A DNA stretch of 64,000 nucleotides from Kondoa subrosea (taxonomy: Eukaryota). The DNA lies in the NCBI GenBank assembly GCA_039545335.1, contig BCIN01000002.1, positions 1,970,484 through 2,034,483 of the forward strand, in the 5' to 3' direction. Each line of letters opens with the position of its first letter. The first letter of the stretch is position 1. The notes beneath the pieces are model-generated. The model was not told where the DNA came from. It ran no database searches and saw only the letters and a program-made list of their open reading frames with translations. Positions 1-64,000 of this stretch are shown here, piece by piece. A program made the position numbers and the translations under genes.

Positions 1-1132
1 TGATGGAGTATCACTGGAACAAAGAACCTAAAGTAGCTACCAACGTCTTTGAGCTGGGATTGAAGACCTTCAGCGAAGAACCAGCTTACGTTGTCCGGTA
101 TTTGGATTTCCTGATCAATACGAATGACGACACAAGTAAGTAACTTCCCGTCCATTCCTATTTATTACCATGCTAATCTACGAAATGTAGACGCTCGAGC
201 AGTGTTTGAAAGAACCATTGGAAAAATCCCGCCTGAACATGCTAAACCGCTTTGGGATCGCTGGGCACGATTTGAGAATCAGTTTGGTGATCTAACAGCT
301 ATGCAAAAGCTCGACAGTCGGATAGCGGAGGCATATCCAAACAGTGCGTACCCATTTCCTTTTTTAGTATTTCATCGTGTCTGAATTTGAAACCTAGGCG
401 AACCTGTATTACGATTCGTTGAACGACATGTTCATCAAGGTCTTACAGAAATGCTCACTAAAGATCTTGGCTTCCTACCACCTGGAGCAGCAGCGAAAGC
501 TCAACAACAACCAAGGGATGATGCCAGTTCTTCTCGATCACCTTCACCTGTTCGAGGAGGCGCGGGAATGAAACGAGGTCCTTCTGAAGAACGTATGGCT
601 TATGGTAGAAGAAGAGTCAGCGTTTCTCCGCCTGGATTTAGAAGACCAGATATGATTGGTGGAGCGAAAAGACTGAGACGGGATTCACCAAGTCCTGTTA
701 GAAGAGGCGGACAAATACCGCCGATGGGCAGAAGACCAAATAGTCCACCTCCAGGCAGAGGACAAGGAGGAAGAGGAGCAGGAAGAGGCTTTTCACCACC
801 TCCGCCGCTCGCTGGACCTCCTGGAAGAAGATTTGAAGATGAAGATGGTATTACAGAATTGTTGAGGTATTTCGTTAGTATTTTGCCGTCCGCAAGTGCT
901 TTCAATGGTCAGTCTACCTTTTCGATTGAGAGAAGAAACAATACTGATAACGCACCAGGACCCATTATCCCTGGTGGAACAATTTGCGAATTACTCAAGA
1001 CTGTCACTGTACCAGCTTCTCAAGTTAGAGGCCGACCTGTAGGAAGGATGGATTCGCCTGTAAGTGTCATTGAGTTATTTCGGAGGCCATTCTCATCGGA
1101 ACTGCTTCTGCTAGTACGGTTACGGACGGTAA
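1..1132 (+). CDS. RNA14: mRNA 3'-end processing protein Rna14/CstF-77, 3' part (5' end outside window), multi-exon
   Basis: HAT-repeat Suf-family sequence [23 protein letters not shown]...[18 protein letters not shown]...[15 protein letters not shown]; last exon YGYGR-stop at 1115-1132 after intron 1060-1114. Confidence 0.9.
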
Positions 1133-1261
1133 AAATAGAGGCAGTATGGTATTATGTTGTTGTTGTTGAGGGTAATGAGTTGCAATGCTATATATTCTAC
1201 AGATGTACAATCTATGCTACCGTCTAGAGACTTGAAAGTACCCAAATGCCCCAGTCCAAAA

Positions 1262-1748
1262 TCACACCGGCTCGTGAAAAGGACTCCATACACCTCGCAC
1301 ACTCTCGCTGATCGATTGAACAGGATACCTATCCAGCTGCCGCATCTTTGCCCCGCTTGAGTCCAATACTATTGACATCTTTTCCGCTATTTCGCTTGGT
1401 TTCATGTTTTTAACACAAATGGTCTTGTCTCTTCCATTGGCTACACCGATTGACAGATGACAGATAAGCCTAGGGTCATAGCTTCGCCGTCTCGCGATAC
1501 TTACCAAAGCAACCTTTAATATTCGGATGCTTGTTCGCCCGTTTGAGGACTACGAATTCCACACTTGGATACTTGCTGGCCAGCGTAACAGCATTCTTTG
1601 TAAGATATTGACGCATCCCTTGAGATGAAGCCCAAGTATCGCAATAATGCAAAACGACTTTCTGGCAACTTAAAGAGAATGGAGCGGTATAGCCATGAGC
1701 CGTTGCGGAAGGTAGTGTCCTTAAGGAGCCTCTTAAGATCTTGGCCAT
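1262..1748 (-). CDS. MRPL51: Mitochondrial large-subunit ribosomal protein mL43 (L51/S25/CI-B8 fold), 2 exons
   Basis: CQKVVLHYCDTWASSQGMRQYL...HPNIKG..NGRDKTICVKN...SESVRGVWSPFH. Confidence 0.88.
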
Positions 1749-1800
1749 TGATCGCGCTCTTCAAATTCGCTATTGGTGATTGTTGCTCTCCAACCAAGTC

Positions 1801-2684
1801 ATGCAACAATTCATTCGATCATGCTGTAAAGTCAAAGCTCCTGCAAGGGCGTATTCTACAGCAGTACCTCTTCAACCCAAACCTCTAGTTAATCCTATTC
1901 CGCGGCCGCGCAGAAGAACTGGACCACAACCTCGAGAATTGCCTGAGTTGCAGAATAAGCTGCCCCTGTATATTGGCACAGCTGCTTTCGCATGTTCGTC
2001 CCTTCGTCACTCATTAGCTTCTCCTTCGTTTATCTTGTGCTCTATGTTCAACCAGGTATAGCTTGGGCTGGATTTCTGTCATATGGTCGGTCGATCATTC
2101 CCTGCTATGTATGTGCTGACAGGATAATAGCCATGAATTACGAACGAGCATCATCATCAGGTGAGTTTCCTCCTTTTCTCTCCTCAATTTGTAGCTGAGA
2201 CAGTGTTCAAAAGTGGTCAGAACATTAATCACCAAAGTGAAGAAGTCGCCAAAGATAGAAGCAGCATTAGGAGCACATGTCAAACCAGTACCTTGTGCAT
2301 TCAGTGCGCTTCTCTTTCCCTTTTACTGAACTGTCTAGCTGTTTGCTGATTGGTGAATAAGGTAGCGATCCATGGATTTCTGGGAGTGTGAATCTTCTTC
2401 AAGGTCAGTCTAGTTTTCTACAATGAGATATAGTCAAGGCTTAGGAAGGGGGACAGGCTCGGTTGATGTGTCTTTCCCTATCGCTGGCGAGAAAGGAACG
2501 GGCACAGCTTTCTTCACGTCTATTCGTCGCACTTCAGATGCGGCTTTCGAGATCTGTTCGTTGTCTGCTTTGCTCGTATACAGATAAAAAATGCTAATGT
2601 GTAAGAGCAGTAAGATGGAAGATAGTCTTACCAGATGGCAAAGTTATAGATTTGCTCGAAGATCAACCAGACGTACGAAATTAG
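1801..2684 (+). CDS. COA1: Cytochrome c oxidase assembly factor Coa1 family, multi-exon
   Basis: Presequence-like N-terminus, RELP motif, TM segment, then spliced NYERASSSVV...EAALG...WISGSVNLLQG..VDVSFPIAGEKGTGTAFFTSIRR; stop 2682-2684. Confidence 0.8.
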
Positions 2685-2892
2685 CTTGAATGCAATTGTA
2701 CAGTCAGCAGAACGATGAATATTGTAGCAGTAAAGAGTTGGGTATGCGCTGAGCAGAGTTATATGTCAAAATGCATCTATTTTACAATGTTACTATTTCT
2801 ACAATCTGGCACATATCTAACCCTGATATCATGCTGCTCTTTCGAATGATAAGACTGATACAAATATAGAAACGACCATACATAAGAAATCA

Positions 2893-5800
2893 TTACGCCT
2901 GTTGTGTTTGAGATGGACCATTGGAAAGCAACATTTTTAGCCTGATCAAAAGCATCAGCTTATGCCCAAGACAAGTACAGGCGCACTCACTTGTCAGTTA
3001 CTGCCAAAGGGAAAGACCTTGCGACAGCCATATCGTACAGCTCTTTAGCGTGCACCTGCTCATTGACAGCTAGTTCCGCCCTAATCATAGCGTCGAAGGT
3101 ACTTGGTTCTCGATAGACTGGATCTTGTGATGACATGAATCGAGGTTGACCGCGTCTTCTCCTTCCACCGCCAGGGTGATTTCCAGGTGCAGCGCTCCCA
3201 CTCGGTGGATCTACCAGGGCGTTGAAAACTGATCGAGCGTCTTCGATTTTGCCCTGAATAGAAAAGGCCTGAGACAATATTATGTCAGTCTTCATAGATT
3301 TCAAGTGGTACAGGAAGAGTTTACCTTTATTCTGGCATTCTCGATGTACGCGGTAGAATGCAGGCGACCTTTCATCTTCTCCGCGTAGGCTTCTACTAGT
3401 TCAGGCTTGCCATTGTGGAGACATGCGTTGACGATTGCTTCGTAGCATACTGCATCAGGCATTGCAGCGTCCGAAGTAGAAGCAGATTCGAAAATCCTTT
3501 GAGCTTCTTCGAAATTGTTCTGAATACAACCATGCGAGCTGATCAGAGCAGCCCAATGAACGCCTTGAACTTTGACTTTGGGGTCGCCTTGCAAGCGAGC
3601 GAAGACGTCCTTGAGTGAGGCATTATCAACGGGTTCGATGGCTCCATAACAGTCGAGTAGAAGCTTGTAAGTATGTTCAGAAGGTTGCACCCGTCGTCGA
3701 ATCATGTCATGGAAGTATGAGAGAGCTTTTTGACGATCGGGAGCGGTGTTGACAAAATATTGCATCATGGTATTGTAAGGTGGAACTCGAGGAACGAAAT
3801 CACGGAGGTTTTGCATCTCCGTAAAGAGATGAGAAGCAGCAGCAACATCGCCGACTTTGCAGCACTACAGAAACTCTTAGCTTTGATAAAGACACAATCG
3901 AAGCTGGCACATACTGCGTTGATGACGGCACCGTAAGTCACAGCAGACGGCAATACGCCTGCTGCTTTCATCTGTTCAAACACTTGAAGTACGGCAGATG
4001 CGCGTCGAGCCTTCGACAGACGAGAGATAAGGTTGTTGAAGAGGAAAGTGTTCGGAACGACACCTAATCGACGAGCTTCCTCGAAGAGCTCGATAGCGAC
4101 GGTAGCATCGTCTGTAGTATCGCGAGCGTTAAGAATCATCGAGCCGTATGCATCAGCAGAGGGCGCGGCTCCAGCAGCGATAAGGCGATCTCGATGTTGT
4201 GCAACTCGATCAAGAAGTCCCAGGTTGGCCATAGCAATCAGAGCATCATCTTCCAGTTGAATCCATGCTTGCATCTGACCCTCGGGATGGGGATTTAAAC
4301 GGGGTAAAAGATGATAGGCCAGTAAATATAGCTGTTCCACAGCTTGAGGGTCTCCGCCGAGGCGCCCAGCTTCCCTCATGACTTTACTGACAATATTAGG
4401 ATGTGAATAACGACCTTGAGCTGCAGCTTCTAGCAAAGTGCGAGCAGCAACAATATATCCGTCGCGATCGTGTAGTAGATTTGAGATTGATTCGTTCAGT
4501 TGCGCGTCGTAAGGACGTGTGTTAGATTCTCGAGCCGCGATAGTCGGTGCGGGGAGAGAAATGTAGTCAGGGGTGGGAGATCTGGCTACGAGAAGATCGA
4601 GGTTGGGTTGTGCTGATTTCGTTTCGACCTGATCATCATTGATCGAAGCGGCAGTATGTGTATCTTCTTGCGAGCTGTTGACAGCGGTTGCGGAATCTTG
4701 ATCAGAAATCTCTTCAGCTACGAATGCTGCAGACTGAGCAGTATCTTCTGCATTCAGTGCATCGACAATCGAAGTCGTGATAACATCCGATGACGCAGGC
4801 TCTGCCACAGCTGATGATTCTCCGATCGCTTCTTCCTCTGTTGTGGTAGCACTGTCGCTTTTGCCAACCTTGACGGCTATTCATTTCCCACTCTTCAGCT
4901 TTGGCAATTTTTTTGGTTTAGGTACATGCTTCTTACCTTCCGCGGTGACTTCAGACATATTCTCACTAGGCAAAAGAGGCTGCATAAGCTTGATGGCTTC
5001 ATCGTGACCAAAGGCATCCTTGAATGACAAGGCGGTATCGCGTAGTAAAGGAATGTAAACAGGGTCCACATCAAGCTTGATGTCAGCATGTCGCAAATCT
5101 TCAAGAACAGTCGAAAGCCCAAAACCGGTGATTGGTTCTTTGTGTTTAATAATTGAAGCTTCTTTATTGGCAAAGGCGTTCAAAATTGCGAGCCAGTTGG
5201 CAGAAGAAAGCATTGAACCGGTAGTAATTTCACCGTGAAGAGACTGTCTCAGTTCTCGATACCTTTTGATGATATCAAATCCCATTCTAGCGTTCGGAGT
5301 CTTGCCAAGTGTGCGACAGAAGACATCAGCCACACGAAGAAGAGTTGTGATAGTGGGAGTTATTGGACCAGAGATGGAAGGTTTCGTGTAACCGAGAATA
5401 GCCAAACCGAAATCGTAGAGCTTTGGCTTGAATCTTTGGAAAGGCGATGGTATGTCCCGATGACCTTCACTTTCCGCTTGCATACCGTTGACCAATTCCT
5501 CAAAGAATAACTCTGCCTCTTCAAAACGACCATGATAAGCCAAAGCAGTAGCAATACGACGAATCATGCCATGAGCGAGGACATAGTCTTTAGGAACATT
5601 GGTCACTCGTTCAGTCGCAACATCAGCTTCGAAATCTTTCTTGAAAGCCAATATGCGATCCAATAGCTCATTTGCACGAGCGTGAGCAGTTCCAGGACGA
5701 AGAGCATGACTGATGCAGAAATCGATGATAGCAGAGAATTCAGAAATTCTGATAGCTTGTTTGTACCGACGAGCATAATTGACGTAGGATGTATAGATAT

Positions 5801-7961
5801 GACATGCGGTATCAAGTGCTTCCGGAGTATCGATGGAAAACAGGGTGTAGAAGGACGGCAGGAAGAAAGTGGCAGAGAGTTTGGCTTCGCCACTTGTAGT
5901 TTCGGTAAAGAATGGTTGCTGCATTACTTGATCGAACCATCTTCTAGCAGCAGGAACATCGACTTTGGAAGACTTGCCGTTGGTGCCCAAGAAACCTTCT
6001 ACCATTGTCGCAAAGACCAAAGCATCAAGAGGTACGCCAGTTTCGGGTTTGATGAGTCTTTCAAACACTTCCACAGCTCCTGCAAAATCACCAGCAGCGA
6101 AATGTGCTTTGATGTAGAAAACCCAAAGACCAGTTTCATCATTTCTTTCAAATCGAGATTCAGCCATTGGATAGTCTTCGATGTTCCATTTATGCTTGTA
6201 GCTGATAGCATGGCCGCCTGCAATAGAGTGAGGGAAAGGCGCATCGGCTGGCGCACTTTCGCTTGATATTGGATTGGCTTGCCTGAACTTTTCATAAGCT
6301 GAAAAGACTTCTTTGGCACCGGAAAGATCCCCTGCGGAAGCATAGAGTCTGGTCATGAGCGAGAGAGGGTAGATAGGTCTGTGGATATGACGTTGCTCTA
6401 AACGTGCATAGATGTCGACACCTTGTTCGACAAATCCATTTCGAGCGCACATCGCCAAGAGCTGGAAGAAAATGAGCGGTGACAGGTAAGAAGCAGAAGG
6501 TCCGATAGCTTGATAAATTTGAAGAGCAGCAACACCATTTCGCTCGCTGGCGATGTTTCGACGATATGCTTCTTCATTCTGGATGACGATTTCAGCATCT
6601 TCTGAGCTCCAATTGTCTTGCGTCTTAGTCTCCAGCCGTGCTTGGACAACTAATTGACGTTTCAGATTTCGATTGTATACCAAATTGAGCTCCTTGTAAA
6701 CTCGAGCATCCCGACGACATAGTGCTTCAATCAAAGCTGCATAGCTGTTGATATCTGGTACAAAATTGTTCGGACTGAAAGTAGCAAAGAAATTGTTGAT
6801 ATGGTATGTTGATTGACTGCCATTGAAAGTCCTTGCAAGAGCTCGGAAGACTGCATTGTGCGAGCCTTGAGTAAGATTCCCAGATTGAAGATATTCGTCC
6901 TTGATCTTTTGCACGGCCAAGAAATCTTTTGCTGCTATAGCGGCGTTGAGATCTGCCTTGAGTTTAAGCTCTGCCTCAGTGTCTTCAGGTTTGCGAGCGA
7001 AAGAAGAGCGCTGAGGTCTGTTAGGTGCTGAATTGGCACGAGGACGGTTGCGATAAGGAGATGATTGTTGCGGCTTTGAAGCCTGTTCTGACTTTTTAAG
7101 AAGCTGTCGATTGACGACAGGACCTTTCTCGGTTTGCAGATTGGGTAGAGGAGGTATATCGCTTGAAGTCGTTGTAGGTATCGCTTGAGTTGAGTTGTGA
7201 CGGACTGCACCAAGTGAAGCACTTATTGTTGAAGTTGATGGAGTTGATGGAGGGAGTATGCGTCGCGAATTCGATCCTGTCAAAGCAGATCTGTAGCGCT
7301 CTTGAAACGCTTGTAGACTGTCGATGGAGATACTGCGCTGATCCACATCTACTGGCGACCTGGTTGATCTGGCTAGGGCAGAATCGCGAGAAAGGGAAGG
7401 TCGAGGTGTAAAAGCTTTAGCAGAGGGCCTAATCCTGCTGGGTTGCTTTTCTTCCTCCTCATCTTTCCGTTGATTCGTTTCTTGCGAATCTTGCGAAGCT
7501 GTATTGGATCCGGCTTGGACAACAGCAATACGAGGTTTTCCCTTCAGATGTATATTAGAAAGTATTGACAATCATGGAACACTACAGCTCACAGAGAATA
7601 TCCATTCATTATTGCCTGTACTATCCCTAGACTTTTGCTCTCCTCGACCAGTTTTTGACTTCTTTTCTGAAGAAGTAGGAACAGGTCCACAAGTCACAAC
7701 GTCGACTAGATTGGGTGGAAGAGGCGAGGCAGTAAAGAATCCACCTTGCTGAGAAAATTCAGGTGAGGCTGTGGAAGTGAAGTAACCACTTGGTGCTGCT
7801 GAAGTGCTTGCATTGTTCTGATTACCAATGTTCAAGTTTAGATTGACTGCATTGCGAAGTGATCGATGTGCAAGATGGTGTAGCTTCTACATATTCAAGT
7901 CTCAGAGCTGAAAAATGTCTGAAGAGCTCGAGCAACTTACAGTAGCTTTAGCACCTAGCAT
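2893..7961 (-). CDS. Large mitochondrial pentatricopeptide-repeat (PPR) protein, multi-exon
   Basis: PPR motifs (PSADAYGSMI, PNTFLFNNLISRLSKARR, PSAVTYGAVINA, PYNTMMQYF, PSEHTYKLLLD, REPSTFDAMIRAEL); start MLGAKAT then intron; the ORF pieces join through GT-AG introns of about 51-60 nt. Confidence 0.85.
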
Positions 7962-8556
7962 GATCAGATTCTACTGCTACAGAGTACTGTAGGCAGTGCT
8001 GATCAGAGCTATGCTAGTGGAAAAGGTTCGCAGGTCTTTGCTTGTCGGGCTCAAGATACAATAATGCACTTTATGTGAAAAAGTTGTGTTTGGCCAGAGT
8101 GAGGTCGGAAGCTATCTGCCTAATGCTGGATAGGTCTTATAGAGTGTGAGAATACGATTGAGGGGTCCAGCCCGTGTAGATCAGCTCGTGCTCGTTGTAT
8201 GACAATAATGCAACTTGATCGATTTGTGCCGCTGCCTGACGCGAAGTTGCCCGAGGCTTTCGTAATGAACGGCACACGATCCACATCGTCGCGGGAAGAT
8301 GACAGACACAATACCAGATCTACGATTGCAAGAGCCAGTACGAAAAAGTCCGTCTTTCGAAAGAGTTCCACACAATATCCTATTGCAAATCATAACCAGC
8401 TGATGCCAACCCTTAGCCTGCCTACTTTTCCAATCAAACGTCGATATTCTTCGCCGAAAGAGCTTGGAAGCCTGTAGTCAAAGCAAGTTAAGCGGTGATC
8501 AAGAATGCAAGAAGTACAATCTGACCTCTTCAAGCTCGTCAACAAGAACAACCAAT

Positions 8557-10741
<2,185 letters not shown>

Positions 10742-11038
10742 ATTAGCTGATTAAGGTCGTATAGAGGGTCGTGTAAAGGGTTACGAGATAGCTCGAGAGG
10801 TGGTTTAAGTCAAGCATGCTTCCGAGCGACACCGGTCACGCATCGATAGCCACAGCCTCCTGCTAGCTCGCTTACAGTATCTCCGGCGCAGCACTGATTT
10901 AGGTGAGCCGGCCTCAGTATTTGTCTTCTATCCCCTTTTCATTTGTTTAAGCTCCTTACCACGCTTTTCAACTTGCTTTCTAGCTTTCTTTTACCTTTCT
11001 GCTATCTCCTCCTCCTCCTTTCCAATCACAAGCAATCA

Positions 11039-11377
11039 ATGTCTGGCGAAGCAGCTTTTGGCGGAGGTCTCTGCGGGTTCTTCATCTCTAGTCTGTCAAG
11101 CTACTTCAACTTGACCAACTCCTTTTGCTCTGCAAGAGCTTGTGAAGATTGTTGCGGTACAAATGCTTGCGGAGGCTACTGTAAGAAGATGTGTTCGTGC
11201 GGTTTTGACGATGAGGAAAATGAAGCTACAGTCAGTGTTTCTGTCTTTGCTCGACAAATCGGGTGTTTCTAATACACTTATGGTTTGCAGAAGACTCACT
11301 TTGCTTCTCAAGAATATGCTCGGGCTCAGCCAATGGATCAATCGCCCTCCTCACATCCAGCACCGCCATACTCGTGA
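11039..11377 (+). CDS. Small Cys-rich hypothetical protein (~92 aa), 2 exons
   Basis: MSGEAAFGGGLCGFF...CEDCCGTNACGGYCKKMCSCGFDDEENEAT; 60-nt intron 11231-11290 (GTCAGT..CTAAT..CAG); ends HPAPPYS. Confidence 0.6.
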
Positions 11378-12663
11378 CTTCGCTAATTTCGGCGCCATTT
11401 CCGTAACATCCCTTCAACAGCTGTATTAGTCGGAGTAATTGCAAGAAAACTTTACCAAGGTGGTTGTATGAATATTGCGATACGTGTTTGCTCATATCTC
11501 ATACTTGTTTTCTTATGTCTAAAGTTCGGATTTCTGCGTCAAGATATCTTAGCTCCAGTCAGCAATAACATTGGTGATACTTTCAGTGATGTATTATAAT
11601 CTGTGAGTATTGGGTCAAGGATCGCATCATCGTTTTGTAATGTACGTTTGCGCTACAAAAGCGTTCTATGCTGATTGCTGTCGACAGGGCATATTATACC
11701 AGAATCAGTGATTTCCAGTGAGAAGTGTATCTCTGATCGAGTCTTCCGGTCGTTCTCTGTTCGCGTGTCAGAGATTAAAGGGCAGCCTGGACGCTTTCGC
11801 TCAGTTCTTGCTTTGCGCGTAATTAGTCCTGTTCGATAAAGATGCTCACCGACATTTGGAGTCGTCTCGAAGAGTATTGCAAGCCAATACTGAGGGCCTA
11901 AAGTCTTTCTAAGTATCGCTTCTACCGATACTCTGCTTTTCTCCCTCTCGACCTGTCGAATTTGTGTGATGCTGCTCCTCTTTTGTGGCCATCTTTTCGT
12001 TTCGCCATGCTTTCTTTTCATCTCGATATTGTCAAGCTACCAGATCCTTTGGAATGGATGCCATCACAGCATGTTCTTAAGATGACAAGCTCCTTCTTTT
12101 GCTTGACGTAGGAGCAGTGTCACTTTGCAGGATGAGAAGCATTAGCCGTGCTCTGAAGTGTACAAGACACTGGCCACTGTGAGAGTGTCGCGCCTCTCAT
12201 ATATGCAACTGAGGCAGATCTTCGAGATGATGCAACTTAACAGACATAGAAAGGTTGCTCTGCAAATGGCAGAGCTCGAAGTACGCTGATGTTGTATTCT
12301 AGGACAGTGTTGCAGTTTCAGTCGTCTTCACTGCGGAATTGATTTGTAGTGACATCACTATGGTTATGACTTTGCCCTCACGAGCATTTGTTTTGGGTCA
12401 GTGCTCATTTCAGCCGAGCACGAACTGTATTGACGCTCCAAACTGAACTATAGCCGTGCAGACCAATAATAGTATAGCTCTGATAAGATTCACCGCCTTT
12501 TCGATATTCCGAAATGTTGACACATTTTCTAACTGCACAAGGAAAGGAAATCCTTGGCCGCTCTTTCTTCCTTTTTCTAAACCTTGTCATCAATTCTTCA
12601 ACGAGCAGCATAGAGATCACGTACTACACAGCTCATTAAACCAGTCCGAATCGCAATTAAATC

Positions 12664-13945
12664 ATGCGCCTTTCAAATCAACAAACTTCATTTCTTGTTT
12701 TCCTGGCTTCCCTCATTCAGCAAAGCACAGCCTCCGCGGACTATCCATGCGAAACAGATGCCTCATGTCCAGCTTATGCTCATCCTGCAACACCATCAGA
12801 ACCGACAGAAGTCTCAGCAAACATGCATTGCGTAGCAGGTAATTTTCATCCTAGCTTACACTTGTGGATCGTGTTCACAGAAGAGTATAGATCCTTTGCA
12901 ACCATCATACGGATTCTGTGGGTATGCAGGAGCTACCTGTTCAACTGAAGCGGATTGTGATTTCGGTCAGCCCCTCGTCATCCTCCCATTCGCAAGCTGA
13001 TGACTTTACATAGGTCGATGTGAGAGTGGCAAGTGTGAAGGATATCTTGGAGCCAAATGTAGCGATACTTTAGGTTGCTTAGGTAGGTTTATCTGTCAGG
13101 TACTGGGAAAACGCAACTGACCAATTACAGGCTACTTGACATGTGGAACAGACGGTCTTTGTGGTGGAGCTGGAGCGTGAGTCTATACTGAATCCTTCCC
13201 CACTGATCAGGGCTTAGTGAATCCCTCAGGATGTGCCCGAACGGAGCTGCAGATTGCTTCTCAAGTACGTTTCTCGCGGTATATACTAGATCAACCGATC
13301 TGAGAGCTGTACAGATACCTGTAGACCATCACCTACACCAGCTCCAGATGGAAGTACGCCCAATGTCTGCAAAGCCGCTCCACCGCAAGGAATGTGGGCA
13401 GGGTCTGGCTGTTCTACAAACGATAATTGCGCATCCGGAATATGTACCGATTTTACCTGTCGCGATACACCTGCGACACCTTCTTCAAGAGCTAGACAGA
13501 GGTTCAAGCGAGCTTTGGCCAATACGCATGAAAGGATCGCGAAAGCTATGGCCAACGCTTTCTCAAATGGCCGTTCCACCAGACTAGGATGTCCAATGGG
13601 TCAAACTGCGTGTGCTACGGGAATTTCGAGCGATTCAAGTTTAGGCTACGAAGTCAGCTACGACCCGGTGATTTGTTGTGATGAGTGCTTATCTGCGTTA
13701 TTTTACAGTGTATCGATACAATGTCGACGCTCGAATCTTGCGGAGGCTGTCTACAAGATGAAGAGAAACCTGGAATGGATTGCACAGCTCTACCGAATGT
13801 TGAACAAGTTTCATGCGATCAAGGTCGATGTGTTATTCGTGCGTCTGCTCACTATGGTTCAGTTCACAGTTTTTACATGATCCTTCACACAGAGGCTTGC
13901 ACGTTTGGCAAGATGATTAGCCTGGATGGCACAGCTTGTGTCTAA
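12664..13945 (+). CDS. Secreted Cys-rich protein with C-terminal CPL1/PriA-like domain, multi-exon
   Basis: Signal peptide, Cys-rich repeats, dibasic KR site, then CPMGQTAC...GYECIDTMSTLESCGGC...GMDCTALPNVEQVSCDQGRC. Confidence 0.8.
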
Positions 13946-14140
13946 AGCTCAAAAAGAAGAAGAAGAAGATGAAGAAGAAACAGTGTATTCGTTCAAGAAA
14001 ACTAATTAGATAACAGCGCCTGTATTATATCTGCTTGTACATATGCTTTATCAAGAATGATTGTAATGATTTCGTGTTTTTGTTCGCGTTGACCTCAAAC
14101 AGTCATATACCCGCATATTGATTCCTCCTGCAGGCTGAAA

Positions 14141-15166
14141 ATGGGCTTGGAACATATCAAACAATTCAAGCTGAAGGAGGTGCTCAACGAAGGCGCGCTA
14201 TGCCCGACATTTGCATAACATTGGCTTACTAAGAGATACTACAACAGATGCTTCTCGTCGCCGCATCGTCTTGCTAGGCAGTCTAAATGATCAGCAAGCT
14301 ATATTGACAGTCGAAAAGACTCAATTTGATGCTTCAAGCATGAATGGTTTCGTGGATTCACTTTCTATTCTGGCGGAATTGGGCCAAAACGATGTCTATA
14401 CCTGGTTGATGGCGAACCGGAATAGCGAAATGGCGGATGAGCTTAAGATGACATTGATCTGTCCGTGTACTGAGACTGTGCGTGAAACCTCCGACGAAGC
14501 AATTTACATCGCTGGATATGAGTTTCTTATGCACAGCATATCAAGAAGCACTCTCGACAAGAGTATCGAGTCATTCGAGAGACTCCACAGCTGTATCACT
14601 CTATCGTCGTGCCTTTCATGGATGCTATACCTCCAGAGCGAATGCAATGGGTTTGGAACTTCCTGCAGAAGAAGAGCAAGTCAGAGAAAATCTTGTATGA
14701 CAACGAAGATCCTCAACATGGTTTCGTTATCGGACCTGACTTGAAGTGGAACCAAACAACCATGAATCAGCTCTACCTTCAAGCGGTCGTTTACAATCGA
14801 TCTCTCCGGACTTTACGTGACTTACGAACTTCTCATCTTCCAATGCTTCGAAATATTATCATTCAGGCTGAAACTCTGGCGAAAGGCTATGGACTTGAAG
14901 CGGGCTCAATTCGCTGCTATGTGCATTACCAGCCAGTAAGCTATGTTCAGCAATTTCATGCCTAATCTGACCAGAAGTAGAGTTACTATCACTTTCATGT
15001 TCATATCATGCATATTGAGTGCGAAACAACATCGAGAAACATCTCACTCGATGATATTATTGATAATCTGGAGAATTATGGCGACAGCTTCTACGAACGG
15101 AAGACTCTTACGTATGAGCTAGGCACTCAACATGGTCTATTTAGTGATCTCTGGGCCGCTCAGTGA
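14141..15166 (+). CDS. DCS1: Scavenger mRNA-decapping enzyme DcpS (HIT family); may continue into the CPDase by splicing
   Basis: VLNED..., NDVYTW, LICPCTETHIKKHS, RETPQLY, WVWNFL, PDLKW, LRTLRDL, CYVHYQPSYYHFHVH (HIT motif). Confidence 0.93.
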
Positions 15167-15212
15167 GCTAACAGATGATAAAACCCTTGTCGCCATACTG
15201 AGTTGCATCAAG

Positions 15213-15992
15213 GGCTGGCTCAAGCAAATCTACACCTGAAGCTCGAGAATCTCCTCCTCAAAATCAGTCATGGAATGGAATCTCATTGTGGCTTGTTCCT
15301 AGTCAGCCGAGCGAGAATGAAGCTTTGAGCAAGATCATTGCTGACTTAGCGAGACGTAATATTCATCTCTCTTCCATGAACTCAATCGCTGAGTGTAATG
15401 ACGTAGCATACAATACACCTGTCTTTGAGCCGCATTTGACCCTGTTCGGCGGTCTGGATTTCTCTACCGATCCAGCTCACATTCTGGCAGCGGTTCAAGC
15501 TGCTATCGAAATATGGCAGAAAGATCGAGCAACATCTGAACCATTACGTTTGGCTTTCGCTGAAGTAGAAGATAAAGACAACTTCTTTTTCCAATCCCTC
15601 ATCATGCATTCCGTTCCCAACGAAGATCATCTATCACTTCGGGCTGCAGTTCAAGCTCAATTCATCACTCGAGGATTGCTAAATAAGCCTCCCTCAGCTC
15701 CTTATGTTCCGCACCTATCCATGCTGTACTCGAGTAAAGTTACTGGAGAACAGAAAGGAGAGTTGTTGGCTGCATTGAGAGAGCAGAAGCAACTATCTAA
15801 GAAAGGAGAATCGCAAACTCTAGGAGGACTGCGCGATTTCGAGGTGCGTTGCCCAATTCACTAGACCAATAACTTCTCACCTTGCTGCATACATAGGCGA
15901 TGTCTCTGGTGATAGTCAGGTCGAAGTATGGGCCGGATAGTTGGGAAACGCTCGGCAGGATCTCGCTGGATACAGGCAAAGACACAATATGA
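15213..15992 (+). CDS. CPD1: 2',3'-cyclic-nucleotide 3'-phosphodiesterase (2H phosphoesterase, CPDase); no in-frame ATG of its own
   Basis: GISLWLVP first strand, two HxT/S motifs (FEPHLTL, YVPHLSM), C-terminal GPDSWETL; introns 15357-15407 and about 15844-15896; stop 15990-15992. Confidence 0.85.
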
Positions 15993-15993
15993 T

Positions 15994-18076
15994 TTAACCT
16001 AGACCAAGGAAATCTTTCTCTGCTGCTATTTCCGTTTGCAACTCTTGCAGCGACATTTTCAGACTTGCCGCATCGACTAATTGTCGCTTTGCATTTGCTT
16101 GAGCCAGATAATCCATAACTAGTCTTTCTTGCCTGTAGGGAAACGAGTCGTTAGCTAACGCGATAGACTTCACCTGGAAAACACGTACTCGATCAAAACT
16201 GTCAATTTCGCTGCTCGTTCTTCAATCTCCTGTCTTTCGGCCATTTGTTCTTCCGTCGTTCTCCCACTCGGTTCTCTTCTGAGCTTGTTTTTCTCCTTAG
16301 AAAGACTTGCTAAATCGATCTGAACCACATCTGATCCTCCGGGTTTGACAGGTACTTCATCAAATCCGCCTAAACCTTTGAGCAAACCCATCTTTTCTTG
16401 CAAATATATCGAAGCTCGACTAGCAATAGCTTTTTGTAAACGATCTTGAGCTGAATTTGGAATTTTTGTGTCTGGCGGTAAATCTCGTATACGTTTAGAT
16501 AAAGTGTCAAAAGAAGCCAGAAGTGAAAGGAGTTTCTTTCTCGATGTTAACAGAGCATTGCGCTGAGTTGAAGTAAGAGTTGCTAGACTAGAAGAAGAAT
16601 TCAGGATTTGTTCTTGGAAAGCTGGTAGAGCGGCATCGATTTGATCTTGAAGTTGGAGCAACATGTCATGCAGTCGCAACCAAAGTGGTTGTTTAGCTGG
16701 TTTATGCACAGTCTGATGATGCCTGACAAGTTGTATTAGCGTTGTAACCCGGTTTCAAACCAAGAGATAGCTCTCACATCACTACATCCAAACATTCTTT
16801 GCAAACCCTGACTCCTTCTTTCTCTCGATCTAATTGCACGTCCTCTTCTGTTGACTCCTCTAATTCTACTAGCCAACCATCGTTCTCCTCCCATTGATAA
16901 GCGACAAAAGTACTACATCGTTCACTTCGTCCTAATGGTTCAGGTGAGTTATTTGGTGGAACAAAGCACACGATTCTTCCACATAATCGACAATGATGTT
17001 TCCTAATGGTTAAAGTAAAAAGTACGGTGCATAAAGGACAACGTAAGACTGATGAATCTTCTTGCCAAGCAACTATAGATTGTTCTTGTATTCGAATCAA
17101 TTCAGCTCTTCTGGCTGTTGTTGATTGGACAGTTCTTCTCATTGAAGACCATAAATCACCAGTCGATATAGATCTAGGTGAAGAAAGGTCTTTTAAACTA
17201 AAAGTACCAGAAGAAGATCGAGACATAGTAGTAGTACTACTAGATTCCGTTGGTGTCAAAGCAGGGTTAGGAAAATGTAGTTTGACCAGTTTCTCTAATC
17301 TTCTGTTGATTCGACCACTTTCAAGCTTCTTGATTTCACCCTTGGTGGCCCTGGTTTTGAAGAGTTCGTCCGTCCGAATTCGATATACTCCTGGAGGTTG
17401 GAAACCAGGTAGATAAGGTGTTCGACCAGGTAATGTGGCCGGAGAAGGAGGAGCAAGTGATACAGATTTGCCTTTACCTGCGATCATGGAAGAGAGAGTG
17501 GAATGAGTTGTGTGAAAGTAGTCGGTCGGTAAAGCTGTCGAGCCATTTGGAGAAACAGATGGTAGGAAGGCACGATGAGAAGAAGAGGAAGAAGGTGGTG
17601 GACTTCGTGGAAAGCGATCGAGAGAAGATTGAGCTGGATTGACTGATCTTCGAGTTGGTGTTGTGGTACCACTACTGCTTGGAGAAGAAGGATGCGTAGC
17701 AAGAGGAGAAGGGGTGATAATGACTGGCGTTTTGCGAGATAGAGGACTAGGTGTTGCTGTCGTTGTTGATCCAGAAGTAGGTTGTACAGGCGCCGAGTTG
17801 GATCTCACGAATTGATCAGGTAACGAAGGTCTATGTCGATGAGTTTGAGCAGATACTATAAGAGGAGGAGGAGATGTGGCAGCTAATTCTGTCAGGGTAG
17901 AGGTGCTGCCCTGCGAGCTTGATAATAGCGAATTGATGCTCGCTGCACTGTTTCGTTTCGAAGTATACTGAACACCGCTCCGTTTGATCAGAACCATCCT
18001 TAAGGCAGCTCCAGTGCTGACTCACAGGCTTATACTTGATATGCTGCGGAACCCCGACAACCGCATCATTGCTCAT
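15994..18076 (-). CDS. PEP7: FYVE-finger vacuolar segregation protein (Pep7/Vac1/rabenosyn-like), multi-exon
   Basis: EQSIVAWQED...CPLC..F..TIRKHHCRLCGRIVC FYVE domain; C-terminal Rab-binding helix EQERLV..YLAQANAKRQL.DA. Confidence 0.85.
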
Positions 18077-18434
18077 GATCTCAAACTGTCTCTTGCTCGA
18101 CCAATCGGCAGTCTGTTCTACACCTTGCTCAAGCGAGAACTGTGGTCTCCAAGTCGTCCGGGTTGTTGACTGGCTGCGAAAGCGAGAAGAAGTGGTCTTA
18201 GCGGTGGAAGCGATTCAAGAATAATATTCACAAGAGAATAGTAGCCCAAGGCTTCCGAGGACTAGAAGCAGAGAAGCTAGTCGAGGACTTCTCCAGCCCA
18301 CAGATAAGACGGGCGCGAACTTTGTCCAAGCAGTCGGACTACTTGCAAGGACAGCAAGACCAAAACCTCTGGCAGCAGCTGTGTTGTGTCGCGCGCACTC
18401 TCCCTCTTCTAGTATTTCTCATCACTCTCTTCTC

Positions 18435-19027
18435 ATGTGCAAGTCATCCTTATATTTCTTGGCTCTATTGCACGCAAGCTGAATTCAACTCAATTGATAC
18501 AGGCAAACATATTCTCAACGCAGCAGTCTCTATACGAAGCCCTTGCTGTAAGAAATGGTTCGACGTTCGTTTCTTCTCCCAATCTCACTTAACACTCTCC
18601 AAATCCTGATCTTACTTTTCAGTGCTCGGAATGTCATGCTGAAAAAGAAGATCATGAATTAGCCAAAACTTTAGAGATGGTTTTCATGTGCAAGAAATGT
18701 AGGAAAGCGTTTAGGAAAGATATGACTACTTTTGAAGACTCGGATGAGTATTGTCCGAATTGCGATAATCATTTCGTAGCTTTCCTTCTTTCTCAGTCTG
18801 CAATTTAGTGTCTAATCTGACTTGAATCAGGTACTGGAAGCGAAAACACCTAGTGCGATGTTGAGTGTAGAAGGGGAAGATGCGAGAGTGGACAGCAGGA
18901 TGCTGCGGGATGATCGAATACAGGAGAAGCAGAAACAAGTGAGTCAATCTCATCCCCAATGCCCATATATGCTAACACACACATACAGCTGCTTTATGAT
19001 GAACTTGTGTCTGAAAAACTAATCTAG
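18435..19027 (+). CDS. CHY zinc-finger protein, multi-exon
   Basis: MCKHILNAAVSIRSPCCKKWFDCSECHAEKEDHEL...CKKCRKAFRKD...DEYCPNCDNHFVLEAKTP; first intron is GC-AG (18439-18502). Confidence 0.9.
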
Positions 19028-19494
19028 CCAATCCTTGCTGAAGTAGTCCGAGACATTGCGCTCGAGACAGAGTCTGCGTCGAGAGTTGTTTCTCTGCGTC
19101 ATTCATATGCTCTGTGTCCGTCTTGCGAGTTGCACCCTGGAAGACTTCGATTCTCAGCTCCAAATTTGTCTTCTCATGGCTTTTATGTCATTTGTCAAGC
19201 GCATCTATCCCGATTCATTCTATTCTGTGGGCTGACTGTATTATTTTGTGTTCGTTTTCTTGCAAGCTAGGTTACCTAGAGAGGCTGTGAAGGGATGCAT
19301 CTAATTGTAAGTGATCTGGATCTGTGAAGTGAACTTCCTTCAGCAATTATGCCTTGGACGTGTATATGTGTGACATGAAACGGGATGATTGCATGACTGG
19401 CTGTCAAAGTATCATCCAAGCTCAGTTGCTCAGCTCATACTTTGCGTATGTATCAATTTATGCAGGATATAAAATTGCTAGTATACACTACTCC

Positions 19495-19530
19495 AGTCTA
19501 ATGCTATTAATTAGTCTAATGCTATTAATT
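19495..19530. repeat. Perfect 18-bp tandem duplication (AGTCTAATGCTATTAATT x2), intergenic
   Basis: Read directly from the sequence. Confidence 0.9.
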
Positions 19531-19635
19531 ACTTGTGCTGATCCTTCTCACCCTTGATAATAGCAAATTACGATAGACCTTTACTTTCCATATATCGTAT
19601 GTCAGAGTTCGGTCTGGCATACAGGAAAGTTAAAC

Positions 19636-20579
19636 CTAGTACGATTGTCCGAGGAAGCCGGAGCTCACAAATCGCATCTTGCTGAGCCATGATTTCGTGC
19701 TCTCCTGACTCTGTCTCGGCTCACTCGACGCCATCGTCACATCGCTCTTCAATGAATCACTCGCTGTCACTTCTTTCTCTTGCGGCTTCTTGACCTTTCT
19801 TGATCTCTTCTGTGGCGGATACAATCCAAAGTGAAAGCGTGTATGTAGCTTCGTATCTTCAAAGATTTCGCATTCCGTGGGCAATGTAGAAAGATAGTTT
19901 ATGAATCTAGACAGCGGTTTACTTCTTTTCGGGATAACAGCTGTAGCATTAGTTGTTGTTTCCGTTGCGTTGACTATTGATTGATTGTTTGAGAGATGTA
20001 GTGAGTAAAGTGAAGTTCTAGGTCGTGTAATTGCTTGTAGAGAAGGTGAACCGAGCCAGCATCTTGTACTCAGATCCGTCGAATAGATTGGTGCTAGATT
20101 AAAAGAACAGGAAGCGAAGAGGAAACCAATGGAGAGGATGGAGCAGTAGACGCTGATTCATAAGTAATCATAAACCTTGATGGAAGAACAAAGGAAGCAA
20201 ATGCTGCACGGACCAGGGCTTGTGCAGTAGCAAAACGGCAATCACAATCAAGAAAGTGAGAGCTGGAGGAGCTATAGGAAAAGGAAGCAGGAGAAGAGGA
20301 ACTATGGTCCAGGAAATGAGCAATTCGAGTTTGTAACAAGATTCCAGCCAAACGCACGAAAGTATCTATCAGAATTGCTTTGGTCAGAGCCTGTATGATT
20401 TGAATGGAGAGCACCTACTTCAGGCAGAACATCAGGCAACAATGGCCACCGCAGGATAACAAGCAACTTGGGCAGCAGGTCGTCTCAATACGGCCAAAGC
20501 AAGGGATTCTTTTGGGCTTAACAGGGGTGCAGCAGTCAGAATATATACCCATACTTATACCCAAAGGCTATCATACCAT
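19636..20579 (-). CDS. BC10/BLCAP-family membrane protein with a Cys-rich N-terminal extension (alternative start at 20432); 3' end uncertain
   Basis: Spliced MFCLKYFLPLLLLPFPIAPP...LLLHKPCVYCSILSIGFLFASC resembles the BC10 pattern MYCLQWLLPVLLIP...RKPCTICALVFL; includes an 8-nt exon at 20358-20365. Confidence 0.75.
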
Positions 20580-20624
20580 TATCGCTGAGCGTTGCGGTGC
20601 TGAATCTCGAGATTCTTAATACCA

Positions 20625-22040
20625 ATGAACAATGGCAAGACAGGGAAGGCGAGGAGCGCGAAAGTCGTTTTGATAGTGAGCTTATTGGGTGCTGCTTTGA
20701 ATGGGAATTTATGGGAAAGGACAGGGTGATAGCGCGACAGGCAAGACCTCCTTGCGAAACCGCTGGTTGTACGGTTCGACTAGCTTCACAGGACAGTACA
20801 AAGGTAAGCTATTCTGGCCCTATCCTCCTACTGATGGGCTTATGACTTATTTGCTTATGGTCAACCAGCAACTATTGGAGCTGACTTCTTCTCAAAGACT
20901 GTCGAGACCAACTCCGGTCCAGTCTCTATACAAGCATGGGATACTGCTGGACAAGAACGCTATAAATCGCTTGGTGCAGCTTTCTAGTATGTCATCATTA
21001 CAAATTCTTGTACTTTCCCTCACTATTAGATCACAGCAGAGGAAGCGACGCGGTGATATTCGTCTTTTCCGTTGTCGACAGACAATCACTGGAACATATT
21101 GCTTCGTGGTACGCTGAATACAAAGCGAAAGCTCCTGTGGAAGACGGAAGAGAAGGAGAAATTACTTGGGTCTGCGTTGCCAATAAAGTGGATCTTGCGC
21201 ATTCGAGACAGGAAGCCGGAGTAGACGATAATGTGGTTACTCAAGAGGAAGCGCAAAACTTATTGGACGAGCTTCTAAAACCTGCGGAAACTAGACAAGA
21301 GGTTGAGCCATCTCAAGAGGTTCAGAATGGGTCAGGTCTAAATACCAGCAAACCACCGAATTATACCACAGAAGAAGCTTTAGATCAGAATCAATACAAA
21401 TCTCAAAGTACCCTTTCCAAATCGCCAGAGGTGCAGCAAATCAAGAGAGGTCGAATCACTTCTATCCGTTCTATCGATATCAATCCTTCTACGCTCAGAC
21501 ATTCTTCTATGACAACGACTACAGGCCAATCCATTTACCATACACCGTCTTCTTCCATGTCTTACTCTTCTTCAGCAAATACAATGAAATTGCCTGGCGC
21601 ATTAAACGAATCAGTCATTGACGTGCAAGAAGTTTATGATCAACCAGAAGAACAAGATGATGATCTAGAAACCAGAGTTTCTTCACCTGTGCCACCTTTC
21701 GATGAAGTACAGGTACTAAAACCAGAACAAACAATTACGAGGAAACGTCCGTATAGTGGAATTAAGCTGTTCTTCACTAGCGCTCGATCAGGGGAGAATG
21801 TAGCTGTGAGTCTTCCTTCCCGAACGAGGTAAAAGACCGTTGTGACGAAACCGAATGCAGGAACCGTTTGAGTACATTGCGCAACATATTGCTGATCGAA
21901 TGCAAGAAAAGGAAAGGGCAACAGATCTGCAAGAAGCAGATGGCTTCAGTCTGGACAACGTGACCGGAGGTAGAGGTACATCTGCTGTCAAAGTTGGCGA
22001 AGCACCGATCCAGAAAGGTTGGCGAAGTAACTGTTGCTAG
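20625..22040 (+). CDS. Rab-family GTPase (Rab7-like) with a long insertion, multi-exon
   Basis: KVVLIGDSATGKTS, YKATIGADF, WDTAGQERYKSL.AAFYRGSD, ANKVDL, FFTSARSGENV; C-terminal CC prenylation motif. Confidence 0.9.
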
Positions 22041-22133
22041 AATTGTTCATATACTATTGTTTACATTGAGCCCCAAACTTCCAGATCTCTTCTTTGATGT
22101 ACGAGTGTTCATGTCTAAGCAAAACCCGTCAAA

Positions 22134-24391
22134 CTATTCAAACACCCAACCGTTCGTAGGCTGTGGCGATTCAGACAGCTCCATGCCGTCCAAATTCAAC
22201 CACGATTCTTGAGTAGTAGTCTGGGTCTGTGTCAAGTACAAGAGATTGTCATGATCGTCGTAAAATGGTTGAAGGTCGCCAAACAGAGGTTCCGGCATAC
22301 CAGAAGGTTGACCGCAAGTTGAAGCAGGTGTCGCTGAAGTAATTGCATTGTTGTTGGGCCAATCAGTGAGATTATATGTGGGATCCAGTCCAGCTGGCGA
22401 TAAGAAAGAAGCGTTGCTTGTCCACGAAGAATTCGTATCCGTGCTGTAAGAAGGAATCATTGCTGCAGCTTCACTAGGAAGGAGATCATCCATCCATTGA
22501 AATCGAAGCTGAGAAGTTGAATCGGCAGCAGCATCGCTGATTGCCATGCTTTGCATATTGAGCGGTAATTGACCAGAAAGCGATGAAGACAAAGAAGCTG
22601 GTTCTGGCCAGCCAGAAGTTGCATTGGGGATACGTGGAGGCGATTCAGGAAGATTTCCATCCGTAGAATCGGTCAAGCTTTGTAGCAATGCGAATAATTC
22701 ATCATTGCCTCGACTGGGCGAGCGATCGGTAGTGGAGGCATTGCTGAAGTTGCTTGCGCTACGACCGAGACGATTAGGTGGAGAAGAAGAATGGGCCAGC
22801 GAAGGATCGATTGCGAAGGATGCCGAGTAGGATTGGTACAAGTCTTGATTTGGACTGGAAAGATTAGCTGACTTAGGCAAAAAGGATTGGCCGCCGTGTA
22901 CTGGAGAAGACAAGTTACTTGCTGGATCGGGAAAGTAATCACCAGGGCTACAAGGTGAAGTGGCGTTCTGCTTGAAGAGCTTGTTGTTGTAGTCTTGCGG
23001 AAACGCAGGGAGAGAACTGATTGAGGTGGAATTGTACACATTATTCTGACTGTCGAAAGATAATTGAGTACTGAAGCAGGAAACATCGTCTGCTTCAGGA
23101 AGTGGGCTTGTGAGCGTTGCTGAAGCAGGAGTTGATTCGGCCAGACTACGCTTCGCTCGTGATTTTGATGGTGATTTTGGTCTGCCAGGCAGAGCTGGTT
23201 TTCCTGCTTTGCGTTGAGGTGAAAAGCGGTAGTCTGTACCTCACTTCTGAGTCTTTGCACAGTGTAGAGTATGCATCAACTCTTACCTGGATTTGCGCGA
23301 GCATGCTCAGCCTTCTTCTCCTGTGCTAAATTTTCGTACTTTGCCTTGACCTCCTTTGACTCGTGTCTCCAAAGCGATCCAATCATTTTCGAAATTTCCG
23401 CTTGCATTCTCCTGGTCACAGCAGGATCATCCTTCAAATCCCTAAGCTTCTGTGAACGGTATAAGATCCAAGCATTAGGTGGTCGCTAGATTGCTGAAGT
23501 CAGCTTTCTGCAAATCAATAGAAGAAAAGCATCACTCACAACTATGTGAATTGGATTTTCAGCATTCTCACTCATTGCCAATTGTGGTGTTCCTTTCGCA
23601 GGAGCTCTCTTCCGGATCCTTATAGGCTTTTTAGGTGTATAAGGAGCCACTCCAGGAAAAGTAGTTGATATTTCATCATTTGAAATCGGCAGCGGTGGAA
23701 CAGGTGGGATGGCTTCTTCTACCTCAGGAATCGGGGCAGGAGGCGACGTACTTCTAGGTTGACGTAAAGAAGATGCAGGCGCTGATTGACGCAAAAGTGG
23801 CATTGGTCTGATTGCTCTTGGAGCATGCATTACCAGCTGCTGAGTGAATTGAGACTGATTTGAAAGTGGTGCCGAGGGAGGTTGATGAAAGAAGGCGAGC
23901 GCGTCATCAAATTGAGCAGGAGAAAGAGGAGTGCTTGGTACAGACATGGAAGGAGAAAAGCAATCCTTGTTTGGAAACCCACTTCCTGGAGTTGGAGAAG
24001 GGGGATGTTCTGCATAATAATTGCCAAAGAAATCGCCCTGAGATGATTGCTGACTAGAAAAATCGAAACCGATTGCTAGACCTGGGTTTTGATCTGCAGC
24101 CTGCTCCAAGCGGGAAGTTTTCTGAGGGCTTGCTTCAGGGTGCACATCTTGAGACGGTTTACGTTTCGTAGATTGTTTCAGCTGATCTACTGGTTTTGCG
24201 ATTTGCGGAACTGTTGGCAAAGGACTTTTGGTTTGCGACCTGGTGGTCGGGCGACCATTCCCAAGTCCGGCATATCGAGACGCTGCACCCTTTGAGTTGC
24301 TACGAGGCCGAGTTCGATCTTCTCGTTCAGGTGAATCGCCGACCAGCGCTGGCGAGCAAGACATACCAGCCCGTCTGCGAGTATGTTGCAT
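22134..24391 (-). CDS. HMG-box (MATA_HMG-like) transcription factor, multi-exon
   Basis: Spliced HIVRPPNAWILYRSQKL...QAEISKMIGSLWRHESKEVKAKYENLAQEKKAEHARANPDYRFSP flanked by S/P/Q-rich low-complexity regions. Confidence 0.88.
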
Positions 24392-25203
24392 GACTGGAAC
24401 ATCTCAGTCAGAACGCTCAAGCCAGCGCAGAAAGTGATCGACTGACGTGTATAGACACGGTATATGACTGCTGCTGAACAAGCAAGCTATCAGCGGACAA
24501 AGTAGGCTCGAGCCAAGATGAGTTCGAGCGAGTCTATGGATGACCGTGCGGTGTCTGCTGGGCAAATAATACGGCTATACGTAAGAGCAAGAGCACATGA
24601 GCAGGAACTATTGTGAACAAAGCAAGAACTTGCTATATAAAGAAGGAAAGTATGTGCGACGTTCACAAGTGCAATGCTGATGCTTTGCAGCAGGTCAGTG
24701 TCGAAGTTTTGTAGCAAAGCTCAAAAACCGTCCAGAATCAAGGCAGTCATCAACGAAAACAAAAGGTCATATGCACGGCTCTCGTTTTGAAATTCTTTCT
24801 TCGATGGATTTCTTCTGAAATACTCTGATGATTGATCCCGCAAATAGATGTTGTGGTTCGCAAGTCAGAGAGGATCGGAAAAGCAGAGGAAAGAGCAGCA
24901 CAACAAGCAACGCAGATCATCATCATCAAACCGGCTGAGGTTTGTAGGTTCGAGCGAGAAGGGAGCGAGCGAGATCGCGCGGTAAGACAGAACTAAGTGG
25001 TCTTTTGTCCTCCGCCTGATGTATCAGGAGATACGGTATATGATAATTCAGGACGTATATGATACAGGAGAACATGCGAGGGAGGAATTATTATGTATTG
25101 CGCAAGTGATCCTGATCCTGGCAAAGTCGACAAAGTAATTTCCTGCCTTGTACGTGCGAAAGATGTTTCGTATCGCAGATAAATTGCCCTGATATTGCAT
25201 TCG

Positions 25204-26514
25204 TTAGCTTGTCTGTATCGACCATACTTGTATATCAGCATAATTCAACTCTTGCTTTTCTTCCACTATTAGTCCTTCTTTCCGAGCCATCGCAAACCAG
25301 GCATCATCTCCTTCCATCCTTGACTTATATCCTATCATTGCCCGAGCGGATTTGAAGTATCGCAATAAGCGTAGAAGAGTTTCCAAAAAGATTTGATGCG
25401 ACGAGACATTGTACAGCACCTTTTTTTATCGTCAGCTCTATTTTTGCATGAAGAAGAGGTTGACATACATCGCTGGCCACAATTAAACATTCCTGCTCAC
25501 TACTCCCGAACTGACTCAAATCTGTTTCTTGTGACCAATCAAGTACGGCAGTCTTCAGCTTGACTTTCCCACTAAGGGTTGTTTGTAGGAGTGGTAAGTT
25601 CTTGTTCGTTGCTGTATCAATAACAGTCTCCGTATCGGTCAACCAGACACTTCCGCTCTTCATCTTGGAAGCTAATATCGCTCCCACCTACAATGCGAAT
25701 TAGCAACTATGCTTCTTTTCAAAAGGTTGCAAGACTTACTAATCCACAACCACAACCTAGATCGAACACCACTCCATCAGTGGGACAAAAGGTCGAGGTG
25801 ATGGATAATTGGTAGCCCAAAACAAGAGCGCAATCCCAAATATGGTTGCCCAAAGATAATTCAGGTTTCTCCACCAGTTGAAGTAATTTGTCTTGAGTCT
25901 GAAAGGAGATGACCGTTTGTTGCACTGCATCATTGTTTTAGTTTTTAAGTTGATGAATTAAAAAGTGGGAAAGTCACCTTTATCAGAGGAATGACTTGCA
26001 TTCCTTCCTGTTTGTAATGTGAAGGCTACATTAGCGGAAAGGATCAAGTAATCCTCTTCTTCATGCGCGATAATGGGATGATGGGATTCTTGTAGGAAAT
26101 GACAGAATTGTTTCGTTTCTTCTGATATTGGCGACTCTTCTTCTGTGACGACCGTGAACCTCAATTGAAGATCTGATGATTTGCTTCTTGCTGCAGCGGA
26201 GGAAGAGATCTTGAGAGAGAAAGAATGGAAGTTCCCCCGATCGAAAGATAAATTCAGTAAAGAGGTTTTTGTCGCAGTATCGATTACTGAGTGAGAAAAA
26301 GATTCTTGCAGAGTAGAGGGATCAACGGCTTGTACACGGACTAGAGGACCAATGAGACGAGTAGAAGAAGAGTGAGGGAAAGAGCACCAGTTAGGCAAGA
26401 CAAATAGACGGGATCGCCTAAATCAGTCGTGAGAGATAGCGTGATTGGGAAAGGTGAATCTGCTGCTATAACAGAAGGGCAGCGCTTTACTAAACGCAAG
26501 CGAGCCAGGAGCAT
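25204..26514 (-). CDS. Methyltransf_16 (METTL21-like) protein-lysine methyltransferase, multi-exon
   Basis: LGNHIWDCALVL, VFDLGCGCGLV, VWLTD, LDWS, IVASDV-LYN, IGYKSR motifs. Confidence 0.8.
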
Positions 26515-26768
26515 GAATAACTAGCGAAAGTATGAGAAAAGCAGGAGAATGAAGGGCAAACTAAGATTGCAGACTTGTTTGAGAGAGGCTACCGCGACTG
26601 TTAAGCTGCAGGAGCTTGACTCATGACAGGTGGGTGGCAAACGGGACGAATTCAAGTGCAGAAAAATTCGTAGCCGCAAACCACGTCTTACCTTGGGTGA
26701 CTTGCTGAATACCTGAATACCTGCACAAACACTCTTTGAACACAAGCACCACTTCAGAACAGCACAAA

Positions 26769-27308
26769 ATGGTCAGTTGCGATCCAATTTTCATGGGGCA
26801 AAAGCGAGTCTACGCTACGCCTTCATTATCCATTTCTATGCGCATTGCAGAGTGCTGATCCATGGCTCTGTCATCTCACAGACTTTAGCCGTCGATCTCC
26901 TTAACCCAAGCCACGAAGCTGAACAGCAAAAGCACAAACTCAAGAGATTGGTACAATCGCCCAACTCGTTCGTTGCATTCTACCGTGTTCTCTGTCATAC
27001 ATGTGCTCATGAACCTTGCAGTTACTTCATGGATGTTAAATGCCCAGGTAATTAAGACTTTCGATTGCGAGATGTCAAATTGCGGGACTGACTTTCGGGT
27101 TGTGAAAAAGGCTGCTTCGCTATCACCACTGTCTTCTCTCACGCTCAAACTGTTGTCCTTTGCGGATCCTGCTCTACCGTTCTTTGCCAGCCAACAGGTG
27201 GTAAGGCTCGCCTAACGGAAGGATGTCAGTCGTTCCGTGCTCCTGCAATTAGTCTTGACTGATTGGACTCTCGTGACTATGACAGGCTCCTTCAGGAGAA
27301 AGCAGTAG
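26769..27308 (+). CDS. RPS27: 40S ribosomal protein eS27, 5 exons
   Basis: [11 protein letters not shown]...[66 protein letters not shown]. Confidence 0.97.
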
Positions 27309-27697
27309 AGAGTTGATGTGTTAGGGTTTCAACCGACAGATCAACAGATGTGGATATGGAAAGCATGAAACGGCGAGCAGTGTTTTGGAAAACTTTCAAA
27401 AGGAAACGATTATGCGGAAAGGTGGGAAAGATAACAACGGGACTACTATTCTGGCCAAGTGAGGACCAGACAAAAGGAAAGGATGAATGTTGGGCATTTT
27501 TCGTTGGATGGAAGGACAAGACATTTTTGGCTCGGTCGTTGAAAGGCTTGAAGTATTTGCGTTTGCTTGCTTTGTTACGCGCATTATTTTGCATCTGTAC
27601 TGCATCCGATTCTCAATAGCGTTCCACTTTGCCGTGACCTCTTAGCCTTGCCGATTTTCTACACTTGACTTGCATTGACCAAACCCATACTGTTACT

Positions 27698-29432
27698 ATG
27701 TGGAGAAGTAAGTCGCATACTCTTCAGGCTGTGCACTGCTCACCTATCCTTGCAGATGCTGCACGCATAAGCGGGACCAACGCTGTAAGCCTGATTCTTG
27801 CCTTTCTATTATATTTCGACTTACAGGTATGTATTCCAGGACGATCTGGGCGCTCCAAGACGATGGGGCAATGCCAACAACACTATTGAAGCAGCTCCTT
27901 CTCGTGGCTATGGCCAAAGCAATGATTCCCCTTCCCAAGCTTCTGCTGCACCTGCACCTGCTGCTGAAGCTGGACCACGCAAGAGACGTTCACGTTGGGG
28001 TGACGAATCAGCTAAAGTCGACTTAGCTGGTTTACCTACTGCTATTCAAGGCAATATTCAAGGTAAAGAATTGGACAACTATGCTTTATCTTTACGTTTG
28101 GAAGAAATCAATCGGAAATTAAGAAGTGGTGATGTTGTACCACCTGAAAGAGAACGTTCAGCTTCACCACCACCTTCTTATGATTCCCATGGTCGAAGAA
28201 CAAACACTCGTGAAGTTCGATACAGAAAGAAATTGGAAGACGAAAGGAACAAAGTTATTGATCGACAAATGAAATCTGATCCTAATTTCAGACCTCCTCC
28301 TGATTTCCTTATGCAAAAAAGAGGTGGTTCAGGTAGACCTTCGGATAAAGTTTATATTCCTGTTAAAGAGTTCCCCGAAATCAATTTCTTTGGTTTGCTC
28401 GTTGGTCCAAGAGGTAACTCGTTGAAGAAGATGGAAAGGGATTCAGGTGCAAAGATCTCCATTAGGGGCAAAGGAAGTGTGAAGGATGGGAAAGTTAGAC
28501 CGGATATGTATGCTGGTGATGATGATGAGGATTTACATTGTTTCGTTACTGCCGACAACGAAGACAAGGTCAAGAGATGTGTGGATTTGATCAATAGCGT
28601 TATTGAAACCGTAAGTCATTCTTTCTTGTTTTTCCTTTCTATCGCTTAATAAGGGTATTGATGACAGGCTGCATCTACTCCTGAAACTGATAACGATCAC
28701 AAACGCAATCAACTACGTGAACTGGCCCAACTCAACGGTACTTTGCGTGATGACGAAGGTCAACCTTGCCAGAATTGTGGTAAAATTGGTCATCGCAAAT
28801 GGGGTAAGTCTCACTTCTGTCACTCTCAGTACATTCTGAGCTGATATTGGAATGACAGACTGTCCCGAGCAGAAGAACTTCACTGCCAACATCATTTGTC
28901 ATCAATGTGGTGGTGCAGGTCATATGGCTAGGTTTGTCTGCCCTTGTTTTTCTGACAACTCGTGTGCTGAAGAGCGAATGTGCAGAGATTGTCTTCGTCG
29001 CCCAGGTGGACCTATGCAAGGTGTTCCAGGTCAACAAAATGGTCCTTCAAACGCTCAAGGCACAACTCCTCAATTCGATTCGGAATACGCAAACTTGATG
29101 GCTGAATTGGGCGAAGCGCCTAAAGAAGGAGCTGCCGTTCCTCAACCTTCAGCTGTTTCTATGGCCCCTTGGAGAAACCCTGCTAACTGGTAACTTTGCT
29201 TTTTTCATTGAGCTGCTGACGTCCATACTAATGTTGTTTTATCGCAGGCACCCGCCTTCCGCACCTACCAACTCTGGATATGGCGCTAGAAACTCTTATA
29301 CTTCTTACGGTCAGCAACCTTATGGTCAGCAAGGTGGTTATGGTCAAGGAGGATAGTGAGTCTCTTCCGGCTTTGATTTGATCTCTGCTGATGTAGTTGC
29401 GTAGTGGTGGATATCCTCAAGCGGCATACTGA
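27698..29432 (+). CDS. MSL5: Branchpoint-bridging protein BBP/SF1, multi-exon
   Basis: [31 protein letters not shown] domain [22 protein letters not shown]2 [12 protein letters not shown], two Zn knuckles. Confidence 0.96.
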
Positions 29433-29767
29433 TGGAAGAGAACGGAAGCCAGGATCTGTTGATTCTGCCTTAATCATCTGAGGGCGAATCAAGCATAAAA
29501 TCTGTTTTGCTACACTACTGATTGATTTCTGCAAATGTATCGCTATATTCTATCGTATTTCGAAGATGACTTCCTGTGACACAAAAGAAAATGACATGGC
29601 TTATTATCTTCTTGACTTTTGCCAAGTTCCTCGAATTCTTGCTTAGACCCGACGACGGTTTATCGACGTTTCGGGAGCCTGGCGCTGCTTCATCATCGAT
29701 CCTCTATACAGCTGGTCTGTTGATACCACTGTCTCTCCATATATCTTGAGGACCATCTTGTCGCGCT

Positions 29768-31892
29768 ATGTCCTTGAAGCAGGAACTAGAAATCTGGAAA
29801 CGCGCTTTGGATGCATACGATGCTCAAGATTACATGACTGCCTTAGAAGATTTCCAAATGATTGCAGAAACCAGTCGAGTTTGGTTTAGTATGGGAATGA
29901 TCAAAGCAACAATAGGCTTACATGCAGAAGCTGTTCAACATTTCAAACAAGCTTGCGCTTTGGATCGTTATCTCGCTATTTCTTATTTCCAAATGGGAGT
30001 CTCGCTTTTCTTAATGAATAAATTTGGAGACGCTATGAAATCGTTTGATGATGCGCATTACGTTCGTCAACTTCTCTCCTTTTGCTTTTGTAATCTGTGT
30101 TTAAAGAATAGTGCTGACATTACCATGTATAGTATTTACGTGGAAACGACAGTATAGAGTACAAACAATTAGGTCAGCAAAAGGCTCGAATATGATACCA
30201 TAGTTGGCACAATTGACCAGTTAGAAAGCAGGTCTGGATTTCGTCCTGTATTCATGTGAAGCGCTCTTCAATCGTGGATTATGTACCATCTACTCTGGGA
30301 AAGAACATGCTGGCATGCTGGACCTTAAGAAGGCTGCATCGCAAAAGCAAACGGAAGAGCATGCGGTCATTGATGAAGCGATTGCCGAGCACGCTAGTGT
30401 GTCCTCATGACTGTGCTCTGCTATGGAATACGGACTAATTGATTCTCATGTCAGACGGATTCACTGTCTTTTCTGTGCCTGTTGGCATCATTTACAGACC
30501 GCCGGCGAACAAGCTACGGAATCTCACAAGAAAGGACTATCTTGGGAAGGCGAAAGTCAGTGCGTAATGATGATGCTGCGGCGGTAAATATCCTCATTCA
30601 ATTCGGCAGTCGCGGTCAGCGAAGCTAAAGATGCACATGCCGGATTCTCTGGTACCGCTCTTCAAGACAAGAGTCATCTTTCGCCTGCGTCAAACTGGAA
30701 TCCACATCGCAAAGGAAGTTTACCTCTGCAGCAGCTTTCATCAAGTTTTGATACCTCATCACCTACTTCTTCCCCTACTCACAGAAGACCTGAAGCAGGC
30801 CGTAAAATGTCAGCACCAGATTCGTCTAATCGTACTGCAATGGTTCGAAGCAAAAGTGCAAATAGCGCCGTCAGCGAACTGAATTTCAGTCAACCTAAAC
30901 CAAGATCACCTATGCCTTCATCTGCGTCGTCTGCTTCCAGACCAGCACGACCGAAAGATGCTGGGTACTTCTTAGCTTCTGCTCCAGCTTCAACAACGGA
31001 TACATCACCACCCGTAGCTCAAAGATCTTTTCTTTCTATGGACAACCCATCTGATTTCGCAACTGGTCCGCGAAGTCGCGGGAAAATAGTCCCTCCGCTA
31101 GATTTGAGACAGACAAATGCAGCTTATCCACCTACACCTCCTGATTCTCGAGAAGGTGGAGAAGAACAAGATGTCACTGAAGACCTTTACGCTTCTTACG
31201 CAGATCCAGTTCAAAGAGAATCTGTCATCTTTGGAGGTCCAGCATCTCCTTTGGCTTCTCGATTTCCTGGACCAAATGAAGAAGATCGGATAGGTGATTG
31301 GGCTAGATCAACTGCTCAACAACAAGGTCAAACGAATCAATTAGGTTCACCAAATCAATCACCTCCGTTGAGTAGGAACGCGAGCGTGTTCCGGAGAAGA
31401 TTGGATGGCGAAGATGCTATGAACATGTCTAGCGCAAGTGTGCTCGGATCAACAACTAGTGTTCCAGAAGTCAGCAAAATTCGGGTCAATGTTAGCTTCA
31501 ATGGAAGGGTCAGCACTATGGTAAGAATTTACTTCTGATTTATAACGTCCCTTGTTGATTGTGGACTTCGAACAGAATGTCACGCCTGTAACGATGTACC
31601 CAACCTTTCTTTTTGGTTTGCAACGAAAGTTAGGGTTGCAGAACCCCGTAATGTCTTTTAAGGTAAGACTTGTTGATCGCTTCCGTTAGTCTTCCTGTTC
31701 TGACTCTTTGAACAGGATGAGGACGGGATGGAAATAGCTCTTCAAGACGAGAACGATTGGGAGTCAGCGATAGACGTTGCGAAGGAATTCAACAACGGGA
31801 GGGGTATTGGCAAGGTAAGAGTTCTGCCTTCATTACATGTAAACGCAGACTTATTATCAATTCTCCAGCTGGAGGTCGCAGTGCATTCCTAA
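29768..31892 (+). CDS. noxR: NADPH oxidase regulator NoxR (p67phox-like: TPRs, activation domain, PB1), multi-exon
   Basis: MSLKQELEIW..AL.AYD, LDRYLAISYFQMGVS, YLRGNDSIEYKQLGLDFVLYSCEALFNRGL, TVFSVPVGIIYRP, DYLGKAK; PB1-like FKDEDG. Confidence 0.92.
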
Positions 31893-32099
31893 TGGACCTC
31901 GTAGTACCCTGATGATCGCTCATGACGAGATTTCAACGCAAGCTCATGATACTAGTATGTAAGATATAACCACATTAGAGTAAAGAAAGCAGCATTTTTA
32001 GTATATCAAGTTCGTTAGCTGTTTGTGATCGAACGAAAGAGATAATGTACACTTTCAGGGCTGATGCAATGCTATTGTACAATGTATTCGTAGCGGAAG

Positions 32100-34911
32100 T
32101 TATGCTATATAGACATAGGTGTTCTTTTCTTTCTCGTCGCGATACCTATTGAAGCTATCAGCGCTGTTCAGACATGCCTCTGCCAGCACTCACATGTAAT
32201 CACGCTCGATAAGCGAAGCTATAGCTTTCTTGATCTCGGATGTCTCAACCTTGAATCGATCTCTATCGCGGGCATTAGTAATTCCTTCAGGGATGAACTG
32301 TAATCGTACTTGAGCTGAGTAACGACTTCCATGACTAGTGCGGAATGTTGCATGGTCTTCCTTGATTTCATGTTGCGCACGACTACGAGTTGGATGTGAT
32401 TTTGACGATCGATGAAAACTCGCTCGGTCGTGTCTTTGTTTTCCTCAACCTGAAAGACAGTCTCAGTACGACTCGAGAAGCTGCTGGGCAGCATACTGTT
32501 TCTTTTAATTGAATCTGGTTGATCTTGATTCGCATCTTGTCCTCCTTGAAAGCTTCATTGAATTCGAATTCATCGGACTCGGCTACATCCCGCCCTTTGG
32601 GATGCTTGGACAGCACTCTCACTTTACCGCAAGCCAGTGATTGCAAGGTCCTGGACAATTCCTTCTTGTCTATGTATGTAATCGATTAGTGACGTTTCAC
32701 GCCGCATGTATCGAAACGTACCAAGGCGGGTCTGATAAGCAATTTCACTATACGATAATTTGCTACCGCTTTCTAGACCGTTGAAGAGTAGCAGAACTAA
32801 TGCTTGATACAGACTGACACTGAGTTCTTTCTTGCCTGAAGGGAAGATAGCTTTGAGAACGCATTGATCCATTGAATGTTGCCAAGCGATCGTTCTACCA
32901 GAATGCTTGCTACCATAAAACACTTTGAAACGCTCCAAAGTCTTGACCATGTCGGCTGGTAAAACGCAAGGTGAAGAAGCGAAAGATGGCCAATTACCGG
33001 TAGTGAGCACATTGACGGCCAATTCGCACGAAGCGCCTGTTTCTGACCAATGACCCATTTGCTTGTAACTTTGCATTAGATCTGCAGAAAGATCGATGTC
33101 CTTCGCCATGGTTTCCAGCTTGACAGTGAAAGCTGGTCCGCATTCTTTGTATCGTGCATCCATCAGCTCATCGCCACTAGTGATCATGTGAGCAGCTTAC
33201 CTTCGCGCAGCTTGACCAGCATGATTTTTTCGAGGTCGGACGAAGCGGACTTGTTGAGCAGTAGACGTTTGGCGAAAAGTCGCATATAGAAGGCTTCGAA
33301 CAGATCCTTGGCTGAAAGAAAATCAGCTGCGCTATGGTGTATACATTGAAGAGTCACATACCTGATGTGTAACGGAATAGCGACAACACTTTGTCCAACA
33401 TGTTTTCAAGCTCATTATCGGACAATGCCTTATTACCAGTCCTCATTTTCAGATCAATATACTTGGCCAGCATTTCAGCAGATTTATTAGCCCGCTTGTT
33501 GATGAAGACTTCAAAAGCGTCTTTGGTTTTATGTGTGAGATCAACATCGTTGCGGAAAGGGCCTTCGAGAATTTCATCTACTTGAGAGTTGTACTCCAAG
33601 AGAGAGTCGACCATTGATTCGTCTTTTGCTGGATCAGTGACGATACTTGCTCCGGAAGTCTACCAAGGCAAATTTAATTCGCTCCAGAAATTTAGTAAGC
33701 CGAACTCACTTCGACGTAAATATACCATGCAGCATTCAGCTTGTCAAGAGAGCCAACTCTTAACAACATCGAGTATAAGCGAGCTAGATCTGACTGCGAT
33801 TCTGCTTGATCGGTTACAATGGCGGATTTGGTGTTGAAAGCTTGGACGAAATCAGACAAGCCGCTTAGCAATTCTTGAGCATGATTGGTGATCATTTCCA
33901 CTTCAACTACTCTCAACAAGGTCGCTTTCAGATCTTGACCAGTGCTAGCTGTAGTGAAGACCATTTGCGCGCGTTCCCCTTCTTCTTCCAAACGCTTTGC
34001 GACATGTTGAAGATACTTGGAAGGTGTAAGATGAGTTGCACTACCTAGAGTATTCATAGACAGAGCCTCTTGCCTATAAAATTGAGTTGAAGCTTCCACA
34101 AAAGGTGTAACAAAGAGTGCAGCAAAGCAACTAGCCGAAAGAGAGGCCAGTAATGACAGAACAGAAGAGATAGTAGGACGAGAGATGCTATCGCCCCTTC
34201 TTTCTTGCTCAACAATCGACAAAAGGGCAGCTTTGATTGACTCTGCTATGGTCTCTTCTTCAATAATTTTACGTCGGAAGATATCGAGACCTAGATCCCT
34301 ATAGCAGAATATGGGATTTAGCTTCTGGCCGTTGTGAAAGATGCTTACCAGATAGAAAGCAGCTCCTTGTGTGCAAGAACATATCCTCTATCCAAGTTCA
34401 AGAAGATGCCCCGAATCATGTTCAACTGATTCTTGAATGTCTGCCATTCCGAATCTAGAGCAGCTAGCCAAGCTTGACTGTTAGCTGAAAGAGAACCAGC
34501 TTGATCGAAAGCAGATTGTTTCGGTAGATTGCTCGACGACGTGAGAGCTACTCGGATATCGCCAACTCTTCGTTCCAATTCAATACGAATCTTATCGTAC
34601 AATGTCTGTGCATTTGCATCGCTGACTGCGATGTAGCCTTCGCACAAAGAATACAAAGCTTGTAATGATTCAGGAATAGCTGACGGCGGATTCGCATTGA
34701 TCGCTCGGATGGCACGGCTTAAGGTAGAAAGAGTAGAGGACGCGGTATCAGGAGCTGCAAGGCGTTGCTGGAAACTAGTTGTCCCTGACGATCTGATAGA
34801 GAGCTTCTTTATCGATCTATCGCTCGCAGGAGATTGCTGTTTTGGGCCCTTGAGCGCGGACAGATTCAGCGTCTTTGGAGGACTCTTGTTTGCTGACGGA
34901 TTGAAGGTCAT
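32100..34911 (-). CDS. CUL4: Cullin-4, multi-exon (start could be further upstream)
   Basis: [100 protein letters not shown] neddylation site. Confidence 0.9.
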
Positions 34912-35075
34912 CTCGGTCGTTATAGAAGACGAAAACCGTGGCAAGATGAATTCCGGGGTAGAGTAAGCATGAAGTAAAGTTATTGTTGCCGCGAAGCCTT
35001 GCGCATGCAAGAGTGTTACATTACAAGTGCAAGTAATGATATTGTTTTGTGTGTATATACAGCTCGAATCCCACC

Positions 35076-37181
35076 CTATTGCAGTTCATCGAATTTCCTC
35101 GCAGAATCAAAGACACCTTGACAACACAATAAGTAAGGGGTAAAAAGACAGCGCTGATAAAAGACTCACCCTCAACCTTACCAAGCGCTTCACGAGCCAA
35201 ATGATCAGTCGGACAATTCTTCGCCCTGAAACCACGGAACAGCCTTTCTCTGTGTTCGCCTTCCCAGACAAGATCGCAACTGTTGTCAACCAAAGAGACA
35301 GGTTCTTCTTCTATCGCGTCGATGGCATCGTCATCTCCTGCAGCAGTTCGAACAACGGTACTTTCTTCCGTCCAATCAATCCGCTGTAACATAAGACGCT
35401 TGTACTTCTTCAAGGAAAGATAGCTGCCTTCCACAACAACCAAAGCGAACTTAGGATGGAACATGCACATGCCAGTAAGGAAGAGTTGTTCAGCGTTTTT
35501 GCGGACTTTAGTCTTATGCAGAGGATTAGAGAGATGTTTGATTCTGCGAACGGCTCAGTTCAAACAATGCACATATGCATTCCAAAAGTCTGCTCACCTG
35601 AAGGCAGCAGCGTAAATTCCCTTCTTCTCCTCTTCTCTAGCTTTGTCCTCAATTTTTTGCTTACGCTGCTCATCCGTCAACGCTCGAGCTTGATTCATCT
35701 TCTCGTGACCGGTCTTTCTAACCGTCATCTCTCTGCGAACCTTTGCTTCAATCTTGGTCGGATCAGCAACGGCTTCTTGAGTTAAGACTCGCATCATGTT
35801 GGTCAACTTGACTTTGGGTGGATCAGGTGGTAATAAGCCCATGCGAACTCGGTCTTGATGATCTTTTAATTCAGCCATACGTCTTTGTCTTCTCATCTTC
35901 TTTTGCTCCTGTCGGTCGAAACACAGAAATTAGCTGCATGATCTCTAAATTGCGAGCAATCCTCGCACCTTCTTAGTCAACATTAAAGCCTTTGGAGCAA
36001 CAGCTTTCTTGTCTCCAGGCGCTGGAATAGGGATAGGATGTTGAACAAGAGAAGAACAACCTTGTTCCCAAATTGCTTGAGCTTCTTCAGCATCCAAATC
36101 TCCATACGAATCTCCTTTAACCAAAGGTGCATCCCACCATTCTACATCAGGTGGAGGAGCTCTTTTTACTCTTCTTCCTAATCCACCATCAGCTTCCATT
36201 TCATCTTCCAACCCAGCTTTCCGAGCAGCTTCCAAAATCCTTTGCTTCAAAGCTTCCATTTTCGCTTCCTGTCTCAACTGATCCGCAATCTTGACAAATT
36301 TACCTTTGGTGTTGAACTTCATTTGACGTGGTTTCTTGGTTCGAGGTGCTAGAGATTCGACACCCAAACGGCGATCGAAGTAAGGGTTCTGTCGAGCTTC
36401 TTCTAATGTAGGCCCAGAGGAAATTTGCAATGCTTCTGGTTTCTTCACTGGTTGCGAAGCTACAACGCGAGCATTGGCCTGTTAATGAGACTTAGCATAA
36501 AGCTCATGGAAGAAGAAGGGAACAAAATCACCTTTGTACTGGCAAACTTAGGCAACATAGGTTTATAGCGGTCTTTGCTGGTAGAAGGAGCTGAAGGTTT
36601 GTCCAGGTTGGCCAACAACGGATGTAGCATAGTACCAGGTTTAGCCATGCTAGCTAAAGCCGCATCGCTAGCTTTACTCTTGCTTGCTGCTGCAGCGGCA
36701 GTCTTGGAAGCAGCAGCAGCAGCTAAGTATGGATTGACGTTCTTCTGCAAGGCAGCCATATTCTCAACCTTGCGTTTCGCCTCTGCTACCCGCTTAGCAA
36801 TTTCGCTGACATCTGGCCGACCAGGTGTTTCAGCTGCCGGAGTAGACTTGGGCTCTGCAGCGTTGGGAGCGAAAGCCTTGAATTTAGCAGCGATTTCTCT
36901 GCAGATAATATGGAAATGTAAGAATGAAGCGAACATGTTCGAGCGGGAAACTCACGCTCGCTTCTTTGCGATCTGTTGGGCTACCAAATCATTTGGGCTC
37001 GGCGCCTGTGGCTTCAGATCATCCTGGACCACAATGTAAATGGAATTCCATCTAAAATACATTGTTGTCGGCTCACCTTTGGCGGAATGAAGCTAGGAGC
37101 AGCTGTGCTCGATATCTTAGGTCTCTTGGAACCAGGTGAGCCAGCCTGGGCATCATCTAGAGCTCTTTTTCGGTCAGACAT
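35076..37181 (-). CDS. PRP3: U4/U6 snRNP protein Prp3, multi-exon
   Basis: NPYFD, PPPDVEWWD, VQHPIPIPAP, LMLTKKEQKKMRRQRR, RMGLLPPDPPKVKLTNMMRVL, VVVEG..SLKKYKRLML.RIDW. Confidence 0.95.
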
Positions 37182-37248
37182 GCTTGTTCGCTAACAACCT
37201 TCGAGCGTCAAATTCAACCAAGGGCATGACTCAGCAGAAGCACTAGAT

Positions 37249-39841
37249 ATGGAGAGCTTCTTGTCCTCTGCCTCAGCGCTCTTTAAATCAGGCATCAGCT
37301 CGGCCTACACAGCGAGCAATGACCAACCCAAATCAGTTGGCTTGTGGAAGATCACGAGCGCAAAGCACAACAGCAATGCAAGAGCTGTATCTATCTGGGA
37401 ATACTCTAGAGGGTCTAGTCTGCCAGGAGGAGCCAAAGCAAGAGCAGCCAGCGGTGTAGCTGATCGAGTACATCAAGTCTTGGTCAAAGAAGCGCAAACG
37501 CTCTCGCGATATAGGCATCCTTCCATACTGGAAATCGTCGAGCCATTGGAAGAAACTCGAGCGTCGCTTGTTTTCGCGACAGAAGCGATTTTATGCAGCT
37601 TGGCGGATGCTGTCAAGTCAGCTTCCTCGAGAAGATCCGTCGAATTGGATGAAGTGGAGCTGCAGAGGGGTCTTCTTCAGATCACAAAGGGCTTGCAATT
37701 CCTGCACGAAGCCAATCTGGTTCATGGCGACCTTACACTGGAAGCAATCGTCATCACTGCAAAGGGCGACTGGAAGATCTCCCATCTAGCTTTCATTCAA
37801 GGTCGTACTCTCCCTTCCGGTCAACCAACGCCATGGATCTTTCCGGATTACGATAATTCTTTGCCTCGATATTGCCAACGAGATCTCAATTACATGGCAC
37901 CAGAATATGCGCTTAGTGAAAGACCACCTGCTCCCTCGAATGATATCTGGAGTATGGGTTGTATAGCGTTTGCTCTACTTGGCAAACTTGGCGAACCGCC
38001 TTTTTCAACTCGAGGAAGATTAGAAACCTATCGCCGTTTATATGAAGATTTCGATCTACAGAAAGCCCAATTCAACAAGCTAGGATCAGAAGTAGCGGAT
38101 CTTCTTAATGCTCTATTAGAGTCACATCCTGCCGCTCGACCAACAGCAGCTTCCCTTCCCACAAGTTGTTCCTACTTCTCGAGCATTCTAGTCCAAACGC
38201 TTCGCTTTCTAGACCGGGACAGCTATACCAGCAAAAGCTCCCCTGAACTGATCAGCTTCATGAAAGGCTTGCGGAATGTACTACCTTCTTTTTCCAAACG
38301 AGTGCAGCAGAAGCGAATCTTGACGGCGTTACTGGATCAAGGCTTGGGAAAAGAAGGGAGTAGGCTGGAAGTAATACCTCATATCTTACCCAATGTCTTT
38401 TATATCGCCGAGGAGATGAGTAATGTGAGTTCACTGTGAAGCCGATTTGCCTTGTTCTTATTCGAAAACTTTATCTATAAAGTCGGAATTCCAAGAGATC
38501 GTTCTTCCTTCTCTCAAACAACTTTTTGTTCTCTCTGCTTCGGACTCGCCTGACTGCGCTATGGCATTGCTCGACCATCTTCCTCTACTGGAACAGAAGA
38601 CCAATACAGCCGTTTTCAGGCAAGAAATCACCCCGTTACTCCTTAGTCTCTTATCTACCACCTCGCCACCTCTATTGATGAAGACTTTACAAGCTATTCC
38701 TACTCTTTGCGTTCCATCAGCTACCAAGAGTGCAGCAACTCTCGATTTCGCAACGGTCAAAGATACGATTTTCCCTCGTGTAGCAGAAGTCTTTGCTCGT
38801 ACCACAGTACTAGGAGTCAAAGTTGGTGGTCTGATCTGTTTAGGCGGTCTAGTACAAATCTTGGATCGGTACACCATTACTGAAAAACTCGTACCCATTT
38901 TGGCCAAAATAAAGACCAAAGATCCAGCCGTTCTGTTATCAGCATTAACTATCTTTCAAATAATCTCTACCAAATTAACGGATACGACTGTAATTAGTAC
39001 GCTGATTTTGCCTCAATTATGGACCATGTCAGCTGCACCACTATTATCAGAAGAACAGTTTGAAAGGTTCATGATCTTGATCGAAACGTTGTCAAAGAAA
39101 GTGAGAACGGAAAGAGGGAAAGAGTTGAGGGCAAATTCGCAAAACACTGCAAGTGCATCAACAGCTCCTGCTGCCGCTTCTTGGGAAGATTTGGTTAGAG
39201 GACAAGCGGCTCCAGTGACACGTAATGGTGGTCTGTCAGCTGTCAATGGCAACGATATGATGAGCAGCCCTTTGACACCAGATCAGACTGGAAGCAATCA
39301 AGTGAGATAACACAACTATAATTTGAAAATGCTTTTAATGACATTATGCACACAGTTTGATGCAAGCTCCATGTGGAAGACTCCTTCCTCTCCACCTCAG
39401 CAACCCATACAGTCCAACAAACCGTCAATGGACAGCGTTCGCTCTTTCAATGCCACAACCAAGAATGGGCTCGGTGCTCGACCAATACCTTCTTCCAGTT
39501 TCAATACCTCTGCATTCCTCAATACCCTGCCTGCTATAATCCCAACACCTCTTCCATCCAATACTCCGTCAATGTCCACTTCCTTTCAACCGAATTACAG
39601 CCTTTCCTCTTTAAAGCCTGATCCACCAAAGCCGCAGCTCAGCTCATCAGTATCCTGGAACACAACGCCAATGCAACCTGCGCCATCTCCATCGTTCCCT
39701 TCACAGCCAAAGGTCAACGCTCGGTGGAACGTCGTTTCACCTCCAGGCTACAATCCAGGCGTTCTTTCCCCTACTCGAGCTGCACCGAACGCCAGCAGTA
39801 ACAAAGTACCGGATTTCAGTGATTTCGATCCACTTTTGTAG
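37249..39841 (+). CDS. SCY1: SCY1/SCYL2-like pseudokinase with HEAT repeats, multi-exon
   Basis: VGLWKI, LSRYRHPSILEIVEPLEETR, LDEVELQRGLLQITKGLQFLH, GDWKIS, YMAPEY; IKTKDPAV; C-terminal FSDFDPLL. Confidence 0.9.
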
Positions 39842-39847
39842 TTTTCT

Positions 39848-40604
39848 TTACGCTCGAACAGGTTGAGAAGAAGAAGTAGAAGCAGGGGAAGGTGTGTTTT
39901 GTTTTGTTGGAGGAAGGAAGGGATTGAATTTGTCAAAGAAATTTGAAAAGCGCATTTTTACTGCAGAGAAAGAATCTATTGCAGGTCTGACGTCCAAATG
40001 AAAGGAGAGTGGGACTTTGCCAGAATAGAAATCAATCACGTAACGAATTTGAGTTCCGCTACGATCTACCAACCAATCATGTCGATCAAAAGGTGCTTGA
40101 TATCTGTTTGCGCGTTTCATCTCATAAGTATCACTTCAACGTACATGGTAAAGGAACTGACCCAATAAGAGTCTTTAACCAGGCTCGAGGTGTTCGATCG
40201 TTTGGTCTACCTTTGAAACTGATCAACTTGACTTTCTCCAAAGGTCCTTCTTTCGCTTCCCAGGCTAAAACTTGATCCCAACATTTCTCATTAACCGCAT
40301 TATGAATGGGAACAATGATGTCCATATCTTTTGCTGAATTGCCTGCACGATTCTTTCTTTGTAAAGCCGCATGAAATTGAGCTGGAGATGGATAAACCCA
40401 TTTCTGATCCACTGTTTCTTCGCCTGGTATTGAGCGAGGAATAGAGGAAACCACTCGTTCTTTGGATAAGTTGATCGAATCTGCTGATGTATCGTTCTGC
40501 GAGCTAGCTGTTGATGTTGTCGTGGGTCTTAAGGGATGTGCTGCAGCATCTGATGTCGAATGAGGCCATCTTGAATGGTCCACGGGACATTTATCGGCTG
40601 ACAT
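39848..40604 (-). CDS. CYT2: Holocytochrome c/c1 synthase (heme lyase), 2 exons; c1-type assignment tentative
   Basis: CPVDH heme-regulatory motif, [62 protein letters not shown]. Confidence 0.85.
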
Positions 40605-40670
40605 CGCTGCTCTTGAGAAAGAATATTAGGCTTGCATCTTGGCGAGCAGCAAGCACCTTAGGTCACTGCA

Positions 40671-41460
40671 ATGTCAGCGACTAACGTGCGATTTTGTGCC
40701 GAGTGCAACAGTAAGTCTCAGTACAGGTTGCAACCATTCTATTACTGAGAAACTTGAAATGAAAACAGACTTGCTGTATCCAAAAGTACCTCATTACCGA
40801 CTCGTCGCTCGCTTAATGGCTCATTAAGGATCCGTCTAGGTCGATAGAGTGCATAGAGCGTTGCAGTATGCATGCAGGTCGTGCGAATACGAAGGTATGT
40901 TGCAGTCCTGTCACTGCATTAAGATTGACCAAGCTGAATTATCTCGTTGCAGAGGACACTGCAAACCCTTGTGTCTACCGAAATGGTGCGAATATAGCTC
41001 TTCTATAACAGAAGGACGCTGAAATGAGAGCAAAGACTTGATCATTACCGCAAAGTCAGTAATCATTCCACTTACGCAACAGCTTACTGACTTAGCACTC
41101 AGGGAATCTGCTGGTGTGACACAAGATATTGGGACAGATCCGACATTGCCTCGCTCAAATATAGAGTGTCCGAGATGTCATCAGTCTGAGTAATACATTG
41201 CCTTCCTCTTCTGAACTGGCACTTTGTCTTATTGCTCAAAACAGAGCGGTCTTCTTTCAAGATCAGTCAAAAAGAACAGAAACGAAAATGATTTTGTTCT
41301 ATACATGCATTCAGTGAGTTTTTGTCGTATTTGCACGCGCAAAATCAATCGAGCTCAACAATGATTTGCTAGCTGCAATAAAAGTTTTCAAGATCCTTTA
41401 TTGAAGAAGAATAGAACTTATCAAGCTCCTGCTGCGGAAGAAGAGCCGATGGAGGAATAA
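40671..41460 (+). CDS. RPB9: RNA polymerase II subunit Rpb9, multi-exon
   Basis: [67 protein letters not shown]. Confidence 0.93.
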
Positions 41461-41802
41461 GCTCAGAAACGGATTTCGCTGATTTGGAATCGTTGTATAG
41501 CTTGGTGACGCTGTTTGCGTTGTAACATTAACAATCAGAAGTATATGTATGTTGTTGGGCACGACTCATCAAATTTGCTTCTACAATGATAGAACAGATA
41601 TCACTATGATTTTGGCTATCACAATGAGGTAATACATTACGAATAATGAATGAATGCAATGAATGAAGGTTCTCAATGTCCAATCCCTCCTCCTTCTTTG
41701 CATCTTGACAGACTGGGAGAGAGTATATACTGATGCCGCTGGATTTGCTGATTGTGAAAAATAGATAGTCGTAAGGCAAGCAAATGTGGAAGAGTAATCA
41801 TT

Positions 41803-42648
41803 TCATTTGCTGCCAAAACCGTTATTTGCCTCCTGCTTGAGCTTCTTAAATCGGCTTGAAATTTGACACGTCATGTAGATGAGAAAGCCAGTTTCTACGA
41901 AAGCTGATATGGCGGCCAACACAAGAAAGACTCGAAGAGCTATTATCGCATTCAGGGCCTTCGCTTGATTTTCTGCATCACTTTGAGACCGGAGAGTATA
42001 ATCGCCAAGGAGAAAAGTTGCAGCTGTGAGGTAGAGAGCAGTGACAGTTGCTATTATGAAGATATTGCAAATGCAATAGTTTCGCTGGCGCAGAGTATAG
42101 CTGCATCGTAGTATGTTAGACGTATTTCAGGTGCTTTCCCGAATGACGCGCACCTTCCTGATATCCAGCGGCCACAGAGCCATGACAAACCAAGATAGAT
42201 AAATGTCATCAATCCAGCAGTCAATGAGACGGTTCCAATGAAGAACATAGTCGAACAGTCATCTTGATAGAGACCTTTGTTCCGGTAACCAACGTAATCT
42301 GATGCACAACGGATGTCATTACTGCTGCATAGATCAGCCTTACGTAATGACTGCGAAAGACCTTTCTGCTCACTCTTGGTCCGTGTCTCTGATCAACAAC
42401 CCGCCAAAGACTGAGCAGATGATCCCAAGGCATAACAGTAACACCAGATTGCTTCGCGACAACCATTTGAGGCCTCTGTGCATTGAAATATTGACATGTT
42501 GATGTTTCAAAGAAATGTGTCCTCCTTCTGTATCGCCAGCCAAATACGCTGTGCTTTCATAGGCTGGAGGTATTTGCGCAGAGCCAGATAGATTCTGCAG
42601 CTTAACGGATGAGTTCCAGTTGCTTTGCTGCTGATCTTGTTTCGTCAT
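41803..42648 (-). CDS. Hypothetical protein with about 4 TM segments, multi-exon
   Basis: PPAY motif near the N-terminus, then four hydrophobic segments across spliced exons (LVLLLCLGIICSVFGGLLI; MFFIGTVSLTAGLMTFIYLGL; IFIIATVTALYLTAATFLL; IIALRVFLVLAAISAFVETGFLIYM). Confidence 0.55.
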
Positions 42649-43044
42649 TGTGATGTTCGAACTTGAAAGAGCACTGTGTATATAGGATGTATAGGCCAGG
42701 GCAGGTCGTCTCCTCAAGAATGATGTTATGGCTAAGTGAAACAAATTAAGGCGAGCCAAGCGAAAAACGCCAAGAACAAGTCCGGGTGTCATACTCCGCC
42801 GCCGCGAAACCGGGCGGCTGTTCTGAGAAATCGAAGACAGCACAGCATACTGTAGCTAAGGTGCGGCTATGGTATGAGTACCAGCGGCAGTGCAAATGAC
42901 TCGACAGAGGGAGAGAGTAGATGAAAGATGGGGAAAAGAGAAATACATCAAAAACCGATCAGAGTACTGCTCATAATAGGAGATTGCTGGTCTGGTGGAG
43001 TTTTGACCACAGGTGCAGGGACCTCACGGAGAACCTGTCTTCAT

Positions 43045-45234
43045 TTAATCAAAAACCCATTCTTGGATACTGTTTCCTTCAGGCAAATTATCCAACGCCA
43101 ACAGCATATCATTCTCTTCCACATCAGAAGAAGGCACAGTGTAGGAATGGTTCTGTTTCATTTTCTTGTTGGGCGAAGGCGAAGCAAAATACGGTATGAA
43201 TTGAGTTTGAGATGAAATGATTTCCTCTTCTTCCTCTTCATCATCGTCCACAACCTCTCCAGCTCCATTTGAGATGGCATGAGAGTGCGAAGGGAAAGAT
43301 GGACCAGCTTTTACCAACTTTGCTAAAGCTTGCAATTGTTCTTCTTGCTTTCTTGCCAATTGTGACGGGAGTTCACAAGTCTTGCTAGAAGTAGAATCTC
43401 GAGCAAAGAAGTCTTGCATCTCCTTCTGCTGTACTGCAGGTATCGAACCAGCCCAAGCATCTTGTTTAATAGCTTTGAAGCCGACTCTCTTTTTCTGCTT
43501 TTTCTGCGCATCAACTGTTTGGCTTCCCTTCCCTGACTCTTCGTTGCATAGGAGAGATGGAGGGAATTGCGTTTCCCCTAATCCTTCTTCCACTTCTTCC
43601 TCTGCAGGCTCTTCGAATAGTAATTGAGGATAAAATTGTGAATCTTCCACTGTAGTATTCGCTTCATCTTCGTTTTCTGCATCCTCTTCTTCAACCTCAT
43701 CTTCTTCCTGTTCTATCATGGTAGGGAATTGAGTTTCTTCCATCAACACTCTCTTTCCCTTGCTTTTCCTTTTCACAGGTGAACAGCGCAAGATCGATTT
43801 GATTGGCGAGGTACGTGATTTCGAAGGACTCAATGCCTTTTGTTCTGGAGATGCTAGATCAAGGTGCGAAGAGCTTGGTGAGGAAGTAGGAACAGTAGTT
43901 AAATCGACGAAAGAAACTTTCTTTGCAGGTGATTTGGTAGGTGATTTCAAGAACAGTGGAATAAAAGGTTGCGTAGATTTATCAACGAAAGATTCGATGA
44001 TTTGGGTTGGTTGAGTTGCTGCGAAGAGATTTTTCCGAGGTGATTTCAGTAAACGAGGAACAAACGGTTGAGTGGAAACGTCTTCGAAGGATTCAATAAT
44101 TTGAGTACATTGATCAGAAGGCATAATAGACAGTTTATTCGACCTAGCAGGCGGAAGAAATTCTTGAGATTCGCTGTCTTGAACAATGGGAATAGCTTGA
44201 GATTGCTTTATTGCAGCTTTAGATGCCGCAATGACAGATTGGGTATTGAGAGTATGTGATTCTTGACTTGGTCTTGGGCTTTGGCTTGACCGGGAACAAT
44301 TTTGACTCGCTACTGGTTGAGATTGTGCTTGATCGATAACAGGTAAAGAGTGAGAAGTGCTGATCGATGAGAAAGAAGGAGCTGAGATGCTTCTCATCAA
44401 AGATTTTGGCGGCAGCCAAGGGATAGAATCCTGCATAAGACACTTAAAAATGACGGGGACCGGATGAGAACGATGACATACCTCGCTCTCTGTCGCCTTC
44501 GATTGTAAGCTATCGTCCTCTGTCCTGGGAAGATCCGGGCCAACATCCTGATGAATAGCAGACCGAGCGACCTCGTCTTGCATCTCTTGATCCATCGCGA
44601 CACCTTGCACTGGAGCTTGCGACGAAGGTACGGATGTCATTCGCCTGACGATTTCTTCAGCTTCGGCTTCATCGTCGTCGACTTCTTCAACTGTCGGAAC
44701 AGGAGCAGCAACAGATGCCTTGACTGTTTTGCGTTTAGGAAGACTAGGTGGTTCCAACGGTTCATACTGAAGGTTGTTCCTCAAGAACTTGATATGCTTC
44801 TCTTGAGCAGGTCTCAGCCGTTCATGATAGCTAAGTTGTGACATATCCTCGATACCTTCAATTCCCTCTGGTTGGCTAGGCAGAACAGATGTAGAGGCCA
44901 CGGGTTGATGATTGACTTTAAGTTTCTTACGAGTAGGTTCATCTGATGGTTCTTGAGTTACCGGTCGCACATAGCTGGCTTCATCGTCCGTTGCCCAACT
45001 CATGCGCTTGTTTCGCAGAGGTGCTTTCGCTCGAGGGACAATGACTGCTTTGCCTTTACCCTTGATCGTCGATGACGATGCAGATGTGGAAGCTTCACCG
45101 ACAGCTTGACTAGGTTTGGGAGCAAACGACAGTGCAGATTGACTTAGAACAGGTTTCTTGCTTTCTACAGGTTTTTTGACTGAAGGAACTCTGGATTTGC
45201 CCTTGAAAAGCTTCTCCTGCTTGAGCTTCGCCAT
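43045..45234 (-). CDS. Hypothetical disordered protein rich in SQ/TQ and SP-x-K motifs
   Basis: 729-codon ORF, basic N-terminus, acidic tracts, internal 33-aa duplication; 3' end may be extended by splicing. Confidence 0.7.
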   Translation of the reverse strand: MAKLKQEKLFKGKSRVPSVKKPVESKKPVLSQSALSFAPKPSQAVGEASTSASSSTIKGKGKAVIVPRAKAPLRNKRMSWATDDEASYVRPVTQEPSDEPTRKKLKVNHQPVASTSVLPSQPEGIEGIEDMSQLSYHERLRPAQEKHIKFLRNNLQYEPLEPPSLPKRKTVKASVAAPVPTVEEVDDDEAEAEEIVRRMTSVPSSQAPVQGVAMDQEMQDEVARSAIHQDVGPDLPRTEDDSLQSKATESEVCHRSHPVPVIFKCLMQDSIPWLPPKSLMRSISAPSFSSISTSHSLPVIDQAQSQPVASQNCSRSSQSPRPSQESHTLNTQSVIAASKAAIKQSQAIPIVQDSESQEFLPPARSNKLSIMPSDQCTQIIESFEDVSTQPFVPRLLKSPRKNLFAATQPTQIIESFVDKSTQPFIPLFLKSPTKSPAKKVSFVDLTTVPTSSPSSSHLDLASPEQKALSPSKSRTSPIKSILRCSPVKRKSKGKRVLMEETQFPTMIEQEEDEVEEEDAENEDEANTTVEDSQFYPQLLFEEPAEEEVEEGLGETQFPPSLLCNEESGKGSQTVDAQKKQKKRVGFKAIKQDAWAGSIPAVQQKEMQDFFARDSTSSKTCELPSQLARKQEEQLQALAKLVKAGPSFPSHSHAISNGAGEVVDDDEEEEEEIISSQTQFIPYFASPSPNKKMKQNHSYTVPSSDVEENDMLLALDNLPEGNSIQEWVFD

Positions 45235-45243
45235 TGCTGAGTT

Positions 45244-45333
45244 CCAATCAGGCTACAGCTGAGTTGAGTCACGGTCAAGAGAAAACAAACAAGAACGCGG
45301 AGATCGGCGGAAAATTCGAAGACCTTTGATTGG
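45244..45333. promoter_or_regulatory. Two oppositely oriented CCAAT boxes in the bidirectional promoter upstream of the aconitase gene
   Basis: CCAAT at 45244-45248 (+) and 45329-45333 (-); the minus-strand copy reads CCAAT-N12-AAT. Confidence 0.4.
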
Positions 45334-45411
45334 CTACAGTGACTTGGTCGATACCCTATAGAGAGTCTTTCACTACTATCGCGAATACCGTCCGCTTCGA
45401 TATCTGGAGCC

Positions 45412-48400
45412 ATGCTGTCTAAATCGTTGAAATCACGAAGTTTCGCTACTCACCTCAATGCACCGATCATTGCTCAAAAGACAAGCACAAGACTAGTGCC
45501 TCCCTATGCAAAATTGCAGCAGAACTTGAAAACAGTCAATTCCATCCTGAAAGACGCTCCTTTGACTTTGGCTGAGAAAATCTTGTATACCCATTTGAAC
45601 AATGTGGAAGAATCATTGAGCGGCAAGAGTCATGGAGATCTTCGAGGACAGGCTTACTTAAAACTTAAACCGGATCGAGTTGCTTTACAAGACGCTTCAG
45701 CTCAAATGGCCTTATTGCAATTCTCAACTTGTGGAGCGGATAGAACTGCTGTGCCTACAAGTGTTCATTGCGATCACTTGATTTCAGCTTACGAAGGTGC
45801 CGAAGCTGATCTCAAGGTTTGTAATGTTCACGAGCTTGCGACGAAATTTCTAGTAATGCTTGGCGAGACAGAGAGCTGTCGTATCCAATAAAGAGGTCTT
45901 TGATTTCCTTGAATCCGCAAGCAGGAAATATGGTATCGAGTTCTGGAGACGTGTGTTGAGCACTGCCTGCAAGATGTACTGTAGCTTATCAATCTTTTAC
46001 AGCTGGATCTGGTATTATTCATCAGATAGTCCTCGAAAGTCAGTCGAGAAGATCCACATTTTCTCGGCTATACTAACTGTAACATGTATAGACTACTCTG
46101 CACCCGGGCTGCTCATGCTCGGATGTGATAGCCATACCCCAAATGCAGGCGGCCTGGGTGCAATTGCCATCGGTGTAGGAGGGTAAGTGTCACACATTGA
46201 ATAATATTCAATAATACGAAGAGAGAACTCATGCTAAACAGAGCTGACGCCGTGGACGCTATGACTGCCACTCCTTGGGAATTGAAAGCGCCTAAAATCA
46301 TTGGAGTCGAACTCAAAGGCGAACTTAGTGGTTGGGCGAGTCCTAAAGATTTAGTGTTGAACTTGGTCGGTCGATTGACTGTTAGGGTATGCCCAAATTG
46401 CACTTTCCGTTCGGGTTAAATAGTGATAACTAGTCAGGGCGGCACTGGAAGTATTATTGAATACTATGGTCCAGGTGCTGAAACTCTCAGCGCTACTGGA
46501 ATGTGAGCATTTCCTTTATAAATACAATTGTATAAGGCTGATTTTTTCTTAAGGGCCACAATCTGCAACGTCAGTCGCATTCAGCTTGACCTCGATTATT
46601 AGCTGAGCTTGATTCGGCATTATAGATGGGCGCTGAAGTTGGAGCTACTACTTCCCTCTTCCCTTACTCCTCCAAGATGAAAACCTACCTGCAAGCTACA
46701 GGTCGTGATGGAGTGGCAAGAGAGGCAGATCAAGCTACCTCGACTGGTTTACTCTCAGCTTCACCTAACGCTTCTTACGATCAACACATCTCCATCGATC
46801 TATCTACTATCGAACCGCATCTCAATGGTCCTTTCACTCCAGATCTATCAACACCTCTATCCAAGTTCGCCAGTCTAGTCAAAGAAAAAGGGTGGAAAGA
46901 CGAGATTTCAGCTGGTCTGATAGGCAGTTGCACGAACTCGAGTTACGAAGATATGGGAAGAGTGGTTTCGATCGCTAAACAAGCTCAAGAGAAAGGGCTC
47001 AAGATGAAAACGAGCTTCATGGCCACTCCTGGATCTGAACTCATCAACGCTACTATCTCAAGAGATGGCTATACAGTAAGATTCATTCTCTTTGTCCGCA
47101 TTTACGGCTGATGTGCGATCTCAGCAAACTCTCGAGGATGTCGGAGCTGTGGTGCTTTCCAATGCTTGTGGTCCTTGTATTGGTCAGTGGGATCGAAAGG
47201 AACTAAAAGGCGAAGAGAATGGTATGTCGTCTCTTGCAATTAGCTGTGGCCGACCTAATTCATCGCAGCCATTCTGACATCTTTCAACCGTAACTTTAAG
47301 GGTAGAAACGACGGCAATACCAAGACTATGAACTTCCTCGCCTCGCCAGATCTAGTGACTGCAATGTCGTTCTCAGGCAAACTCTCTTTCAATCCTCTAC
47401 ACGACGAATTGATAGGCGCTGATGGCAAACCTTTCCGTTTCACACCTCCTTCAGCCGATGAACTACCCTCAACAGGATTCACTCCTGGTGACCTCACTTT
47501 CCTTCCCTCTGCTTCAACTACACCGGATCCAACGGCCGAAATCGTGATATCACCAACGTCGAACCGACTGGAAAGGTTAGAAGCCTTCAAACCTCATTTC
47601 TCGCAAAGTCAGGTCGACAGCTCAGAAGTCCTGGAATTGGACGGAATGAAGTGTTTGTTCAGAGTGAGAGGCAAATGCACAACGGATGAGATTTCGGCTG
47701 CTGGACCTTGGTTGAAGTTTAAAGGTGAGTAAAAGAATCAATTTACTCGTTTGAGAAATCTGACGAGGTCTTTAGGTCATTTGAGCAACATAGCGGAAAA
47801 CACCTATATGTTAGTGCTATGTTAATGCGATCGGTGATGAGTTTTGATTAAAATTGATCTTTGACAGTGGAGCAATGAACGATCAGACAAGTAAAGTCAA
47901 TACTGCGATAGATTACCAAGATGGTCAAGAACGGACGATACCGGAAACCGCTAAGCTCTGGCGATCAAGGAATCAAGCATGGATGCTCGTGGGCGATGTG
48001 AGCTTGCTTCACTTTGTAACAAGCAGAAGCTGATTTACTCAATCCAGTTCAACTTTGGAGAAGGAAGCGCTCGTGAACATGCTGCACTGCAACCAAGGAT
48101 ATTAGGCTGTAAGGTCATCTGCGTGTAAGTCTTTGCCTCTGTCGAGTGGAATGCCTCTTAAGCTTTTTGCTTTTTTTGTTAGACGATCCTTTGCAAGGAT
48201 TCACGAAACAAATCTTAAAAAGCAAGGCATCTTGCCACTGACATTCAAAAACCCAGACGATTATAAGCTCATCAGGTACGTAGGACGCATGATAGATTGT
48301 GCACGCTTTGATGAGAATTTCTTCTAGCGGCGGCGATGATGTACAAACGCTTGGCTTGGGCGACTTACTGCGAGGTAAGATGGATGTGCAGCTCAAGCTA

Positions 48401-48579
48401 AAAGTCACGACACCTGCTGGGGAATCTCGCGAGATACCCGTGTCGCATACAATGTCAAGCGATCAGCTAGAATGGTAAATTTCATCACTTGCTCAAGCGA
48501 AACAATTACTCATCTTTCACTCAGGTTGAAAGCTGGTTCGGCATTGAACTATATCGGTGCTAACTTAGCCAAAGCATAG
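45412..48579 (+). CDS. ACO2: Mitochondrial aconitase family, Aco2/AcoB type, multi-exon
   Basis: [14 protein letters not shown] (Aco2-type), [78 protein letters not shown]. Confidence 0.9.
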
Positions 48580-48643
48580 TCAGCTCATTGCATCTTTGTA
48601 AATTGCATGTATTTTTGGGTTTCCAATCTCTTGTTCCCTTGCC

Positions 48644-49946
48644 ATGACCCGCTCTTTGATCTGTCGCTGTACCAAAACGCCTCGCAAATCTGTCGCTCGG
48701 ACTCTCTCCACAAGCTGCAGATCATTGGAAGAGTCAACACCCTCGGCGGCTTCGATAAGCAAAAGTTGGAAACCTGCTCTACCGGTTGGGCAGCTTCCAG
48801 CGTACGATGAAGCTTTGAATTACATACAAGAGGACAGCAAGCGATGTAAGGAGCGATTGCAAGCGTTGCAGCAGCGGGTGTCGAGCAGTAAAAGCGAGCA
48901 AGAGGTTGATCAACTCAAAGCTGAGCTGGAAGCATTGGAAGTCGAGAGCGAGATCAACGATCCAGAGATCAGATGGCAGTTCCGTAATGGTCAAAGTATG
49001 CTGACTCCTGTAATGTTGAGCAAAATGCTGAACTATGATTGTTCAGTCGATACTTCTAAAGCGGTTCATAGAGCTATGGCAGATAAACAGTGGAGGAAGT
49101 CAGGTCAACTGGCTCTGCTAGTACGTCAGATCAATCTCTGGGCAGTCTGCGCTCATACAACGAGAAGATGGAACGCTTGAGATCTTCTCATGTTATACCA
49201 GACGTTCTACCGTCCCTCAACCCAACGGCGGAATTATCAGCACACCTGCCAAACGGCAAATTCTTGAAAGAAGACACTCTAATTCTACCCGAAGATGTAA
49301 GGCTTGTTGAGCGATTTGCGTGTAATTGTGCCTAACTCAATTCATTTTCCAGGTTCAAACAGCGCCGAAGCTGAACGTTCGACTCATGCACACAGATACA
49401 AGGCATTACTCCATAATACTGATAGATCCAGGTAATTCCTCATCTTTTTCAGCCGGACGTATACTAAGTTTACGCGACCAGACGTGCCGAATGAAGCGAC
49501 AGAGCGATACGATACGTATTGTCATCACCTTACGTAAGCCCTGATAGCTTGTTACGATGATCGCTGACCAATCTCTGTGCAGCATCGACATACCTCTTTC
49601 CGCTTCAAGCTCTATCATCGACCTTGATCAGTCGGTTGTTCTACCCTATGTAGCGCCGCGACCGCCTCAAGGCTCTGGTATACATCGATACGTCTATGCT
49701 CTGTTGGAACAACCCTCCAGTAAATTATCGCTCGATGAAACCGATCAAACGAGAGAAAATCTCGATCTCAGAGACTTCATTTCCAAGCACAACCTCAAAC
49801 TTGTTGGCGCACATTACTTCCGTACCCAATGGTCACCTGCTATCAGCGGACAAGTTTCAGCTCGGTATGGTAAAACACCGAAGATTGATCTTTACACCCT
49901 CTCTTCTGGCGCCGAACACAGAAGGACAGCTGTGACAGCAGAATAA
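48644..49946 (+). CDS. MRPL35: Mitochondrial ribosomal protein mL38 (PEBP family), multi-exon
   Basis: Presequence, LPAYDEAL, EINDPEIRWQF, HVIPDVLP, YSIILIDPDVP, PYVAPRPPQGSGIHRY, GAHYFRTQW. Confidence 0.88.
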
Positions 49947-50227
49947 AGCGTTTTGTAGCAGCTGAAATGTATTTGTCGCCTTGACTTGTGATTTAATTTA
50001 AATCGCATGGCACGTTTATCCATACCGCGACTTGATACACGTTCAACCCTTGCTCGGCAGCTTGTCCATACATAAGTATACCAGTCGAAGACACGTAGCA
50101 ACAGGAGCAACACACGGAACAGCTTGATTCCTAGCGTTCCGACTCGACTTTCTTGATTTGTTCCATTTCTTCGACACCTGACGTTGAAGGAGAGGGACAC
50201 GGATCAAGGATAGTCAGCCTTCAGTGC

Positions 50228-53200
50228 ATGAACACAATCTTAATACAACCTACTTTGCATGACTGTTACCGTGCAAATAAGCTCGATGCCTTCAAGGACA
50301 TCTTGCGACCTCCAGCGACCTCGTCTTCGAGCAACAATAGTAGAAGATCAGGCAATGCTTCAAGTCTTTCTCGATCGCCTGGATCCTCAAGATTCGAAAG
50401 TCTAGCTTCGTCAAATGCATCTAGCAATATAGTCAATCGAAGGGACCTACAAGGCAGAACAGTCCTGCACTTGGCCGCGTCTCGATGTGATGAACAAGGT
50501 CAAGCATTTTTATTTGCCCTCTTGGCTTGTCCGACTATCAATATCAATCTACAAGATTACGAATCTGGTTGGACTGCTTTACATCGGTCTGTTACCTTCA
50601 TTAGGCGAGCAGAGGCCAATGACTGAGATCCTATTTTTCAGAGCTTTCTATGCTGGCAACCTAATTGGCGCTAGAGCTCTCGCCATGAGAAATGATTGCG
50701 AATCTTCAATCAAAGATAATGAAGGTTTATCAGCTGCTGATCTTTGGAACGCAACTATCGAAGGAACTTCTCCTGCTGATTCGGCTTTGGGTAGACAAGA
50801 ACTCTTTACCTGGGGAAGCAATCGAAATTTCGTTTTGGGTGTTTCGGGCGATGGAGATCGACCCGTGCCAGAGAAAGTTAGCGTTCGAGCCAAACAACCA
50901 CATGGTCAAACTCCAGAACAAAGGACATTAGCTATCGCTCCCAGTGTTGACGATGTGGTCATGGCTAAGCTACACACTGCTATTCTGACGGATGAGAAAC
51001 TGGGCAATGCTAGGATGTGTGGTTTTGCAAGCGGTGGAAGATTAGGTCAGACAGGTAGAACGCAATTTGCTCTAGAACCTGTGGCCGGATTGTCGTTTAA
51101 AGTAGCAAGCGTTGCTCTGGGTTTGGATCACACTGTGATTTTGACAGATCAGGGAGATGTTTATACATTCGGTGAGCAAGCACAACTTCGCCATTATGTC
51201 AGATCTGAGTAATATCTTAGGTCTCAATCATCATGGCCAACTTGGATACGCTCTAGATCCCCCGGTCAAGGCAAACGGTAACGCTGAAGAACCTATGCAA
51301 TTATCGCCGCGACGAGTCCATGCCTTGCGCAAAGATGTTGTTAAGGGAATTGCAGCCAGCCGATATCATACAGCATGCTTTACATCGGACTCGCTTTTCA
51401 CTTGGGGAGCGTCAAAAGGTCAATTAGGCTATTCGACAAACGGAAATCAAGTTCTTCCCCGCAAAGTCGCTGTTGTTCCAGCTCCAATCACTCAAATCAT
51501 AGCAACAGAATTTGCAACTGTCGCTCTGCTCGATTCAGCTGAAGTCTTTGTCTGTTTCCGGAACGCCTATTTCAAGATGGTCTTCCCTGTCAGTCGCTTT
51601 GCATCAGAAATGTCAGTCTACAGACCTCCGACTGCTACACCTCGGCCTGCGATATGCAAAATTGCCGGCAATGGCTCTGAGATTCTGGCTATTTCGACCA
51701 TCGGCGATGTTTTCAATTGGACTCTTGACGATTCAGTGGCTGACACAGCTGCAGCCTCGCGATCAGCAGGAAGATTGTGGGATCTACGAAAGAGTCCTTC
51801 AGCCGTAGTGCATGCAGCCATATCAGCGGAAAACACCATTCTCTGCACTCGGTCAGGTCATGTGTTTGTCAAGCAGCGTCGACCAGACTCAAGTAAACAA
51901 GCAGAAACAAGAACCAATATCGTCGGTATGAGCAACGTCCCAGGTAGCGGAGGTGGCCGTCGCAATTTCAAATTCCAACGAGTCCCATTCTTACAGCGAG
52001 TGACAAAAGTGACCAGCAATGGAGCCGGTGCTTTCGCTGCCATTCGAACAGATGTCCTAGTGCAGCCTGTCTCGACGCAAGCAACTTCTCTGTCTCAAGA
52101 TCTTCTCAGTATATTGCCGCATTGGCGCAAGTGCTCAAGCAGCCAATTCGATGCCGACTGGCCATCTGTACCGGTGAATTCAATTTTATCGGTTGGAGGC
52201 GACGATGAAGCCGAAGATCAGCATATTGCTCAAGATCTCCACGACGCTGTTCGCTTGTCCCATGCCAGCTCAATATGGGACGATACTTGGTCTTCCCTCG
52301 ATTATGGAACCGATTTGTACATTGAAGCGCAAAGCAAACGAATCGCCGTACATTCCTCCATTATTGCAAGTCGAAGTCTGGTACTGAACAATCTCTTACA
52401 AGTCAAGCAATCTTCACCAAGCTCTGGCATTCTTTATCGATCCTCGAATGTGCCAATCATAACTCTTCAATCCTGTAATTTCTTCACAGCAATGCTTCTT
52501 GTACATTTCCTCTATTCGGATGGCTTTCCTTGTGTCTGGGACGCCCGTATTGCGATGTCGCACGCGGCAAGTTTCGATCGCCTGGCTTTTGGCACAATCA
52601 AGGAGGAACTACAGCGTTTGGCGCATATACTGCAATTGCCCTCTTTGGGCCGTGTTTGTGGTAGATCAGAGAAGCTCCTACCACAGCCAACCTTGGCGAA
52701 TGACATGGTTACTCTCAAGAATGGGTCAACTTCCTCAATACCGGACGTGCTACTACAACTAGCCGATACTTCGATTCACTGTCACTCGACTTTGCTCAGA
52801 TCTCGTTGTCCATTCTTCGCCGCCCTATTTGATGACGACGAATGGTTGGCAGAAAGGCGAATCTCAACCTCATCTCTTATACAAGTAGACCTGCAACACA
52901 TATCCAAGGATGTGTTTGGTCCTGTTATTCAACATATATACAGTGATTCTGACAGTCTGTTTGATAGCTCCGGTATGTATACTTGGCTATGTGATTAAGA
53001 TCCGTTTGACGATATATCACAGCTTTCTCCTCTAGCGACTCCTTCATCGATTATATATTCTTGGTAATTGCAGTGGCTAATGAACTCCTTCTGGACCGAC
53101 TCAAGGCTATATGTTCCAACGCGATCATTCCCTTCGGTGAGTTTCTGTGCACTGCCGCCTAAGTTCTACTGATGCGTGAGCAGTCGACCTTCGCAATGTC

Positions 53201-54580
53201 TGTGCAATCTTTCAAGATGCAGACTTCTATGAAGCGCGCCTGTTAGCTGATCGTTGCGCCCACTACCTGTGTTGCAACATGGAAACAGTCTTTGAGTGTC
53301 AATATCTGGTTGATCTTCCCAAGCCTCTTCTGCTCCGACTTGCAGCCTTCTCTCGGACAATGCAAGCCAAGAAATTCCCGATGGCTCGTTCGGGTGAATT
53401 AGTGCATCAATTGCTGGCGAAGCACATTGACTACTTCGAAGATTTGGATCTAGCAAAGACACCTTCCGCGCAGACAAGGCGCATCAGATCAATATCAACC
53501 AATAATGGAGCAGGCTCCATCCTGTCGTCGTCTCCTACATCTAGAGGTTGGAAAGGCCTTTCTCCGCCAGCGGCAGAATTCCAGTCGTTGCCTTCTCGAT
53601 CAAGAGCCAGAGCAAGTCCACAAGTCTCGCCGCTTGTTACAGCCGTTCCAGATACTTCGGATGACGTTCCTTTCGCTATGGACGATTTCGAGCTGGATTC
53701 CGCTCCTGCTGTCGCAACTCCTTTAAGCAGACCTGGCTGGTCCTTGCCGACACAAGCTTCTCCAGCACCTTCAGACCTACGTAACATCTTACAACAAGAA
53801 TCGATTTTGAATAGAAAACCCGCTTCTACTTCTGGTTTGCCAGCACCTGGGCCAATGTTTCGTGCAACTTCACAGAAAGATAGACGTAGAGCTTTGGTCG
53901 GTAACGAAGCGACTACGACTCCGCCTAAGGCAGCACCAGTTTGGTCAGCGCCTTCACCGGCCAGCACAAACAGCTGGCGAATTCCTGCAGCGACGCCACC
54001 CAAAATTGCGTCGCCCAACCCTATTCTCGATAGACAGTCTCCAGCATCAAGTACTGCTCTTCCTGCTCGTAATTTCGCCTCTCCTTCTCGTCCCGCAGAA
54101 CAGCGAGTAACGCCTGTCAAACCGTCTGCACCGGCTCCCTCATCCGCTATCGGCGCGCCTGTCATATCACCGGCTCGGAAAACTCCTTCCTCTGGTAATT
54201 CACGTTCGACCGTCAAATGGGCAAATTATGCATCGACTTCTTCCTCATTCTCCCCTACTCCAGTTTCACCTTCCATAGCTGAACAGGACGCTAGCTCATT
54301 TGCATATATACAATCTCAACAACATGATGAAGGGGAGATGATCCGTAATGCAAAGAAGGCGCCTAAATCCCTTGCTGAAATTCAAGAAGAAGAAGCATTC
54401 ATGATTTGGTGGACAGCAGAAGAGAAGAAGATTAAAGATGCAGAGTTGGCTGCTAACCAACCACCTTCAGGTCCCAAGAATCGCGGCGGCAAAGGTCCCC
54501 GAGGCCGTGGCAGAGGAAAAGCGAAATCTGGAGATTCGCGTCAATCGCCCAAACCAGTAGTACCTGTGAGCACACAGTAA
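50228..54580 (+). CDS. Ankyrin-RCC1-BTB protein (IBTK/Btb1-like Cul3 adaptor), multi-exon
   Basis: GRTVLHLA and DYESGWTALHRA ankyrin repeats; LFTWGSNRNFVLG, GGRLG, YTFG.N..GQLG RCC1 repeats; two BTB regions (VHSSIIASRS, CHSTLLRSRCPFF); C-terminal SLAEIQEEEAFMIWW. Confidence 0.88.
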
Positions 54581-54680
54581 TTTAGTATGACAATATTAGA
54601 GCATGTAATCAAGGTGTAGAGATTGTGAAATAGAAATGAAAGCTGGGCTTCAACTTTATAAGGGTATGTTGACAATGAAC

Positions 54681-55880
54681 ATGACTTCGATACCTCAAAG
54701 ATTCGCTAGGTTGGCAGATCACCACCCTCCGCGAAAGTCGGAGCTCAACTTACGCGTCGCAGTGAAGGGCCAGCTCAAGGATCTCAAGCTGCGATTCGCG
54801 CAACAGATGATGATGCTGCTTCATCTCGCTTGTCTTGTGTCACTCGAGGCTATCTGCAGGACGCCTTCGCGCAATACTTCGTCAAGAAACCTATCCTGCG
54901 TCCGCCGCTGATCAATATTGGCACATATCTTCGAACATGGGCTATGGACACTTTGATCGAACGCTTTCTACAAGCAAATCCCCACAAGGCGAAGCAAATC
55001 ATCAGCTTCGGAGCTGGAACTGATACAAGATACTTCAGGCTTTGTACTAAAAGCGCAACATCGAATCTGCGCGGATACGTCGAGTTGGATTTGGCTGAAT
55101 CTACTTCCAAGAAAGCTCAGACTCTGTCACGACAGAAAGCTTTCGAGCCGTATCTGCCGAATCGATCTATCAGTGCGAATGTTTGCTTAGTTTCCGCAGC
55201 TTTGCCTAATGTGAATTTGTAGAACAAGGCGGAACAGCTTTACATTCAGATGTCTACCATCTTCTTCCATGCGATCTCCATTCTTTCATCTTAGACTTAG
55301 CTCCAACTCTGACTTCGAAATCATCACCAATACTTGACCCAGAGACAGACACTTTGGTCATAGCAGAATGTCTCTTTGTTTATCTACCTCCTTCTTTGGT
55401 TGAATCGATGCTACAATGGTGCTCAAGTAACTTTGCGTCTTGTTCAGTCATTGGCTATGATCCGGTCAATTTCACGGATCCGTTCGGTAAAATGATGGTA
55501 TCTAATCTAAAGGTTACTTGAACCTGCTGTCCAACGTGCACAGCTGAAACAACTTGCAACAGAGTCGTGGCATCGATCTTCTTGGCGCATCAGCGCATAC
55601 ATCAGTCGAGTCTCAGCATCAGCGGCTAGCAAAAGCAGGTCTGTCGAAAAGCTGCGCTGTGAGTGTAAAGGACATTAGAACCAGGTTGTTACCGCAAGAA
55701 GAGGTTATCAGGTGCTTTGACTTGACTTACCGTGTTTTCCTGCACTGACTAGATGAACTGAATAGGATATCTAAACTGGAAATGTTGGACGAGATTGAGG
55801 AGCTGGATCTAGTTTTATCGCATTATGCTGTATCTTGGGCCAGTAATACTGAAGTACTGCAATCCGTATGTCTATTATGA
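54681..55880 (+). CDS. PPM1: Leucine carboxyl methyltransferase 1 (PP2A methyltransferase), multi-exon; start approximate
   Basis: AIRATDDDAASSRLSCV..GYLQD, PLINIGTYLRT, QIISFGAGTDTRYFRL, AECLFVYL, DPFGKMMVSNL, LEMLDEIEEL.LVLSHY. Confidence 0.9.
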
Positions 55881-55933
55881 ACTGTAACTGAATACTACGC
55901 CTGTTCCCCTTACGAACCCAAAACTGATTCACC

Positions 55934-57385
55934 CTAATAAACCACATCTGGCCTTTCAGAAATACCGATTCGTCTGTTCTGCATGGTAGCGCCGCCATAA
56001 TCGAGAACCAAATAATGACCTGGGGGCAAACATAAACAAAAGCTGAATCTGCCGTCTCGAGAGCTTACTTTTGATGAAGGCATCTCCTAAAACCGCAAAT
56101 CCCGAAGCACCTGACTGAACTGCTCCCACACATCGCCCGTTCGACTTGATGCCGGAGAAGACGAGATCCTCTATAGGTATACGCCAATTCTGACCCTGAA
56201 TACCGAAACTGACTGAACTTGGTGCATTCGTTGTTGACTTGGACAAAGAGCACGAGACTGTCCATGTATCTGTTGATTGAATATATAAAGCTGTAGGTAT
56301 AGACTTGTAGAAGGCGACTGTCGTTGCAGTTCCCAAGTAGATCAAAGTCGTCGCAGTGTCCAGGATAACTCGATTCGTATCTTGAGACGACAGGACCTGT
56401 TTGTTGTTGACGTATACCCCTGACATCGCGGTACCCCTGTATACAGTTGAACAAGTAGTGTAGCTGACGAAAGAATTTCTTACCAGTAAAATGAACTTGT
56501 GACTGTAGCATATTGTATCTGACCCGCAACGTAATCCGCATTGATCTCCCCAAATCTATATTCACCTCCAGCTCCGACCCCAGACGTACCCTTCACCAAT
56601 GCAACGCCGACTATAGGTTTAGCGATGAGATTTTGCCTGATCATATTCGAGAAGACGGTATTTGTTCCAGGTATTGCGGAAAGTGCATCAGGACCCAATC
56701 CAACCAGACCCGAAGCACTACTTCTCGTATTGAGAGCTGCTGCTTGTGTTACGATAGCCAGCTTCTGATCATGAAGTTGAATTCCACCAATTTGCACGGT
56801 ATCTGCTCCGGAGTATCCTTTGACCGTTTTCCCGCTATTACCATAGTTGATCTTGAATAATACTGATCCAGTGTTATTGTATGTAAGGGAAAGATAGTGC
56901 TTGAAAGCTGTATGATTGTTCAGATTGCAAGTAGAGCAGGTTGGATCATAGACCAGTAGATCCGCTGAACCAGAATCGAAGAGAAGATTGATAGTTTGCG
57001 ATGGGAAACCAATTTGGACAGGTGAATACCAAGCATTATCCGTCCCTTCGTTCGTCGCTTTGCTGACTGCTACATTCCAATCCGGATCCATAACAAAGAG
57101 AGAGCTCAGGTCGAGGTTAAGACCTAAGTCTATAAGAGATGGAGATTCATTCTTGCCAATACCAAGTAGGCCGCCGAGATTCAGACCGATATTCAAGTCG
57201 AGAAGTCCTCGTTTCGAAAGCAGAGACGCTAAATTGAACTTGAGTTCGTACTGCGCCTTCAGAAGCTCCAGCGAGGGAGCAAAGTGAGGGTTATAGGTCA
57301 GGGGAAAGGTCGTCGTAAAGCCATGCGATGTCAAGAGAAACTGAAACAGCAAGCAAAGACGCAGGACTGCACTGAGCAGCGACAT
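55934..57385 (-). CDS. Secreted pepsin-like aspartic protease (family A1), 3 exons
   Basis: Signal peptide, KR site, VQIGFPSQTINLLFDSGSADL, FKINYG flap, GLVGLG, VILDTATTL, VLGDAFIKSHYLVLD. Confidence 0.9.
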
Positions 57386-57814
57386 GGCTGGTGCAGACCA
57401 AAGAGCAAGACGAGATAGAGCAACGCATTCGGTCTCAGCCTCTGCCGAGTACAAATATCATGCTTCCAAGATTGAGCACTTTCGCATGGGAATGTTCTTT
57501 GCTCGGCCAAAGCCTTTTCATGCGGACCGCGACTCCCAGCTTGAAATACTGCTGCTGTGCAATGACTTTTCGTGCTCCGCGCGAGAGCTTGAAATGCCAA
57601 TCGTGCAAGAGGGAGAAGCATTGCGATATTTGCTTGTTTCGGTTTGGTACTACTCACGCGTTCTGAGACCTGTTCTTGCTCTCTTCTTCTATGACTCCGA
57701 CTACTGCCTCAAGCTTTGCGGATCAATTTGTAAAGGCTATGCTGCCTTCTTTTCTTTCTTCGACCATTTCAAATACTTTCATTTCCAAGCGCTGGCGCTA
57801 TTTTGGCTCTTACC

Positions 57815-58890
57815 ATGTCTCGCAAAGGCCTCATCTTCTGGGTAGTCTTCCTGTTATCGCTCGCAAGCGCAATCGGCATGATGCTGTTGGTTATGCTAGG
57901 CGATGCACAGAAATTGCCAATCGCGCGAGTAACGGCAACAGCCAACTCTTCAAGCTTATCCTACGAACTCGTCATGGGCGGTCAGGAAATCTGTTACAAG
58001 GAAGTTCAGTCGGATCTTGCGTGGAATTGCTTGAATTCGACCTCTCAAGCACCGCCAAGTATGCTCTTTTGCTTCTGTTCGCAGCCTAAAGTTGACCTCT
58101 TGATCTATTAGTCATATCAAGTATCTACCAGTCTACCAGCGGCTATCAAAGAGCATTGACGTTACCTCCGTTCGCCTGTCTTTTCGGTGTTATCGTCTGG
58201 CTTCTTCTCGGCATGGTAGTCAGCCTAGTCGGACATCTGGGACATCAGCATATCCAACACGAAAGACACGTTCACATCTATCAACCTTTGTTCGCGTGGT
58301 CAACCTTATTAGTCGAAGCTTTCTTCTCAGCCATTGTCTGCATTGCGGCTGCTTTAGGTGTACCATTGATGTCCCTGACAGAAGAAGTCTCGTCGGATGA
58401 TTATACAATAGAGGCTAAAGTCGGTCTAGGCTTCGTTTTGCTACTTCTAGCAGCAGCTCTTAGCATCTTTTCTCTTCTCGGCTCCTTCATTCAAAGTTCA
58501 TTCCATCGCTTACATCACTTGCAATTACCTGGTCAAATGGGTGGCTCGCTTCCATGCCCAACAGAGTATGGTACGCATGATTCTAAGAGCGACGATCGAA
58601 AGCCAAACGATGAAGAAGCTGTAGTCGCTGCGACTACATCTGTTAATTCTCCTCTTGTCAGCTCAGTAGTCATGCGAAATTCTTGGGTCAAGCAGAAGCT
58701 GTCAACTGAAGAACCTGTACCGCCAAACTTTACGAAAGAAGAACCCCTAGAAGACGAGAAAGCCTTAAGACCCGCTTCTTATGCGCCATCGGAAAGGTCA
58801 AGTATAGCTGAATCCCTCTTCTCAAGCGTACCGCAACAACAGCAGCCCCCAGCTTATGCCAAATCAAAGGCGCCAGGAAGGAAACGTTAG
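57815..58890 (+). CDS. 4-TM protein with SUR7/PalI-like topology, 2 exons
   Basis: N-terminal TM, extracellular loop with 2 Cys (GGQEIC...WNC), three further TMs, cytoplasmic tail with PPAY. Confidence 0.6.
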
Positions 58891-58954
58891 GCAGACCTTC
58901 CTGATTATTTACAACTGCAATTATTTAGATTAGTACATTCCTCTTTTCCCCTCC

Positions 58955-59579
58955 TCATTGCTTCTCTTGCTCTTCTTCTACATCGTCTTCGTCCAGCGAA
59001 GCTTGTCTAGCCGATTTCTTCCCCTTCCCGTTGTCCTGTAGACTCTATCGGACCAGCATAAGACTTTAACATAAGATGATAGTGAAGGGAACTTACCAGC
59101 CTATACCTTGCCAGGTAGGTCCGCATAACAGTAGCATATTGACTGAATCCAAGCGTCTCCAAAGCGAATATAATATCTTCCCCGTTCTGATTGACTGGTA
59201 CTCAGCTAGACTCTCAATGTCACAATTGCATATTTGCTTACTACAGTCTTTCGCTTCTCACCATTTGAGTGCTCGGCAGCTTCAGAAGTCAAGAAGGATA
59301 TAAACTCTGAAGCGCATTCCTGCATGCTTTCTTTCGCGTCTTTCCCAATCTTTGCTGTATGAGGTAAAGAGTCTTTCATCATTCGTCCGACATTGGCTAT
59401 TGGTAGAAACAGCTGCAGTCAAGACTGAGACATGAACAAACAGAGTAGTATGAATGAGTTAGACAAACATCTTGTTGCTTGAAAGCTTCAATTTCCTGCT
59501 CTTCGATCGAAGTAGGAGTAGCCTCAAGCTTAGGTACTGGCTGTTGTGATCCACTAGGAGCCAGAACGCGAGCAGACAT
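58955..59579 (-). CDS. HAP3: CCAAT-binding factor subunit NF-YB/HapC, multi-exon
   Basis: Spliced [49 protein letters not shown]...[23 protein letters not shown] histone fold. Confidence 0.88.
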
Positions 59580-60457
59580 GGTGTGACTCGACTCGCTGCT
59601 AGAAGATAAAACGTTATCTGATTACGGCTAAAATCCGGCAGAATTTAGCCTCTCCAACACATATGAGGCAACCATCATCAATTCTCGTCTGCAACTACCA
59701 GGCGTAACAAGTGTCAATTTGGCTGGTGAGACGTGATAAGTTTCATTACAGCTTTTGGTTGAAGTACAAATTCCCTCAAAAGTAATCCATCGATTCACAA
59801 AAATCCTGTTCAGTCCGATTATCAGCAATCATTCTTTCGCAGGGGTTCTCGAGAGAAATGTAAAAGGTTCAGGTGCTATAATAATCTCAGTGACATTTGT
59901 CCCTGACTTTGATAAACGAAAAAAAGCATGATAGATAACCGTCTTCGTCCTCGTCGAGATCAACAATCCGTCAACACCATTCCTCTTTTCCCCTTGCAAA
60001 CAATCGCTCAGAGTTTCGACAATAGTATTCCACAGTTCGCCCATTCTTGCTTTCGTTCCGAGAAATCGCACATTCTGACCAGCAGCTTAACTCCATGACA
60101 GAGCTTACTGCTAGCGAACGTTTGATCTCTCAAAACAAAAGCGCAAACGAACAGAAACACATGAGAAATATCGCCTAGTCTTCTTTGCAAATATCCACGA
60201 AGAAAAAAGAGACGCAGCAAAAAGGAATCGATGAAAAGACATAGAAGATGGTTGCATGCTCCTTTTCGTGGAAAGTCTTTACGGTCCAATTGTCTCGATG
60301 AATGGATAGACTGGTATCAACATACAAGCAGGCAGAAGAGATTTGCAGAGACCAAAGGAAAGCTTACTTGAAGAGAGCCGCAGAGTCTGGTAACCTGTGC
60401 GCAACATAGTTCGTCAGTATCTTCTTCTCAACACAATGCGAATGAGGAGAGAAGGAA

Positions 60458-60548
60458 GAGTCAGAATTGAGTTTCTTTTTGGTATAACGAGTGTCTTTCA
60501 TTTATGTTCAGTAGCAGAACTGATAACGTTTGTTGGTTGCATCATTCG
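60458..60548 (-). ncRNA. snR61: Box C/D snoRNA snR61/U38 (SNORD38) orthologue, intronic
   Basis: Box C ATGATGC at 60545-60539; guide+D' CAGTTCTGCTA-CTGA matches the U38 guide as recalled and pairs with LSU rRNA UAAGCAGAACUG (D'+5 = yeast 25S A1133); box D CTGA at 60464-60461. Confidence 0.88.
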
Positions 60549-60703
60549 AAGAGGACAGATTTATGGAAGGGATGAGATGGAAGGAAAGCTCACGGGTAAT
60601 TAAATCTTCAAGGGCAGCGCAAAGAACGGACCGCTGTGCAAAACGCAATATCGCTATCAGTTTTTTACTCGACCGGATCATGAGCTTTCATAGATTAAAG
60701 TGA

Positions 60704-60861
60704 ATCCTCGGATGGTGATGCTGCGCGTATGATGCATCAGTAGATTGTAAGAGCACAAAACAAGGGCATCTCACCATGATAAAAAGTCTTCACGCTCGCG
60801 AGGAATCGATAGACGGATTTCTTGTTTTTCTCGCCCTGGAGGACGATATTCGTCTTTGGAT
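60704..60861 (-). ncRNA. snR55: Box C/D snoRNA snR55/U33 orthologue, intronic and itself interrupted by a 54-nt intron (60774-60721)
   Basis: After removing GTGAGA..TACTGAT..CAG the RNA reads ATCATG|CATCACCAT-CCGA, matching the recalled yeast snR55 guide and complementary to 18S UGGUGGUGCAUG (D+5 = U1269); C' GTGAAGA; candidate box C AAGACGA with an ATCC/GGAT terminal stem. Confidence 0.8.
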
Positions 60862-61027
60862 ACGTGACAGAGAGAGTTCGGGGTTCCAGTCAAACAGTGA
60901 AAAGCTCACCTTAAAAAAGTTTCGTTTCGAAAGAAGAAGAAGCAAGTGATTTCTCGACAAGTAGTCGACACCTCGGATCTCTGGACCGTAGCATAAGCAG
61001 CCAAAGTACTAGCTATTCATTTGCCCG

Positions 61028-63403
61028 TTACAAGAATGGCTCTAAATTAAACTCTAAAGCTGATGCTGGATTCCCATCTATATCAAAAGCAGCCAAAACA
61101 CTAGGGTGCAAGATGCCTAGCGACCCAATCTTGATATCGGATGTTGATTTAGCGAAAACGTTGCTAATTGCTCCTTTGACTTTATCTTGCAAAGATGATG
61201 ATGATCCAGCAGTGGCTTCTTTTGCTCCTTCGGCTGCAACTGCCTCTGGGTTCGGTAGTGGATCTGGAACTGGTTCGTATGATGAGTTCATCAATTGCGG
61301 TTGTTGAGGTCCAGAGGAAGCAGATGCAGGTCTGTAGTAAATTTCAGCAGCACGGCCAGGGAAATAAGTCGGGTCTGCAAGACCATCGAATCTCAGATTG
61401 AATCATTGCTTAAGAGTGATGGATACTCACCGTCGTGTTCAGTGATGTAATAACCAGCTTGATCCGTCTTGGAGTCCTTTGTCAATCGCCTGACTCCCAA
61501 AGTCACCATCAATCGATCCAACAAACCATGTACAACTTCAAATCCACCTCTTCGCCCAACAAAGACAGCGCCAACGTTCCTAATGTTTCTAGCTTTCCTA
61601 TCCTCCTTTCCGTCCTTGATAGCAATATCGCTAACTTCGAAAACTCTGAGCGGTAAAGAATGCTTCCTGTTCTCCCTCACACTCTTGAGTAAGCCAGGTA
61701 GTAAAGAAGTTCTAACGATCTGATACTCGGCAGTCTTTGGGTTGGCCAAAACTACCGCACTAGATCCATCATCTTTTCTGTTGAGCCAACCGAAATTCTC
61801 ATCGTGCGAACATAGAATCAAAGGTAAGACTTCAACCCATCCTGAAGAAGCGCATTCTCTTCTAACGATATCCGATAACTTGTTGATAGGGAAAGGTTGT
61901 GCAACGGTGTTGGTGGTAGGGAAAGTTTTGACCAGGTTATCGAATCCGTAGGCTATGGCAGCATCTTCTACGACGTCGCAAGGATGTAAGATATCAGGTC
62001 GAGAAGGTGAAATGTGTAGAGTAATGGAATCGGAAGAATCTGAATCCGCTACTGCTTTATTGCCCATCTTATCTAAAAGATCGCAAATTTGTGTTGTTGA
62101 AAGAGAAAGTGCAGTGAAAGCATTGATGTAAGAGGCAGAAACCTTCATTGCGCGGGTTGAAAGATCGGGTGTAATGACTGACTTTCCTCCAGGGTAGACA
62201 ACTTTGACTGATTCGATAGTGAAAGGGTCAGAAGTATATTCGCTGAACATTGTGACTATCATGTTGATAACGATGGAGAGCTTGGTCTCGTCAGTTGCCG
62301 TTGTATCGATGAAGATGTCGGTCGTTTCGAGCGTAATTTTGGTGTGCTCGCTATTGATGATTGGGGGCATGGAGAGCACTTGCCGTGTTGTGTCATAAAT
62401 AATAGGGTAGACTGGAGAATCGCGAATGATAGGAAGGAATTTGTTCAAGTGTCGATCAGTCTGGCATAAATTTAGCAAACAGCGGAACACGGTGCAGAGA
62501 AGCTCACTTCATAAAGCTGCATCATCTCTTCAGCAGTATACTCTTTGTCTTTGTTCAGCGGCTGGAACTTGATATCTTTCGGTGGAAGTGCTTCGTACGA
62601 AATTGTTCCTTTTCTGCAAAGTGATTATCAAATCTGGGCGGAACGGGCTCATAAGAAGAGGACTCACGCGATCTTTGACAGATCATGCGTTCCAATTGCA
62701 ACAAGTGTTCTTTTCCTCGCCAAGTTCATATGCAGCTTGTCTTGGAGGTCGATGAAAGATGCATAGGACTGCGGCGTGAATTTGACTCCACGAAGTACTG
62801 CCCCAGCAAAGTACGGTCGTATCCTTGCAACCTGTAATCACTTTGATAAACTTGCCTACCACATACCAGACTTGGCGAGGCCTACATCTTCTGAAAGCTG
62901 AACAGTAATCCCATTTTCATTCCACGGCAACAGCTTGTATTCAGGTCGCGGTTGCCATCCAAGATAGATCCGTAAAGCTCTGACAAGACCTTCCATACAT
63001 AACAAATCATAGCTTTGAGGAATAGTTTAGCTGTATTTAACCAGTCTCTGCTGGATGAGCTTACCGATTTGCTGGTATTTCTACTTTCAGCTTATGTGGA
63101 AGTTCATTAGGCGCTGATTGAGATGTCTGGCAGTGCAAGCATGAGTCAACTCTATCAAACTGTATATTTGAAGTATACATCTTCGTCCTGTCGAGGCAAT
63201 CAGTCGCAATCAGGCTCAAGATAACAAGACTTACCAGCTCCAGCCCATAAGCAAAGAGCAGCTCATCAAACTCCTCCGTTGCTTGAAATTACAAATTATC
63301 ACAAATCAACGAGTTGTTCCTTCATAGGCCCAGGACAGGACGCACTGTAGGTCTTGCCTAGTCTTGAGTAGAACTCATCCTTCTCCAATGAAATAGTCGG
63401 CAT
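61028..63403 (-). CDS. FRS1: Phenylalanyl-tRNA synthetase beta subunit (cytosolic), multi-exon
   Basis: [103 protein letters not shown]. Confidence 0.96.
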
Positions 63404-63554
63404 CCTGTGTATCGGAGCGCGAGAATGGTCGAGGACCGTGAACAAGCGAGTTCCATGTTTCGAATTGGTGCCCTTCACTCTAGAACTGCCAATGTCGGAT
63501 TACTCGCTCAACAGTAAGCAGTAACATATGGCCTCAAGATCGTACGCCAGACAA

Positions 63555-64000
63555 ATGAAGAAGGAAGCACTCCAAGCCAATGGCCAGCAACAGCAAGTGA
63601 ACTGCGATGATTCACATAAGAGACCAGCTACGGCGGATTTACAACGCGCAATAGATCAATCAGCTCATACTCTAGTATCTGCCGAAGATCGAGCCTCATA
63701 TGTGTCTGTGTTATTGCAAGAATTGCATTGCTTGGAAAGGAATGACTCTGCAGGCGCTCTCCCGGTGCTGCAAGCTCTCAAATTGTATGGCCGCATCCCT
63801 CAGGGCAGTCAAGAACTTGGCACAGAATCTGCTCTTCGACTATTACTTCACTATGCCCAAGTTCTGCCTTTCCAAGGTGTAGCACCTCGAGAACTCTCGC
63901 CTAGCGCATTGGAAGCTTGGCGAATCATCTGCAACGCAGTCAAGCTACACGAGAAAGAAGCTCCGCTGGCTATTGCAGCTATAGACTTTGCACTTGAAGG
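63555..64000 (+). CDS. RIC8: Probable Ric8/synembryn G-alpha GEF, 5' part (runs off window; start uncertain)
   Basis: Open frame with LQALKLYGRIPQGSQELGTESALRLLL and ALEAWRIICNAVKL, resembling fungal Ric8 N-terminal repeats. Confidence 0.6.
   Translation, partial: MKKEALQANGQQQQVNCDDSHKRPATADLQRAIDQSAHTLVSAEDRASYVSVLLQELHCLERNDSAGALPVLQALKLYGRIPQGSQELGTESALRLLLHYAQVLPFQGVAPRELSPSALEAWRIICNAVKLHEKEAPLAIAAIDFALE

Follow-up and report, generated by a model that had tools for sequence, protein, structure and literature searches.

A predicted intron over the stop codon of a DcpS gene that may fuse DcpS to a 2H cyclic phosphodiesterase in Kondoa subrosea

The DcpS proteins of the HIT family, including yeast Dcs1 (PDB 5bv3), are to our knowledge stand-alone enzymes, and the relatives of the Cpd1 and plant Appr>p phosphodiesterases of the 2H group (PDB 1fsi and 1jh6) are likewise stand-alone proteins of ~170-236 aa with a Met of their own. 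A 2012 study reportedly described alternative splicing and read-through in fungi. By splicing of the stop codon or by read-through, a single fungal locus can give rise to a short protein and to a C-terminally extended isoform with cryptic peroxisomal targeting, and related fungal species can use either route, as stated in one account of such isoforms (PMC4207609).

We analyzed a 64,000-nt stretch of the Kondoa subrosea genome (assembly GCA_039545335.1, contig BCIN01000002.1, positions 1,970,484-2,034,483 of the forward strand), hereinafter the window, which contains a gene for DcpS followed by an ORF for a cyclic phosphodiesterase (CPDase) (Table 1). With DcpS and Dcs1, the window shares both Pfam domains of the family, the histidine triad in exon 4 and an alignment to residues 258-317 of 5bv3; compared with known DcpS, however, the stop codon falls within a candidate intron, and another enzyme comes next in frame. 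With the Cpd1-type enzymes, it shares PF07823 and two H-x-[TS]-x motifs, whereas the start codon found in the stand-alone relatives is absent both here and in the CPDase of L001, an orthologous metagenome contig that carries the same DcpS-CPDase tandem. As in the peroxisomal isoforms of fungi, we propose that one locus would yield a short and an extended protein, but the extension there is a short targeting signal, whereas here it is predicted to be a whole second enzyme of ~200 residues.

Table 1. Features of the DcpS-CPDase locus in window coordinates
Feature	Position	Strand	Details
DcpS exon 1	14141..14192	+	ATG 14141; ...FKLKEVLNE; phase 1 at end; from translation and full CDS check
DcpS intron 1, 55 nt	14193..14247	+	apparently GC-AG: aag/GCGCGC ... 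TTACTAAG ... CAG
DcpS exon 2, N-terminal domain	14248..14477	+	PF05652, 7.4e-20
DcpS intron 2, 59 nt	14478..14536	+	GTGCGT...CAG
DcpS exon 3, first part of HIT-fold C-terminal domain	14537..14935	+	PF11969 DcpS_C, 8.4e-16; phase 0 at end
DcpS intron 3, 45 nt	14936..14980	+	GTAAGC...CTGAC...TAG
DcpS exon 4, histidine triad HFHVHIMH, C-terminus ...DLWAA(Q)	14981..15162	+	
Candidate intron, 50 nt	15163..15212	+	tca/GTGAGC ... ACTGAG ... AAG/ggc; encloses TGA 15164-15166
Linker (A)GSSKSTPEARESPPQNQSWN, S/P/Q/E-rich, no ATG	15213..15276	+	ESPP and SW[N/K]G common to L001
CPDase first strand GISLWLVP and first helix	15277..15355	+	PF07823 start; phase 1 at exon end
CPDase intron, 51 nt, GTAATA...TAG	15356..15406	+	in frame and stop-free; exactly absent from L001
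CPDase main exon, both H-x-[TS]-x motifs (HLTL, HLSM)	15407..15843	+	PF07823
CPDase intron, 53 nt, GTGCGT...TAG	15844..15896	+	exactly absent from L001
Last exon (AMSLVIVRSKYGPDSWETLGRISLDTGKDTI), stop TGA 15990-15992	15897..15992	+	

By both Pfam domains (PF05652, 7.4e-20, 72.1 bits against a cut-off of 25; PF11969, 8.4e-16, 58.9 bits against a cut-off of 24) and the histidine triad, the upstream product is a member of the DcpS family, with predicted m7GpppN hydrolase activity. The triad, H-x-H-x-H-x-x, is present as HFHVHIMH in exon 4, where it is aligned with HFNIHIVN of 5bv3_A, and the exon matches residues 258-317 of this yeast m7GpppX diphosphatase with an E-value of 8.1e-6 and shares 85% identity with L001 across 61 codons. 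The first DcpS intron contains no GT anywhere in 14193-14247, and the boundaries given in Table 1 are the sole pair that keeps the frame; the counterpart of intron 3, located at the 5' end of L001 and also 45 nt long, is poorly conserved. When the next intron is retained, exon 4 reads on to CAG TGA (15161-15166), and the translated DcpS coding sequence comprises 288 aa.

The downstream ORF is, judging from its sequence, a Cpd1/Appr>p-type 2H cyclic phosphodiesterase. It matches PF07823 in the window (1e-11, 45.4 bits against a cut-off of 21) and, with 60.1 bits over profile positions 2-199 of 199, in L001. The H-x-[TS]-x motifs of the window protein are PHLTL and PHLSM, with T80, H171 and S173 invariant in the alignment of the relatives (A1), and the profile of the relatives matches 1fsi_A (3.9e-17, from chain residue 9). 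A structural model of the ortholog (L001:313-918), as opposed to the window protein, has the 2H fold with a mean pLDDT of 95.0 and a pTM of 0.90; the first strand spans residues 2-11, and 10-residue blocks 1-8 average pLDDT 93-98. Among PDB entries, this model best matches 1jh6_A, an Appr>p cyclic phosphodiesterase from Arabidopsis (E 4.5e-9, TM 0.72/0.80), and 1fsi also ranks among the best. The DcpS and CPDase identities proposed in the initial annotation are thus confirmed by PF05652, PF11969 and PF07823.

The last DcpS exon ends with ...GCC GCT CAG TGA, in which CAG occupies 15161-15163 and TGA 15164-15166; a GTGAGC donor starts at 15163 and is followed by ACTGAG (15197-15202) and an AAG acceptor (15210-15212). 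The initial annotation placed a 50-nt intron here, and rereading and recomputing the sequence returned the same positions throughout, for the DcpS stop, donor, branch and acceptor alike. The in-frame junction that it described is also reproduced: excision of 15163-15212 links ...DLWAAQ to AGSSKSTPEARESPPQNQSWN-GISLWLVP, in frame and stop-free. A second AAG acceptor, at 15224, would give a 62-nt intron that is likewise in frame. The candidate has the properties of introns in this window, namely GT...AG boundaries, the donor consensus, a branch 7-20 nt before the first AG and a length of 45-59 nt, the last being also the size range of the five other introns of the gene pair. In donor, branch, acceptor and length it matches the verified introns of the window, and its splicing is predicted. 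The Prp3 intron 35597-35544 has an identical cag/GTGAGC donor, and its branch, also ACTGAG, lies 11 nt from the AG. AAG is the rarer acceptor type, which counts against the candidate; the aconitase intron 46503-46553 (51 nt, GTGAGC ... AAG/gg) is required for the contiguous ...TGMATICN... reading, and AAG acceptors are therefore used in this genome.

A naive search for introns at ORF flanks produced hundreds of false candidates and was replaced by homology-anchored inspection together with a composite pattern evaluated against shuffled sequences (donor GT[AG]AG[TC]; branch CT[AG]A[CTG]; acceptor at the first AG 7-25 nt beyond it; 44-62 nt in all). The two strands of the window contain 32 matches to this pattern, including 15163-15212, compared with 9.74 +/- 2.92 (maximum 17) in 50 dinucleotide shuffles, a chance rate of ~7.6e-5 per strand position. 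By our own arithmetic from this shuffle rate, the chance that a match both excises the stop and lands in frame is roughly 1e-4.

The CPDase frame is closed upstream by TGA 15199-15201, and its 26 codons from 15202 to 15279 include no ATG, in agreement with the earlier observation that no ATG precedes the first strand. The PF07823 domain starts at the G of GISLW, and the in-frame Met codons farther downstream lie within the 51-nt intron or beyond the first HxTx motif. Among the relatives, 37 of the 39 that cover the first strand have their own M, 1-27 residues (median 5) before that strand; these 39 come from 45 of the 51 other relatives that were aligned after dropping the gene call of L001 itself (P0001) and six long proteins. 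A stand-alone form with its own initiator Met, which is usual but not a strict requirement in this family, is not what the window CPDase has: as its frame is read, it cannot begin at a Met of its own and needs an upstream start. The linker motifs ESPP and SW[N/K]G are shared by the window and L001 with synonymous differences. ATGs do occur in two other frames, at 15270 and 15275, and the initial annotation considered that a G missing at about 15277 might restore MGISLW. This scenario is made unlikely by L001, which aligns with the window codon for codon and without indels over SW[N/K]GISLWLVP and has no ATG near the CPDase start in any frame; because the start-less state is common to both sequences, it is not a local sequence error.

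L001, which represents a distant relative, is the only related locus among the 3 to which 170 pattern matches in a metagenome scan were reduced. The other two (L002 and L003) were dropped as chance out-of-frame matches within a phage-like region that contains a long repeat protein and a papain-like ORF. In L001, the last DcpS exon stays open beyond ...LWAAQ for 23 linker codons and shares its frame with the CPDase. Between the window and L001, the CPDases can be aligned across 202 codons free of internal gaps and stops, at pS 0.75 (saturated) and pN 0.29, and such an intact ORF despite saturated synonymous sites indicates that the CPDase is translated in both lineages although it has no start codon of its own.

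An in-frame TAG (310-312) is located in L001 three codons ahead of the Pfam domain start. Its aligned counterpart in the window is CAG 15265-15267, and either triplet could be taken for a YAG acceptor. Removal of this TAG by a GT-AG intron would entail loss of the first strand, and the only other donors are non-consensus GC sites; because the TAG stands in frame without a canonical intron to remove it, the L001 relative, as sequenced, encodes no simple continuous fusion. For the 116 nt around and after the TAG, the fold z-score is +1.39, with 192 of 200 shuffles folding at least as well, and Rfam gave no family match for the tested read-through regions of the L001 TAG and the window TGA. A variant code in which TAG is read as Q in L001 is unsupported, given that TAG ends 12 of the 48 long ORFs of the window and that in both species the convergent gene ends at a conserved TAA.

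We propose that 14141-15992 would be transcribed as one unit with seven exons, in which the fourth intron covers the DcpS stop. Splicing of this intron would eliminate the TGA and shift the reading frame by two, producing a 512-aa two-enzyme protein that consists of full DcpS (N-terminal and HIT domains), an 18-residue S/P/Q-rich linker and the CPDase; with 15163-15212 removed, the segment yields a seven-exon CDS of 1,539 nt with an ATG start and no internal stops. If the intron were retained or the transcript ended early, translation would stop at TGA 15164-15166 and give the 288-aa DcpS alone, and intron retention may be the source of stand-alone DcpS. This fusion is the best-supported model of the locus, and we lean towards a real DcpS-CPDase fusion formed by the predicted splice, with an architecture that is probably new and produced by a known mechanism. 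The fusion claimed in the initial annotation accordingly holds in part: it is favored by the fit of the intron, the start-less CPDase and the tandem in L001 with its open DcpS-linker frame, whereas the in-frame TAG of L001 is not explained by a simple constitutive fusion.

That TAG, which is not canonically spliceable, is in line with a different arrangement, in our estimation unlikely, under which there are two separate products and no 50-nt splice, the CPDase being made through non-AUG initiation or stop read-through on a transcript that is either its own or shared. In both species an ATG-initiated frame enters the CPDase frame and is broken by a single stop (in the window, from ATG 15175 via TGA 15199-15201; in L001, from the DcpS frame via TAG 310-312), and two accounts describe protein isoforms produced in fungi by read-through and non-AUG initiation (PMC4207609, PMC7214817). 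However, 15202-15279 contains no good near-cognate codon (CTG, GTG, ACG) in frame, and the only near-cognates common to both species, ATC and TTG, fall within the first strand and have T at position -3. Read-through is known for the contexts UGA CUA and UAG CAR YYA, from which TGA G (TGA GTT) and TAG T (TAG TCT) at this locus differ, and no stable structure follows the L001 TAG (z +1.39); neither of the hallmarks of programmed read-through, a leaky context of the kind just named or a downstream structure, is seen at the L001 TAG or at the window TGA 15199. The full intron signal over the window stop would, moreover, be a coincidence of ~1e-4. We consider it quite unlikely that the CPDase is unexpressed, either as a decaying relic, which the L001 TAG could signal for the L001 lineage, or because its start is hidden by an assembly error near ATGGAATGGAATC (15270-15282), with the intron-like signal arising by chance. 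A 1-nt error there would indeed create a start from the ATG at 15270 or 15275, but over 15270-15282 L001 can be aligned codon for codon, free of indels and of ATGs in all frames, the ORF has stayed open across 202 codons and retains both HxT/S motifs despite saturated synonymous divergence (pS 0.75, pN 0.29), and the L001 sequence gives a confident 2H model (pLDDT 95.0).

Tolerance of a TAG at this very position of L001 would be accounted for by alternative last exons, in which a CPDase exon starting at 15268, after CAG 15265-15267, is joined to the intron 3 donor at 14936 and exon 4 is skipped, so that residues 1-227 of DcpS, without the histidine triad, precede the CPDase. The phases agree, with exon 3 ending in phase 0 and 15268 opening a codon, and L001 has GCTGAC 24 nt before the TAG along with a pyrimidine-rich stretch. 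We nevertheless regard this arrangement as highly improbable: the window has no CTRAY or CTGAG branch 8-25 nt upstream of 15267, two other AGs (15241 and 15247) come earlier, the intron would be 332 nt long as against 45-59 nt in the verified introns, nearer in-frame GC donors (15155 and 15158; L001 232-256) lack the donor consensus, and the HIT fold of the product would be broken, while both the open DcpS-to-linker frame of L001 and the complete intron signal of the window would be left to chance. A doubtful possibility, to which we assign a low probability, is that the gene is conserved with two outputs, every lineage making unfused DcpS along with, as a minor product, the DcpS-CPDase fusion, the window organism through retention or splicing of the stop-spanning intron and the L001 organism through leaky decoding of the TAG at the linker end. 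Such a gene would resemble the interchange of splicing and read-through that produces cryptic peroxisomal isoforms in fungi. If it exists, scavenger decapping would be physically coupled to cyclic-phosphate opening (Appr>p, 2',3'-cNMP), which would suggest that the clearing of RNA-processing by-products includes a common step so far overlooked.

Proteins combining DcpS with a CPDase, as the spliced fusion would, were not detected among the 52 CPDase relatives (E <= 1e-3) retrieved from 1.84 billion representatives. Of these relatives, 46 are at most 236 aa long and six are longer (246-529 aa), none of the six containing the DcpS family; the longest, P0026 (529 aa), was rejected as a possible fusion, its N-terminus consisting of prenyltransferase alpha repeats. 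An Atlas search returned stand-alone CPDase clusters only (192-219 aa), and searches for homologous proteins with the CPDase ORF (at two length settings) and with DcpS exon 3 gave no scoring match, blanks that carry little weight. We found no paper describing a fusion of DcpS with a 2H/CPDase domain.

Natural fusions are a classic sign that the two enzymes so joined may share a pathway or a complex. If the splice in the window is real, DcpS, which clears m7GpppN after 3'-5' decay, would be linked with a Cpd1-type enzyme of poorly defined physiological role. The fusion would then couple cap-dinucleotide hydrolysis with cyclic-phosphate opening, and it might act as a bifunctional scavenger of RNA-decay by-products. 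With the stop placed inside an intron, the cell would have a simple means of regulating whether the product contains one enzyme or two. The close spacing of the DcpS and CPDase genes says little by itself in so compact a genome: convergent genes in the window have stop codons 1 nt apart, and the stop of the upstream ORF is 195 nt from the DcpS ATG. The locus also bears on annotation: a gene caller that honors the TGA is left with a CPDase that lacks a start codon, and the only ORF calls that we found for relatives, P0001-P0003, are truncated or mis-started.

The initial annotation noted that an intron might overlie the stop codon of the DcpS gene (mRNA-cap scavenger, HIT family), and this observation is confirmed, with all its coordinates correct. 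The DcpS coding sequence ends with CAG (15161-15163) and TGA (15164-15166), overlapped by a GTGAGC donor from 15163, and together with ACTGAG at 15197-15202 and an AAG acceptor ending at 15212 this delimits a candidate intron of 50 nt. Translation across the junction yields ...DLWAAQ-AGSSKSTPEARESPPQNQSWN-GISLWLVP in frame with the 2H cyclic phosphodiesterase (CPDase) behind DcpS, whose own frame offers no start, with an in-frame TGA at 15199-15201 and ATG in none of the 26 codons of 15202-15279. The seven-exon coding sequence of the pair (the tandem DcpS and CPDase genes, 14141-15992, plus strand) comprises 1,539 nt and encodes 512 aa with no internal stops. An alternative AAG acceptor at 15224 (62-nt intron) is likewise in frame, but 15212 is the first AG past the branch motif.

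The remaining introns of the pair, five in number, measure 45-59 nt and the homology-anchored introns in the cullin, Prp3 and aconitase genes 47-59 nt; the donors of the latter are GTAAGC, GTGAGT, GTATGT, GTGAGC, GTTTGT, GTAAGT and GTAAGA, with branches of the CTRAY or CTGAG type close ahead of the acceptor. A cag/GTGAGC donor identical to that of the candidate occurs in the Prp3 intron 35597-35544, whose ACTGAG branch lies 11 nt from the AG, and the 51-nt aconitase intron 46503-46553 reads aat/GTGAGC...AAG/gg. Because the contiguous ...TGMATICN..., a conserved aconitase motif, is restored only by removing 46503-46553, AAG/GG acceptors are in real use here. A composite pattern (donor GT[AG]AG[TC]; branch CT[AG]A[CTG]; first AG 7-25 nt on; total 44-62 nt) has 32 matches on both strands of the window, including the candidate, compared with 9.74 +/- 2.92 (maximum 17) in 50 dinucleotide shuffles, so that about one third of the matches, or some 7.6e-5 per strand position, can be attributed to chance. 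By our own arithmetic, the expectation for a chance pattern that both excises the stop and lands in the frame of the CPDase is about 1e-4.

Taken singly, both halves of the putative fusion are typical of their families, and the novelty is in the join. DcpS matches the Pfam N-terminal domain (7.4e-20) and DcpS_C (8.4e-16); its last exon carries the histidine triad HFHVHIMH and aligns with residues 258-317 of yeast m7GpppX diphosphatase (5bv3_A). The CPDase matches PF07823, the cyclic phosphodiesterase family (1e-11, 45.4 bits against a cut-off of 21), and has both H-x-[TS]-x motifs (PHLTL and PHLSM). It requires a start codon further upstream, because the Pfam domain opens at the G of GISLW (15277), because this region forms a predicted ten-residue strand (residues 2-11) in the model of an orthologous CPDase, and because the profile of its relatives aligns with 1fsi_A from chain residue 9. 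That model has a mean pLDDT of 95.0 and a pTM of 0.90, its first eight 10-residue blocks average pLDDT 93-98, and among PDB entries it matches best the structures 1jh6 and 1fsi of the Arabidopsis Appr>p cyclic phosphodiesterase (E 4.5e-9, TM 0.72/0.80). The relatives argue likewise: a survey of starts covered 45 of the 51 other CPDase relatives, leaving out six long proteins and P0001, the gene call on the contig of the ortholog itself, and 37 of the 39 in which the first strand is present begin with their own M, 1-27 residues (median 5) ahead of it. Good near-cognate start codons are absent from 15202-15279, and in-frame Met codons further downstream lie inside a 51-nt intron or past the first catalytic motif.

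An HMMER search of 1.84 billion representatives (E <= 1e-3) found 52 CPDase relatives, only three of them at E <= 1e-10; these three appear to be ORFs called without regard to introns, their N-termini being truncated or odd. Scanning metagenome contigs with an alignment of these relatives identified one true ortholog of the pair, the 1,004-nt contig L001; two other loci from the same scan were chance matches. The window and L001 share the tandem arrangement and a CPDase lacking a start codon, and no ATG occurs near the first strand of L001 in any frame.

Features of the DcpS-CPDase pair in the window and in the orthologous contig L001
Feature	Position	Strand	Description
DcpS gene	14141-15166	+	four exons; CDS of 288 codons, ending ...DLWAAQ TGA
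CPDase frame	open from 15202; stop TGA 15990-15992	+	introns 15356-15406 and 15844-15896
L001 5' end	1-45		poorly conserved bases in place of DcpS intron 3
L001 DcpS exon 4	after the 45-nt 5' stretch		85% aa identity to the window over 61 codons
L001 linker	after ...LWAAQ, no stop between		23 codons (FARPTAEQSTDRPIADPESPPIL)
L001 TAG	310-312		directly after the linker codons
L001 CPDase	after TAG, same frame		SWKGISLWLVP...; 202 codons, no introns

A fusion would predict that the DcpS frame of L001 passes directly into the linker and the CPDase frame, and this argument is valid whether L001 is genomic DNA lacking these introns or is RNA-derived. L001 lacks exactly the two CPDase introns, yet retains sequence resembling an intron at the 5' end. 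Its first two bases are GT, and the initial 45 nt match DcpS intron 3 of the window in length (45 nt); this start is either an exact intron border or a coincidence, which bears on the choice between DNA, pre-mRNA and a transcript with an internal start.

The pair probably encodes a spliced DcpS-CPDase fusion, and the interpretation in the initial annotation is partly supported. That annotation had also suspected a missing G at about 15277. Such an assembly error is unlikely, since the window (TCA TGG AAT GGA ATC TCA TTG TGG) aligns with L001 (TCT TGG AAG GGC ATC TCC TTG TGG) codon for codon and without an indel. The CPDase might also be a silent relic; however, between the window and L001 it shows pN 0.29 against a saturated pS of 0.75, with neither internal gaps nor stops (DcpS exon 4: pN 0.11, saturated pS 0.91), which indicates that selection kept it in both lineages without a start of its own. 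A relic or an assembly error, taken together, is accordingly improbable. Unconventional separate translation of DcpS and CPDase is only slightly easier to credit and remains unlikely.

The in-frame TAG of L001 is at odds with a simple fusion. It could be removed by no GT-AG intron that leaves the first strand in place, the only in-frame options being GC donors without consensus. The stop stands in the context TAG T; the 116 nt downstream are less stably folded than most shuffles (z +1.39), and an Rfam search gave no match. It might reflect a nonsense variant of recent origin, an error in the contig or a leaky stop codon. Given that it aligns with window CAG 15265-15267, both could also be read as YAG acceptors of another intron, one joining the CPDase, from 15268 on, to the donor of DcpS intron 3 (14936, the only strong in-frame donor for it) and skipping the HIT exon. 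However, the window has no branch motif ahead of 15267, the intron would measure 332 nt in a genome with introns of about 50 nt, and the HIT fold of the product would be broken; this skipping is therefore ranked low, as quite improbable.

Under the favored spliced fusion, a single primary transcript would span 14141-15992, and splicing of the 50-nt intron would eliminate the TGA and shift the frame by two, joining DcpS through an 18-residue S/P/Q/E linker to the CPDase in one 512-aa protein. Intron retention, or 3' end formation ahead of the CPDase, would leave the 288-aa DcpS. A shorter fusion from the Met of HIMH, via an internal start site, is also conceivable and would share the same intron. 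Given what enzymes of the two families are known to do, the fusion could couple m7GpppN hydrolysis with a step that opens ADP-ribose 1'',2''-cyclic phosphate or 2',3'-cyclic nucleotides.

No DcpS+CPDase protein was found among the 52 CPDase relatives, 46 of which have at most 236 aa, and none of the six longer ones (246-529 aa) contains the DcpS family; word-index protein searches returned no match whatever. This absence is weak evidence because the searched sets seemingly lack annotated proteins of the clade of the window. Two of the long relatives, both distant, have other architectures: P0026 (529 aa) combines prenyltransferase alpha repeats with a CPDase minus the first 17 profile positions, possibly a merged gene model, and P0052 (305 aa) a cupin domain with a CPDase. 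Our literature search found no paper joining DcpS/Dcs1 with CPDase/2H as a fusion; one query gave a single hit, a salmon genome paper. Protein extension by splicing out a stop codon is already known in fungi, for short targeting signals (PMC4207609, PMC7214817). A 2012 paper reportedly deals with alternative splicing and read-through. The DcpS-CPDase join is new.

Several further features of the window can be noted. DcpS intron 1 (14193-14247) is apparently of the GC-AG type; its donor, aag/GCGCGC, is unusual and lies one T>C step off the GTGCG[TC] donors of neighboring introns; the interval contains no GT, and the upstream GT at 14180 would lead to a frameshift and a stop. The first CPDase intron (15356-15406) is 51 nt long, in frame and stop-free, so that its retention would lengthen the protein by 17 residues, placed after helix 1 and before the first HxTx strand, without truncation. 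An 8-codon ORF starts at ATG 15175, 9 nt past the DcpS stop and within the candidate intron, and ends at TGA 15199-15201, in the CPDase frame. In the aconitase gene, intron 46503-46553 is directly followed by a 16-nt micro-exon (46554-46569, GGCCACAATCTGCAAC) coding for (M)ATICN and by a second intron (~46570-46625) that starts with GTCAGT and ends with TAG right ahead of the ATG of MGAEVGATT.

The window (GC 42-49%) looks like a compact, intron-rich segment of a fungal chromosome, with Pfam matches of its long ORFs to PPR, actin-like, FYVE, SF1, cullin, Prp3, kinase, heme lyase, aconitase, RCC1-BTB, aspartyl protease and PheRS-beta families. On the minus strand, the final piece of the Prp3 ORF, with its stop at 35021, overlaps the initial piece of the cullin ORF, open from 35085, indicating that tandem genes are packed within ~100-200 nt here; the same applies to a cysteine-rich ORF upstream of DcpS (stop at ~13944, DcpS ATG at 14141). 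Only 1 nt separates the CPDase stop from the TAA (complement of 15994-15996) that ends the convergent gene on the minus strand, and the two stops overlap in L001 (918-921), so that the 3' UTRs must run over the coding sequence of the neighbor.

Follow-up and report, generated by a model that had tools for sequence, protein, structure and literature searches.

The window, as we call the whole 64,000-nt stretch of DNA that was analysed, carries on its minus strand what is probably an snR55 (Z10/U33-type) box C/D guide RNA gene, with a predicted activity in 2'-O-methylation of the 18S rRNA at the equivalent of yeast U1269. The antisense element of this gene comes in two pieces, separated by 54 nt that have the signals of a spliceosomal intron. 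We give a probability of roughly 65% to the reading that the locus is a genuine snR55 and that removal of this nested intron completes its guide; the anatomy of the locus and its agreement with orthologues are observed. The snoRNA probably lies in the first intron of a putative non-coding host transcript just downstream of the PheRS-beta gene (FRS1), with snR61 in the next intron, as judged from the splice signals. The further proposal that assembly of the antisense element by splicing reflects a lineage-specific intron gain, which would couple 18S methylation to a splicing choice via ordered nested splicing, is one that we consider evenly balanced.

Anatomy of the locus

The features of the locus are as follows, from the outer intron inwards and then downstream, all coordinates being those of the window.

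60634..60909, minus strand: outer host intron, predicted from sequence, 276 nt; donor GTGAGC preceded by AAG at 60909, branch-like ACTGAT 60661-60656, acceptor CACAG at 60634
60704..60861, minus strand: predicted pre-snoRNA, snR55 orthologue, 158 nt (104 nt without the inner intron); terminal stem, boxes, guide and host-intron position match those of orthologues
60858..60861, minus strand: 5' arm of the terminal stem, AUCC, pairing with GGAU 60707-60704
60850..60856, minus strand: C-box-like AAGACGA (consensus RUGAUGA), with both GA steps retained and both U replaced
60787..60793, minus strand: C'-box-like GUGAAGA, 21 nt before box D in the spliced and 75 nt in the unspliced form
60775..60780, minus strand: 5' piece of the antisense element, ATCATG (AUCAUG), pairing with 18S 1274-1278
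60721..60774, minus strand: putative inner GT-AG intron, 54 nt; donor GTGAGA 60774-60769, branch-like TACTGAT 60742-60736, acceptor CAG 60723-60721
60734..60740, minus strand: CUGAUGC, the inner branch site in the favoured model, or the C box if the snoRNA is unsplit; part of a palindrome (60739-60730)
60712..60720, minus strand: 3' piece of the antisense element, CATCACCAT (RNA CAUCACCAU), whose fifth base before box D pairs with the U1269 equivalent
60708..60711, minus strand: D box CCGA (consensus CUGA, three of four positions matching), aligning with the terminal CTGA of orthologues
60704..60707, minus strand: 3' arm of the terminal stem, GGAU (GGAT), read from sequence
60656..60661, minus strand: ACUGAU, the outer branch site (A60657, 23 nt before the acceptor), whose CUGA is the D box if the snoRNA is unsplit
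60594..60633, minus strand: predicted host exon 2, 40 nt, between the acceptor at 60634 and the donor GTGAGC at 60593
60395..60593, minus strand: next host intron, 199 nt, carrying snR61 (60458-60550); splice signals read from sequence

A sequence-only reading of the window had placed a 54-nt GT-AG stretch (60774-60721) within the antisense element, inside a host intron (60909-60634) followed by a second intron with snR61. All of its coordinates are correct on the minus strand; the interruption and the signals of both host introns can be read directly from the sequence, and snR61 is recognised by Rfam (RF00476) at 60458-60550, with 52 bits against a gathering score of 45 and with AUGAUGC as its C box. 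The 54-nt stretch has a GTRAGN donor and a CTRAY branch sequence 6-36 nt before a YAG acceptor, the signals of a U2-type intron of typical length; the branch adenosine, A60737 of ACTGAT, lies 16 nt before the acceptor. Its length falls in the range of the FRS1 introns of the same window (approximately 50-65 nt), which have GTGAGT, GTGAGC, GTAAGC and GTGCGT as donors. The intron cuts the guide CAUG.CAUCACCAU after its four-base CAUG, and a guide CAUGCAUCACCA(U) directly before the terminal D box is obtained in the window only after removal of 60774-60721, the form to expect of an unsplit guide being CATGCATCACCAT.

Generic donor-branch-acceptor strings are not enriched in the window (28, against 20.9 +/- 5.0 expected). 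Intron-likeness alone proves little, because such strings are common by chance; the improbable part is the exact restoration of the invariant guide of the family. Chance was estimated from 100,000 first-order Markov sequences: a GTRAG donor preceded by CATG, at 40-120 nt from a fixed downstream acceptor, turns up at a rate of 1.7e-4, a looser pairing (any three further pairs) before a GTRAG donor at 7e-4, the terminal stem with GA-N-GA (ATCC-NNN-GA-N-GA) at 3.5e-3 and a C'-like box at the right distance at 7e-3, these being after-the-fact figures for features that are not strictly independent.

Positions 60739-60730 (minus strand) of the inner intron form a perfect 10-nt palindrome, UGAUGCAUCA, which contains the branch-like CUGAU and includes an 8-nt copy (AUGCAUCA) of the exon-exon junction sequence that splicing would create, while GAUGC near the donor (60770-60766) can pair with GCAUC (60735-60731). 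The palindrome, the junction copy and this pairing may be a trace of the origin of the intron, or chance. An introner-type origin was rejected for the window, where the 54 nt have no second copy.

Pairing of the two forms was checked against positions 1266-1290 of the yeast 18S rRNA, TGGTGGTGCATGGCCGTTCTTAGTT, as numbered on Z75578 in the available part of PMC3940700. The unspliced form gives nine checked pairs (18S 1266-1274), while removal of the 54 nt gives 13 (18S 1266-1278), three of them G.U, and with CCGA as box D the D+5 position falls on U1269; the earlier figures of about 9 bp before and 12-13 bp after splicing, with D+5 on U1269, are borne out against this yeast sequence (PMC3940700, same part). 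The earlier remark that the C'-D spacing is 54 nt too long before splicing also agrees with the distances, which are 75 nt unspliced and 21 nt spliced, against approximately 21-28 nt in orthologues. Yeast 18S position 1265, which we take to be G, would add one further pair to each form, giving 10 and 14. An antisense stretch of at least 10 nt that ends at box D, with the target opposite its fifth base, would be present at 13-14 bp in the predicted spliced RNA, as against 9-10 bp in the unspliced RNA. Structural work of Yang and colleagues in 2016 reportedly indicates that 9-10 bp next to box D may suffice for methylation. The U1269 equivalent is, we assume, a conserved 18S site in the helix 34 region. 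In the accessible text of PMC2780460 the Neurospora crassa snoRNA CD34 (18S Um1265), yeast snR55, plant snoR34 and human U33 are equated.

A second stretch of complementarity occurs at 60807-60799 (minus strand), between the D'-like and C'-like boxes, where GAUUCCUCG is complementary to yeast 18S 1571-1579 as given in the portion of PMC3940700 available. No D' box stands in register with these positions. The complementarity may be chance or an accessory pairing; the segment 1571-1579 presumably adjoins the target site of snR57.

The ends of the snoRNA can form a 4-bp AUCC/GGAU stem, followed by a 3-nt bulge on the 5' side and then by GA, C and GA facing CCGA. By kink-turn geometry these ends would, on our assumption, supply two sheared G.A pairs, a C.C pair in place of the usual U.U and one G-C pair, and the off-consensus changes in both boxes would presumably affect two kink-turn bases that lie opposite each other. 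Minimum free energy folding of the spliced, unspliced and alternative forms was uninformative for choosing a model.

FRS1 ends with a stop codon at 61031-61029 on the minus strand, and the first donor of the snoRNA host follows approximately 120 nt past it on the same strand (60910-61031). Because of this short distance on one strand, the snoRNA introns may lie within the 3' UTR of FRS1, and not in a separate non-coding gene. Downstream of the snR61 intron, a 27-nt exon is followed by a donor GTAAGC at 60367 and a long intron-like stretch (60367-60180, minus strand); from 60367 onward this stretch holds no Rfam match and no recognisable third snoRNA. Rfam also finds no snR57 between 56000 and 64000 of the window, where FRS1 occupies the upstream side.

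Comparison with orthologous snR55 genes

Retrieval with the snR61 motif yielded 100 metagenome loci. A guide CATCACCATCTGA is located 102-328 nt upstream of snR61 in 31 of them, and locus L086, with one changed base, provides a 32nd snR55 gene; the remaining 68 loci contain no such guide within the retrieved DNA. The counterpart in the window, CATCACCATCCGA, stands at -197 from the snR61 motif. CATG directly precedes CATCACCA, and a D box follows, in all 32 snR55 genes beside snR61. Loose patterns found no split guide in these 68 loci, a split-guide pattern gave 0 matches in genome contigs, and among the 33 snR55 sequences only that of the window is split. With seven genes set aside as duplicates or as lacking the 5' part, 25 distinct sequences remain, in which the GATGA of box C, CATGCATCACCA and CTGA are invariant. 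The terminal boxes are canonical in 25/25 of these, against the off-consensus AAGACGA and CCGA of the window.

Rfam assigned all seven loci tested to snosnR55 (snR55/Z10, RF00472) with 42.6-98.2 bits, three of the seven at or above the gathering score of 50, and the consensus of this family ends ...CAUGCAUCACCAUCUGA. Given the orthologues and the Rfam consensus, the U1269 guide sits at the terminal D box in the snR55 family. A first model of the locus, with GUGAAGA as C box, CCGA as D' box and CUGA at 60660 as D box, was rejected, because no stem in register flanks it and because the guide sits at the terminal D box in the orthologues.

The spacing of the snoRNA in its host intron follows that of the orthologues. 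The end of box D lies 50 nt from the outer branch adenosine (orthologue median 52, range 32-62, 25 flanks) and 74 nt from the outer acceptor (median 67, range 56-79, 25 flanks); a MAFFT alignment brings the outer donor and branch into register with their counterparts in the host introns of orthologous snR55 genes. After the D box the window has the 9-mer CACTTTAAT, as do loci L007, L022, L031 and L034; since the flank after CCGA shares it with the flank after the terminal D box of these four, CCGA looks like a terminal box. The C' box of the orthologues (NTGAGCC or TGATCC) stands approximately 21-28 nt before box D. With the 54 nt taken out, the window reaches 14.6 bits against a profile of the 25 orthologues, compared with 6.0 bits for the genomic sequence, to which the covariance model matches at 60706-60721 only (7.4 bits). 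The Rfam snR55 model found no match in the unspliced genomic sequence, a 301-nt search with the limit relaxed to E<=10 included, as anticipated by the earlier expectation that ordinary snoRNA searches would miss the gene. The 5' half of the snoRNA aligns weakly to two yeast-like loci, L005 and L061 (p 0.03-0.04), and does not align to L007 (p 1.0) or L096 (p 0.57), and a BLAST search of the host region against the 100 loci returned snR61 as the sole match.

The sequence-only reading had proposed an snR55 orthologue split by a nested intron beside snR61, and this comparison adds to it the 32/32 CATG+CATCACCA guides, the spacing, the kink-turn and the flank distances, the splicing itself being predicted. 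It had made no mention of the off-consensus C and D boxes, of the C-box look-alike in the intron or of the 9-10 bp that survive without splicing.

Two features of the orthologues themselves were also observed. In the alignment of loci L005-L098 an internal pair of elements, GG(C/U)GA and NUGAGCC/UGAUCC, is nearly invariant; it co-varies in such a way that pairing is possible between the two bases that follow the GA steps, GC with GC and U with U. This near-invariance and co-variation suggests, from sequence comparison, a conserved C'/D' kink-loop in the orthologues although no guide adjoins it; the C'/D' motif of yeast has been called 'inactive' (PMC3116282). A short regular expression for the snR57 guide motif found none next to snR55, yet Rfam detects snR57 upstream of snR55 in L005 (109.6 bits) and L071 (86.5 bits), which have the full snR57-snR55-snR61 cluster.

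The FRS1 fragment of the window is 84% identical to P0121, an ENA metagenome protein of 386 aa encoded on a 2,583-nt contig, and at most 65% identical to the proteins of named fungi, among which Ustilaginomycotina and Microbotryomycetes come first. In genome contigs the FRS1 protein matches archaeal and bacterial homologues only (27-37% identity). Apparently the organism is a basidiomycete for which the collections searched have no close relative with a sequenced genome.

Predicted maturation and alternative interpretations

In the favoured model splicing would start with the inner intron, since transcription reaches its acceptor 87 nt ahead of the outer one. Inner splicing would join AUCAUG to CAUCACCAU and bring the C' box to 21 nt from box D. 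Splicing and debranching of the outer intron would follow, with trimming of the ends as far as the kink-turn of AUCC-AAA-GACGA and CCGA-GGAU. The predicted product is an RNA of approximately 104 nt, stable and active.

The same sequence could instead encode a conventional intronic box C/D snoRNA, unsplit and about 90 nt long (approximately 60743-60654), with CUGAUGC (60740-60734) as C box, CCGA as D' box behind a 9-10 bp guide to U1269 and CUGA (60660-60657) as D box; GTGAGA would then be either fortuitous or the actual donor of a host intron of 141 nt (60774-60634). We consider this unlikely. Such an RNA would have an intact UGAUG, and the snR61 of the window likewise has AUGAUGC; CUA before the C box can pair with UAG after CUGA, and the distance from GTGAGA to the C box, 34 nt, is close to the orthologue donor-to-C-box median of 36 nt. 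The N. crassa homologue CD34 is, moreover, listed with a D' guide in the part of PMC2780460 available. The flanking stem of the unsplit snoRNA is, on the other side, one base out of the usual register, and its D box falls on the sole candidate for the outer branch site, at a distance of 23 nt from the acceptor as against 56-79 nt in the 25 orthologue flanks. CCGA, which it treats as an internal box, is terminal-like in being followed by CACTTTAAT, as are the terminal D boxes of the four loci named above. Three further features would be coincidences under this model, namely that CATG precedes the donor (1.7e-4), that a C'-like box is in place (7e-3) and that a kink-turn with a stem can form at CCGA (3.5e-3), all after-the-fact Markov figures, whereas the favoured model needs only two ACTGAT branch sites with a few fitting neighbours to account for the features of an unsplit snoRNA.

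The off-consensus C and D boxes, the barely alignable 5' half and the missing Rfam snR55 match on the genomic sequence would all suit a decaying copy, inactivated by an insertion and by box mutations while a working snR55 resides elsewhere in the genome. We regard this as rather unlikely. A random 54-nt insertion would not have a donor, a branch site and an acceptor exactly at its ends, the place beside snR61 has been kept and the signals of the host intron are intact. The two box changes, moreover, fall on what we take to be facing bases of the kink-turn. A search of the window for other copies of the guide gave two matches at up to two mismatches, where 1.73 are expected, and no second copy. 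The 54 nt might instead be retained as a tolerated expansion segment in a mature RNA of approximately 158 nt, which would guide through the 9-10 contiguous pairs that adjoin box D in the unspliced form, GAUGC (60770-60766) and GCAUC (60735-60731) closing a hairpin in the insert. This is very improbable: it would leave unexplained why the 54 nt carry GT...branch...AG exactly at their ends and why CATG precedes the donor, and the C' box would lie 75 nt from box D, against the approximately 21-28 nt of the orthologues.

Relation to known snoRNA genes and introns

A text search of the full-text literature, to which supplements and figures might add cases, found no intron inside a methylation-guide snoRNA; the related items are the work on U3 and PMC3596301, which in its available part describes gain and loss of snoRNA-bearing introns and nested introns around snR51, not inside a snoRNA. 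A 2017 survey speaks of small RNAs 'often interrupted by an intron' and, in the accessible text of PMC5832005, means U3 and U6 only. An intron that splits a methylation-guide snoRNA thus seems unreported for this class of RNA. If it is spliced, functional guides of intron-rich fungi can escape snoRNA finders and Rfam models, the spliceosome can work on RNA that will itself end up as intron debris, and sequence free of coding constraint can gain an intron and keep it. The intron would then have been gained under selection that acts on RNA function only, neither a reading frame nor nonsense-mediated decay being involved, and the locus would offer a simple natural system in which nested splice sites and snoRNP assembly compete.

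The closest comparison is with the snR55/Z10 family (RF00472) itself. The window shares with it the guide core CAUCACCAU followed by box D, the CAUG that splicing would restore, the predicted target at the U1269 equivalent and snR61 as neighbour. It differs from the family in the 54-nt interruption of the guide, in its C box (AAGACGA, not UGAUGA) and D box (CCGA, not CUGA), in a 5' half that can barely be aligned and in a genomic sequence that the Rfam model does not recognise. In other basidiomycetes snR55 is intronic in a non-coding host, as in the window, and the snR57-snR55-snR61 cluster is likewise intronic there (PMC3596301, available text). Hosts of the UHG/GAS5 type and this fungal cluster have in common with the window one snoRNA per intron, short and poorly conserved exons and a snoRNA approximately 50 nt upstream of the branch site, whereas the window has no adjacent snR57 and no more than 120 nt separate the start of its host exon 1 from the FRS1 stop.

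Spliceosomal introns in U3 genes are widespread in Basidiomycota, according to the part of PMC5832005 available. The fungal U3 genes, like those of U6 and other snRNAs, resemble the window in having a canonical GT-AG intron within the gene of a small structured RNA, the removal of which is needed for function. U3 is, however, an independently transcribed processing chaperone with introns in its 5' stem-loop, whereas the snoRNA of the window is an intron-encoded methylation guide, whose putative intron is nested and cuts the antisense element. Stwintrons, in which one U2-type intron lies inside another and removal is ordered, are known from fungi (accessible text of PMC12403724). Nesting is common to both arrangements, but the inner intron of a stwintron splits a splice signal of the outer one; in the window the outer signals at 60909, 60661-60656 and 60634 are intact, the inner intron begins 135 nt inside, and it is the snoRNA that is split.
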